Translations under genes and position numbers: made by a program
Notes under the pieces: model-generated
What the model saw: only the letters and a program-made list of their open reading frames with translations
Told to the model about the DNA's origin: nothing
The model's database searches: none
NCBI GenBank assembly: GCA_046497275.1
Contig: JAWOFX010000167.1
Coordinates: 1-32,000, forward strand
DNA: 32,000 nucleotides
Direction of reading: 5' to 3'
DNA from: Promethearchaeia archaeon
Lineage (GTDB): Archaea > Asgardarchaeota > Lokiarchaeia > Sigyniarchaeales > SOKP01
Shown here: positions 1-32,000 of the stretch, piece by piece
How the letters are laid out: each line of letters opens with the position of its first letter
Position numbering within the stretch: the first letter of the stretch is position 1

Positions 1-47
1 AGTTGCTTTAGGATACCATCAAGGGTTTCACCAGTAGATTCTTCCAT
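1..47 (-). CDS. 5' end of a gene running off the window (MEESTGETLDGILKQL...), product unknown
   Basis: ATG at 47-45 preceded by GGAG (GTTGGAGACTTATTTAT-ATG); frame open to base 1. Confidence 0.55.
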   Translation of the reverse strand, partial: MEESTGETLDGILKQ

Positions 48-402
48 ATAAATAAGTCTCCAACAAGTTATTATTTTTTATAATAATATAATAATAGATT
101 CTTATTCTTATTATTTAATTTTTATTATATTTTAAATATTTTTCATTCGAAAATATTGCCAGATTATTAAGACTAGGAAACATCCCTAGAAAATAAAAAT
201 TTCGAAATAACGGAGGGTTTTTTTGTTAATTACTGATAGTTTATAGATAATTAGAACCTTTAAGCAAGCCGTAAAAATAAAATTGGGATAAAAAAGGTGA
301 AAATCTTTTTAAGAAAGGTAATGATCTGAAAATTCAAACCTTAATAAGAAAAGATTATTGTTAAATTCAAAATATTGAGGAGAAACCATTTAGAAACGAG
401 GA

Positions 403-1857
403 TTAACTCGCGATAATTGAGAGGATATTGATTAGTGAATTTACTTTATTCATAATGTTTATTCCGAAAGAAGAGAGATATTTTGTTTGATAATTTACAT
501 TCACATCAATCGGAGGAAATAGCATTTTAGAGGTTCTACTTAGATTAACGTAATCTTTAAAACTATTGGTTTTTAGGTTTATTCCGAAGTGATGGTCATA
601 GTGGTGTATAGGGCATCCAGGAGTTATAATAATCGGTTCGGTCCAAAATGATGTGGTATTATGTGAAGAAAGACTTTTTACAAACAATTTAAATGCATAG
701 AGAAAGTTATTTAATACATCTATCCCTGTTTCTTGAGGATTTCCTATATCCCAAAATAATCTCAAGGGAACTTTATGCTTATTCATTAAGTTAATTAAAC
801 CATCAAGATCAGAATTGGTAAATCTAAATGAATTATCTAATCTTCCATATAATTTATGAAACTTTTTCCTATAGGATTCTGAAAAAGATCTAGCACTAAA
901 CCAAATTATAGATTTTTCTAAATCATAAGTCTTAGCAAAATCACGGGTTGCTTTCTCACTGATAGGTAATCTCCATAATTCTAAATCTGCATGAATATCT
1001 AATTTCTCTTCACGGATTAATTTATTAATCTCCATAAAATATTTTTCGGTAACAGGATAAATTCCATGTCCATAATAAATACCATTTACATCACTTATTT
1101 CAGCAACTTTTTTTATATCTTCAACAACTTTTTCTGGAGATCTAAAAATCGTTTTTTTCCTGCCTATATAACGACTATAGGTTGCATAAGAGCCAGCACA
1201 ATTAACACAATTAAAGGGGCATCCTCTTGCCATTTCGACAGGCCATGCATTATGCATTACATTATATGTATAGGAAATATATTCTTTCCAATGTTCTAAG
1301 AAATGGAAATTAGTGAAATTTAAGTCATCCAAATTTTCTGTTAAATAGGTTATATTATTATCATAAATTTTTCCATTATTCCGATATATTAGATTGGGGA
1401 CTTTATCTAAGGAATTGATATGTTTAGCTAATTGAACTATTGGCACTTCTGCGTCACTTTTAATGATACCATCAATGAAATCATAAGCATTCATAATTTC
1501 TTCAGCAAAATATGTTGCTGTATATCCACCTAAAACAGTAAAAGAGGAGGGACAGAGAATTTTTGCCATTTTTATAACATCCAGAGCTCCAGCACTATGT
1601 AAAGCCCATTGGAGGTCGACTCCTATAATTTTAGGATTAAATCTTTTGAGATATTTAGGTAAGGAGAAGTTAGGATTTAAATGCTTTTCTAATGCATAAT
1701 TAATTATTTTTACATTAAAACCTTCTCTTTCAAGCAAATCCGCCATAGAAAACAATCCCATTGGCATCGTTAAATAGGAGCTCCTTTTTTCCAGGTTATG
1801 AGTTAAAAACTCAAAATTACGAGGTGGATGTATAAAAAGTAAATCAAGTTCTGTCAT
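403..1857 (-). CDS. B12-binding domain radical SAM protein
   Basis: N-terminal cobalamin-binding fold signatures (LFIHPP, PMGLFSMA, IIGVDLQWALHS, VLGGYTAT) and the CxxxCxxC motif ARGCPFNCVNCAG followed by FRSPEKVVEDI. Confidence 0.9.
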   Translation of the reverse strand: MTELDLLFIHPPRNFEFLTHNLEKRSSYLTMPMGLFSMADLLEREGFNVKIINYALEKHLNPNFSLPKYLKRFNPKIIGVDLQWALHSAGALDVIKMAKILCPSSFTVLGGYTATYFAEEIMNAYDFIDGIIKSDAEVPIVQLAKHINSLDKVPNLIYRNNGKIYDNNITYLTENLDDLNFTNFHFLEHWKEYISYTYNVMHNAWPVEMARGCPFNCVNCAGSYATYSRYIGRKKTIFRSPEKVVEDIKKVAEISDVNGIYYGHGIYPVTEKYFMEINKLIREEKLDIHADLELWRLPISEKATRDFAKTYDLEKSIIWFSARSFSESYRKKFHKLYGRLDNSFRFTNSDLDGLINLMNKHKVPLRLFWDIGNPQETGIDVLNNFLYAFKLFVKSLSSHNTTSFWTEPIIITPGCPIHHYDHHFGINLKTNSFKDYVNLSRTSKMLFPPIDVNVNYQTKYLSSFGINIMNKVNSLINILSIIAS

Positions 1858-1993
1858 ATTTTCTTATACCTTATTAAATTACATATATATCTTCTGTACT
1901 ATTTTCTTACGATAGAAATGATAATATTTTGTTTATTTTTATAATTGTTCTATTCTTATATTATTATCTTATAGTGTTTTCTACAAAAATATT

Positions 1994-2003
1994 AAAAAAA
2001 AAA
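1994..2003 (-). terminator. Oligo-T archaeal-type terminator after GT2 copy a; equivalents at 4313-4321 (T9) and 7693-7699 (T7)
   Basis: T-runs on the minus strand about 12-14 nt downstream of each GT2 stop codon. Confidence 0.4.
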
Positions 2004-2016
2004 TTTGAAATAATTA

Positions 2017-3369
2017 TTATTTAGATAAATTTTCGGTTTCAATGATTTGTTTTTCCAGTATGACTGGAGTTTGTTCCCAACTCATATCTTCGGGCAGAGT
2101 GAATTGCCTTATGAAATGATAAAAATGAATCCATCCACTTACTGGCCAATAAAATAATAAACTATAATGTTTATCAGAATATTTTCGTATTGCATTTATG
2201 AAATAACCAACATTGAATATAATCCAAGATAGAGTCCATATTAGTAAATAATATTCACTAATAAAGAAGAACAATACTGATAAGACAATAGGAATGATAA
2301 AGTTGGTATCTGTGTTAGCAAAGATAAACATAGTTAGATTTCTCGGAATAATTATAGCTTTTCCCGTTTTTTCCTCTCCTTCCATTTCCATTAATTCGGG
2401 CGCGTCTAAGGTAAATCCTGCCATCCATCGTGTTCTCTGCATTTTCAAAACTTCCACATTATCTGGAACTGTATCATAAGCCTTTGCTTGCGGAACAAAG
2501 AGAATATCAACACCATCTAAATTCAAGAGTACTTGCAGATAAAGATCTTCTGTTAAAGAATTTTCGTTGAATCCCCCATATTTTTTTAAATATTTCGTTC
2601 TTAAAGCAATATTACGGCCAAATAAAAATGCTGAACATCCCAATCTATTTCTTGTCTCAAATAGGAGTCCTCCTCCACAACATAAACCGTATTCAAGCAT
2701 TATTCCTCTAGTTAAAGCATTATCTTTCCAATTTTTTACGGATAATGATCCAATAACTGCATTATATTGTTGAAATTGGAATGGATTAACTAAATGGGTA
2801 AGACATTCAGGCGTCAAAATGTTGCCACAATCATAGAATATAACAATATCATGTTTGATATGTTCTATCCCCAAATTAAGCTTAGAAGGTTTGCCTGGAT
2901 TTGGAGGTATTTCTGATATCGTCTTTATATCCATCATACTCCCATATTTTTCTGCAAATTGGTGACTAAATTCCGTCGTACCATCAGTTGATTCACCTGT
3001 GAGTAATATTAGTTGAATATGCTCTTTTGGATAAGTTGTCTTCAAAAGAGAATCTAATGTTTGCTCTAATAGCACCTTTTCGTTTTTCGAAGGGATCATT
3101 ATAGTTATGTCTGGATAATATTCTTCTTTCATTCTGTAACCTTTTCCAAAGGAAGCGAGAAAAAAGATTCCGTAACCCATTATAAGTGCTAATAAGAGCA
3201 TTAACCCAATGCACGGAAAAATAAATAACCAATTTCCAAGGGGGTTAGCAAAAAATGCATCTATCGCGATTTTTACCCCTGAATTCCATTGAGTCGGCCA
3301 GAATATATGTAGCAATACAAAGTAGGCAATAACTACGATTGCATATGGTAAAACTCTACTTATTTTCAT
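2017..3369 (-). CDS. GT2 glycosyltransferase, processive/cellulose-synthase-like superfamily (copy a)
   Basis: N-terminal TM segments, ITIMIPSKNE, PGKPSKLN, YDCG, LTED, QRTRW (QxxRW), C-terminal TM helices. Confidence 0.9.
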   Translation of the reverse strand: MKISRVLPYAIVVIAYFVLLHIFWPTQWNSGVKIAIDAFFANPLGNWLFIFPCIGLMLLLALIMGYGIFFLASFGKGYRMKEEYYPDITIMIPSKNEKVLLEQTLDSLLKTTYPKEHIQLILLTGESTDGTTEFSHQFAEKYGSMMDIKTISEIPPNPGKPSKLNLGIEHIKHDIVIFYDCGNILTPECLTHLVNPFQFQQYNAVIGSLSVKNWKDNALTRGIMLEYGLCCGGGLLFETRNRLGCSAFLFGRNIALRTKYLKKYGGFNENSLTEDLYLQVLLNLDGVDILFVPQAKAYDTVPDNVEVLKMQRTRWMAGFTLDAPELMEMEGEEKTGKAIIIPRNLTMFIFANTDTNFIIPIVLSVLFFFISEYYLLIWTLSWIIFNVGYFINAIRKYSDKHYSLLFYWPVSGWIHFYHFIRQFTLPEDMSWEQTPVILEKQIIETENLSK

Positions 3370-3380
3370 ATATCAACACT
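3370..3380 (-). promoter_or_regulatory. Conserved GT2 leader/RBS (AGTGTTRAWAT-ATG); equivalents at 5692-5702 (GGAGTG core) and 9064-9074
   Basis: AGTGTTGATAT, AGTGTTAATAT and AGTGTTAAAAT immediately precede the three GT2 ATGs. Confidence 0.55.
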
Positions 3381-3419
3381 TCTTTTTTTCATTTTTAATT
3401 TTTTAATTTTTTATTTTTT

Positions 3420-4271
3420 TTAATTAAATAAATCACTTCTCAGTGATCTCGTATATTTTTTTATTTCTTGATTTGAATTGATTGTTTCAATTCTTTTTCC
3501 AATGATCATAAAAAAATCATTTCTGACAAGAAAAAGAATTTCACACATATCGATAACAAATTTCTTTAAATCATAGAATGGTTCATTCTGATGAAGAATT
3601 ATTGTGTGAACATGATTTTTATTATATTTGAAAGCAAAAGGAAAAAGCTTTTTAATATTAGGGATATAAAAAAGAGATAAGTGAAATAAAATCTGGTTTT
3701 TGTCAGTTTGATAAACAAATCGTGGTGTAATTGAAGATTTTTGTCTAATAAATTTTACATTTTTCCAAAAATTAAATTTTTTAAATCTTTTATAATAGAG
3801 GGGGAAAAATGAATCATTTTTAAATATCAATACTGGATTATAAAATTGTCTTTCTAAAAATTCTGATTCAAACTCTTCTTCTTTATTAGAACTTGAGTTA
3901 TAAGTCTGATAATAATAAAAGAAATTAATATCTAATAACGAAAAATTTAATTCTTCTGGATATCTCATCCTTGTATAGAAACGAAAGAGAATTCCGTTGA
4001 TATTAAATAGAAAACCATAAAAAAAAATAATATCTAATAGATTTCCTATGCTAAATTGTAAGGTGGGACCTATCCTTGAAGTAAATTCAAAAATCTTAAA
4101 CTTAGAAAACCAAGGAAATAGTATAGATCCTCCAGAAACCATATAATCGCAAAATAAATATTTCAAATTTGGTATTTGGCTTAAATAGTTCAACAATAAA
4201 ACTAAAGGGATATAAGATAGAAGGCATATCATCAAAATAATAATTTTAGACGTTAAAGTTTTCTTTGACAC
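3420..4271 (-). CDS. Uncharacterised membrane protein X (copy 1, shorter), GTG start
   Basis: Paralogous to 6647-7651 and 9110-10099; shared motifs YLFCDYMxSGGSILFPW, GNLLDII, CEILFLxRNDFFMI; synonymous differences between copies (e.g. GTC vs GTT Val) support this frame. Confidence 0.75.
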   Translation of the reverse strand: MSKKTLTSKIIILMICLLSYIPLVLLLNYLSQIPNLKYLFCDYMVSGGSILFPWFSKFKIFEFTSRIGPTLQFSIGNLLDIIFFYGFLFNINGILFRFYTRMRYPEELNFSLLDINFFYYYQTYNSSSNKEEEFESEFLERQFYNPVLIFKNDSFFPLYYKRFKKFNFWKNVKFIRQKSSITPRFVYQTDKNQILFHLSLFYIPNIKKLFPFAFKYNKNHVHTIILHQNEPFYDLKKFVIDMCEILFLVRNDFFMIIGKRIETINSNQEIKKYTRSLRSDLFN

Positions 4272-4332
4272 GGTTAAGTTCTTTTGTTTATTATTTGTCT
4301 AATCATATAATTAAAAAAAAATTAAGAAAATT

Positions 4333-5691
4333 TTATTTAGATTTAGATAAATTCTCGGTTTCAATGGTTTGTTTCTCCAATATGACTGGTGTTTGTTCCC
4401 AACTTAGGTCCTCGGGTAAGGTAAATTGCCGTATGAACATATAAAAATGAAAAAATCCGCCTATAGGCCAATAAAGCAATAAACTAAAATGTTTATCACA
4501 ATATTTCCATATTGCGTTTAGGAAATATCCAAATTGGAAAAGAACACAAGATAAACTCCAAAATAACAGATAATATTCACCAACCAATGAAAATAATATT
4601 GCAAATACTACAGGAATACCCATCCAAGAATCTACATTACCAAAGATAAACATAGTTAGATTACGTGGAATAATTATCTGTTTTCCGGTTTTTTCTTTTC
4701 CTTCCATTTCCATTAATTCAGGGGCATCTAACGTAAATCCTGCCATCCACCGAGTTCGTTGCATTTTCAAAACTTCCACATTATCTGGAACTGTATCATA
4801 AGTCTTTGCTTGCGGAACAAAGAGAATATCAACACCATCTAAATTCAAGAGTACATGAAGATACAAATCTTCTGTTAAAGAGTTCTCGTTGAATCCCCCA
4901 TATTTTTTTAAATATTTCGTTCTTAATGCAACATTTCGGCCAAAAAAAAATGCTGAACATCCCAATCTATTTCTTGTTTCCAATAGGAGTCCACCCCCAT
5001 CAGTTAAGCCATAGGAAACCATAACACCTTTAGTTAAAGCATTATCTTTCCAATTTTTTACGGATAAAGGTCCAATAACTGCATTATATTGTTCAAATTG
5101 GAATGGATTAACTAAATGGGTAAGACATTCAGGCGTCAAAATGTTGCCACAATCATAAAATACAACAATATCATGCTTGATATGTTTTATCCCCAGATTA
5201 AGCTTAGCCGGTTTCCCTGGATTTGGAGGTACTTCTGAATCAGTTGTAATATCCATCATATTTCCATATTTTTGGGCAAATTGTTCACTAAATTCCGTTG
5301 TACCATCGGTTGACTCTCCCGTAAGCAATATTAGTTGAATATGCTCTTTTGGATAAGTGGTTTCTAAAAGAGAATCCAAGGTCTGCTCCAATAATATTTT
5401 TTCATTTTTCGAAGGGATCACTATAGTTATGTCTGGATAATATTCTCCTTTCGTTCTATAGCCTTTTCCAAAGGAAGCAAGGAAAAAGATACCGTAAACT
5501 ATATTTAGCACTAATAATAGCATTAATCCGATGAATGGAAAGATAAATAACCAATTTCCAAGTGGGTTAGCAAAGAAATTATCTATAGCAATTTTTACTC
5601 CTGAATTCCATTGAGATGGCCAGAAGATATGTAGCAACACAAAGTAGGCAATAACTACGACTGCATATGGTAAAACTCTACTTATTTTCAT
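4333..5691 (-). CDS. GT2 glycosyltransferase (copy b)
   Basis: Same motifs as copy a: IPSKNE, PGKPAKLN, YDCG, LTED, QRTRW. Confidence 0.9.
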   Translation of the reverse strand: MKISRVLPYAVVVIAYFVLLHIFWPSQWNSGVKIAIDNFFANPLGNWLFIFPFIGLMLLLVLNIVYGIFFLASFGKGYRTKGEYYPDITIVIPSKNEKILLEQTLDSLLETTYPKEHIQLILLTGESTDGTTEFSEQFAQKYGNMMDITTDSEVPPNPGKPAKLNLGIKHIKHDIVVFYDCGNILTPECLTHLVNPFQFEQYNAVIGPLSVKNWKDNALTKGVMVSYGLTDGGGLLLETRNRLGCSAFFFGRNVALRTKYLKKYGGFNENSLTEDLYLHVLLNLDGVDILFVPQAKTYDTVPDNVEVLKMQRTRWMAGFTLDAPELMEMEGKEKTGKQIIIPRNLTMFIFGNVDSWMGIPVVFAILFSLVGEYYLLFWSLSCVLFQFGYFLNAIWKYCDKHFSLLLYWPIGGFFHFYMFIRQFTLPEDLSWEQTPVILEKQTIETENLSKSK

Positions 5692-5739
5692 ATATTAACA
5701 CTCCTTTTTTTTATTTTCGATATTATTTTTCGATTCATT

Positions 5740-6666
5740 TCAATTTTCAATTTTTTTAAGATTTTTATAGCTATAATTTCCTAACTGTATACAGCATACA
5801 ACCATAATAACGAATAGAGTAAATTGAGAAATCAAAATACACCATGTTATCACTGCGGGATGAGATACGCTCCATGCCACATTTAAAGCAGGATTAATCA
5901 GATTGGTTAAGAAAACTGAGATACTAGAAATTCCGTAAATCATGAAGAAAGTAGATAGAATTATTACTCGCATCGGTCTTTCTCCTATATATGGGTTAAT
6001 TTGATGTAATCCTAAACCTTCATGCCTTGCTCTCATATATTCATATAGTTGAATCAATAATATGTTTGTCCAGACTATCCATGAAAAATCTAATCCAACA
6101 TTTTGAAGAATTAAAATATTTCCTGGAATCAATCCTACTAACATTAATATATCACTAATTCTATCGATTACATTATCAAACCACGCCCCGCTTTTAGATT
6201 TTTTATTGGATAATCTCGCAATTGCACCATCTATTCCATCAATAATTCCAGCTCCTAAAACTAGAAGGGAAGTAATGATAAATAGTGAGCCAAAAACTGG
6301 CTGTTCAGTAAATAAATTAAGTGAGTGGCCTTTACCTCCCATAACCGAAGTATAAAAGATAAAAAAAGATAATATTAAATTTATCAATGATACTTTATTA
6401 GGACTTACCCTTAATTTCAAAAAGAATTTTGCTCCTTTATAAGTTATGGGCATATACAACTTTCCTGTAGGTTCACTTTTTATTCTTTTAAATTGCTTAT
6501 CCATTTTATGTCCTTGTCCATGACCCAATAGCCAATCTCTTATAAATTCATCTAAGTTCATCAATTCAGGTTCTTTGTATTCATTTTTAATTCCACTGAT
6601 TAGAATTATCAATAGTAATACCAATAATATAATTGGAAAATATAGCTCAAAGATTATTTCTGTCAA
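5740..6666 (-). CDS. CDP-alcohol phosphatidyltransferase family protein, TTG start
   Basis: Family signature DxxDGxxAR...GxxxDxxxD present as DGIDGAIARLSNKKSKSGAWFDNVIDRISD; SPNKVS; multiple TM segments. Confidence 0.92.
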   Translation of the reverse strand: MTEIIFELYFPIILLVLLLIILISGIKNEYKEPELMNLDEFIRDWLLGHGQGHKMDKQFKRIKSEPTGKLYMPITYKGAKFFLKLRVSPNKVSLINLILSFFIFYTSVMGGKGHSLNLFTEQPVFGSLFIITSLLVLGAGIIDGIDGAIARLSNKKSKSGAWFDNVIDRISDILMLVGLIPGNILILQNVGLDFSWIVWTNILLIQLYEYMRARHEGLGLHQINPYIGERPMRVIILSTFFMIYGISSISVFLTNLINPALNVAWSVSHPAVITWCILISQFTLFVIMVVCCIQLGNYSYKNLKKIEN

Positions 6667-7651
6667 ATATATACCTCATTTTATATTTTTTATTTAAATT
6701 AATTGTTTGAATTCTCTTTCTGCTGATCATAAAAAAATCATTTCTAACAAGAAAAAGAATTTCACACAAATAGACGAAAAATTTTTCTAAATCAGATAAT
6801 AAATCATTCTGATCATTAATTATTGTGTGAGCTTGATTTTTGTAATATTTTTTACTTAATTGAGAAAAGAATTTAATATTAGGGATAAAAATAATATGAG
6901 AATGAGAAAAATTGATTATAAAATTCATTATGACAAGTATGTCTCTATTATTTTGATTAGTAATTAAATAGGGTTTGTTATTAAAGAAGTAAGACCTAAA
7001 TTTTAACCAAAGTAGGACAATTGAGTAAAGAATGATAAAATCAGAAAAAAATAATAAAGATAAATTCGAAAAAATATGTTTTTTATAAGATTCATGAGGA
7101 GGATGTAATTTAATCCAGGATCTTGTTCTTATGAATTTTAGGTTTTTCCAAAAATAAATATTTTTAAAATGTCTATACAGTTCTGAAAATAAAAATTTAT
7201 TTTTAAATATGAGTAATGGTTCATAATCTTGGTGATTTAAAAATTCCTGTTTGAAATCTTCTTTATTAGACTTTGTATGGTTGATCTGATAATAATAGAA
7301 AAAATTAATACCTGAGAATAAAGAATTTGATTCATCTGAATATTTGATCCTTGTATAAAAACGAAAGAAAATTCCATTGATATTAAATAGAGCAACATAA
7401 AAAACAATAATATCTAACAAATTTCCTAAGCTAAAGTTTATATTTGGTCCTATTTTTGATGTAAATTCAAAAATTTCAAACGATGAAAGCCAAGGAAAGA
7501 GTATTGACCCTCCAGAAATCATATAATCGCAAAATAAATATTTTAAAGAGGGTAATTGACTTAAATAGTTTATTAATAAGACAATAGGGAAATATGAGAG
7601 AAGAGATATCATCAAAATAACAATTACATGCTTAAATGCTTTTTCTAACAT
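6647..7651 (-). CDS. Uncharacterised membrane protein X (copy 2)
   Basis: 334-aa ORF with conserved X motifs; stop overlaps the start of the CDP-alcohol transferase by 20 nt. Confidence 0.75.
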   Translation of the reverse strand: MLEKAFKHVIVILMISLLSYFPIVLLINYLSQLPSLKYLFCDYMISGGSILFPWLSSFEIFEFTSKIGPNINFSLGNLLDIIVFYVALFNINGIFFRFYTRIKYSDESNSLFSGINFFYYYQINHTKSNKEDFKQEFLNHQDYEPLLIFKNKFLFSELYRHFKNIYFWKNLKFIRTRSWIKLHPPHESYKKHIFSNLSLLFFSDFIILYSIVLLWLKFRSYFFNNKPYLITNQNNRDILVIMNFIINFSHSHIIFIPNIKFFSQLSKKYYKNQAHTIINDQNDLLSDLEKFFVYLCEILFLVRNDFFMISRKRIQTINLNKKYKMRYIFDRNNL

Positions 7652-7710
7652 TTGTATTCCCTTTTGATTATTATATTTTTTATAATTAAATTAAAAAAAT
7701 TGAAATAAGA

Positions 7711-9063
7711 TTATTTAGATATATTTTCGGTTTCTGAGACTTGTTTTTCCAACAATATTGGAGTTTGCTCCCAACTCATCTCTTCTGGCAAAGTAAACTG
7801 GCGTACAAAATGATAAAGAAGTATGTAGCCGCTAATTGGGAAATATAGCAATAGGCTATAGTGTTTATCCCCATATTTTCGTACTGCGTTGAGTAAATAG
7901 CCAAATTGGAATAATACACAAGATAAACTCCAACTTAGTAAATAATATTCTCCGAATATCGCAAATAATATTGAAAATATAATTGGAATTGGCGACCAGG
8001 TATCAACATTCCCATATGTAAACATTGTCAGATTTCTTGGAATAATTACTGCTTTTCCATTTTTTACCTTTCCTTCCATTTCCATTAGTTCTGGGGCATC
8101 TAATGTAAATCCAGCCATCCAACGGTCTCGTTGCATTTTCAAGATTTTCCAATTATCCGGAACGGTATCATAAACTTTTGCTTGAGGAACAAAATGAATA
8201 TCAATTCCATCCATATTTAATAATACTTGAAGATACAGATCTTCTGTTAAGGAATCCTCTTTAAATCCCCCAAATTTCTTTAGATATTTTGTTCTCAATG
8301 CAACATTACGGCCAAATAGAAATGTTGAAGAGCCTAAACGATTTCTCGTTTCAAATAAGAGCCCTCCACCACAAACATGGGAATATTCAAGAGCTATCCC
8401 TTTAGTTATATAATTATCTTTCCAATTTTTCACTAATACGGGACCTATAACTGCATTATATTTTTCATATTGGAACGGATTGATTAAATGTGTGAGAGTA
8501 TCGGGCTTCAGAATGTCGCCACAATCATAGAATACAACAATATCATGCTTGATATGTTTTATCCCCAGATTAAGCTTAGCTGGTTTCCCCGGATTTGGAG
8601 GTACTTCTGAATCAGTTGTAATATCCATCATATTTCCATATTCTTGGGCAAAATTTTCACTAAATTCCGTCGTACCATCCGTAGATTCTCCTGTAAGTAA
8701 TATTAATTGGATATGCTCTTTTGGATACGTCGTTTCTAAAAGAGAATCTAAAGTCTGCTCTAATAATACTTTTTCATTCTTCGAAGGTATCACTATACTT
8801 ATGTCTGGATAATATTCTTCTTTCATTCTATACCCTTTTCCAAACGAAGCAAGGAAAAAGATACCGTAAGCTATGTTTAGCACTAATAATAGCATTAATC
8901 CAATGAAAGGAAAAATGAATAACCAATTTCCAAGAGGGTTAGCAAAAAATGCATCTATCGCGATTTTTACTCCTGAATTCCATTGGGTCGGCCAGAATAT
9001 ATGTAGCAATACAAAGTAGGCAATAACTACGACTGCATATGGTAAAACTCTACTTATTTTCAT
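7711..9063 (-). CDS. GT2 glycosyltransferase (copy c)
   Basis: IPSKNE, PGKPAKLN, YDCGD, LTED, QRDRW; TM segments at both ends. Confidence 0.9.
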   Translation of the reverse strand: MKISRVLPYAVVVIAYFVLLHIFWPTQWNSGVKIAIDAFFANPLGNWLFIFPFIGLMLLLVLNIAYGIFFLASFGKGYRMKEEYYPDISIVIPSKNEKVLLEQTLDSLLETTYPKEHIQLILLTGESTDGTTEFSENFAQEYGNMMDITTDSEVPPNPGKPAKLNLGIKHIKHDIVVFYDCGDILKPDTLTHLINPFQYEKYNAVIGPVLVKNWKDNYITKGIALEYSHVCGGGLLFETRNRLGSSTFLFGRNVALRTKYLKKFGGFKEDSLTEDLYLQVLLNMDGIDIHFVPQAKVYDTVPDNWKILKMQRDRWMAGFTLDAPELMEMEGKVKNGKAVIIPRNLTMFTYGNVDTWSPIPIIFSILFAIFGEYYLLSWSLSCVLFQFGYLLNAVRKYGDKHYSLLLYFPISGYILLYHFVRQFTLPEEMSWEQTPILLEKQVSETENISK

Positions 9064-9109
9064 ATTTTAACACTTTTTATTTTTTATTTATAATTTTTTA
9101 ATTTTCAAT

Positions 9110-10099
9110 TTAACAACTAATAAAATCATTTTTCAATGATTTCATCCATTTTTTATTTTTATTATTCAAATTAATTGTTTGAATTCTTTTTCTATTGATC
9201 ATAAAAAAATCATTTCTAGCAAGAAAAAGAATTTCACACAAATCGATAGTAAATTTCTTTAAATCACAGAATAGTTCATTCTGATCAATACTTATTGTGT
9301 GAACGTGATTTTCGTAATATTTTTTACTTAATTGAGAAAAGAATTTAATATTTAGGATAAAAATAAGATAACAGCGTGAAAAAATGATGAGGATGGTTAA
9401 TGTAAGTTTATCCTTGGTTTCTTGAATAGTAATAAAATAAGATTTTTTATTATAATAGTAATAAGAAAATTTTAACCAAAGAAAAACAATTTGGAAGAGA
9501 ATGATAAAATTAGAAAAAATAAATGGTTTAGAGATCTTATGGGAAAATTTTAATTTATTAATAGACCCTAATCCTATAATTTTAAATTTTTTTCTTAGAG
9601 TTTTTTCTTTAAATCTTCTAATAGGGTGTATAGATAAAAGTTTATTATTAGATATGAATATAGAGTCGAAATTTTGACTATTTATGAAATCTAACTCCAT
9701 ATTTTCTTCTATATCAGAAGTTTCATTATTTGGTTGATAATAATAATAAAAATTAAGATCTGAGAGTAATGAATTTGGTTCTTCTGGATATCTAATTCTA
9801 GCATAAAACCTAAATATAACTCCATTAAGATAAAAAAGAACATTATAGAAGATAATAATATCTAATAAATTCCCTAAACTAAAAAATACATTCGGTCCTA
9901 TTCTTGAGGTAAATTCAAAAATCTTAAAAGAGGATAACCAAGGAAAGAGTATTGATCCTCCAGAAATCATATAATCGCAAAATAAATACTTTAAATGAGG
10001 TAAATTACTTAAGTGGTTTAATAAAAAGATAAGAGGGATATATGAAAGAAGAGATATCATCAAAATGATAATTTTGATCTTTAAATCCTTCTTTAACAA
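9110..10099 (-). CDS. Uncharacterised membrane protein X (copy 3), TTG start
   Basis: 329-aa ORF with conserved X motifs at N- and C-termini. Confidence 0.75.
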   Translation of the reverse strand: MLKKDLKIKIIILMISLLSYIPLIFLLNHLSNLPHLKYLFCDYMISGGSILFPWLSSFKIFEFTSRIGPNVFFSLGNLLDIIIFYNVLFYLNGVIFRFYARIRYPEEPNSLLSDLNFYYYYQPNNETSDIEENMELDFINSQNFDSIFISNNKLLSIHPIRRFKEKTLRKKFKIIGLGSINKLKFSHKISKPFIFSNFIILFQIVFLWLKFSYYYYNKKSYFITIQETKDKLTLTILIIFSRCYLIFILNIKFFSQLSKKYYENHVHTISIDQNELFCDLKKFTIDLCEILFLARNDFFMINRKRIQTINLNNKNKKWMKSLKNDFISC

Positions 10100-10231
10100 A
10101 TTTAATCCCTTCTCTTAATTTTAGTAATGTCTAAATAATTTTTTTTAACAAAAAATAATATATAAAGTTTGTTATTTGTTGATCCAATAATAGTCAAAGA
10201 GAATATTGAATCATTTTTTCACTAAAAAATA

Positions 10232-11311
10232 TTAATAAAAGATGTCTTCATTAAAATCTTTAACAGTATTGATCATAGCTTTCACATTTTCGGGTTTGAC
10301 TATTGTATTTAATTGTTGAGTCGGGGAAATTATTATACGAGAATTGTACTTTTTTGCAGATCTTATTAATCTCCTAACATATTGGTCAACTTTAAAAGGA
10401 TTGCTATAAGTTAATAAGCTTCCATTATCGAGATTTCCTATGAAACAAATTTGATTACTATATTTTTTAAAAAGTTCAAAGATGTTATTTCCCGCAGTTG
10501 ATTCTATACTTTGTATTCCATCGAAACCCACCTCAATAATAAGATCAAATAGGTTGGAAATATAGCCATCTGAATGGAGGATTATATGATTTTGGTTAGA
10601 ATGTATCATTTCAACAATATCTTGATATTTTTTAAAAAAAAGTTCATGAATTAAATTTTTAGGAATAAAAGTTCTCTGCTTATATCCTAGATCATCCGCT
10701 ATAAGAAAAATTGATGCCCCCGAGTCTTGTAAAAGCTTAATTAATTTTATCAAATAATCGTAGAAAAACTGAATAACTATATTTATTAGTTCTATGTTAT
10801 TTCTTAGAGATTTTGAAAAAGTTATAAATCCCATCGACTGCCATGTTTTCTCAAATAAGCCCGGTAAAGATAAAAAAAAATCAATCCCTTCTGTATTTTC
10901 CAGAAATTTCTTGAGTCTTTTAAGTTCCTTCTGATTTGGGGTTTTTAATTTTGACCAAGTTTCAACGATCTTTTCAGTTTTAAACACTCCCTCCCAGGAA
11001 TACCATCCATTTTTATAGACTCTACCCCATGAATCTATTCTTTCTTTGTTTTTTTCTAAATTATAATTATCATCTGATGCAACTCTTCGAAAATCCCATA
11101 ACGAAACTGCATCAAATCCCATATTTTTAATAATCGAATAATCTTTTCCGTTTAGTATTAAATCTTCATTATGATCAGAAGGAATATTATATTTATTCCT
11201 ATAATTCTCAATAAAAAGGTCTTCAGGAAAACCAGTGCAATATAATGAAATCTTGTTCTTTTCCGTTTTAGTAAGAATTTTTTTAAAGGAAATTTTATAT
11301 CTCTCTGAAAT
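10232..11311 (-). CDS. Uroporphyrinogen decarboxylase / MtaA-CmuA methyltransferase superfamily protein; probable non-canonical (ATT) start
   Basis: ADDLG, HSDG, GFDGIQSIE and CFIGNLD motifs; frame is open for 63 codons upstream of the ATG at 11122 to an in-frame TAA at 11314-11312 (ISERYKISFKKIL...). Confidence 0.8.
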   Translation of the reverse strand: MSERYKISFKKILTKTEKNKISLYCTGFPEDLFIENYRNKYNIPSDHNEDLILNGKDYSIIKNMGFDAVSLWDFRRVASDDNYNLEKNKERIDSWGRVYKNGWYSWEGVFKTEKIVETWSKLKTPNQKELKRLKKFLENTEGIDFFLSLPGLFEKTWQSMGFITFSKSLRNNIELINIVIQFFYDYLIKLIKLLQDSGASIFLIADDLGYKQRTFIPKNLIHELFFKKYQDIVEMIHSNQNHIILHSDGYISNLFDLIIEVGFDGIQSIESTAGNNIFELFKKYSNQICFIGNLDNGSLLTYSNPFKVDQYVRRLIRSAKKYNSRIIISPTQQLNTIVKPENVKAMINTVKDFNEDIFY

Positions 11312-11419
11312 TTATTTAAATAGGGTATTTCTCTTAAACAATATAATTATTTGATTTAATTAGAAATTTATTTGATTATAAATTTTCAATTATAAATTAA
11401 TAGTTTTTTATTTGATATT

Positions 11420-12556
11420 ATGAATTATTGGGAAATAGTAGCTGAAATATATAATTCGAGCTTAACCTACACATTATTGGCGATAGTATTTTTAATGGTG
11501 TATATAGGTAATAAAGGAAGGAAAAAAAACCCATACGGGAGTTTATCTACCTTTGTTTGCGCGGGATTATTACTATTTGTAGCATATTATAATTCAATTT
11601 TTGGGCTTTTTGATTATCCTTTCAATGGTTTTATGATGTGGTGGATTGGATTCTTATTAATTTTATTTGGTGGATTTGGCTGGCAAGTTAAAAAAAAATT
11701 AAATGAAATGGATGACCAAGATTTACTTAAACCAAATGATGAGTTATCTAGAATGGAAAGATATCTTAAAAAAATGAATGAAGAAGATCCCTATAGGGAT
11801 CAAATTCCAATAAAAATGGAAATAGTCCGGAAGAGCTTTCACCTAACTGGATTATTATTTATTTTTGGATATTTCAGTCTTTTCTTTCTGCCCCCAATCG
11901 CAGATTTAGCAAATTTAGGAATAATTGTTTTAATAAATTCAACTGAATCAGTTTATAATTTTTTTTGGGGGGACTTAGCTAACTACCCTTATCTTATAGG
12001 AAGTTTTGAGGCCATTATTGATATTACTTTGTTCGGTTTAGTTGGAGCATTTATGTTTATGATTATTTCTGATTTAATTAGAGTATTATGGGCACCAAAA
12101 TATTCAATGTTCAATTTCTTAACTCGTTCTGTGTTGAGGAATCAAGAAAAAAACGCAGTAGGACCCCATATTTATTTAATTGTTGGAGCAATTTTTTCCT
12201 ATATCTTATATGTGCTTGGAGTAGTTCATATTTTAGCATTCACAGCGGGATTGATGATAGCATGTTTTTCTGATGCTTTAGCCGCATTAGTAGGGAGGAT
12301 ATTCGGAAATAAAAAAGTAATTTGTATGGGGGGTCAAGAAAAAACAGTAGAAGGGTTTATTGCAGGTGTCGCAAGTGCGTATCTTTTTGGGTTATTTATT
12401 GTTGGACCATTATATGCTCTAGTAGGGGCATTTATATTTTTCTTATTTGATTATTTTCCAATGCGAATTGCTGATAATATCTTAAATCCCATTTTCATAA
12501 CCTTAGGAATTCAGATTACTCAAATCATAATAGGTTTTCCTTTAGGTCTCTTTTAA
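11420..12556 (+). CDS. CTP-dependent polyprenol/diacylglycerol kinase family (dolichol/phytol kinase-like) membrane protein
   Basis: RKSFH motif, SDALAALVGRIFG..K..KTVEGFIAG cytidylyltransferase-family motif, DNILNP, many TM helices. Confidence 0.85.
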   Translation: MNYWEIVAEIYNSSLTYTLLAIVFLMVYIGNKGRKKNPYGSLSTFVCAGLLLFVAYYNSIFGLFDYPFNGFMMWWIGFLLILFGGFGWQVKKKLNEMDDQDLLKPNDELSRMERYLKKMNEEDPYRDQIPIKMEIVRKSFHLTGLLFIFGYFSLFFLPPIADLANLGIIVLINSTESVYNFFWGDLANYPYLIGSFEAIIDITLFGLVGAFMFMIISDLIRVLWAPKYSMFNFLTRSVLRNQEKNAVGPHIYLIVGAIFSYILYVLGVVHILAFTAGLMIACFSDALAALVGRIFGNKKVICMGGQEKTVEGFIAGVASAYLFGLFIVGPLYALVGAFIFFLFDYFPMRIADNILNPIFITLGIQITQIIIGFPLGLF

Positions 12557-12712
12557 TCTCATAAAATTAAAGTAGGCTTTAAAAGGAGAGAATAAAGACT
12601 AAAGATTTACTTGTTTCCAACCTATTAGATTTTTTTGGAGTTAATAATTCGAATTAAAACTAAATCTGATTAAACTAAAAGATAAAATAAATGAGATATT
12701 ACCTAAGATGAT

Positions 12713-13558
12713 ATGATTGAACTAATTAGCGAATTAAAAGATCTTAAATTAGCAATATTTGATTTAGATGGTGTAGTTTATCGAGGAAATCAATTAATAG
12801 ATAATGTTGATAAAATTATTGAAAACTTAAAGCAACACGAAATAGAAGTGGTATATAATTCAAATAATTCCACAGCAACTCGAGAAATGTATGTTAAACG
12901 ACTAAATAATATGAAAATTCCAAGTAAAAAAGAGGATTTTTATACAAGTGCTTCAATAACTGCATCTGAGATCGCTAAATTAAAAAAAAATGCCAATATA
13001 TTTGTAATTGGTGAAGTTGGGCTAAGAGAGGAACTCAAGTCAAAAGGACATAACATTATTACAAAAGAAAGTAAGTATATGGATGTTGATTTCGTAATTG
13101 TGGGATTGGATAGACATTTCAATTATAAGAATTTAAGTATTGCTCAAAAATGTATAATAAAAGGGAAAGCTAAATTTTATGCCACTAATTCCGATTCCAC
13201 TTTACCAAGTGAGGATGGATTAATGCCTGGAGCGGGTGTAATGGTTAACGCGGTGTATACATGTACAAATAAAAACCCTATAAAAATTTTTGGAAAACCT
13301 AATCCTTTTGGAATTTTATCAATATTAGAGGAGAAAAAAATTAGACCTGATAAAGCATGCATATTTGGTGATAGATTAAATACCGATATTATTGCGGGCA
13401 ATAGGGCAGGTATAAAAACAGTAGCAGTTCTAACTGGTGTCGCAACAATGGATGAAATAAATAGTCTCAAAAATAAATCAAATAAAACAGATCAAATCGA
13501 TAAAAATTTAATTCCCGACTTAGTACTTGAAAACCTAAGCTATATCTTTAAGAATTAA
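12713..13558 (+). CDS. HAD-IIA hydrolase (NagD-like phosphatase)
   Basis: FDLDGVVY, SNNS, ATNSD, GKPNP, GDRLNTDI. Confidence 0.92.
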   Translation: MIELISELKDLKLAIFDLDGVVYRGNQLIDNVDKIIENLKQHEIEVVYNSNNSTATREMYVKRLNNMKIPSKKEDFYTSASITASEIAKLKKNANIFVIGEVGLREELKSKGHNIITKESKYMDVDFVIVGLDRHFNYKNLSIAQKCIIKGKAKFYATNSDSTLPSEDGLMPGAGVMVNAVYTCTNKNPIKIFGKPNPFGILSILEEKKIRPDKACIFGDRLNTDIIAGNRAGIKTVAVLTGVATMDEINSLKNKSNKTDQIDKNLIPDLVLENLSYIFKN

Positions 13559-13917
13559 TTTAATTTAAAATTTTGAAGTATTTTTAGAAAATTATGTTCA
13601 TATCTTTCTGTTTTTATCGCATTTAGAAGTTTTTCAGCATATAATTCTAATTTTTCTTCATAATCTTCCGGATCTTCTAAAATATTTAACAACAAAACTA
13701 AAAAGAAGTTTTTTTGAGGGCCTGAATAATAGGAAACAAAATTAATCGACTCTAAATTTAACCATGCGACTCCTTTTTTTCTCGAATATTGGTGCATATT
13801 ATAAATTTGGAGCAAGGTTTTCGTAGAGATTTTCTCCTCAATTGCCTCGGGATATTGATCAATCACTTCAATACCACTTCTATCATTCCATTGCATTATT
13901 AGAAGACCTTCTGGCAT
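13555..13917 (-). CDS. Small longin/uDENN-like domain protein of Asgard type
   Basis: MPxGLLxMxWNDRxGxEVIxxYPE N-terminus, SYYSGP, LVLLLN.LEDPEDYE pattern that I recall from Lokiarchaeia longin-like proteins; GGGAG upstream. Confidence 0.6.
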   Translation of the reverse strand: MPEGLLIMQWNDRSGIEVIDQYPEAIEEKISTKTLLQIYNMHQYSRKKGVAWLNLESINFVSYYSGPQKNFFLVLLLNILEDPEDYEEKLELYAEKLLNAIKTERYEHNFLKILQNFKLN

Positions 13918-14130
13918 ATGAAATTTTTTCTCCCTAAAACCTTGTTAGTATTATCATAATAATACAAATACTTGTTTTTAAACTTCTTTAGTCCTACTTA
14001 AAATTGTAATAAAAATCTTTTTTCAAAATTTTCTTCATTTATCTCAATTCAAAAAACTCGCAGACTCTTTACGTTTAAAATGTTTGTCTACTTATAACTC
14101 ATAAGCTTTTAAAATGAGGGAACGAATTAA

Positions 14131-14319
14131 ATGAATAATATTGTTCAAAAAAGAATAACAGAACTTCAACGTGCTATAGAAATTTTAGAAGATCATCTGA
14201 ACAAATTTAAACATAATATCAATTTAGAACAAGTGAGATTTATTCAAGGAAAACTTGATCTGTATAAAAGAGAAATAAAAATTCGGAAAGATTTTCCGGT
14301 TGCTGAAATAATAAATTAA
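14131..14319 (+). CDS. Small helical hypothetical protein (62 aa)
   Basis: GAGGG upstream of ATG; amphipathic heptad pattern (ITELQRAIEILEDHL; IQGKLDLYKREI). Confidence 0.6.
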   Translation: MNNIVQKRITELQRAIEILEDHLNKFKHNINLEQVRFIQGKLDLYKREIKIRKDFPVAEIIN

Positions 14320-15050
14320 TATAATTATAAGTTATAACGCTTTATCTTTTATTTTAAATCCTTTTACTTTTTAGGATTATTTATAATAAATTCGTTTTCT
14401 TTGAATAATAAGAACTCTATCCTCTTTATTTTCTCTTTAATATTAGGCATTTATATTGACCTTTATCTAGATAGTTAAAATAGAAGGATATCACTAGCAC
14501 AAATTTTACATTTATGTAAGTAACAATCCGTTAATATGTAAGATCGTTTTCGTCATTTCTTCAGAACAATTCATACTTTTTAATTACTGTTGCTGTGGAA
14601 GAGATGAAGAAAATTATGCTATCTTAAGTACTCAACCTATTTTTTATTAATTTTAAAAAATCTTAATTGAACAATTTTCACATCCCTTTTAAATCCAACA
14701 AAAATTTCGAACAGATCGAGTTTGCGATTGTTCATTTAAGAGTAATCTATCCGACAAAATATGAGCTAAGAGATTTCCAAAAATGTCCCTGGAAATAGTC
14801 AAATTATAAATTTAGAAAAAGATTTTAGAGTCTTAAACTAAATGGGATGAAATGGCTCGAATATTGATTTTATAGAGCAATCTTTATAGAATATGAATAG
14901 AATAGGCTTAGAAAACAGCCTTTAGATTTTGTCGTATATTTGATTAGCTAGTTGAAAAGTTATTAATCACAAAATAAAATAATTACAAAATATCAACAGT
15001 TTAATAATGTTTAAAATTACGAATTTCGCATAAAAAGGAAGTATAAAAAA

Positions 15051-15626
15051 TTAGAAAGTTCTGGTTTCTTGAGTCAAAACCCCAGATCTCTGCATCAAAA
15101 CATGAGTTAGTCTTCGAAAAATCTCCTCAACATTTTCCCCGGTTTTTGCTGAGCATTCAATATAATCATATAAATTCTGAACTTGAACTACTTTTTTTGC
15201 TTGTTCATGGGTGACTGAGCGCTTATATTTAAGATCTAATTTTCCCCCAACCATTAATACTGGGAGTGAATTACCATGGTTTTTCATATGATAGCCATTT
15301 CTAAAAATATTTAACCAGTCATCAAAATTTTTCAAACTGGTATATCGCGTAATATCGAACATAAAAATTCCTCCTGCAGCTCCGTGAACATAACTTGGCA
15401 AAAGAAATCGGAATCTATCTTCACCGGCAAAATCCCAAATTTGCAATGATACTTTTTTCCCATACATCATGAGTTTTTTCACGTAAAAATCAACACCGAT
15501 TGTCATAGTGGTGGATGTATCGAAGATTCCTGTAAGGTAGCGCTTAACTAGAGTGGTCTTTCCTACCCCCCCATCGCCAAATATGATTAATTTGAACAAA
15601 AAGTCGCTGGAAATCTTATTTTTCAC
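15051..15626 (-). CDS. Rab-like small GTPase
   Basis: G1 GDGGVGKT, effector TIGVDF, G3 WDFAGEDRF, G4 GGKLD, G5 ECSAK; no C-terminal prenylation cysteines. Confidence 0.93.
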   Translation of the reverse strand: MKNKISSDFLFKLIIFGDGGVGKTTLVKRYLTGIFDTSTTMTIGVDFYVKKLMMYGKKVSLQIWDFAGEDRFRFLLPSYVHGAAGGIFMFDITRYTSLKNFDDWLNIFRNGYHMKNHGNSLPVLMVGGKLDLKYKRSVTHEQAKKVVQVQNLYDYIECSAKTGENVEEIFRRLTHVLMQRSGVLTQETRTF

Positions 15627-16047
15627 CTTCTGAATTTGTAATAGAAATTTTAAGTATCATAATTTTGATAATCATTTATCCAATCTCAAAATATATTCTT
15701 AAATAAATTTACTCAACTTTAAGATATTACTATTATAAAAATAATTTGTTTTAAAATAAATTTGTATTTCATAAAAGCCCTATGACAAATAACAAAATAC
15801 TGATAGACAATCTAATTTCTTAAATAATAACAGAAGTAAAAATTAGGTTTACAAATTTTTTAAAAAAATGATTTATATTATATTATTCTAAAAGAAATAG
15901 AATTAAAATCTTTAATTGATTGATAAGATATATCATTCTTATCCATATAGAGAGTAAATGCAGATTAAGAAGAATTAAAAGGTATTATTATTGCAATAAA
16001 TTTATTAATTATTCAGTTTAAAAAATATCGAGAAGAAATAATTAGAA

Positions 16048-17217
16048 ATGAGCGAGAAAAACACAAAAGTTTCGATTGTAAAAATTGATGATTTTTCAAC
16101 CGTTGAGGATGCTATCATCCATTCAATAGAACTCATAGAACCGAATTTTGAATTTAATATTAATAGTTTAAAATATATCCTCTTGAAGCCAAATTTATTA
16201 ATTAACAAGAAAAATGCGTGCACTCAACCTCAATTTATAAGGGGAGTGATTCAATATTTAAAGAAAAAAGGAGTAAGTATAGATAATGTATTTATTGGGG
16301 ATTCTCCAGGACAATTTAAAAAAAGTGCTTCCGATATAGCGAAAAAAGTAGGTATTTATGAAGTTTGTGAGGAGGAAGGAGTTGAATTTTTAGAATTTGA
16401 AAATGAAATTCCTTATCATGAAAACATAGAAAGAAGTGAGAAGTTACATGAATATTTTGTTTCAAGACCGGTCAAAGATTGTGATTTAGTCATCAATTTG
16501 CCAAAACTAAAAACTCATGGAGAAGCTACTATGACTGGAGCGGTAAAGAATTATTGGGGAATTATCCCAGGCGGATTAAAAGCGAAATATCATTTATTGG
16601 GAAAAAATGCTTTGGAATTTGGAAAATGTATTGCTGATAATTTTTCTTGGGTGGTTAAAAATAAACCCAATCGAATAATAGTATATGATCTTCAAAAGGT
16701 TATGCAGGGAAAAATGGGGCCCGTTTCTGGTAATATGATCGATTGGAACCTCGTTATGACTGGAACAGACGAATTAACGTTAGATATAGTTGCTTTAGAA
16801 ATTGGTAATGTGAAATCGGAATATATTCCTCATCTAAAAGAAGCGAAAAAGAGAGGACTAGGAGTAGGAAACCTTAAAGACATAGAAATTGTAGGTATTC
16901 CGTTATACGAGGCTAAAAAATTCACTCCTGAATTTAAAATTCCAGGCAAACGAATGATAAAGATAGGAGCATATATTACAAGCCGTCTTGTATATAAAAT
17001 TACTAAAAAAATTCCTATTTTAGATAAAAAGAAATGCATAGGTTGTCAAGAATGTGCCCAAATATGTCCTGCAGAGGCTATCGAATTTATTGATTCAAAC
17101 TTTCCCCAATTTCAAAGAAGTAAATGTATTTCATGTTTATGTTGCTCTGAACTCTGCTCTCAACAGGCAATAACAACTAAGAGGAGAGGAATTAAGGGTT
17201 TATTTAAAGGAAATTAA
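16048..17217 (+). CDS. DUF362 domain protein with C-terminal 2x[4Fe-4S] ferredoxin
   Basis: LLKPNLL, IGDSPG, NLPKLKTH, TGAVKNYWG; CIGCQECAQICP and CISCLCCSELC. Confidence 0.9.
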   Translation: MSEKNTKVSIVKIDDFSTVEDAIIHSIELIEPNFEFNINSLKYILLKPNLLINKKNACTQPQFIRGVIQYLKKKGVSIDNVFIGDSPGQFKKSASDIAKKVGIYEVCEEEGVEFLEFENEIPYHENIERSEKLHEYFVSRPVKDCDLVINLPKLKTHGEATMTGAVKNYWGIIPGGLKAKYHLLGKNALEFGKCIADNFSWVVKNKPNRIIVYDLQKVMQGKMGPVSGNMIDWNLVMTGTDELTLDIVALEIGNVKSEYIPHLKEAKKRGLGVGNLKDIEIVGIPLYEAKKFTPEFKIPGKRMIKIGAYITSRLVYKITKKIPILDKKKCIGCQECAQICPAEAIEFIDSNFPQFQRSKCISCLCCSELCSQQAITTKRRGIKGLFKGN

Positions 17218-17246
17218 ACCAAATTTAGATTTTGACCAATCTTTCT

Positions 17247-18632
17247 TCACAAATATTTCTGATAATTCATTAAAAATAAATAATATCCAATCCTTGCATT
17301 TTCAATTGATTTTAATTGTACAAATTCATTAGCAGTATGGGCATATCCCCCTACTCCTAACCCTCCTGTTATATAGTCAGTCTCAAGGTTATTTTGAAGA
17401 ATATTCAAAGGAGAGGCAGCTGCACTTATAGGCCAGAGTTCAGTAGATATATTCAATTCTTTAAAAGAATCGATAAGGCTTTTAACCAATTTAGAATCTT
17501 TAGAAACTCGTGAGCTCCTATATCCTATAGTTTTAGATATATTTAAATTGGAGTTTATTAATGAAGATAATTTTTTTGCTTTTTCTTGTATTTCATCGAA
17601 TATATTTTCAATTGGAACGTCATGAGCAAACCTAATATCAATATTACATGAACAGGAATTAGGAACGGAATTTTTGATTCCAGTATTCAAATAACCTGAT
17701 TTTAACGTGGAAATATTAAATGTGGGGTCGAAAAGATACTTAAGAAAAAATTGTCTTGGATCTTGAAAAATAAAATTATTTACACCTGCTTTTTGCGCAA
17801 TCTTTTCTATATTTATGCTAGATTTAAGATTTTCAATTAGCATATCCTCTTCATTATTTAATTGATAATCACTTGAGAGGGAATGAATGGATATTTGGTT
17901 ATTTGAATAAAGTAAATTAATTACTTTTATTAAATCTCTAGCTGGGTTTGGAATCACATTACTATAGGAAGAATGAACCTCTTCATTCTCGGAAGATGTT
18001 TCGATAGTGAGAGATATGATACCTTTATAACCCAGTTTTAAAACAGCTTTTCCCTCGAGATTTTGTTTTAATGCGGGATAATAAACACCATTGCATTCTT
18101 TTAATATTTTTTCATATTTTTGAATAAAATATGGCAAGGAAGGAGAGCCAATTTCTTCCTCTCCGTCAAAAAGCAAATAAAGAGAAAATGGTAAAGCGTG
18201 TTTTGATTTTAATATTTTAATAACATTCAAAAAACAAATTAAAGGAGTTTTAGAATTATAAGCTCCTCTTGCAATAATACAATCCCCTAATTTAGGCAAG
18301 AAAGGCAATTTTCTTATTTTTGCTTCAAATGGAGGAGATATCCAACTCTTATTATCTTTAATTGGTTGAGTATCATACATCATATAAATTAATAAGGAAG
18401 ATTCAGTATTTCCCTCTATATATGAGAGTAATATAGGATTAAATTCTCCCTTAAATTCAATAATATTCTCTGAAATTGGAGAAAGAGAAGATTTTATAAA
18501 TTCAAGTGTTTTAGAGATTCCATCTGGATTATTAGATTCACTAGAAATTTGTAAAAATGGGGTTAATTCATTTTTAATAAATGATGTATTAGTTTTGGTT
18601 ATTTTTTTTATTTCAATATTTTTTTCTGTCAT
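17247..18632 (-). CDS. M20/M25/M40 family metallo-hydrolase with non-canonical metal ligands
   Basis: MMYDTQP, ARGAYNSK, DGEEEIGS, HSS, DIRF, AHTANE. Confidence 0.85.
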   Translation of the reverse strand: MTEKNIEIKKITKTNTSFIKNELTPFLQISSESNNPDGISKTLEFIKSSLSPISENIIEFKGEFNPILLSYIEGNTESSLLIYMMYDTQPIKDNKSWISPPFEAKIRKLPFLPKLGDCIIARGAYNSKTPLICFLNVIKILKSKHALPFSLYLLFDGEEEIGSPSLPYFIQKYEKILKECNGVYYPALKQNLEGKAVLKLGYKGIISLTIETSSENEEVHSSYSNVIPNPARDLIKVINLLYSNNQISIHSLSSDYQLNNEEDMLIENLKSSINIEKIAQKAGVNNFIFQDPRQFFLKYLFDPTFNISTLKSGYLNTGIKNSVPNSCSCNIDIRFAHDVPIENIFDEIQEKAKKLSSLINSNLNISKTIGYRSSRVSKDSKLVKSLIDSFKELNISTELWPISAAASPLNILQNNLETDYITGGLGVGGYAHTANEFVQLKSIENARIGYYLFLMNYQKYL

Positions 18633-18708
18633 TTTTTTTCAATTCATTGTAAAATTAAATTGCTATTAATAATTACTCTAGATAAATATAAGCGAATCTC
18701 ATAAATAT

Positions 18709-19104
18709 ATGAATGAAAAAAACTTATCAGATCCTTCAAATATTGATAGGTTGAGTCAAATAATCCAGAGTCTTAAAGAGAAGGCAAATTTATCTGGAAT
18801 AATTCTATCCTATAGGGACGGTAGAACTATAGTAAAAGAGATTGAGGGAGTCCATCAGATTGATCAGTTTATACCTTTGATTGCTTCTGCATTACGTAGT
18901 GCTGAGGATTTGGGAATTACTGTTAATGGAAGTACTCTTCACAAAATAATTGCTCAATTAGAGAATTTTTCTATTATGATTTTAAAATGTAGTAGTAAAG
19001 ATGTCTTTTTAACTTTAATTATCAATGAAGCGTCTAATCTTAAACCCATTTTAGAAAATTATGAGGAACTTTCAAAAAAGATTGCAAAACATATAGAGAT
19101 TTGA
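18709..19104 (+). CDS. Roadblock/LC7 domain protein
   Basis: GIILSYRDGRTI, helix ASALRSAEDLG, beta strands IIAQLENFSIMILK and FLTLII; 131 aa. Confidence 0.8.
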   Translation: MNEKNLSDPSNIDRLSQIIQSLKEKANLSGIILSYRDGRTIVKEIEGVHQIDQFIPLIASALRSAEDLGITVNGSTLHKIIAQLENFSIMILKCSSKDVFLTLIINEASNLKPILENYEELSKKIAKHIEI

Positions 19105-19203
19105 AGGTATTAGTAAAATGAAGAGGAAAAATTAAATTATAACGTAATTAAATTCATATTATCATAATTAAAAATAATGTGGAAAAAAAAAAAGGGGATT
19201 TTA

Positions 19204-20085
19204 ATGAATAGAGATTTTATGAAAGATGAAACATTCAATGGAACATATCCATTTAAACCGAATTTTGAATCAATAAATGGATTTAATATGCATTATGTTG
19301 ATGAAGGGAAAGGAGACCCAATCGTGTGTTTGCATGGAGAACCAACATGGAGTTATTTATATAGAAACTTCATAATCGAATTATCAAAGAATAATCGGCT
19401 AATAAGCCCAGATCAAATGGGTTTTGGCAAAAGCGATGTCCCGCAAGATAAAGAATATCGAATGGATGAACATATTGATAATCTAACAAAATTATTATTG
19501 AGGTTAGATTTAAAGAACATAACTTTAGTTATTCAAGACTGGGGCGGTCCGATTGGACTTGGGTTCGCTGTTAATAATCCAGAACGAATTAAACGTCTTG
19601 TTATCATGAATACATCTATTGGTGTAATGAGAGCTGATAAAAAGCCTTGGTATGCCACAGTTGAGGAGAAAGGAATTTATAAACAATTTATCATGAATAT
19701 TGAGGGATTACTAAAAGGAGGTATTTACAGGAAGGGGAATATTACAGATTCTATGATTAAAGCCTATACAGCACCATTTCCAAGCGAAGAATATTATATC
19801 GGAGCCTTTGCTTGGCCAAAAGATATTCCAGTTGGAGATTCCCATCCGAGTGCTCCGATTATGATGCATGTTCGAGAAAATTTAGATAAATTGTCCGAAA
19901 AGGATAAAATATTAATTTGGGGTATGAAAGATCCCATCTTTCCGAAGAGAACAATTGATTGGTGGCATAAAATTTATCCAGATATAGAAACTCATAGAAT
20001 TGAGAATGCTTCTCATTTTCTTCAAGAAGATGCTCCAGAAGAAATTATCAAAAATATAATGAATTTTCTAAAAAAGACACCCTAA
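19204..20085 (+). CDS. Haloalkane dehalogenase-like alpha/beta hydrolase
   Basis: HGEPTWSYLYR, PDQMGFGKSD, nucleophile QDWGG, WGMKD, HFLQED; start placed at ATG 19204 after AAGGGG (the track start at 19177 is also possible). Confidence 0.85.
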   Translation: MNRDFMKDETFNGTYPFKPNFESINGFNMHYVDEGKGDPIVCLHGEPTWSYLYRNFIIELSKNNRLISPDQMGFGKSDVPQDKEYRMDEHIDNLTKLLLRLDLKNITLVIQDWGGPIGLGFAVNNPERIKRLVIMNTSIGVMRADKKPWYATVEEKGIYKQFIMNIEGLLKGGIYRKGNITDSMIKAYTAPFPSEEYYIGAFAWPKDIPVGDSHPSAPIMMHVRENLDKLSEKDKILIWGMKDPIFPKRTIDWWHKIYPDIETHRIENASHFLQEDAPEEIIKNIMNFLKKTP

Positions 20086-20086
20086 T

Positions 20087-21037
20087 TTAAATTAGGATTA
20101 AAATCACACCTACAATGGTAAGTGAGACCCCAAAAAAACCTTTTATTGAAAGCTTTTCTCTGTTAAGTAAATAGCTTATTGGGAGAGAAAAAAGTGGATT
20201 AGCCGAAGCAATTAATGACATTACAGAGGCACCTGCGATTCTTGCCGCTTCTGTGAAAAAATACACGCCTATTGAAGTTCCAATGAGAGAAGCAGATATG
20301 AGCCAAAACCACGTATTTTTTTTCTGTAAATTATTATCAAAATTTTCTTTTTTAACCATAATTAATAGGAGAAATAGTGCGAATGGAAATCTTATTACAT
20401 TGCCAACAACTGAACTTAAATTTTCGTTAAGAAGGATTCTATTAATTTCATTTGTTGCATAATCTATCATTACTAACCCTATTGCCCATCCTAAAGAAGC
20501 GATCACAGCGAATATTGTGGGCGCAATTTCACTCTTTTTGTTAATGCTGTCTGATTTTCTGTTAGAGTTCTTAAATTCCATTGAATTTTCGCGATCGAGT
20601 ACATTTAGCTTAATCTTATATTTTGAAATTATAAAAATTCCTACAGATATAAATAGAGCAGAGGGAATTAATAAAACATCAAATGGTCTTTCTAAGAATA
20701 ATAAATCTAAAATAAATGTAAAAAAAGGAAAAGTCATAGATACTGCAAGAGCTTTTGTGGTTCCGAGTTCTTTTTGAGATTTAAAATAGAACGTGTCTCC
20801 AAGTACTTGTCCGAAGACAAAACTAATTATCAATATAAGCCATAATCCCCAAGGAAGGATAAATATTGCGGTGAAAATACCAAGAATCATTGAAAGGATT
20901 AAAAAAGTTATCAATCCAACTGCAGTTCTGAACATATTAATAAAAGTCGGTGAAACGTCATTTTCTACTCTGCGAAACATAGCATTTGAAGCAACAAATG
21001 ATAAGTTCGCTAAGATTGCAACAAATACTCCAATCAT
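20087..21037 (-). CDS. DMT/EamA family transporter
   Basis: Two repeats of five TM helices; GDTFYFKS and FFTEAARIAGAS, PLFSLPISYLLNRE motifs. Confidence 0.88.
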   Translation of the reverse strand: MIGVFVAILANLSFVASNAMFRRVENDVSPTFINMFRTAVGLITFLILSMILGIFTAIFILPWGLWLILIISFVFGQVLGDTFYFKSQKELGTTKALAVSMTFPFFTFILDLLFLERPFDVLLIPSALFISVGIFIISKYKIKLNVLDRENSMEFKNSNRKSDSINKKSEIAPTIFAVIASLGWAIGLVMIDYATNEINRILLNENLSSVVGNVIRFPFALFLLLIMVKKENFDNNLQKKNTWFWLISASLIGTSIGVYFFTEAARIAGASVMSLIASANPLFSLPISYLLNREKLSIKGFFGVSLTIVGVILILI

Positions 21038-21122
21038 CTAGTTGTATAAAGGCTGAATACTTTAAATTTTAATTGAATTTAGAATATTAAATTTAGATTA
21101 TTAAAAGCAAATAGAAGAAGCA

Positions 21123-22547
21123 TTAAATACTTTGCATCCAAGCATTAATCAATTCAATTAGCTTGGGAGTGAATATAATTAATAGAATAACTATGCTAAT
21201 CCCAAAAATAGCCCATAAAATCCCAATGATCCTGGCTTTTTTATCATTTACATCTTTCTTATAACGATGTCTTCTATGAAATGATTCTTTTGATTCTGCT
21301 TTATGATAAGCTTGTAATCCTTTTGGTGTTAATACAAGGTCTCCATCAATGATTTCCACCTCCCCACCCTTGATTAGTTTTTTGATATATTTTTCTGCTG
21401 TTTGAGCTCCAAGATCATTATAGAAGAAATCTGCATAACCTTGATAATATTTTCTACCTAACTCTAATCCATTTTTAAATGTCTCTATAAGCTCAGATTC
21501 AGATAACCGGTTTCCTCTAATGGTTGATAGTAAATATTTTGTGAGGATATTGTCATAAATATTATCAGATTTTACATTTATCGCGGAAATATCGAATTCC
21601 CACTCCTTTTTTATTAATTCTCGAAGAAATTCGTAACCTTCCTTAAGAATTAAAATACCAATGAAAAATCCGATAATGGGATCAATAAAGTAAAGATCAA
21701 AGATAGCAAAGCTAAGTCCAATTAATACCCCAACGCTTATTAGAACATTCACTTCTGAGTCTTTTGAATCACTTAATAGAGACAGATTTCCCGATGAACG
21801 CCCCACAAGGCCCTTATAGTACATTAAAGCATAATTTACTAAAATCGAGATCCCAATTATCAAATAGGATTCAAAATTCGGCTCTATCACTACCGGAGAG
21901 AATAATGCGCTTATATTGGACCAGATCATCGTTATACCTGTAATTATCATTAAAGAGATGACTATAATACTCGCAATCCGGTCTTTCTTAAATCTAAGCC
22001 CTAAATAAATTATACCTATTTTTATTAGATCTGTAAAATTCTCAAATCCCTCAGAAATCATTCCTTGACTGTCAATAGTCAGACCTAATAAAATTTTAGT
22101 GAGAGAAAGAATAACCAGAGAAATAGCTGTGATTATCATCACAAATTTTTCTGTTAAAACTTTTCTCATCCAATGGCTGGTGACGATCATCATATAATAA
22201 CTTGCTTCTATATAGGCTTTTCCTGTATCGGTTAGCTTGACTTTATCATCTGAGTCCAATGTGATGTATTTTTTGCTTCTGCCTAAGTGGATATATTCCT
22301 CTACATCATCTTCTTTAATACCTAACTGTGACATTGTAGCTAAAAATAGCTTTTTCATCCATTTTTTAATCTCAGAAATGTCGTGAACTCCATCATATAT
22401 CAAACATAAAAATCCATAAAATAAGTCAAATTGGGGTCCAGATCCTTCTCTTCCAAATCTATCCTTTTGCTCTCTTATTTTATTAAAGATAGCTTTTAGT
22501 TTAAAATCTTTTTTGGTTATTTTTGATTGTAAATCAGATATAGGCAT
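21123..22547 (-). CDS. Cation diffusion facilitator (CDF) TM domain flanked by winged-helix-like domains
   Basis: CDF-like TM region (SQGMISEGFENFTD, SLSLLSDSKDS, YFIDPIIGFFIGILILKEG); wing-type LTDTGKAY and LTPKGLQAY segments on either side. Confidence 0.75.
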   Translation of the reverse strand: MPISDLQSKITKKDFKLKAIFNKIREQKDRFGREGSGPQFDLFYGFLCLIYDGVHDISEIKKWMKKLFLATMSQLGIKEDDVEEYIHLGRSKKYITLDSDDKVKLTDTGKAYIEASYYMMIVTSHWMRKVLTEKFVMIITAISLVILSLTKILLGLTIDSQGMISEGFENFTDLIKIGIIYLGLRFKKDRIASIIVISLMIITGITMIWSNISALFSPVVIEPNFESYLIIGISILVNYALMYYKGLVGRSSGNLSLLSDSKDSEVNVLISVGVLIGLSFAIFDLYFIDPIIGFFIGILILKEGYEFLRELIKKEWEFDISAINVKSDNIYDNILTKYLLSTIRGNRLSESELIETFKNGLELGRKYYQGYADFFYNDLGAQTAEKYIKKLIKGGEVEIIDGDLVLTPKGLQAYHKAESKESFHRRHRYKKDVNDKKARIIGILWAIFGISIVILLIIFTPKLIELINAWMQSI

Positions 22548-22710
22548 TATGTAAATATTTCTTTTTGATTTTATTAAAAATTTGTGAAATCCGAAAGAGG
22601 ATTATCTCTCCAAATCAATTAAAATCTATTGTAATATTTAAAAAATGAAATAATATTTAAAAATTAAAAAAATAGATATATGGATAATTGAAAATTTAAG
22701 AAATTTAATT

Positions 22711-24705
22711 CTATTTTGGTACATCAACATCCATTTTCTTACGTTCTTCTAAAAGATCTTCGACTACTGAGGGATCTGCTAAGGTAGTGACGTTCCCAAT
22801 ATCCGTTCCTGCTGCGATAGCTTTCAAAACTCGTCTCATAATTTTCCCGCTTCTAGTTTTTGGTAATGCATCAGCAAATTGTACGACATCTGGTTGAAAT
22901 ACAGGACCAATTTCTTGTCTTACATGCATCACAATTCCCTTTCTAAGTTCTTCTGTCTTTTCAACTCCTTCCATTAGCGTGACATACGCCCAGATAGCAT
23001 TTCCCTTGATTTTATGTGGGAAAGGTGCGACAGCAGCTTCAGCTACTTTCGGATGACTTACGATGGCTGATTCGACTTCCATTGTTCCAATTCTATGTCC
23101 AGAAACCTTTATCACATCATCTAATCGTCCTAATATCCAATAATATCCATCTTCATCCCTTCTTGCTCCATCTCCAGTATAATAATATCCCTCATATCTG
23201 CTCAAATAAGTGGATTTGAATCGTTCTGTATCACCCCAGACATCTCGAAGCATTCCTGGCCACGGTTGTGCCATGCAGAAGTATCCCCCCTCATGAGGTT
23301 CAGTCACCTCGTTCCCCTCCATATCAAAGATAATGGGTTTAATTCCTAAGAAAGGTAAACAACAAGATCCAGGTTTAGTAGGGGTAGCCGTAGCAATAGG
23401 TGTCATTATAAACCCACCAGTTTCAGTTTGCCAGTAGGTATCAACAATAGGACAGCGTTCCTTTCCAATGACTCGATGATACCAAGTCCATGCTTCAGGA
23501 TTAATAGGCTCTCCCACTGTTCCTAATACACGAAGAGAGCTTAAATCATGATTATTAACTGGATCTTCCCCAAATCTCATTAAAGCACGGATAGCGGTTG
23601 GTGCAGTATAAAATTGGGTTACTTTATGCCGCTCAACTATATCCCAGAATCGATCGACATCAGGGTATGTAGGAACACTTTCAAACATCAAGGTTGTAGC
23701 GCCATTTGCTAATGGTCCATACACGATATAACTATGACCAGTTATCCATCCTATATCTGCCGTACAGTACCAAATATCTCCTTCTTTATAGTTGAATACG
23801 ACTTTATGAGTATATGAGGTATATAAAATATATCCTGCTGTCGTATGTTTAACACCCTTGGGTTTTCCAGTGGTTCCGCTCGTATAAAGGATAAAGAGGG
23901 TATCTTCTGAATCCATTTCTTCACAATCACATTCTGTATCCATTCCATCAATAAAATCTTTATACCAGATATCCTTATCTGTGTGGGGTACTGGATTCCC
24001 AGTTCTCTCTACAACAATTATATTTTCGATAGTTGGCACATCATCAATAATTTGGGCTACATCATTCATTTTTGGATATGTTTTTCCTGCTCGTAAGGTC
24101 TGATCGCATGTAAATAAGAGTCTCGAATCCGAATCCTCAATTCTGTCTTTTACAGCTTCTTTTGAGAATCCACCGAATACAATAGAGTGGATAACCCCTA
24201 TTCTGGAACAAGCAAGCATAATAATAGCTAACTCTGGTATCATAGGGAGCCAAATAGTCACTCTATCTCCTTTTTCTAATCCCAATTTTTTCATACCATT
24301 TGCCACTTTGCATACTTCTTCCTTGAGCTGCTCATAGGTGAACTTTCTTACTTCCCCAGGTTCATCAGCTTCCCAGATAATTGCAATTTCATCACCTTTT
24401 CCATCCTCAATATGTCGGTCAATACAATTATAACTTACATTTAATTTACCGCCAACAAACCATTTGCCAGGAAATAGGTCGGTTTTCTCCCAGACTTTAT
24501 CATAAGGTTTGAACCAACTAATTGATTTAGCTTGTTCATCCCAAAAACCTTCCATATCTTCGACAGATTTTTTATAAAGTTCTTTATATTCCGTTAAGGA
24601 AATTCCCGTTTTAGCATAGTCGGGATTCAATTTAACCGGATCGAAGACACGTTTCTCTGAAAGAATGCTTTCCATTTTTTCTTCTTTTTCAGTCATTTTT
24701 TTCAC
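22711..24705 (-). CDS. acs: Acetyl-CoA synthetase (AMP-forming); start may be ATG at 24696
   Basis: YTSGTTGKPKG, ADIGWITGHSY, VDTYWQTETG, YYTGDGA, GRLDDVIKVSGHRIG, PKTRSGKIMRR. Confidence 0.96.
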   Translation of the reverse strand: MKKMTEKEEKMESILSEKRVFDPVKLNPDYAKTGISLTEYKELYKKSVEDMEGFWDEQAKSISWFKPYDKVWEKTDLFPGKWFVGGKLNVSYNCIDRHIEDGKGDEIAIIWEADEPGEVRKFTYEQLKEEVCKVANGMKKLGLEKGDRVTIWLPMIPELAIIMLACSRIGVIHSIVFGGFSKEAVKDRIEDSDSRLLFTCDQTLRAGKTYPKMNDVAQIIDDVPTIENIIVVERTGNPVPHTDKDIWYKDFIDGMDTECDCEEMDSEDTLFILYTSGTTGKPKGVKHTTAGYILYTSYTHKVVFNYKEGDIWYCTADIGWITGHSYIVYGPLANGATTLMFESVPTYPDVDRFWDIVERHKVTQFYTAPTAIRALMRFGEDPVNNHDLSSLRVLGTVGEPINPEAWTWYHRVIGKERCPIVDTYWQTETGGFIMTPIATATPTKPGSCCLPFLGIKPIIFDMEGNEVTEPHEGGYFCMAQPWPGMLRDVWGDTERFKSTYLSRYEGYYYTGDGARRDEDGYYWILGRLDDVIKVSGHRIGTMEVESAIVSHPKVAEAAVAPFPHKIKGNAIWAYVTLMEGVEKTEELRKGIVMHVRQEIGPVFQPDVVQFADALPKTRSGKIMRRVLKAIAAGTDIGNVTTLADPSVVEDLLEERKKMDVDVPK

Positions 24706-24969
24706 AAGATTTATAGTAAAGAATAATTAACACTATAGAAAAGATTAATATTAGATAAAATAATAAATTTTTTACGAACAATTTTTATGTGATCATAAGT
24801 CGAAATTATGAAATTCAAACATAATGTTTAGATTTTCTACAATCACGCATTCAGAATCATAAAATCTTCTAATAAATCAATATTGCATATAAAAAATTAT
24901 TAAAGAAAAATGAAGATAGTAACATTTATCAAGTATCCAAATTATTCAAAATAATTTCGATCATAAAAA

Positions 24970-26868
24970 ATGGAAAATTTAGAGAAGTTAGATTCAAATT
25001 GGAGAAAAAAGTGGAGCGATAAAGAAATCGACATTGAACATGCTATTAAAAAGATCATACCAGGTAATAGAGTATTTATTGATTCTGGATGTTCCGAACC
25101 ACAAGCCCTCACTAAAGAATTAATTAGACAATCAGAACGTTTAGTTGATACGGAAATAATTCATTTTCTTACCATCGGCCCGAATAAATACTTTCAAACA
25201 GATAAACGAGAGGATGTTTTTAGACATAATGCCCTTTTTATTGGTGATACCTTGCGAGAGGAGGTAAATAGTGGACAAGCAGATTACACCCCGATTAATG
25301 TGAGTGAAATACCGAAATTGTTTCTATCCGGAAGAAAATATATTGATGTCGCGTTAATTCAAGTTTCTCTTCCAGATCAATATGGTTTTTGTTCATTCGG
25401 GATAAATGTTGATATTGCAAAACCAATTGCTCAGTCAGCCTATTTGACGATAGCAGAAATAAATCCCCAAATGCCAAGGACATTGGGGAATAGTTTCATT
25501 CATTTAAAAGAAATAGATTATTTTATTTATCACGATCATCCTCTCTTAAAATTCCATTTTGATGAACCCACTAAAGTTGTAAAAAAAATAGGGAAAAATC
25601 TTTCAAATTTAGTACAAGATAAATCAACGATACATATAGGCTTTGGAGATTTACCTCATAATATTCTGAAATACTTATCAAAGAAGAAAGATTTAGGAAT
25701 GCACTCTCATTATGTAACAGATGCAATAATTCCGCTGATTGAGAATGGAGTTTTAACTTGCAGGAAGAAAAATTTTCATCCTGAAAAGATCGTTACGAGT
25801 TTTGCACTCGGTTCAAGAAAATTATATGATTTTGTCGATAATAATCCTTATATCGAATTTTATCCTTCGGATTATGTATGTAATCCGAAATATATTAGTA
25901 AAAATAAAAATATGATATCTATTAATTCAGCTCGTCAAATAGATTTAACGGGACAAGTCAATGCATCTACAGAAGGATATTCCTTTTATTCTGGATTTGG
26001 AGAGACCGTTGATTTTATTAGGGGAGCAGCTTTTTCAGAGGGTGGAAAACCAATCATTATTATGCCTTCCACTACAAGAGATGAAAAGCAATCAAGAATA
26101 GTTTCTCATTTGGATGAAGGAGCAGGAATCTTACTATCAAGGGGTGATGTTCATTATGTCGTAACTGAATGGGGTGTTGCATATTTACACGGAAAATCTA
26201 TTAGAGAAAGAGTAATTGAGTTGATTAGTATTGCGCATCCCAAATTTAGGGAACAATTATTGCATGAGGCAAAATATTTAAATTATATTTATTCTGATCA
26301 AATGCTTCCGGTGGATGAGAATGGTTTTATAGTAAGATATCCAAAAGAATATGAAACTATCTTTAAAACTAAGAACGGAGAGGAAATTTCTATAAGACCA
26401 TTAAAGACTACTGATGAAGAGATGCTTAAAGAATTATATTATTCTCTAAATGAAAGAGATCGATACTTAAGGTTTTTCGAAGTTAGAAATGAATTTGCTC
26501 ATACCAAAACCCAAAATGAAGTCAATATTGATTATAATGATATTTTCTCAATAGGGGCATTTATTGGCGAGATTGGGAATGAGAAAATGATTGGAAATGC
26601 TACATATTATTATAATCCTAATAAAAACTCAGCAGAGTTTAGTTTTGTGGTACATAAAGATTGGAGGGGTGTGGGATTAGGCTCATATCTTTATAATTAT
26701 ATGATAATAATCGCGAAGGAGAAAGGAATCCAATCCTTCTACGGAAATATTCATATCGAAAATAAGGGGACTGTACATGTTATAAAAAAGGCAGGGAAAG
26801 TGAGGATAACGCCCCCAGAACTTGGAGGAAAAGAACTTTTTTATGAAGTTGATTTTGAGGAAGAATAA
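24970..26868 (+). CDS. Acetyl-CoA hydrolase/CoA-transferase-like domain fused to a C-terminal GNAT acetyltransferase
   Basis: CSFGINVD, PRTLG, NSARQIDLTGQV, DFIRGA, YVVTEWGVA; GNAT with AEFSFVV and WRGVGLG. Confidence 0.9.
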   Translation: MENLEKLDSNWRKKWSDKEIDIEHAIKKIIPGNRVFIDSGCSEPQALTKELIRQSERLVDTEIIHFLTIGPNKYFQTDKREDVFRHNALFIGDTLREEVNSGQADYTPINVSEIPKLFLSGRKYIDVALIQVSLPDQYGFCSFGINVDIAKPIAQSAYLTIAEINPQMPRTLGNSFIHLKEIDYFIYHDHPLLKFHFDEPTKVVKKIGKNLSNLVQDKSTIHIGFGDLPHNILKYLSKKKDLGMHSHYVTDAIIPLIENGVLTCRKKNFHPEKIVTSFALGSRKLYDFVDNNPYIEFYPSDYVCNPKYISKNKNMISINSARQIDLTGQVNASTEGYSFYSGFGETVDFIRGAAFSEGGKPIIIMPSTTRDEKQSRIVSHLDEGAGILLSRGDVHYVVTEWGVAYLHGKSIRERVIELISIAHPKFREQLLHEAKYLNYIYSDQMLPVDENGFIVRYPKEYETIFKTKNGEEISIRPLKTTDEEMLKELYYSLNERDRYLRFFEVRNEFAHTKTQNEVNIDYNDIFSIGAFIGEIGNEKMIGNATYYYNPNKNSAEFSFVVHKDWRGVGLGSYLYNYMIIIAKEKGIQSFYGNIHIENKGTVHVIKKAGKVRITPPELGGKELFYEVDFEEE

Positions 26869-27056
26869 ATTTCTACTTATTTTTTATGTAAATATTTAAT
26901 ATTTTATATTTTACAAAAGAGAATTTGATATAATTCCTATTTATATTAGTCATAAATTTAAAACAAAAACCTGACCAAATGTAATTTTAACAAGAATTTT
27001 TCAGTTCTCTTAAATTTTTTAAAAATAATTTTTAAATATATTTTAAGATTGATTTC

Positions 27057-27758
27057 ATGGAAATTAAGGGGATAATTAAATCAATAGATAAATGGGATCA
27101 AAGTATCATCCTAAAAATTAATGGGAGAGGAGGGAAATTCATAACCACTTTATTGCGTCTTTTTTCATTTCTTGGCAGAGAGACAATATGGTTATTTTTA
27201 CTGGCTTATTTTTCATTTGTATGGTTTGATCCTAAAATTTTCTCATACATTGGGGTTGGTTATACTTTAGGATTGATTATTATTGTTCCTATTAAACAAA
27301 TTGTCCATAGAACGAGACCTTTTAATGAATTGGAAAAAATTATATTATATGAACGGAAGTCGACTTCTGGCAGTTTTCCATCATGGCATTCTTATAATAC
27401 CGCTTCGCAAGCGATTATAATGGGGTATCTCTTTTCTTCATCTTTACTTACGATTATATTTTTATTTATCGCTGGAGTGGTGGCCTATTCCAGAGTACAT
27501 GTCGGATCTCATTATCCGAGTGATGTTATAAATGGCTATATTATTGGAATAGTTGCTGGATTAAGTAGTATTTTTCTATTTGGGAAATATTTATTTAATT
27601 TCATCATATATCTGAATGAAATTAGCAACATTAATTTTGTATTTTATTCATTCAATCCCTTAATATTTAGCAATATTGGATATATAATGTTATGTATATT
27701 AATATTTGGAGGGATTTTTATTCTCTCGATTTACCGATATTTAAAGGGTATTTTGTAA
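27057..27758 (+). CDS. PAP2 family phosphatase
   Basis: K..HRTRP, SFPSWH, SRVHVGSHYPSDV. Confidence 0.88.
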   Translation: MEIKGIIKSIDKWDQSIILKINGRGGKFITTLLRLFSFLGRETIWLFLLAYFSFVWFDPKIFSYIGVGYTLGLIIIVPIKQIVHRTRPFNELEKIILYERKSTSGSFPSWHSYNTASQAIIMGYLFSSSLLTIIFLFIAGVVAYSRVHVGSHYPSDVINGYIIGIVAGLSSIFLFGKYLFNFIIYLNEISNINFVFYSFNPLIFSNIGYIMLCILIFGGIFILSIYRYLKGIL

Positions 27759-27795
27759 GAAATAAATACTCTAAAAAGAAGTATGTGGATAGATA

Positions 27796-29034
27796 TCAGT
27801 GGTCTAGTTGCTTTTTCTTATTGAAGAGTTGTTTTAATTCATCCAAAACTTGACCGCGAACATTTTGTTCACTTGTTTCTCTAATTTGATCCGATGTTCT
27901 TATCTCGATTGGAACTCCTGATTGGGCGATATGAAATGCTCCACTCTCAACAGCATTTAATCGAGCGTCAATTTCATTTAATTGTTCTGAAATGCTTTCT
28001 GAAAGTTTAATAACAGCATTCATCACTTCCTCTAAAGTATTACCTAAACCTTCTACTTTTTTCAATGTGGGATCTGTTAGATTATTAGTACTGATAATAT
28101 CCTTTAAATATTTAGAGAATTCCGGTTTGGAAAATTTGGAATAGATTGAACTTAGGTAAGTTTCATAATTAAAATAATATTCCTTGTTTTTGAAAAGATC
28201 TTCCATTTTTTCTTTTATGAGTTCGATATTCAATTTTATTTTTGGATCATCCTTAATATCTGGATCAAACTTGTGAATTAAGATTAAGATATATGGAATC
28301 TCTTCTAATATCACTAAAATATCAAGGATTTGCCTAAAATAATCAAAAGATTCATCAAACCTTTCTGGATCTTGAACATCGATGACATAGATAAGCAAAT
28401 CTATTTGTAGAAAATATTTTTCAGGTTCCTTTAGGTATTTATCCCTATATGATTTTTGACCCCCGAAATCCCAAATAAATAAATCTAAATTTTGTTTCTC
28501 AAAAGTTTGTCGATTCACTCCTTTAGTTGGTTCTAAATTAGAGAGTTCTTGTATACCCTTTTCCATCCCAACTTTTGAAACGATAGCAGTTTTACCAGCA
28601 TTATCTAAACCAACAACGATAACTTTTTGAGCATTTTTATCTAATATTTGTGTTTCTCCATTAATTTGTTTTATTAGATTACTAAGTGTTATAGCTTTTT
28701 TTATATTAATCTCTAAATCGGAATATTTTTTTTTATAGATTTCTAATTTTATTTCTACATCTTGAGAGAACTCAGAATCTTTCTTAGACTTGCTTTGTTC
28801 TTTAATAAATTTGTTTAATGGTGCATCTTTATCTAGTTGAGCTAATTCTTCGATATTTGAAGTTTTTAAAATCTCACTGATTACTCGTGCTTGGTTCTTA
28901 CCTAAAAATTTATAAGCTGAAATAGGGAGCTTAAGAAGATCTTCAAGATTATTAAATTCTTTCTCTAAATATTCCTCATCTAAGAATCTTCTAAAAACTT
29001 CTATTACATCGGAACTTTTAGTATCTGAAGTAAT
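27796..29034 (-). CDS. Arf/Rag-like small GTPase with N-terminal helical domain and C-terminal coiled coil; probable ATT start
   Basis: G1 GLDNAGKT lies upstream of the ATG at 28566 in the same open frame; G3 WDFGGQ, G4 HKFD; frame open to 29040; SD GAGGAGTGA at 29049-29041. Confidence 0.85.
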   Translation of the reverse strand: MTSDTKSSDVIEVFRRFLDEEYLEKEFNNLEDLLKLPISAYKFLGKNQARVISEILKTSNIEELAQLDKDAPLNKFIKEQSKSKKDSEFSQDVEIKLEIYKKKYSDLEINIKKAITLSNLIKQINGETQILDKNAQKVIVVGLDNAGKTAIVSKVGMEKGIQELSNLEPTKGVNRQTFEKQNLDLFIWDFGGQKSYRDKYLKEPEKYFLQIDLLIYVIDVQDPERFDESFDYFRQILDILVILEEIPYILILIHKFDPDIKDDPKIKLNIELIKEKMEDLFKNKEYYFNYETYLSSIYSKFSKPEFSKYLKDIISTNNLTDPTLKKVEGLGNTLEEVMNAVIKLSESISEQLNEIDARLNAVESGAFHIAQSGVPIEIRTSDQIRETSEQNVRGQVLDELKQLFNKKKQLDH

Positions 29035-29040
29035 TTCGAT

Positions 29041-29049
29041 TCACTCCTC
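29041..29049 (-). promoter_or_regulatory. Shine-Dalgarno sequence GAGGAGTGA
   Basis: Archaeal-type SD 6 nt upstream of the in-frame ATT at 29034. Confidence 0.65.
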
Positions 29050-29358
29050 TATGTTTTTATACTCTACTAATTTAAAATATTTCACATAAAAAAAATCTTT
29101 ATAATAAATATAGAAATATGTGTATTTAAAAGAAAGTTATGATCCAGTCTTCTTAAATATGAAAGAAAAGAAATTTTTTTATATAGGATATAGTATCAAA
29201 AACCAGATTCATCAATCCTTTTTTTTTTATGAATAGTTAAATATGTGAAAAAATTCGTCAAAAAAAAATAATTATAAATATTCTATTCGCATAATAAAAT
29301 TTTAGAGGAATTTAATTCAAATAATATTTTCTAATAAATTATATTTTATTTAGAATTT

Positions 29359-30276
29359 ATGCCATCCAATGTCCATAATGATGAATTTTTAGAATTAACC
29401 ATAAAGAACCCTTGTTGCGACTCTCCAAAAGTATCACAAGAGGATGGATTTTATGTTTGTATGAATTGTGGACTTGTTTTTTCCCGGATTATAGATGATT
29501 CTCCTCGCCGCGCGTTTACTGCTGAAGAGATTGAAAAACGAAAAACTAATGAGCGTGTCTATAGTCCTATAGGTCCGCGTACAATAATAAGAGGCAGTCG
29601 AGATGCGAGAGGTACATTATTAAGTCCTAAATATAAATCCAAATTTAATAGATTAGCAAAAATACATCGATCACTTACAACAAGCTTTGAACGAAATCTA
29701 TGGATTGCCCTTCCAAATTTGCAAAGACTACAAAAAAAATTATGTATCCCAGATCAAGTAGCTGATGATGCTTTACGGATATATACACAAACCGTTAAAA
29801 AAAAATTAACGATGGGGCGTTCAATAGATACTCTATTATCTGCTTCTATTTTTTGTGCCTTACGTATTCATGGAATACCCAGAACCTTAGAAGAAATAAC
29901 TAGTGCGGCTCAAATTACAAAGAAAAAAGTAATTAAAAGTTATAGGTTGATATTTATGGAAATTTTACCGAAGCTAAATCTTAAAGTCCAACACTTCACT
30001 TCGGATCGCTATGTGGATAAGTTTAATGATGAATTAAATCTCTCTATGAAATGTAGAAATATTGCTGTAAAGTTAATTAAGAATGCAAGAGAAAATGGTT
30101 TTAATTCCGCTGGAAAGGATCCTAAAGGAATCGCTGCTGCATCTATTTATATTGCTTCTAAAATGTGTAATGAAAATAAAACTCAGAAAGAAGTCTCGGA
30201 TTTGGCAAACATAACAGAAGTAACTTTAAGAATGCGTGTAAAAGATCTTCAATCTTTTAATAGTATTCAAAGTTAA
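29359..30276 (+). CDS. tfb: Transcription initiation factor IIB (TFB) paralogue
   Basis: Zn ribbon CC..P...GFYVCMNCG; two cyclin repeats (GRSIDTLLSASI, PRTLEEI; GKDPKGIAAASIY, TQKEV, TEVTLR). Confidence 0.93.
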   Translation: MPSNVHNDEFLELTIKNPCCDSPKVSQEDGFYVCMNCGLVFSRIIDDSPRRAFTAEEIEKRKTNERVYSPIGPRTIIRGSRDARGTLLSPKYKSKFNRLAKIHRSLTTSFERNLWIALPNLQRLQKKLCIPDQVADDALRIYTQTVKKKLTMGRSIDTLLSASIFCALRIHGIPRTLEEITSAAQITKKKVIKSYRLIFMEILPKLNLKVQHFTSDRYVDKFNDELNLSMKCRNIAVKLIKNARENGFNSAGKDPKGIAAASIYIASKMCNENKTQKEVSDLANITEVTLRMRVKDLQSFNSIQS

Positions 30277-30322
30277 TAAATGATATTTTCTTCAATGATA
30301 TAATAAATTAGTAAATTGAGAA

Positions 30323-32000
30323 TTATATAGGGATTAATTTTTCCTCCTCTTCAAAGAGTGGGAGATTCCGGAGCATTTGATTTATCATAGGCAAATATTT
30401 TTTTATTCTGTCTTTCCAGGAATCAAGAATGAAATCAAGTATCTCCAACTGAAAGAGTTCACTAACTATTTTTCTTATTTTTCCGAGGTTTTTTAAATAT
30501 TCCTCTACATTAATTTCTATTTTATTAAAATCTATACCTGCTTTTTTTGCGCTAATAGTATAAAGAAGTAGCATCAAAGAACTTATTTTATAATCTTTTA
30601 CTTCTGAACGTTTTTTAGCTAACTCTAAATAATATTCTGAGGCTTTTTTATAATCATCATTGGATAAAGCTTTCAATATATCTTGATAATGCCTTTTCTT
30701 TAATGCTTTTCGTTTTTTAAATATCTCTTGAAATTCCGATTTATTATCTTTTAGTTTTTGACTTAATATATCTATTTTTTGATCCATTTCTATTAATTTC
30801 TTAGATTTCTCTCCCCTTTCTTCTCTAGATAATATTTTTTCTTGAAACTCCCCCTTCTTTTCTTTCTTTAAATAAGATCTAATTAACTCTTGTTCAGGTT
30901 TAAACAAGATTAATTTTTCAGAATATATTTTTAGAATCATTGAAATAAGATCATCAAAATTAGCATTCCAAGCGTCTATTAGTTTTATAAATAATCTAAC
31001 TTCTGGTAATTTTCCAATTTCTGGGACTTGCTTATAATACTGATCAAGATTATCTAAAGCGATCTTTTCTCTCTCATTAAATAAATTTATTAGAGAAGAA
31101 ATGATTAAACAAATTCCAGCATGTTTGTTGAATCCTTTTTCGTTTAGTTCTGGAATTAATTTGAGATAAGATGAAGCAGCTTCTAAATAGTTCTGTTCTG
31201 ATATATTCTTAAGTATTGATTCATAATATCTATGCTTCATCAACTTTCGTTTAGCTATATCTTCTTTCTCATTTATTATTGCCTTAGATAAATTGCTAAC
31301 CGTAGTTTTCAGTTCCTCTTTATCAATTGTAATTTTTTCTCTAACTTCTGCTTTAGATATCTTAACATAATCTATACCTAAAATATCATAAAGGATTTTT
31401 TTTTCCTCTTCGAATAAAGGTAATTCTTCCATAAATGAGAAAGCTTGGTTTAATTTTTTCTCATCCTTGACTTTATAGAGGTCTATAATATACTCAATTA
31501 ATAAAATTGGGAACGTATCCAAAAAAAGCTGATTTGATTTTGTTTTTTTCTTAGTGTATTTAATAAATTCATTCATGTTTTTTTGTTTCATTTTAATTAA
31601 ACAAATTACAGCAAATGAGACTGCTGCAAGATAATATTTTCTCAATTCATTCAATTTATCTACTGTGTTTTCATAAATTTCTACAGCGTTCTGGTAATTT
31701 TCATTTTCTAAGAAATTCAACGCCTCTTTAAAATAGGCCCTTTTTAACCCTCTTCTCTGTCTAAATTCGATTTCTTTATCTAATCGTGCATCTTGAGATT
31801 TTTTTTCTATTATTGAAAGCCTTTCTTGTAATGATTTCTTTTTTAAAGTAGTTTCAATCTCTTTCGCTCTTGAGGCGATTTTTTCTTCCTCTGTTGCAGA
31901 GAGTTTGTTATATACTTGCTTTTTGTAAAACTTATCCTCAATTTTATCTAAATAACTCAATGCAGATGAGAGATCCTCCATTTCAATATATAGTTCCGAT
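30323..32000 (-). CDS. Large alpha-helical (TPR/alpha-solenoid-like) repeat protein, 5' truncated by the window edge
   Basis: Frame stays open beyond ATG 31981 to the window end; three internal repeats of about 170-180 aa. Confidence 0.75.
   Translation of the reverse strand, partial: SELYIEMEDLSSALSYLDKIEDKFYKKQVYNKLSATEEEKIASRAKEIETTLKKKSLQERLSIIEKKSQDARLDKEIEFRQRRGLKRAYFKEALNFLENENYQNAVEIYENTVDKLNELRKYYLAAVSFAVICLIKMKQKNMNEFIKYTKKKTKSNQLFLDTFPILLIEYIIDLYKVKDEKKLNQAFSFMEELPLFEEEKKILYDILGIDYVKISKAEVREKITIDKEELKTTVSNLSKAIINEKEDIAKRKLMKHRYYESILKNISEQNYLEAASSYLKLIPELNEKGFNKHAGICLIISSLINLFNEREKIALDNLDQYYKQVPEIGKLPEVRLFIKLIDAWNANFDDLISMILKIYSEKLILFKPEQELIRSYLKKEKKGEFQEKILSREERGEKSKKLIEMDQKIDILSQKLKDNKSEFQEIFKKRKALKKRHYQDILKALSNDDYKKASEYYLELAKKRSEVKDYKISSLMLLLYTISAKKAGIDFNKIEINVEEYLKNLGKIRKIVSELFQLEILDFILDSWKDRIKKYLPMINQMLRNLPLFEEEEKLIPI

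Follow-up and report, generated by a model that had tools for sequence, protein, structure and literature searches.

The nine genes described here, from a Lokiarchaeon-type Asgard (Promethearchaeota) archaeon, are best read, at roughly even odds (probability about 0.5), as a species-specific tandem expansion of a conserved core operon, in which a membrane GT2 glycosyltransferase would glycosylate a lipid-linked product and members of a membrane protein family, X, would serve as an adaptor for the whole pathway.

Gene content and triplication

The window analysed is a 32,000 nt stretch of DNA, of which positions 403-11311 hold nine minus-strand genes, all in one orientation. In transcription order they encode a UroD/MtaA-like protein (10232..11311), X3 (9110..10099; 329 aa, from a TTG start), GT2c (7711..9063; 450 aa), X2 (6647..7651; 334 aa), a CDP-alcohol phosphatidyltransferase (5740..6666; 308 aa), GT2b (4333..5691; 452 aa), X1 (3420..4271; 283 aa, a short form), GT2a (2017..3369; 450 aa) and a B12-binding radical SAM enzyme (403..1857; 484 aa). 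The start of the CDP-alcohol transferase gene and the X2 stop overlap by 20 nt. Content, order and co-orientation are all as given in the first-pass annotation, and its description of a membrane-associated biosynthetic locus is supported. The CDP-alcohol transferase, the GT2s and the radical SAM enzyme all have intact catalytic motifs.

The triplication of an X-GT2 unit, also proposed there, is borne out by protein identities of 79-84% among the GT2s and 56-59% among the X proteins and by DNA repeat families 66-90% identical and spaced 2.3-3.4 kb apart. A gap of 46-50 nt separates the members of each X-GT2 pair. About 50 nt ahead of each GT2 ATG align as a common leader (3370..3419, alignment A5; 5692..5739, where it follows the CDP-alcohol transferase; and 9064..9109). 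T-tracts of T7-T10 lie 12-20 nt past each GT2 stop and at the same relative position (an archaeal terminator-like T10 at 1994..2003 for GT2a, T9 at 4313..4321 for GT2b and T7 at 7693..7699 for GT2c); like the leaders, they are on the minus strand. Since T7 runs are frequent in this AT-rich window (110 observed versus 94 expected), the tracts are meaningful only by their positional homology. The triplication is no assembly artefact because independent metagenome contigs show the same order: one reads X2-CDP-GT2b-X1-GT2a-rSAM (L005), another UroD-X3-GT2c-X2 (L007), and a third terminates in UroD-X3 (L006). With an AT-rich box ahead of X and a T-tract behind GT2 as boundaries, X3-GT2c, X2-CDP-GT2b and X1-GT2a have the appearance of separate transcription units. 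Values of dN/dS for the GT2s are 0.09-0.18 (0.12-0.18 for GT2a), and the three paralogues may well be functional isoenzymes that purifying selection has maintained and gene conversion has partly homogenised.

The conserved core

The CDP-alcohol transferase matches PF01066 at 40.1 bits (cut-off 22) and has the full motif D1xxD2GxxAR...GxxxD3xxxD4, invariant in 25 orthologues. It is directly upstream of GT2, and co-directional with it, at 54 of 58 species-representative loci, and the same order is found at all 20 hand-annotated loci; a LuxE-like gene is directly downstream of GT2 at 35 of the 58. The conserved core in Promethearchaeota/Helarchaeota is a CDP-alcohol transferase followed by a GT2, usually then by a LuxE-like adenylating enzyme. 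This tight coupling supports the transferase as part of the system. Comparison reverses the idea that it had been inserted into the middle module: judged by gene order across relatives, transferase then GT2 is the apparent ancestral arrangement, and the two X-GT2 units without the transferase are the apparent derived ones.

The families and solved structures nearest to this transferase are archaetidylinositol-phosphate (AIP) and PIP synthases, and, with its full motif and its pairing with a glycosyltransferase, it recalls the synthases that feed PIM- and GPI-type pathways. However, it falls under every NCBIfam equivalog cut-off (the best match, archaetidylinositol-phosphate synthase, scores 76.6 bits against 180), its N-terminus carries an additional transmembrane helix, it has a soluble segment that is also conserved, and paralogues closer to AIP synthases are encoded elsewhere in the source genome. 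In that genome, which is 98.9% complete, no inositol-1-phosphate synthase was found. The glycosyltransferases of the known PIM- and GPI-type pathways are GT4 enzymes, not synthase-like GT2 enzymes.

The locus GT2s match Pfam GT2 families and have TED and QRxRW motifs and a 2+3 layout of transmembrane helices. The second Asp of the DxD motif is absent, D-[S/C]-G being invariant in its place in 25 orthologues, so these enzymes may be atypical in their donor or in how they use metal. A synthase-like GT2 may, as a counterpoint to a lipid pathway, make a secreted polymer instead: the three enzymes would then be processive synthase-translocases forming a homopolymer of the PNAG, chitin or hyaluronan type, primed or decorated by the CDP-alcohol transferase and gated or assembled by X. 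Besides the motifs and helix layout, the matches point this way, PgaC_IcaA (PNAG synthase) being the best in NCBIfam (E 3e-27) and hyaluronan synthase (HAS), BcsA and PcManGT the best Foldseek matches of an AF2 model of GT2b (pLDDT 77), with E-values of 6e-14 to 1e-12 for HAS and BcsA. But TM-scores are only 0.45-0.51, part of the predicted channel region (residues 317-351) has a pLDDT under 50, and non-processive lipid glycosyltransferases (ceramide glucosyltransferase, HpnI, PcManGT) also match and have the same motifs. Export or outer components are absent from the locus, and GT2 has a phospholipid-type transferase as its invariant neighbour. Secretion of a homopolymer is unlikely.

Protein X and its partners

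X is a real protein. The frames, of 284-335 codons at 22-24% GC, have 1 in-frame stop compared with 21-43 in the other two frames; the probability of their being open by chance is ~1e-11 to 1e-13, and none of 20000 shuffles remains open. The N-terminal membrane domain of the protein, made of two helices, is conserved (motifs SGxSxFxP and GxLxD); the linker after it is under weak constraint, and the C-terminal part is hydrophobic. X1 lacks a stretch of about 50 residues carrying hydrophobic segments 3 and 4, a deletion identical in its orthologue on L005 (P0012), and the overall dN/dS between these two is 0.78, with values of 1 or more outside the N-domain. That loss and that relaxation are what might be expected if the X genes were decaying, functionless remnants of duplication, but all the frames are open, the N-domain of X2 and X3 is under purifying selection (0.16-0.36), and the family, with its invariant G, S, P, G and D positions, is kept across three taxonomic families; decay is very improbable. 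The X family was found only in three related families of the source genome's class (f1, f4 and f5); 230 further genomes from the phylum had no member.

The first reading of the locus made X the dedicated partner of GT2. In its full form, each GT2 would depend on an X as a small, obligate partner in the membrane, and the three pairs would glycosylate a lipid head group in sequence. The precedents are PgaC/PgaD and IcaA/IcaD, in which a membrane GT2 with QxxRW and 2+3 helices similarly adjoins a small two-helix-hairpin protein, and it is to such synthases that the best NCBIfam match of the locus GT2s belongs. X and GT2 were co-duplicated twice with their short gaps retained, which in the source species still suggests some pairwise relation, and GT2 is present in 28 of 32 X-positive genomes. 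However, X proteins have a long tail and a length of 230-330 aa, and the GT2 match scores 95 bits where the cut-off is 422. Among 120 genomes of the taxonomic family, 49 are GT2-positive and 21 of these have GT2 only, without X. Outside the source species X is directly ahead of GT2 at just 1 of 58 loci (within 3 kb at 10 of 62); at other loci the CDP-alcohol transferase intervenes, its start overlapped by the X stop. X-like genes also lead operons without GT2 (rSAM-SPASM, ABBA prenyltransferase and LuxC types), including ones composed of soluble enzymes alone, and they lead U32 operons as well; the conserved residues of the N-domain are identical in all operon types. X is no exclusive subunit of GT2, its position as the gene directly before GT2 is peculiar to the source species, and obligate pairing is decidedly improbable.

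The tightest partner of X is a radical-SAM/SPASM pair. Every one of the 26 genomes with SPASM orthologues is X-positive, and in them X is the first gene, with the two rSAM-SPASM genes usually right behind it. Enzymes of the rSAM-SPASM type are classically peptide or protein maturases. X would on that account fit better as a substrate than as an adaptor, since the enzymes that track it are such maturases with an extra N-terminal domain. In that role X would be anchored in the membrane as a precursor or carrier, its N-terminal leader conserved and its tail variable, and would be tailored into a RiPP-like product or a protein-lipid or protein-glycan conjugate; the candidate tailoring enzymes are rSAM-SPASM, B12-rSAM, prenyltransferase, U32, sulfotransferase, GT2 and CDP-alcohol transferase. 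The conserved head, the weak constraint on the rest of the protein (dN/dS 0.55-1.3) and the several paralogues in a genome are consistent with this. So is a DUF2621-like domain of ~85 aa common to five of the enzyme families, which in the SPASM enzymes takes the N-terminal position of RiPP recognition elements. There is an archaeal precedent in Methanococcus, where the SPASM enzyme CrpC modifies a whole neighbouring protein, CrpA (PMC13692751). Unlike in the maturase systems, however, the head of X is a membrane hairpin, and no conserved target residues were found, X-like proteins of the same operon type sharing no conserved residue or motif past position 115. Tail composition tracks genomic GC, as would a linker; the common domain is DUF2621-like, not a PqqD-type RRE; lipid-type enzymes are interleaved; the SCP2 domain described below points to lipid; and 21 genomes have the CDP-GT2-LuxE core without X. 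We know of no RiPP leader that is a membrane hairpin, and CDP-alcohol transferases are, to our knowledge, enzymes of lipids and small alcohols, not of proteins. X as the substrate is rather unlikely. In the preferred reading X, found at the head of most operons of the system, is most likely a membrane adaptor that would gather the enzymes and their membrane-bound substrate.

Radical SAM, UroD-like and flanking genes

The B12-binding radical SAM enzyme (class B) has CxxxCxxC and matches PF02310 at 41.3 bits, above cut-off, and TIGR04190 at 238 bits against a cut-off of 500. Its inclusion in the system holds up: Ta0216-type orthologues are syntenic in several relatives and close the operon in four (L005, L032, L033, L064). 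In HpnI/HpnJ, the sugar that a GT2 attaches to a lipid is subsequently remodelled by a radical SAM enzyme (PMC13459092). The locus resembles HpnI/HpnK/HpnJ and calditol synthase (Cds) in having a GT2 and a B12-type radical SAM enzyme in one operon, but it has no deacetylase, its scores are 39 bits against 310 for HpnI and 33 against 578 for HpnJ, and the nearest family to its radical SAM enzyme is the uncharacterised Ta0216 family.

The UroD/MtaA-like gene is less secure. PF01208 matches at 67.8 bits in the C-terminal half only. The frame is open from 11311 (359 aa), with its first ATG at 11122 (296 aa); relatives are called as 369 aa from a TTG start, and the window carries TAA at codon 10 of that call. 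Synteny is confined to the species-level relatives L006 and L007 and, together with the X-like operons without GT2, this counts in part against the system as first proposed. A divergent plus-strand gene (11420..12556; 378 aa), syntenic only in the same two relatives, encodes a multi-pass membrane protein resembling the CTP_transf_1 family (CdsA/dolichol kinase). It has an Atlas feature score of 0.96 to clusters named phosphatidate cytidylyltransferase, though PF01148 gives E 0.0012 and 19 bits, under the cut-off of 24; it may be a pathway member. An HAD phosphatase gene also adjoins the locus.

A wider system and its product

Another contig of the source genome, C44, carries two SPASM genes, three B12-rSAM genes, an ABBA prenyltransferase, a U32, a U32 fused to an SCP2 lipid-binding domain, a sulfotransferase, two LuxE genes and a second CDP-alcohol transferase; the five families with the DUF2621-like domain are of this C44 type. 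Elsewhere the orders X-CDP-GT2-383aa-U32/SCP2-U32-rSAM (L033), CDP-X-GT2 (L059) and CDP-GT2-X-LuxE (L065) are found. U32-family anaerobic hydroxylases and an SCP2 lipid-binding protein are combined in UbiU/UbiV/UbiT, and the U32 proteins here, one fused to SCP2 and elsewhere in an X-CDP-GT2 operon, are reminiscent of this. Their Pfam-level matches are weak, however, the genes are on the other contig, outside the window, and no quinone ring-synthesis genes were identified in the wider system.

Because gene orders interleave in this way and the source genome holds the remaining enzymes on C44, the two sets form one larger biosynthetic system, specific to the lineage, of which the locus is one half. 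The first step would take place on the cytoplasmic side of the membrane, where the CDP-alcohol transferase would attach a head group through a phospho linkage to an acceptor, either a lipid or a lipid-linked molecule. GT2 would then glycosylate the product, and the B12-radical SAM enzyme and the C44 tailoring enzymes would modify it further. We lean towards lipid because of SCP2 on a U32 enzyme, the two integral-membrane transferases, the neighbouring CTP_transf_1-like protein and HAD phosphatase, and the precedent of HpnI/HpnJ and calditol synthase for head-group chemistry by GT2 and radical SAM enzymes (PMC13459092). Judging from the enzymes encoded, what the system makes is most likely a glyco-phospholipid head group.

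Gene order and transcription

Nine co-oriented genes on the minus strand, between positions 403 and 11311, are transcribed in the order UroD/MtaA-like gene, X3, GT2c, X2, CDP-OH, GT2b, X1, GT2a and B12-binding radical SAM gene, exactly as listed in the first-pass annotation (X1 to X3 are orphan membrane proteins, GT2a to GT2c membrane glycosyltransferases, and CDP-OH a CDP-alcohol phosphatidyltransferase). The source genome is 3.85 Mb and 98.9% complete, and the window is the initial 32 kb of its contig C47, which ends at window position 1 just past the radical SAM gene. The gene order is recovered in independent metagenome contigs from three samples. That the locus is real and functional is a firm point. 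Relatives with the same genes carry the names Promethearchaeota or Promethearchaeia (the former Lokiarchaeota) and Helarchaeota. Elsewhere in the window are a Ras-family small GTPase (15051-15626, minus strand) and a roadblock/LC7-like protein with a weak MAPKK1_Int match (18709-19104, plus strand), both typical Asgard signature genes.

The triplication of X plus GT2 stands, with 79-84% identity among the three GT2s, 56-59% among the X proteins and DNA repeats 66-90% identical across the modules. So do the leader common to the GT2 genes, which is homologous over about 50 nt 5′ of each start codon, and the T-tracts, a run of T7-T10 lying 12-20 nt past each GT2 stop. Read from the alignment, TATA-like AT-rich boxes are present in the interval from each T-tract to the X start that follows it. 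Because of these leaders, T-tracts and boxes the three modules look like separate transcription units. A scan for sigma-70 promoters and hairpin terminators, which is uninformative for an archaeon, gave nothing above shuffled sequence.

The ancestral core

The neighbours of GT2 were counted at 62 species-representative loci (58 of them not ending at a contig edge), and 20 loci were annotated by hand. Directly upstream and co-directional is CDP-OH in 54 of the 58; in 35 loci GT2 is followed directly by a LuxE-like adenylating enzyme. It is firm that the ancestral core is CDP-OH then GT2, not X then GT2, and equally firm that the X-GT2 triplication is a recent elaboration, confined to the species level and accompanied by gene conversion. 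An insertion of the CDP-OH gene into module 2 was considered and rejected, CDP-OH then GT2 being the ancestral order.

It had been proposed that X is the dedicated partner subunit of each GT2, in the manner of PgaD or IcaD. Each GT2 of this locus does have an X of its own in its module. Across the relatives the pairing dissolves: X is directly upstream of GT2 at one of 58 loci and within 3 kb at 10 of 62, and it is absent from 21 of the 49 GT2-positive genomes. A dedicated partnership is, on these figures, improbable. Among 120 genomes, which are samples of incomplete MAGs and of relatives that are not independent, 49 are GT2-positive and 32 X-positive, with both present in 28, X only in four and GT2 only in 21. 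Orthologues of the first radical SAM-SPASM enzyme (SPASM below) occur in 26 genomes, every one of them X-positive, the gene usually lying directly after X; orthologues of a protein joining U32 and SCP2 domains occur in 12, of which 11 are X-positive. X-like genes head operons of several compositions: X, CDP-OH, GT2, a 383-aa protein, U32+SCP2, (U32) and B12-radical SAM; X, two SPASM genes and B12-radical SAM; X, SPASM, ABBA prenyltransferase and a U32-like protein; and X, an unlabelled protein and LuxC. X firmly belongs to a wider family, which marks the operons of a more extensive system and is more closely associated with the SPASM enzymes than with GT2.

The two membrane transferases

All three GT2s score over the Pfam cut-offs (PF13641 98-107 bits, PF13632 74-82, PF00535 64-73), have two N-terminal and three C-terminal helices, and carry LTEDLY and MQR(D/T)RW; E274, D275, Q311, R312, R314 and W315 are invariant in 25 orthologues. 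At the position of the metal-binding DxD motif, residues 179-182 (codons 2821-2832, 5143-5154 and 8515-8526, minus strand), the sequence is Y-D-[C/S]-G, with no second acidic residue conserved. Loss of the second Asp is a family trait and not a local defect, since D180 and G182 are invariant in 25 of 25 aligned orthologues.

An AF2 model of GT2b (pLDDT 77) gave Foldseek matches to the hyaluronan synthase XlHAS1 (E 6e-14), the cellulose synthase BcsA (3.5e-13) and the archaeal mannosyltransferase PcManGT (5.7e-13), at TM-scores of 0.44-0.51, and in the model the transmembrane helices are predicted to pack on the GT-A domain as in solved synthases. The best named family is the PNAG synthase PgaC/IcaA (TIGR03937), for which the score is 95.4 bits against an equivalog cut-off of 422.3. 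These likenesses would suit GT2s that are synthases of a secreted polymer. The GT2 features themselves fail to tell a processive synthase from a lipid monoglycosyltransferase, and the constant neighbour of GT2 is a phosphatidyltransferase; we consider polymer synthesis unlikely, though a little less so than the dedicated partnership of X.

The GT2 genes are under strong constraint (dN/dS 0.09-0.18) and are recombination mosaics (window 2017-9063): a and c are 98% identical over nt 1-90, b and c 89-97% over nt 181-540, and a and b 91-97% over nt 541-990, the greatest divergence in all pairs being at nt 991-1260, the C-terminal membrane helices. GT2 is single-copy in nearly all genomes, and three copies are found only in this one. 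The Helarchaeota genome Hel_GB_B (locus L114) has an independent duplication, CDP-OH-GT2-GT2-LuxE, and in a congener (G004, loci L064/L065) CDP-OH-GT2 occurs at two separate places, in one of which X lies between GT2 and LuxE. Full-length relatives at 35-37% identity, here with no CDP-OH, are present in a bacterial MAG of Candidatus Deferrimicrobium (L132) and in Helarchaeota Hel_GB_A (L124, L125).

CDP-OH matches PF01066 at 40.1 bits (cut-off 22), has the complete D1xxD2GxxAR...GxxxD3xxxD4 motif, invariant in 25 orthologues, and bears an additional helix at its N-terminus as well as a soluble segment that is conserved. Archaetidylinositol-phosphate synthase and the PIP synthases are its nearest known counterparts, yet it lies below their cut-offs (76.6 bits against 180 for the archaetidylinositol-phosphate synthase equivalog NF040950). 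The genome carries six members of the CDP-OH family, and two other paralogues score 162 and 132 bits for NF040950. A search of this 98.9% complete genome for inositol-1-phosphate synthase (MIPS, PF01658) found none. That CDP-OH is the archaetidylinositol-phosphate synthase of the genome was rejected on these three grounds: its sub-cut-off score, the closer paralogues elsewhere and the MIPS result.

Other genes of the locus and its flank

The radical SAM protein has a B12-binding domain (PF02310, 41.3 bits, cut-off 32.1) and its cluster motif CxxxCxxC reads CPFNCVNC; PF04055 is matched at 24.1 bits, under the cut-off of 29.5. Nearest is the uncharacterised Ta0216 family (TIGR04190), at 238 against a cut-off of 500; for HpnR the figures are 71 against 650 and for HpnJ 33 against 578. 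The UroD-like protein matches PF01208 over the cut-off (67.8 bits), aligned only at profile positions 160-345 (the C-terminal half), and is far below the cut-offs of the MtaA/MtbA equivalogs. In relatives this gene is called as 369 aa from a TTG start; in the window (11123-11341, minus strand) a TAA stands at codon 10 of that call, there is no ATG, GTG or TTG before the ATG at 11122, and the 63 codons between are conserved with the relatives. Given that stop, the lack of such starts and the conserved codons, the gene would have either a non-canonical start (ATT at 11311) or an N-terminal truncation.

Divergent from the locus is a 378-aa multi-pass membrane protein (11420-12556, plus strand), CTP_transf_1-like in the manner of CdsA or dolichol kinase (an Atlas score of 0.96 and a sub-cut-off Pfam match at E 0.0012), followed by a HAD-IIA phosphatase (12713-13558, plus strand). 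The pair would fit lipid head-group work, its synteny being confined to species-level relatives.

The X proteins

Each X frame runs for 284-335 codons with a single stop, at a GC content of 22-24%, where the other two frames have 21-43 stops, and of 20000 shuffled sequences none stays open; the X genes are real. The first 125 codons of X2 and X3 are under purifying selection (dN/dS 0.16-0.36), the middle region is weakly constrained (0.55-0.9) and the last 80 codons have a dN/dS near 1. Since that value goes with low dS, the pattern fits gene conversion spanning the X 3′ end and the GT2 leader. X1 is without about 50 residues, two hydrophobic segments among them, and its orthologue has the same deletion; in view of a dN/dS of 0.78 against that orthologue, X1 may be degenerating.

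The conserved part of X comprises about 110 residues at the N-terminus, a domain in which two hydrophobic helices flank a conserved loop and G47, S49, P53, G76 and D80 are invariant or nearly so. A word-indexed search of 5.8 billion proteins matched only the X proteins of the locus and near relatives, and a full HMM search of 1.84 billion representative proteins gave 16 clusters only. In the window's family X occurs in 32 of 120 genomes; it occurs also in two neighbouring families, and a search of 230 further genomes from the phylum found it in none. Neither Pfam nor NCBIfam has a match to X, a profile search of the N-domain against PDB gave nothing at E up to 1, and an ESM Atlas feature search with whole X2 and with residues 1-125 gave no usable match. 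The AF2 model of X2, from a 7-sequence alignment, is unusable at pLDDT 32. A three-chain prediction of the X2 N-domain, GT2b and CDP-OH, from their own alignments, scored 0.00, which gives no verdict for or against a complex.

The X-like proteins of GC-richer relatives (L027, L028 and L031, of family f4) have tails rich in Arg, Ala, Gly and Pro that end in a hydrophobic helix and a basic tip, reminiscent of sorting signals at the C-terminus of proteins; none of the known sorting motifs was recognised in these tails.

A companion cluster and a shared domain

Contig C44 of the same genome (G000) carries a companion cluster of about 22-30 kb with the rest of the system (35200-57800; L037:7221-18359 and L045:1066-10760). 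Its order is B12-radical SAM, the X-like gene X4, two SPASM genes, B12-radical SAM, ABBA prenyltransferase, a 381-aa protein, U32+SCP2 and an IS transposase, then LuxE, sulfotransferase, B12-radical SAM, U32, a weak X-like ORF, a second CDP-OH and LuxE. The transposase gene, of the DDE type (L037:18469-19776), is inserted mid-cluster. The weak ORF before the second CDP-OH (X5, L045:7593-8384) has the same layout as X and a weak similarity to its N-domain (hhalign probability 8.6%), the invariant residues being missing, so that it is at most a candidate member of the family. As genes of the C44 type share single operons with CDP-OH and GT2 in other genomes, intermixed with them, the two loci are best read as one system.

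A helical domain of about 85 aa with a weak DUF2621 match is found at the N-terminus of both SPASM enzymes and the ABBA prenyltransferase, at the C-terminus of U32 and within U32+SCP2 (L037:9665-9988, 11041-11364 and 13958-14230; L045:7112-7372; L033:15903-16190). Its presence in five enzyme families suggests a common docking or substrate-binding module, and hence one common partner or substrate moiety. One copy has a weak match to the C-terminal domain of protochlorophyllide reductase (PCP_red). Together with AhbD/NirJ-like best matches of the SPASM enzymes and the UroD-like gene, this gives a tetrapyrrole-related lead and only that, all scores being far below cut-offs.

Head-group pathway or modified protein

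The reading that we favour, with a probability of about 0.5 for its two parts jointly, is that the locus would encode a glyco-phospholipid head-group pathway in which X would be a pathway-wide membrane adaptor. The head-group reading is favoured because the invariant core consists of two integral-membrane transferases of lipid type, because an SCP2 lipid-binding domain is in the same operon in relatives, because the CdsA/dolichol-kinase-like membrane protein and the HAD phosphatase flank the locus here, and because lipid head-group chemistry by a GT2 with a radical SAM enzyme has precedent (PMC13459092).

The main rival, distinctly less probable though the strongest of the others, makes X the substrate of a protein-modifying pathway, the X proteins being membrane-anchored precursors or carriers. 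There is a documented archaeal SPASM enzyme whose target is an entire protein encoded next to it (PMC13692751), and X resembles a RiPP precursor in adjoining a maturase gene and in having a conserved leader and a variable core. In the X-like proteins no column is conserved past residue 115 that might serve as a modification site in such a core, and the domain shared by the enzymes matches DUF2621, not PqqD, a recognised RRE. If X were the substrate, its tailoring set might be the two SPASM enzymes, several B12-radical SAM enzymes, the ABBA prenyltransferase, U32-type anaerobic hydroxylases with SCP2, the sulfotransferase, CDP-OH and the GT2s; the 85-aa domain might recruit the soluble ones by docking; the three X-GT2 modules could each pair a variant substrate with a glycosyltransferase of its own; and the product could be a heavily modified, membrane-tethered protein-lipid-glycan conjugate of a new class.

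Significance

Asgard archaea are the archaea closest to eukaryotes, and their membrane lipid and surface chemistry bears on the origin of the eukaryotic membrane; to our knowledge, next to nothing has been described of the specialised head groups in these archaea. The locus defines a conserved CDP-OH-GT2-LuxE core that is particular to Promethearchaeota and Helarchaeota, the orphan family of X membrane proteins, and a companion cluster whose enzymes share a small domain. These are concrete, clonable targets for lipidomics, and they allow one to ask whether membrane proteins are substrates of radical SAM/SPASM enzymes in archaea. A product that is just another glycophospholipid would make the locus moderately interesting; if X is a modified substrate, this would be a new kind of system.

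What the first reader, a model, noticed from the sequence alone, without database searches (positions are those of the whole stretch)
3420..10099. Orphan 'X' family: conserved ends around a hypervariable core
Seen: three paralogues share an N-terminal block of about 110 aa (TM helix, YLFCDYMxSGGSILFPW, FEFTSxIGP, GNLLDII, FRFYxR) and a C-terminal block (PNIK, HTI, CEILFLxRNDFFMI, KRIxTIN). The middle is hard to align and rich in F/I/K/N. I recognise no domain. Inference: conserved ends dock on the cognate GT2 and the variable core tunes acceptor or export specificity.
Basis: partly seen in the sequence, partly recalled or inferred. Interest (0 to 1): 0.7.

Follow-up and report, generated by a model that had tools for sequence, protein, structure and literature searches.

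The report
New Lokiarchaeal two-helix membrane protein family
The three 'X' genes are real copies of an unnamed small membrane protein found only in Loki-type Asgard archaea. Only its N-terminal two-helix hairpin is conserved, and it always heads the operons of an undescribed radical-SAM and lipid-type biosynthetic island, so it is probably an accessory membrane partner of that pathway.

Summary
X1 (3420-4271), X2 (6647-7651) and X3 (9110-10099), all on the minus strand, are paralogues. Amino-acid identity is 68-72% in the N-block, 31-47% in the middle and 54-68% in the C-block. Every quoted motif is present.

They are not strict orphans. The N-terminal ~105 aa defines a family of 117 clusters (50% identity), seen only in one Asgard class (42 of 400 phylum genomes). 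This part comprises TM1, an acidic Pro/Gly/Ser loop and TM2 with an invariant Asp80. No Pfam, NCBIfam, PDB-sequence or fold match exists.

Only this hairpin is under clear purifying selection (omega 0.1-0.5). The rest is a basic cytoplasmic tail evolving almost neutrally (omega 0.4-1.2). The window's C-block is genus-specific and partly homogenised by gene conversion that also covers the GT2 5' ends.

X is always the first gene of one of two operons:
- Type A: X, CDP-alcohol phosphatidyltransferase, GT2.
- Type B: X, two rSAM/SPASM, a B12-rSAM, an ABBA prenyltransferase and a U32-like protein.

All 30 genomes with type B have X. Twenty-six genomes have the phosphatidyltransferase-GT2 pair without X.

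Best reading: a pathway-specific accessory membrane subunit, not a GT2-specific specificity factor. A membrane-tethered precursor role is not excluded.

An earlier scan note covers this same stretch; no look-alike was found on other DNA.

The parts
9110..10099 (-). X3, 329 aa, TTG start. First gene of the operon.
   Evidence: ORF. Family member, HMM E 3e-175. The TTG start gives the K-rich N-terminus and full TM1 seen across the family.
9785..10099 (-). X3 hairpin domain (residues 1-105): TM1, external loop, TM2. The invariant Asp80 codon is at 9860-9862.
   Evidence: AF2 pLDDT is 80-93 in the full-length model and 77 alone. D80 is invariant in 123/123 sequences and S49 is in 117. dN/dS is 0.16-0.35.
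9110..9358 (-). X3 genus-specific C-block (LNIK, HTI, CEILFLARNDFFMI, KRIQTIN), predicted as a long helix.
   Evidence: Low dS and omega 0.7-1.1.
7711..9063 (-). GT2c, a membrane GT2 with the QxxRW motif (MQRDRW), paired with X3.
   Evidence: Pfam Glyco_tranf_2_3 2.4e-30. The gap to X3 is 46 nt.
6647..7651 (-). X2, 334 aa, ATG start. Hairpin domain at 7337-7651, Asp80 codon at 7412-7414. Its stop overlaps the start of the next gene by 20 nt.
5740..6666 (-). CDP-alcohol phosphatidyltransferase (archaetidylinositol-phosphate-synthase-like), translationally coupled to X2.
   Evidence: PF01066 6.4e-10. NF040950 2.2e-21, below its cut-off. The X-then-CDP-transferase overlap is conserved in relatives.
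4333..5691 (-). GT2b.
   Evidence: 95-98% nucleotide identity to the other GT2 5' ends.
3420..4271 (-). X1, 283 aa, GTG start. Hairpin domain at 3957-4271, Asp80 codon at 4032-4034. It lacks about 50 residues (two hydrophobic segments) present in X2 and X3.
2017..3369 (-). GT2a, paired with X1 (50-nt gap).
403..1857 (-). B12-binding radical SAM protein, nearest the TIGR04190 (Ta0216) family. Last gene of the operon.
   Evidence: Pfam B12-binding plus Radical_SAM. TIGR04190 1.6e-70, below its cut-off. It is syntenic in G004.
10232..11122 (-). URO-D/MtaA-like protein directly upstream of X3 on the same strand. Whether it belongs to the unit is uncertain.
   Evidence: PF01208 1.1e-18. It is not conserved next to X in relatives.

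Best explanation
X1, X2 and X3 belong to a protein family restricted to Lokiarchaeia. The family is a small integral-membrane accessory subunit of a lineage-specific biosynthetic island.

The working part is the N-terminal hairpin. It runs from a K/R-rich N-terminus inside the cell through TM1, an acidic extracytoplasmic or interfacial loop (Y43-x2-S-G47-x-S49-x-F-x-P53 ... P ... N ... F-L-P), and TM2 (G76-[HQN]-L-x-D80-I-I-I ... N86 ... Y96). It ends with the C-terminus back inside.

The hairpin sits in the membrane with, or next to, the pathway's membrane enzymes. Its invariant intramembrane Asp and external loop contact a partner or the lipid-linked product. The long basic cytoplasmic tail is a weakly constrained tether. 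It carries lineage- and operon-specific short motifs that hold the operon's own enzymes at the membrane.

In this genome an X-GT2 unit was copied twice in tandem, so each GT2 has its own X.

Shown: the family, its topology signature, the selection pattern, operon position, co-occurrence and the co-duplication. Inferred: physical association, the tethering role and the absence of catalysis.
For: Family and conservation:
- 117 cluster representatives match only through the N-terminal ~120 aa, always at the protein's N-terminus, with lengths 88-363 aa and no fused forms.
- D80 is invariant in 123 of 123 sequences; S49 is in 117, G47 in 109 and P53 in 106.

Selection:
- Hairpin omega is 0.09-0.50 and tail omega is 0.42-1.18 in eight orthologue or paralogue pairs and in the window.
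- Tails stay open for 120-230 codons in 28% G+C DNA, so the reading frame is maintained.

Topology:
- K+R density is 0.32 before TM1, 0.045 in the loop and 0.13 after TM2.
- Tail net charge has a median of +6.
- AF2 gives a confident two-helix hairpin, with residues 113-192 disordered.

Context:
- X is the first gene of X-CDPOH-GT2(-rSAM) or of X-SPASM-SPASM-B12 rSAM-ABBA PTase-U32-like in 30 loci.
- X overlaps the CDPOH start by 4-20 nt in six type A operons (five relatives' loci and the window's X2), and the gap to SPASM1 is at most 110 nt.
- All 30 SPASM-operon genomes are X-positive. In genus g11 the 7 SPASM-positive genomes are exactly the 7 X-positive ones.
- 38 of 40 X-positive genomes have the CDPOH orthologue.

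Interchangeability: operon types are interspersed on the hairpin tree, for example G028 A and B copies are sisters at 98/94 support.

Co-duplication with GT2 with matching dS.
Against: - No interaction was tested.
- An invariant Asp with a near-invariant Ser, and often His77, could mean catalysis or transport rather than a passive role.
- CDPOH-GT2 operons work without X in 26 genomes, so X is not a general requirement of these enzymes.
- The window's operon enzymes lack the DUF2621-like module carried by the type B enzymes. A single tethering mechanism therefore cannot cover both operon types.
- There is no expression evidence.
- The genome search scored only part of its first-look candidates, so some X-negative calls may be false.
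Confidence: 0.4

Rival explanations
1. X is a ribosomally made substrate. It would be a membrane-tethered RiPP-like precursor, or the precursor of a protein-derived cofactor. The conserved N-part would act as leader and anchor, and the variable C-terminal tail would be cross-linked, methylated, prenylated and cut by the enzymes encoded downstream.
For: - X lies directly upstream of two rSAM/SPASM enzymes whose nearest named relatives include peptide maturases (MftC, PqqE, WgkB, PapB), with no room for another precursor gene (gaps of 110 nt or less).
- It has a conserved N-part and a variable C-part, and occurs in multiple copies.
- About 13 of 18 type B proteins, and roughly 25-30 of 120 family representatives, end in a shared module: (H/Y)P(K)IN, then about 10 aa, then (Y/F)xQxEG(G) at the very C-terminus.
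- Four tailoring enzymes (both SPASM enzymes, the prenyltransferase and a U32-like protein) carry the same ~85-aa DUF2621-like module, as RiPP enzymes carry recognition elements.
- Co-occurrence with this operon is 30 of 30.
Against: - The strongest conservation lies in TM2 and a loop predicted to be outside the cell, out of reach of cytoplasmic enzymes.
- No tail residue is conserved family-wide.
- The window's three copies and the genome's own type B copy lack the EGG end.
- The window's operon has no SPASM enzyme and no DUF2621 module.
- I know of no two-TM RiPP precursor (own knowledge).
- The same enzyme set reads equally well as an anaerobic prenyl-aromatic lipid pathway (U32 plus ABBA PTase plus B12 rSAM).
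Confidence: 0.22
2. One reading: X is a GT2-specific partner, like PgaD for PgaC or IcaD for IcaA. Both of its conserved ends dock on the cognate GT2, and the variable core sets acceptor or export specificity.
For: - X is a small membrane protein whose conserved part is a two-TM hairpin, encoded 46-50 nt upstream of a PgaC/IcaA-like GT2 with QxxRW (best NCBIfam TIGR03937, 2.6e-24).
- X and GT2 were duplicated together and diverged in step.
- An X also sits directly before GT2 in G028.
Against: - The hairpin also heads operons without any GT2, and the operon types are interspersed on the tree.
- Orthologous GT2s lack X in 26 genomes.
- The ancestral neighbour of X is the CDP-alcohol transferase, with overlapping stop and start, not GT2.
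- The C-block is genus-specific with omega about 1 and depressed dS.
- Core omega is about 0.5.
- There is no PgaD or IcaD match in Pfam or NCBIfam.
Confidence: 0.15
3. The hairpin is itself active. It would oligomerise into a small channel, exporter or flippase, or a DgkA-like mini-enzyme, acting on the island's lipid-linked product at the outer leaflet, with Asp80 as the key residue.
For: - An invariant acidic residue lies inside TM2, with near-invariant Ser49 and Gly47 and a polar position 77 (H/Q/N).
- X is the only membrane protein in the type B operon, which has no transporter.
- The weak structural neighbours are two-TM channel subunits: MscL, PAC and TatBC, at Z 3.5-4.5.
Against: The structural scores are at noise level (best Z 4.8, Foldseek E above 4). 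Nothing points to oligomerisation. A 120-230 aa tail is unnecessary for a pore.
Confidence: 0.13
4. The X ORFs are decaying or non-functional duplicates.
For: - Tail omega approaches 1 and is 0.7-1.1 in the C-block.
- Tail composition tracks genomic G+C.
- There is no expression evidence.
Against: - Hairpin omega is 0.16-0.35 among the three copies at dS 0.5-1.1.
- All three frames are intact over 283-334 codons in 28% G+C DNA, where a random frame closes after about 12 codons.
- The family is conserved across a class.
Confidence: 0.03

Closest known systems
PgaD (E. coli PNAG synthase partner of PgaC) and IcaD (staphylococcal partner of IcaA)
   Same: Both are small two-TM inner-membrane proteins with both ends in the cytoplasm. 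They are encoded beside a membrane GT2 synthase with QxxRW and have no catalytic motif. This comparison rests on established knowledge of those systems, plus for X.
   Different: There is no sequence or profile similarity. X is two to three times longer because of its tail. X is encoded upstream, not downstream. X also occurs in operons without GT2, and orthologous GT2s occur without X.
Non-enzymatic accessory factors of quinone-biosynthesis metabolons (UbiJ/UbiK, and UbiT with UbiU/UbiV in the O2-independent route)
   Same: Each is a non-catalytic partner encoded with U32-type proteins and methylating or prenylating enzymes that work on a greasy substrate. The type B operon has a U32-like protein, an ABBA prenyltransferase and B12 rSAMs.
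   Different: UbiJ and UbiT are soluble SCP2 lipid carriers and UbiK is a coiled coil; none is a two-TM hairpin. No homology was detected. The chemistry of the Lokiarchaeal island is unknown.
RiPP and peptide-cofactor precursors with long leaders (proteusin/NHLP-type precursors; MftA, PqqA, QhpC)
   Same: X is the first gene before rSAM/SPASM and B12-rSAM enzymes. It has a conserved N-part and a variable C-part, a conserved motif at the extreme C-terminus in many type B members, and occurs in several copies.
   Different: X is 230-330 aa with two TM helices. Its best-conserved residues are in the membrane or outside the cell. No recognised RRE is present. The window's copies lack the C-terminal motif and the maturases.
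PEN-2 (gamma-secretase subunit, PF10251)
   Same: Both are small hairpin membrane proteins. A 31-residue stretch of some genus-g11 members resembles the PEN-2 re-entrant helix (Y..G..FLP.L...NIFWF). PEN-2 is the top PDB sequence hit for one member, at E 0.12.
   Different: The similarity does not strengthen with the family profile: no PEN-2 hit at E up to 10. The Pfam model hits noise throughout these genomes and in 9 of 14 control genomes. There is no fold match. I treat it as chance or convergence.

Membership tests
Any curated protein family (Pfam-A, NCBIfam) | Score above the family's curated cut-off | tested here: not met
   There are 0 families for X1 and X3, and one chance hit for X2 at E 0.07. 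NCBIfam gives 0. All 123 family members scanned individually gave nothing above any cut-off.
PgaD / IcaD accessory subunits | Sequence membership in the PgaD or IcaD models | tested here: not met
   No such hit appears in Pfam or NCBIfam at E up to 0.1-1.
PgaD / IcaD accessory subunits | Two TM helices with N- and C-termini in the cytoplasm | tested here: met
   The positive-inside pattern and the AF2 hairpin agree. This is prediction only.
PgaD / IcaD accessory subunits | Encoded beside, and needed by, a PgaC/IcaA-type GT2 | tested here: inconclusive
   X is adjacent in this window and in G028. Orthologous GT2s lack X in 26 genomes. The requirement itself cannot be tested here.
RiPP / peptide-cofactor precursor | Gene next to its maturase (rSAM/SPASM) with no other candidate precursor | tested here: met
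   This holds for type B copies only: gaps are 4-110 nt, or overlaps. It does not hold for the window's X1-X3, whose operon has no SPASM enzyme.
RiPP / peptide-cofactor precursor | Conserved recognition (leader) part accessible to cytoplasmic enzymes, with conserved modified residues in the core | tested here: not met
   The conserved residues are in TM2 and the external loop. No tail column is conserved family-wide. A C-terminal EG(G) module exists in only a subset.
RiPP / peptide-cofactor precursor | Covalent modification or cleavage of the peptide | not testable with these tools
   This needs mass spectrometry.
PEN-2 (PF10251) | Pfam gathering score of 25 bits, with the match strengthening under a family profile | tested here: not met
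   The best single-member E is 0.0067 (6 of 123 members). The profile A5 finds no PEN-2 at E up to 10. Genome scans with PF10251 are noise.
Known folds in the PDB | Structural match of the hairpin domain | tested here: inconclusive
   Foldseek gives its best E at 4.1. VIA-align 2 against 48,161 chains gives a best Z of 4.8. The full-length model matches only generic long helices.

The most novel reading that the evidence does not exclude
X is the membrane anchor and shared docking partner, or the substrate itself, of a Lokiarchaeia-specific assembly line. In this reading four different enzymes (two rSAM/SPASM, an ABBA prenyltransferase and a U32-type protein), each tagged with the same DUF2621-like module, are gathered on its cytoplasmic tail. 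That would make it a membrane-tethered RiPP-like or metabolon-anchor system with no described counterpart. The window's triplicated X-GT2 units would be a recruited offshoot that decorates the product.
Probability: 0.2. Interest if true: 0.8.

Novelty: new variant of a known kind. Interest (0 to 1): 0.5.

Why it matters
- Asgard archaea are the closest known relatives of eukaryotes, and their membrane and envelope chemistry is poorly known.
- X is a compact, easily recognised marker (hairpin signature Y-x2-SG-x-S-x-F-x-P ... G-[HQN]-L-x-D-I-I-I). It flags an undescribed island in about a quarter of the genomes of one Lokiarchaeial order. The island is rich in radical SAM enzymes and also holds a prenyltransferase, U32-like proteins, a CDP-alcohol transferase and a GT2.
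- Knowing that only the hairpin is constrained, and that X is tied to the SPASM/prenyltransferase operon rather than to GT2, tells experimenters which construct to express, which residue to mutate (Asp80) and which partners to test.
- If the tail proves to be a docking site or substrate for the module-tagged enzymes, this would be a new way of organising biosynthesis at a membrane.

Tried and rejected
- **Alternative genetic code (table 4):** no change to these ORFs.
- **Pfam, NCBIfam, PDB-sequence and ESM Atlas searches on X:** nothing usable.
- **Foldseek/PDB and VIA-align 2 wide, on both the full-length and hairpin-only AF2 models:** only generic helices or hairpins, with best Z 6.2 on the C-terminal helix and 4.8 on the hairpin.
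- **PEN-2 lead:** followed and rejected as chance.
- **First scan of genome contigs with the close-paralogue alignment:** found nothing.
- **Separate small precursor gene in type B loci:** a search for conserved small ORFs returned only antisense or out-of-frame shadows of the conserved enzymes. The gaps between X and SPASM1 are too short for a gene.
- **The 378-aa divergent neighbour (11420-12556):** unrelated to the U32-like 'unk381' protein.
- **The 263-aa two-TM ORF before the genome's second CDP-alcohol transferase (P0124):** it has X-like architecture but no family motifs and no HMM hit, so it was not counted as a member.
- **DUF2621-like module:** no solved relative was found.
- **Literature searches for this gene combination, DUF2621 and TIGR04190:** no description found.
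Full report
**Anatomy**

The window has 28% G+C and uses the standard code. It comes from a Loki-type Asgard genome. Relatives' loci are titled 'Promethearchaeota archaeon', and public copies of family members are named 'hypothetical protein' or 'membrane protein of unknown function [Candidatus Lokiarchaeota archaeon]'.

On the minus strand, with gaps of 46-61 nt or overlaps, lie these genes in order:
- X3 (9110-10099)
- GT2c (7711-9063)
- X2 (6647-7651)
- a CDP-alcohol phosphatidyltransferase (5740-6666), whose start overlaps the X2 stop by 20 nt
- GT2b (4333-5691)
- X1 (3420-4271)
- GT2a (2017-3369)
- a B12-binding radical SAM protein (403-1857)

**Check of the observation**

X1, X2 and X3 are clear paralogues, at E 1e-69 to 1e-104. 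Identity is 68-72% in the first 112 residues, 31-47% in the middle and 54-68% in the last ~80 residues. X1 lacks about 50 residues holding two hydrophobic segments. The outgroup orthologue keeps them, so this is a deletion in X1. No curated family matches.

**A family, not strict orphans**

Full-length relatives are very few: 7 in 5.8 billion proteins. A profile of the first ~125 residues, however, finds 117 cluster representatives among 1.84 billion proteins. The match is always at the N-terminus of proteins 88-363 aa long, and no fused forms appear.

In whole genomes the domain occurs in 40 of 154 genomes of the same order and in 42 of 400 of the phylum. All positives belong to one class. 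It was not found in the 14 genomes searched of family f2, which I guess from genome sizes holds the cultured Lokiarchaeia.

Across 123 sequences, Asp80 is invariant. Ser49, Gly47, Phe51, Pro53, Pro65 and Gly76 are nearly so. Beyond about residue 110, nothing is conserved family-wide.

**Structure and topology**

AlphaFold2 with the family alignment gives a confident hairpin:
- TM1, residues 4-31
- a short helix, residues 34-46
- a Pro/Gly/Ser-rich loop with a small beta-hairpin
- TM2, residues 75-103

pLDDT is 80-93 in the full-length model and 77 when the hairpin is predicted alone. Residues 113-192 are disordered, and the C-part is modelled at medium confidence, ending in one long helix.

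Charge follows the positive-inside rule. K+R density is 0.32 before TM1, 0.045 in the loop and 0.13 after TM2. Tails have a median net charge of +6. The predicted topology is therefore N-in, loop out, tail in, with Asp80 about seven residues into TM2 from the outside.

Neither model has a meaningful structural neighbour. A weak, repeated resemblance to PEN-2 was followed up. It did not survive profile and control tests.

**Selection**

Among the three copies, dN/dS is 0.16-0.35 in the hairpin, 0.42-0.53 in the middle and 0.73-1.10 in the C-block.

The C-block's similarity comes with depressed synonymous divergence: pS is about 0.2 against 0.4-0.56 elsewhere. Fisher tests give p = 3e-5 for X1/X3, 0.003 for X2/X3 and 0.19 for X1/X2. 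The C-block also lies near a tract of 95-98% nucleotide identity over the GT2 5' ends. Its conservation here is therefore largely recent gene conversion, on top of genus-level conservation: HTI and CE(I/T)xFL persist in the G003 orthologue.

In eight other orthologue or paralogue pairs, the hairpin has omega 0.09-0.50 and the tail 0.42-1.18. Tail composition follows genomic G+C. It is F/I/K/N-rich here and R/S/P/A/G-rich in family f4. The tails nevertheless stay open for 120-230 codons, so length and frame are selected while sequence mostly is not. 'Hypervariable' thus means relaxed constraint, not diversifying selection.

**Genomic context**

In 30 loci from about 25 genomes, X is the first gene of one of two operons:
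- **Type A:** X, CDP-alcohol transferase, GT2 and sometimes a Ta0216-like B12 rSAM. X usually overlaps the transferase start.
- **Type B:** X, two rSAM/SPASM, a B12 rSAM (nearest TIGR04072), an ABBA aromatic prenyltransferase (PF11468) and a U32-like protein.

The two operons are often adjacent. This genome carries type B on another contig (C44:36857).

All 30 genomes with the SPASM operon have X. In genus g11 the two sets are identical, with 7 genomes each. Of 40 X-positive genomes, 38 have the transferase orthologue. Conversely, 26 transferase-positive genomes lack X; in the 10 whose loci were fetched, no X-like ORF lies upstream.

On a hairpin tree, type A and type B copies are interspersed, and within-genome A/B pairs are sisters. 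The window's three copies form a clade sister to the single type A copy of G003. The ancestral arrangement in this genus is therefore X-transferase-GT2. The window gained two extra X-GT2 units, with matching X and GT2 dS. The transferase was not inserted into a module.

**Interpretation**

The part of X that selection preserves is a membrane hairpin whose conserved residues face the membrane or the outside. This hairpin is interchangeable between operons with different enzymes. I therefore read X as a pathway-level accessory membrane subunit (0.40) rather than a GT2-specific specificity factor (0.15).

A precursor or substrate role (0.22) stays open because of several type B features:
- the position of X before SPASM enzymes
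- a C-terminal (H/Y)PxIN ... (Y/F)xQxEG(G) module in many members
- an ~85-aa DUF2621-like module shared by both SPASM enzymes, the prenyltransferase and a U32-like protein

The window's own copies have neither the motif nor module-bearing neighbours.

A small channel or mini-enzyme role (0.13) rests on the invariant Asp. Decay (0.03) is contradicted by the selection data.

Earlier AI notes on this genome read the type B cluster as an anaerobic prenylated-aromatic-lipid pathway. My own Pfam results are compatible with that, but no chemistry was tested.

**Limits**

- There are no interaction, expression or product data.
- The whole-genome HMM searches scored only part of their candidates, so absences mean 'not found in those searched'.
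- dN/dS values are pairwise Nei-Gojobori estimates on short regions.

Noticed in passing
L069:9665-9925, L069:11041-11301, L069:13958-14218 (G000 contig C44); L082:8130-8369: An ~85-aa helical module (W3, P19, R41, D50, P60, F63 and L71 invariant) sits at the N-terminus of both rSAM/SPASM enzymes and of the ABBA prenyltransferase. It also sits at the C-terminus of a U32-like protein, and occurs as stand-alone 65-77 aa ORFs in some loci. All 17 sampled copies hit Pfam DUF2621 (best 8.8e-08). No solved relative exists. No ORF in this window carries it.
   Followed up: partly
L016, L056, L057, L059, L061, L065, L067, L068 (type B X genes); P0008, P0029, P0045, P0057, P0058, P0080 and others: Many type B X proteins end in a shared module: a hydrophobic helix, then (H/Y)P(K)IN, about 10 aa, and (Y/F)xQxEG(G)(Q/K) at the extreme C-terminus. 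The window's PNIK/LNIK may be the remnant of the PxIN part, followed by a genus-specific ~75-aa extension.
   Followed up: partly
window 2017-3369, 4333-5691, 7711-9063 and the 46-50 nt leaders upstream: The three GT2 genes are 95-98% identical in nucleotides over their first ~120-300 nt. They switch nearest partner along their length (b~c at about 8500-8650, a~b at about 8170-8530). This is a gene-conversion mosaic.
   Followed up: partly
window 11420-12556 (+): A divergently transcribed 378-aa membrane protein has a weak CTP_transf_1 (CdsA/dolichol-kinase type) match (E 0.0012, below cut-off). It could supply a CDP-activated or phosphorylated lipid to the neighbouring operon.
   Followed up: no
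L082:8593-9384 (G000 C44:54592-55383): A 263-aa ORF with X-like architecture (TM1, loop, TM2, K/N-rich tail) lies directly upstream of the genome's second CDP-alcohol transferase. It has none of the family motifs and no HMM hit. It may be a degenerate X or an analogue.
   Followed up: partly
L083-L092 (genera g11 and g2); L082:10459-11760: In X-negative genomes the CDP-alcohol-transferase-GT2 pair is commonly followed by a LuxE-like acyl-protein synthetase/adenylating enzyme (PF04443). A sulfotransferase often lies nearby. This hints at acylated or sulfated head-group chemistry.
   Followed up: no
window 4233-4271 and 10061-10099: Public gene calls for X1- and X3-like proteins (P0003, P0006, P0007) start at an internal ATG (MIS/MIC...). 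This removes the K-rich N-terminus and part of TM1. Family alignment supports the upstream GTG (X1) and TTG (X3) starts.
   Followed up: partly
P0007 versus window 3420-4271: An NCBI protein otherwise identical to X1 over the aligned 270 residues differs at four Leu positions in TM1 (L to I, F, F, F). This could be strain variation or an assembly difference.
   Followed up: no

Follow-up and report, generated by a model that had tools for sequence, protein, structure and literature searches.

A CoA-transferase-fold domain with a replaced catalytic centre, fused to a Pat-type acetyltransferase and encoded head-to-head with acetyl-CoA synthetase in an Asgard archaeon

The DNA analysed here (the window, 32,000 nucleotides) corresponds to positions 1 to 32,000 of contig JAWOFX010000167.1 from assembly GCA_046497275.1 of a Promethearchaeia archaeon (Lokiarchaeia; Sigyniarchaeales; SOKP01). 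In this Asgard archaeon, a head-to-head pair is formed by acs, encoding an AMP-forming acetyl-CoA synthetase on the reverse strand (22711..24705; 664 aa from the GTG at 24705), and a fusion gene on the forward strand (24970..26868; 632 aa), whose product joins a CoA-transferase-fold domain to a Pat-type GNAT. Both genes share an AT-rich divergent intergenic region of 264 nt (24706..24969). The AF2 model of the fusion protein has a pLDDT of 87.2 and a pTM of 0.83, and Foldseek gives TM values (target) of 0.91-0.94 to 3GK7/2OAS and of 0.93 to the PatA GNAT of 4U5Y (chain A, rmsd 1.8).

The synthetase contains PF16177 (ACAS_N), PF00501 (AMP-binding) and PF13193 (AMP-binding_C), and it matches TIGR02188 with 953 bits (cut-off 725) and NF001208 with 982 bits, thus at the equivalog level. 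In the orthologues, Acs starts at the codon corresponding to the ATG at 24694-24696. Only one true acs was found when the genome was searched with its own protein (one 100% match, next best 30% identical), together with about 15 other AMP-forming ligases, and five SIR2 genes are also present. The regulatory lysine is retained, as the preliminary description had held: Lys621 (22843..22845, reverse strand) is the last residue of PKTRSGK (aa 615-621), the A10 motif, which is invariant together with this lysine in 16 aligned Asgard Acs sequences. Lys621 corresponds to Lys609, the lysine that is acetylated in enterobacterial Acs.

Regarding the C-terminal part of the fusion, the GNAT domain covers aa 455-620 (26332..26829, forward strand, as for all the features of this gene given below; PF00583, 7e-09). 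Its closest solved relatives are all Pat enzymes (E. coli PatZ, E 3.6e-17; S. lividans PatA; M. tuberculosis Pat; Sulfolobus Pat) and the NCBIfam mycobacterial Pat model NF058543 matches it at 2.7e-11, in agreement with the Pat-type assignment made beforehand. The PatZ alignment begins at aa 455 and takes in the YLRFF segment, YLRFFE (26464-26481) being part of the Pat-specific N-terminal GNAT segment. The acetyl-CoA loop WRGVGLG (aa 565-571; 26662-26682) was rightly described as intact, with R566-G-V-G-L-G571 matching the pyrophosphate loop R/Q-x-x-G-x-G/A, and RGxG(I/L/V)(G/A) is conserved in 121 homologues. The catalytic glutamate is Glu556 (26635-26637), equivalent to E123 of SlPatA. In the HMMER alignment, E809-F810 of PatZ, where E809 is the catalytic glutamate (PMC12184503), fall on E556-F557 of the fusion, and all 121 close homologues have glutamate at this position. 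The likeness to PatZ, in sequence as well as in Foldseek, is limited to the GNAT region; Pfam and NCBIfam show only PF02550 and PF13336 before the GNAT, and no ADP-forming acyl-CoA synthetase domain.

The N-terminal, CoA-transferase-like domain (aa 10-435; 24997..26274; PF02550, 1.2e-27; PF13336, 2.8e-61) belongs to the acetyl-CoA hydrolase/transferase family (class I), within its 4-hydroxybutyrate CoA-transferase subgroup, with PDB sequence matches to 9VAG (E 3e-115) and 3GK7 (5e-91). It keeps the two-lobed fold and 86 of the 113 family-conserved positions. Meanwhile, the catalytic centre is replaced, the full set of changes being Q222H, E247H, N304C, G345E/D and Q346T. His247 (CAT, 25708..25710) lies in GMHSHY (aa 243-248), and its codon is two base changes away from one for glutamate (GAA/GAG), both of which had been pointed out before. 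In HMMER alignments without gaps to five solved 4-hydroxybutyrate CoA-transferases, His247 falls each time in the column of the nucleophilic Glu that closes the G(I/V)H(S/T)E motif (residue 238 of 3GK7), bearing out the proposed loss of the nucleophile. Among homologues of at least 70% identity, residue 247 is His in 113/121, Tyr, Gln or Leu in the rest and Glu in none, and the possibility that His247 is a sequencing error was therefore rejected.

Besides His247, the other replacements surround the same centre. His222 (CAT, 25633..25635) stands for the Gln of the QxGIG loop, with 120 of the 121 close homologues sharing this His, and Phe225 (25642-25644) stands for the gating Ile/Val of this loop, whose counterpart in RipA is the G-V227-G gate (PMC3180442). 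Cys304 (TGT, 25879..25881; Cys in 120/121) substitutes the Asn of DY(V/I)N; 96% of 57 canonical sequences carry this Asn, as does each of the five solved homologues. In the GGQ column, where the same alignments set G-E-T, Glu345-Thr346 (GAG ACC, 26002..26007) take the place of the second Gly and of the Gln; the earlier reading of GFGETVDF (aa 342-349) in place of a GGQ-type motif is thereby upheld. Position 345 is an acid (Glu/Asp) in 121 of 121 close homologues and Thr346 is found in 120 of them, and the loop around Glu345 (aa 331-350) has the lowest confidence within the domain model.

In AarC, the residues Gln267, Glu294, Asn347 and Gly388 lie a few angstroms from each other and from the acyl group, with Asn347 at the internal and Gly388 at the external oxyanion hole; the E294A exchange abolishes activity, and class I enzymes show strict conservation of the external oxyanion hole (PMC4876117). 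When the fusion is mapped onto AarC numbering from HMMER envelope offsets, the Asn replaced by Cys304 would correspond to Asn347 and the Gly replaced by Glu345 to Gly388. Since the nucleophile and both putative oxyanion-hole residues are replaced, the Glu-thioester ping-pong would no longer be possible, and the N-domain, judged by its sequence, can apparently no longer perform CoA-transfer chemistry. A decaying domain was also considered and rejected, because it evolves as slowly as the intact, Glu-retaining paralogue (mean pairwise identities of 81.6% and 81.3%, respectively, in the same nine genomes) and keeps most of the family-conserved positions, as given above. The fusion GNAT is less conserved than the N-domain in these nine genomes, with a mean pairwise identity of 75.7%. 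The catalytic site is thus rebuilt and not simply dead, with a conserved His/His/Cys/acid set and selection that is not relaxed.

The preliminary description had also named the co-occurrence of glutamate loss and acs adjacency as a point to check. Within the family this was observed, as the Glu-less orthologues are divergent from acs in 16/16 genomes with upstream DNA present, which are kin genomes with essentially one orthologous arrangement, compared to 0/11 for the intact Glu-retaining paralogue. The gaps between both genes range from 174 to 2849 nt in the 16 genomes, with one or two unrelated genes between them in many cases. The source genome also has a Glu-retaining paralogue, and no acs adjoins that copy. 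However, Glu loss does not track acs generally, because three other Glu-less lineages (Gln, Cys and Phe at 247) have no acs within 6 kb of their fusions (3.3 kb upstream for one of them). In a second Asgard family, acs is divergent at 10/10 loci from Glu-retaining fusions, whose catalytic centre is intact, and in a third family acs is convergent with the fusion, 71 nt away; on the fusion tree, acs linkage is thus spread over three separate clades. No acs was seen near any of the sampled fusions that are bacterial, Heimdall-type or unnamed. In addition, one genus (g4) has deleted the CoA-transferase part, leaving a 41-residue relic, and its GNAT, still divergent from acs, clusters with the GNATs of the Glu-less fusions (support 0.997). 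The GNAT-acs relation therefore does not require the N-domain, which is dispensable in this genus, and the conserved core is GNAT-acs, because intact-centre fusions elsewhere are linked to acs and one genus has the GNAT alone.

Most CoA-transferase-GNAT fusions keep both Glu and GGQ, including the paralogue in the same genome, indicating that the scaffold was not yet dead when the fusion arose. Consequently, the idea of a regulator built from a dead enzyme scaffold holds in that the nucleophile is gone in the source clade, but not in that the scaffold was dead when it was joined to the GNAT. Glu loss is a later, lineage-specific remodelling, and the source Glu-less clade has one Phe-type sister that is also without Glu. 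The Glu-retaining fusions, which occur in Asgard archaea, Deltaproteobacteria and Desulfobacterales, have the architecture and length of the source fusion (about 610-640 aa); many keep GxH(S/T)E and GGQ, and these may be active transferases, while others have Asp or further residues at 247. They are named 'acyl-CoA hydrolase/GNAT superfamily N-acetyltransferase' (JGI) or 'GNAT family N-acetyltransferase' (NCBI) in the databases.

A model of the complex between GNAT 445-632 and Acs 525-664 reached a score of 0.82, and the best of three controls 0.00; this mark is reached by 58/80 solved complexes and by 2/110 mismatched pairs. The runs showed a contact agreement of at least 93% and a partner pLDDT of at least 89. 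In the modelled contacts, Lys621 meets GNAT residues 501-503 and 593, and E556 meets Acs 617-619, placing the predicted position of Lys621 at the GNAT catalytic site. The score may, however, mirror only the resemblance to the solved PatA-Acs complex 4U5Y.

We consider, with a probability of about 0.6, that the fusion is a lysine acetyltransferase of the Pat kind, with a CoA-transferase-fold accessory module, which acetylates and switches off Acs at Lys621. The GNAT would use acetyl-CoA to acetylate Lys621 of the head-to-head-encoded Acs, then blocking adenylation and turning off the ATP-consuming activation of acetate, and one of the five sirtuins of the genome would remove the mark. The N-domain, under strong selection and without Glu-thioester chemistry, would be the accessory module, most likely a CoA/acyl-CoA-binding or otherwise ligand-gated regulator as well as a substrate-docking platform, similar in role to the dead ADP-forming acyl-CoA-synthetase module of PatZ. 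In PatZ, acetyl-CoA is bound by the dead acyl-CoA-enzyme module, which also gates the GNAT and takes part in docking Acs (PMC12184503; PMC8556138), and it is by analogy that we infer a possible sensing of acyl-CoA by the N-domain. In the rebuilt pocket, thioesters might even bind less readily because of the carboxylate at the old oxyanion hole. A non-catalytic sensor is not a general rule for this architecture, as acs-linked fusions elsewhere have a complete catalytic centre.

The same replacements could be read as a new enzyme or a metal/redox site that feeds or gates the GNAT, and not as a passive sensor. His222, His247, Cys304 and Glu/Asp345 would then compose a metal site or a Cys-His-acid triad in an acyl-CoA pocket, possibly allowing self-acylation by acyl-CoA, thioester hydrolysis or metal or redox reporting. 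It is consistent with this that the changes all lie at the old catalytic centre and are near-invariant at positions 222, 304, 345 and 346, with AarC counterparts clustered within a few angstroms and near the acyl group (PMC4876117), that selection on the domain is not relaxed, and that Asp at 345 was likewise acquired by an independent Glu-less lineage of Desulfobacterales, which has Gln at 247. We still regard it as unlikely, as the His247 of the triad is Tyr, Gln or Leu in 8/121 homologues, the loop bearing residue 345 is the weakest part of the model, the other Glu-less lineages have residues different from the set of the source clade, and the domain is deleted in genus g4. If true, a covalent or metal-bound state of the N-domain would gate the lysine acetylation of Acs, and this gating would sit in Lokiarchaea that are related to the ancestor of eukaryotes. 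A domain that keeps its fold and loses its catalytic residues could also be a structural or oligomerisation scaffold only, serving the acetyltransferase in its folding and assembly, without ligand-dependent regulation, and a natural GNAT-only derivative does survive beside acs. RipA, a 4-hydroxybutyrate CoA-transferase relative, forms a tight homodimer (PMC3180442), and PatZ needs its tetramer, its activity depending on the oligomeric regulatory domain (PMC12184503). However, a specific polar His/His/Cys/acid set fixed in a buried pocket, which is more strictly conserved than the rest of the N-domain, is unexpected for a pure scaffold, making this explanation very improbable.

Regarding the substrate, there is only a small chance that the fusion is a general or otherwise-targeted acyltransferase for which Acs is not the main substrate, acting on other AMP-forming ligases, other proteins or a small molecule, with the gene pairing reflecting a joint regulation, at the level of transcription, of the metabolism of acetate and acyl-CoA. 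The further AMP-forming ligases of the genome (about 15), the many substrates acetylated by PatZ-type enzymes (PMC12184503), the lack of a nearby acs in those sampled fusions that are bacterial, Heimdall-type or unnamed, and the intact paralogue of the source genome that adjoins none would agree with such a role. On the other hand, acs linkage occurs in three clades of the fusion tree and outlasts the deletion of the N-domain, the complex model puts Lys621 at the catalytic Glu with all three controls at zero, and the characterised members of this GNAT subfamily act on Acs-type lysines, all of which favour Acs as the target.

As an Acs-directed acetyltransferase, the fusion can be compared to the known Pat types. 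With the Type I/II enzymes (S. enterica Pat; PatZ/YfiQ, 9IT0/9ISQ; PatA, 4NXY/4U5Y), which act on Acs together with a CobB-type sirtuin, it has in common the GNAT subfamily, likely the target lysine of Acs, the presence of sirtuins in the genome, and a large module from an acyl-CoA-handling enzyme that lost its catalytic residue. Their module, however, has an ADP-forming acyl-CoA synthetase fold of about 700 aa, compared to a class I CoA-transferase fold of about 440 aa in the fusion, which differs further in its Asgard host, in a conserved new set of residues in place of one missing residue, and in having acs-linked relatives whose catalytic centre is fully intact. Type III Pat enzymes, whose targets are Acs and acyl-CoA synthetases, likewise have an N-terminal regulatory domain (about 300-400 aa) followed by a Pat-type GNAT, but the regulatory folds, namely cAMP (M. 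tuberculosis/M. smegmatis Pat), ACT (Micromonospora PatB) and NADP+ (Myxococcus ActC), are unrelated to the CoA-transferase fold. The 4-hydroxybutyrate and butyryl-CoA:acetate CoA-transferases themselves (AbfT/Cat2, 3GK7, 2OAS, 9VAG; RipA, 3QLI) and AarC (4EU3) have the same two-domain fold at 30-41% identity, differing from the source protein in its five replacements and its fused GNAT.

No published study of CoA-transferase-GNAT fusions, either Glu-less or Glu-retaining, was found, and the regulatory domains in the Pat classifications consulted are ACD-like, cAMP, ACT and NADP+ only, with no CoA-transferase (PMC12184503; PMC8556138). The CoA-transferase-GNAT design of this archaeon would thus represent a variant of the Pat/Acs acetylation switch beyond those listed in these classifications.

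The gene facing acs encodes a protein of 632 amino acids (24970–26868, forward strand), in which PF02550 and PF13336, the N and C domains of acetyl-CoA hydrolase/transferase, are followed by a GNAT domain. The motifs named in the preliminary description were found in place: His247 of GMHSHY is encoded by the CAT at 25708–25710, confirmed to the base, GFGETVDF starts at residue 342 and WRGVGLG at residue 565. The proposed lack of a nucleophile is also borne out, as ungapped HMMER alignments with five solved 4-hydroxybutyrate CoA-transferases place His247 where these enzymes have the Glu of G(I/V)H(S/T)E (residue 238 in 3GK7), and the G-E-T of the fusion where they have G-G-Q. The entry of a different Glu into the catalytic site by realignment can be discarded, because residues 215–360 align without gaps to all five enzymes. 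The AF2 model of the fusion (pLDDT 87.2, pTM 0.83) can be overlaid on 3GK7 and 2OAS at TM (target) values of 0.91–0.94. Within the CoA-transferase domain, confidence is lowest in the loop bearing the GET replacement (residues 331–350, 25960–26019), with a block pLDDT of 61–73 against more than 90 around it.

The idea of a dead enzyme scaffold stands only in part: the catalytic Glu is lost, but the catalytic centre is replaced by conserved residues and not merely broken. When 18 orthologues were compared with 57 canonical family members at positions with a family-wide conservation of 85% or more, those fixed to another residue in this clade were few and clustered at the active site, with the changes Q222H, I225F/N, E247H, S250T, N304C, G345E/D and Q346T; position 225 corresponds to the gating loop of RipA (PMC3180442). 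The N-domain still keeps 86 of 113 family-conserved positions. Among 121 homologues with at least 70% identity, His222, Cys304 and Thr346 each occur in 120, Glu or Asp at 345 in all of them, and His247 in 113, the remainder having Tyr, Gln or Leu. In AarC, the nucleophile is Glu294, whose E294A mutant is inactive, the internal oxyanion hole is formed by the Asn347 carboxamide, and the external oxyanion hole, to which Gly388 belongs, is described as strictly conserved in class I enzymes (PMC4876117). Positions 247, 304 and 345 of the fusion would be the counterparts of AarC Glu294, Asn347 and Gly388, the last two equivalences being taken from HMMER envelope offsets and from motifs shared with the 4-hydroxybutyrate enzymes. 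With the residues at these positions replaced, a ping-pong CoA-transfer mechanism is thus very unlikely to operate in this protein, as judged from its sequence.

In the nine genomes carrying both copies, the mean pairwise identity of the Glu-less N-domain is 81.6% versus 81.3% for the Glu-retaining paralogue, a second fusion of the same genomes, and in both copies these identities exceed those of the GNAT. Such values indicate that selection on the N-domain is undiminished. Decay into a pseudogene is ruled out by the intact reading frame and by conservation equal to that of the intact paralogue.

Regarding the GNAT domain, its acetyl-CoA motif had been described as intact and the fusion as an analogue of Pat-type regulators. 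E556-F557 aligns with E809-F810 of PatZ (for the role of E809, PMC12184503), and the Pat-specific N-terminal segment is included in the aligned region. Among solved structures, residues 440–632 match best with E. coli PatZ (3.6e-17), Sulfolobus Pat, S. lividans PatA and M. tuberculosis Pat, and a fold comparison with the PatA GNAT in the PatA-Acs complex 4U5Y gives a TM of 0.93. The divergent acs, an ORF of 664 amino acids (22711–24705, reverse strand), scores 953 bits against TIGR02188 (cut-off 725), being a true AMP-forming acetyl-CoA synthetase and the only one in the genome, which also holds five SIR2 genes. Its Lys621, reported earlier as kept, is encoded exactly at 22843–22845 on the reverse strand, and neither this residue nor its surrounding motif varies in 16 of 16 Asgard Acs sequences. 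The ORF is listed from a GTG at 24705; orthologue starts match the ATG at 24694–24696 (MTEKEEKMES...), so that the real start is probably three codons downstream. Elsewhere in the genome, on contig C7 (loci L080 and L090; 438–971, 1560–3104, 3221–4282), one SIR2 gene adjoins two AMP-forming acyl-CoA ligase genes, a cluster that could be a second locus for acylation control.

The predicted complex between GNAT residues 445–632 and Acs residues 525–664 scored 0.82, compared with 0.00 for the best of three controls. Of 80 solved complexes 58 reach this mark, as do 2 of 110 mismatched pairs; because a similar complex has already been solved, this model is to be read as likeness to a known docking mode and not as proof of binding. 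At least 93% of contacts are common to the runs, the partner pLDDT is at least 89, and the modelled contacts join Lys621 to GNAT residues 501–503 and 593, and E556 to Acs residues 617–619.

The Glu-less orthologue is divergent from acs in 16 of the 16 genomes of this family with upstream DNA, with gaps of 174–2849 nt, and variable small genes are inserted between the two in two genera. For the intact paralogue of the same family, no acs was found in the flank read (up to ~8 kb) at any of 11 loci. The expected co-occurrence of Glu loss with acs adjacency therefore holds inside this family (16/16 vs 0/11) but fails as a general rule, since Glu-retaining fusions of a second Asgard family are divergent from bona fide acs at 10 of 10 loci (Acs 53–56% identical, PKTRSGK kept), and since no acs lies in the flanks read of the Glu-less fusions of Desulfobacterales and of a Heimdall-type MAG, or of the Phe-type sister sequence. 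Nor was acs seen near the fusions P0133 (Deltaproteobacteria MAG), P0136 and P0142 (metagenome contigs), two of these contigs being only ~3 kb. In a third family, acs is convergent with the fusion, 71 nt away. The genomes compared are relatives, and these counts reflect a few conserved arrangements and not many independent events.

Genus g4 belongs to the family of the window's fusion, and there the partner divergent from acs encodes nothing but a GNAT, of 175–193 residues (genome G144, L096:7977–8558; genome G129, L098:8110–8637). Directly upstream of the G129 gene lies a 41-residue out-of-frame relic of the fusion N-terminus (L098:7986–8117), and the GNAT of this gene clusters with those of Glu-less fusions (support 0.997); the CoA-transferase module has thus been deleted naturally in this genus. 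As acs linkage is seen with the module intact, rebuilt or deleted, the conserved relation is that between GNAT and acs. In genome G135, the acs orthologue adjoining the fusion consists of two ORFs of 430 and 195 amino acids (L037:4228–6237), the break being due to a frameshift or pseudogene, or else to an error in sequencing. After the fusion, a PAP2-family membrane phosphatase gene follows (27057–27758, forward strand), while a sister genus has there a 264-residue gene product starting MKFKYTDYHIH and a PAP2-sized gene of 235–239 residues (L033:3461–4977; L034:6382–7910); downstream synteny may be conserved too.

Fusions of 600–640 residues form dozens of 50%-identity clusters among the 1.8 billion representatives searched. 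By their source names, the close homologues belong to MAGs of Promethearchaeota, Lokiarchaeota, Hodarchaeota and Thorarchaeota, and the names given for the wider set of fusions include Heimdallarchaeota, Deltaproteobacteria and Desulfobacterales; JGI labels such proteins 'acyl-CoA hydrolase/GNAT superfamily N-acetyltransferase'. Many retain GxH(S/T)E and GGQ, and others have Asp at the catalytic position or have lost the acid wholly (Gln, Cys, Val, Phe, Gly). About 330 extra residues are present at the N-terminus of P0128 and P0132 (960–967 residues), and at the C-terminus of P0162 (1013 residues), P0172 and P0227 (955–965 residues). The paralogue in the genome studied here shows all canonical motifs (GVHSEVF, GIGGQADF). 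It spans the end of contig C97 and the start of C16 (L002:1456–2852, L003:1–738; 647 residues joined), whose ends overlap by 191 identical bases; the split is therefore an assembly break and the gene is not broken. In the N-domain FastTree phylogeny, a single Phe-type sequence is the sister (support 1.0) of the Glu-less clade (support 0.993), which is nested among Glu-retaining fusions, with a support of only 0.116 at the node deciding whether this clade arose by duplication of the family's intact paralogue. A Glu-less fusion of Desulfobacterales (P0278/P0138, L053:5971–7905), an independent bacterial lineage, has Gln at 247 and GIGDQVDF, where the second Gly of GGQ is Asp; acquisition of an acid at position 345 may recur together with loss of the Glu.

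The published schemes consulted (PMC12184503, PMC8556138) divide GNATs into five types and name regulatory domains of four kinds, none of which derives from a CoA-transferase. By its GNAT the fusion belongs with the Pat enzymes; however, it lacks the ACD-like module of Types I and II, and its regulatory fold is absent from the domains listed for Type III. The N-domain shares the fold of class I CoA-transferases but departs from them at all three catalytic residues compared. A full-text search of literature other than subscription journals turned up no paper that deals with such a fusion of CoA-transferase and GNAT. In PatZ, acetyl-CoA binds to a dead ADP-forming acyl-CoA-synthetase module, which also gates the GNAT and gives the Acs pocket its shape (PMC12184503, PMC8556138), and the N-domain may play a parallel role by analogy.

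In the mechanism proposed, the GNAT would acetylate Lys621 of Acs, blocking acetate activation, a sirtuin would remove the mark, and the N-domain, without CoA transfer, would act as an accessory module for ligand binding or substrate docking. The architecture, the substitutions, their conservation and the synteny are direct observations; we infer Acs as the substrate, the effect on its activity and the sensing, and give the whole mechanism a probability of about 0.6. The main rival, in which the conserved His/His/Cys/acid set forms a new metal site or a catalytic triad, is considered unlikely. It is somewhat less probable that the main substrate of the fusion differs from Acs, a reading to be set against the GNAT-acs linkage and the modelled docking, and least probable that the N-domain is a purely structural scaffold, a reading that the fixed changes at the active site speak against.

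The window has a GC content of ~29%, and 12 salt-lake metatranscriptome runs contain 27–47% of the sampled words, a match from which no claim on transcription is drawn. In keeping with an Asgard origin, it also carries eukaryote-like signature genes, namely for a Gtr1/RagA-Arf-like GTPase (27796–28566), for TFB (29359–30276) and, by a weak hit that stays under the cut-off, for a roadblock/MAPKK1_Int-like protein (18709–19104).

For bacteria, the textbook example of lysine acetylation as a metabolic control is Acs, acetylated by Pat and deacetylated by a sirtuin. How a cell senses its metabolic state is set by the regulatory modules of Pat enzymes. Asgard archaea are the closest known prokaryotic relatives of eukaryotes. 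The CoA-transferase-derived module is widespread, several Asgard lineages have it linked to acs, and its intact, rebuilt and deleted states offer a natural comparative series on what such a module contributes. Metabolic reconstructions should be cautious about scoring these genes as CoA-transferases for 4-hydroxybutyrate or butyrate, and the mechanism proposed here would rank with the earliest specific predictions that Asgard archaea use lysine acetylation as a switch.
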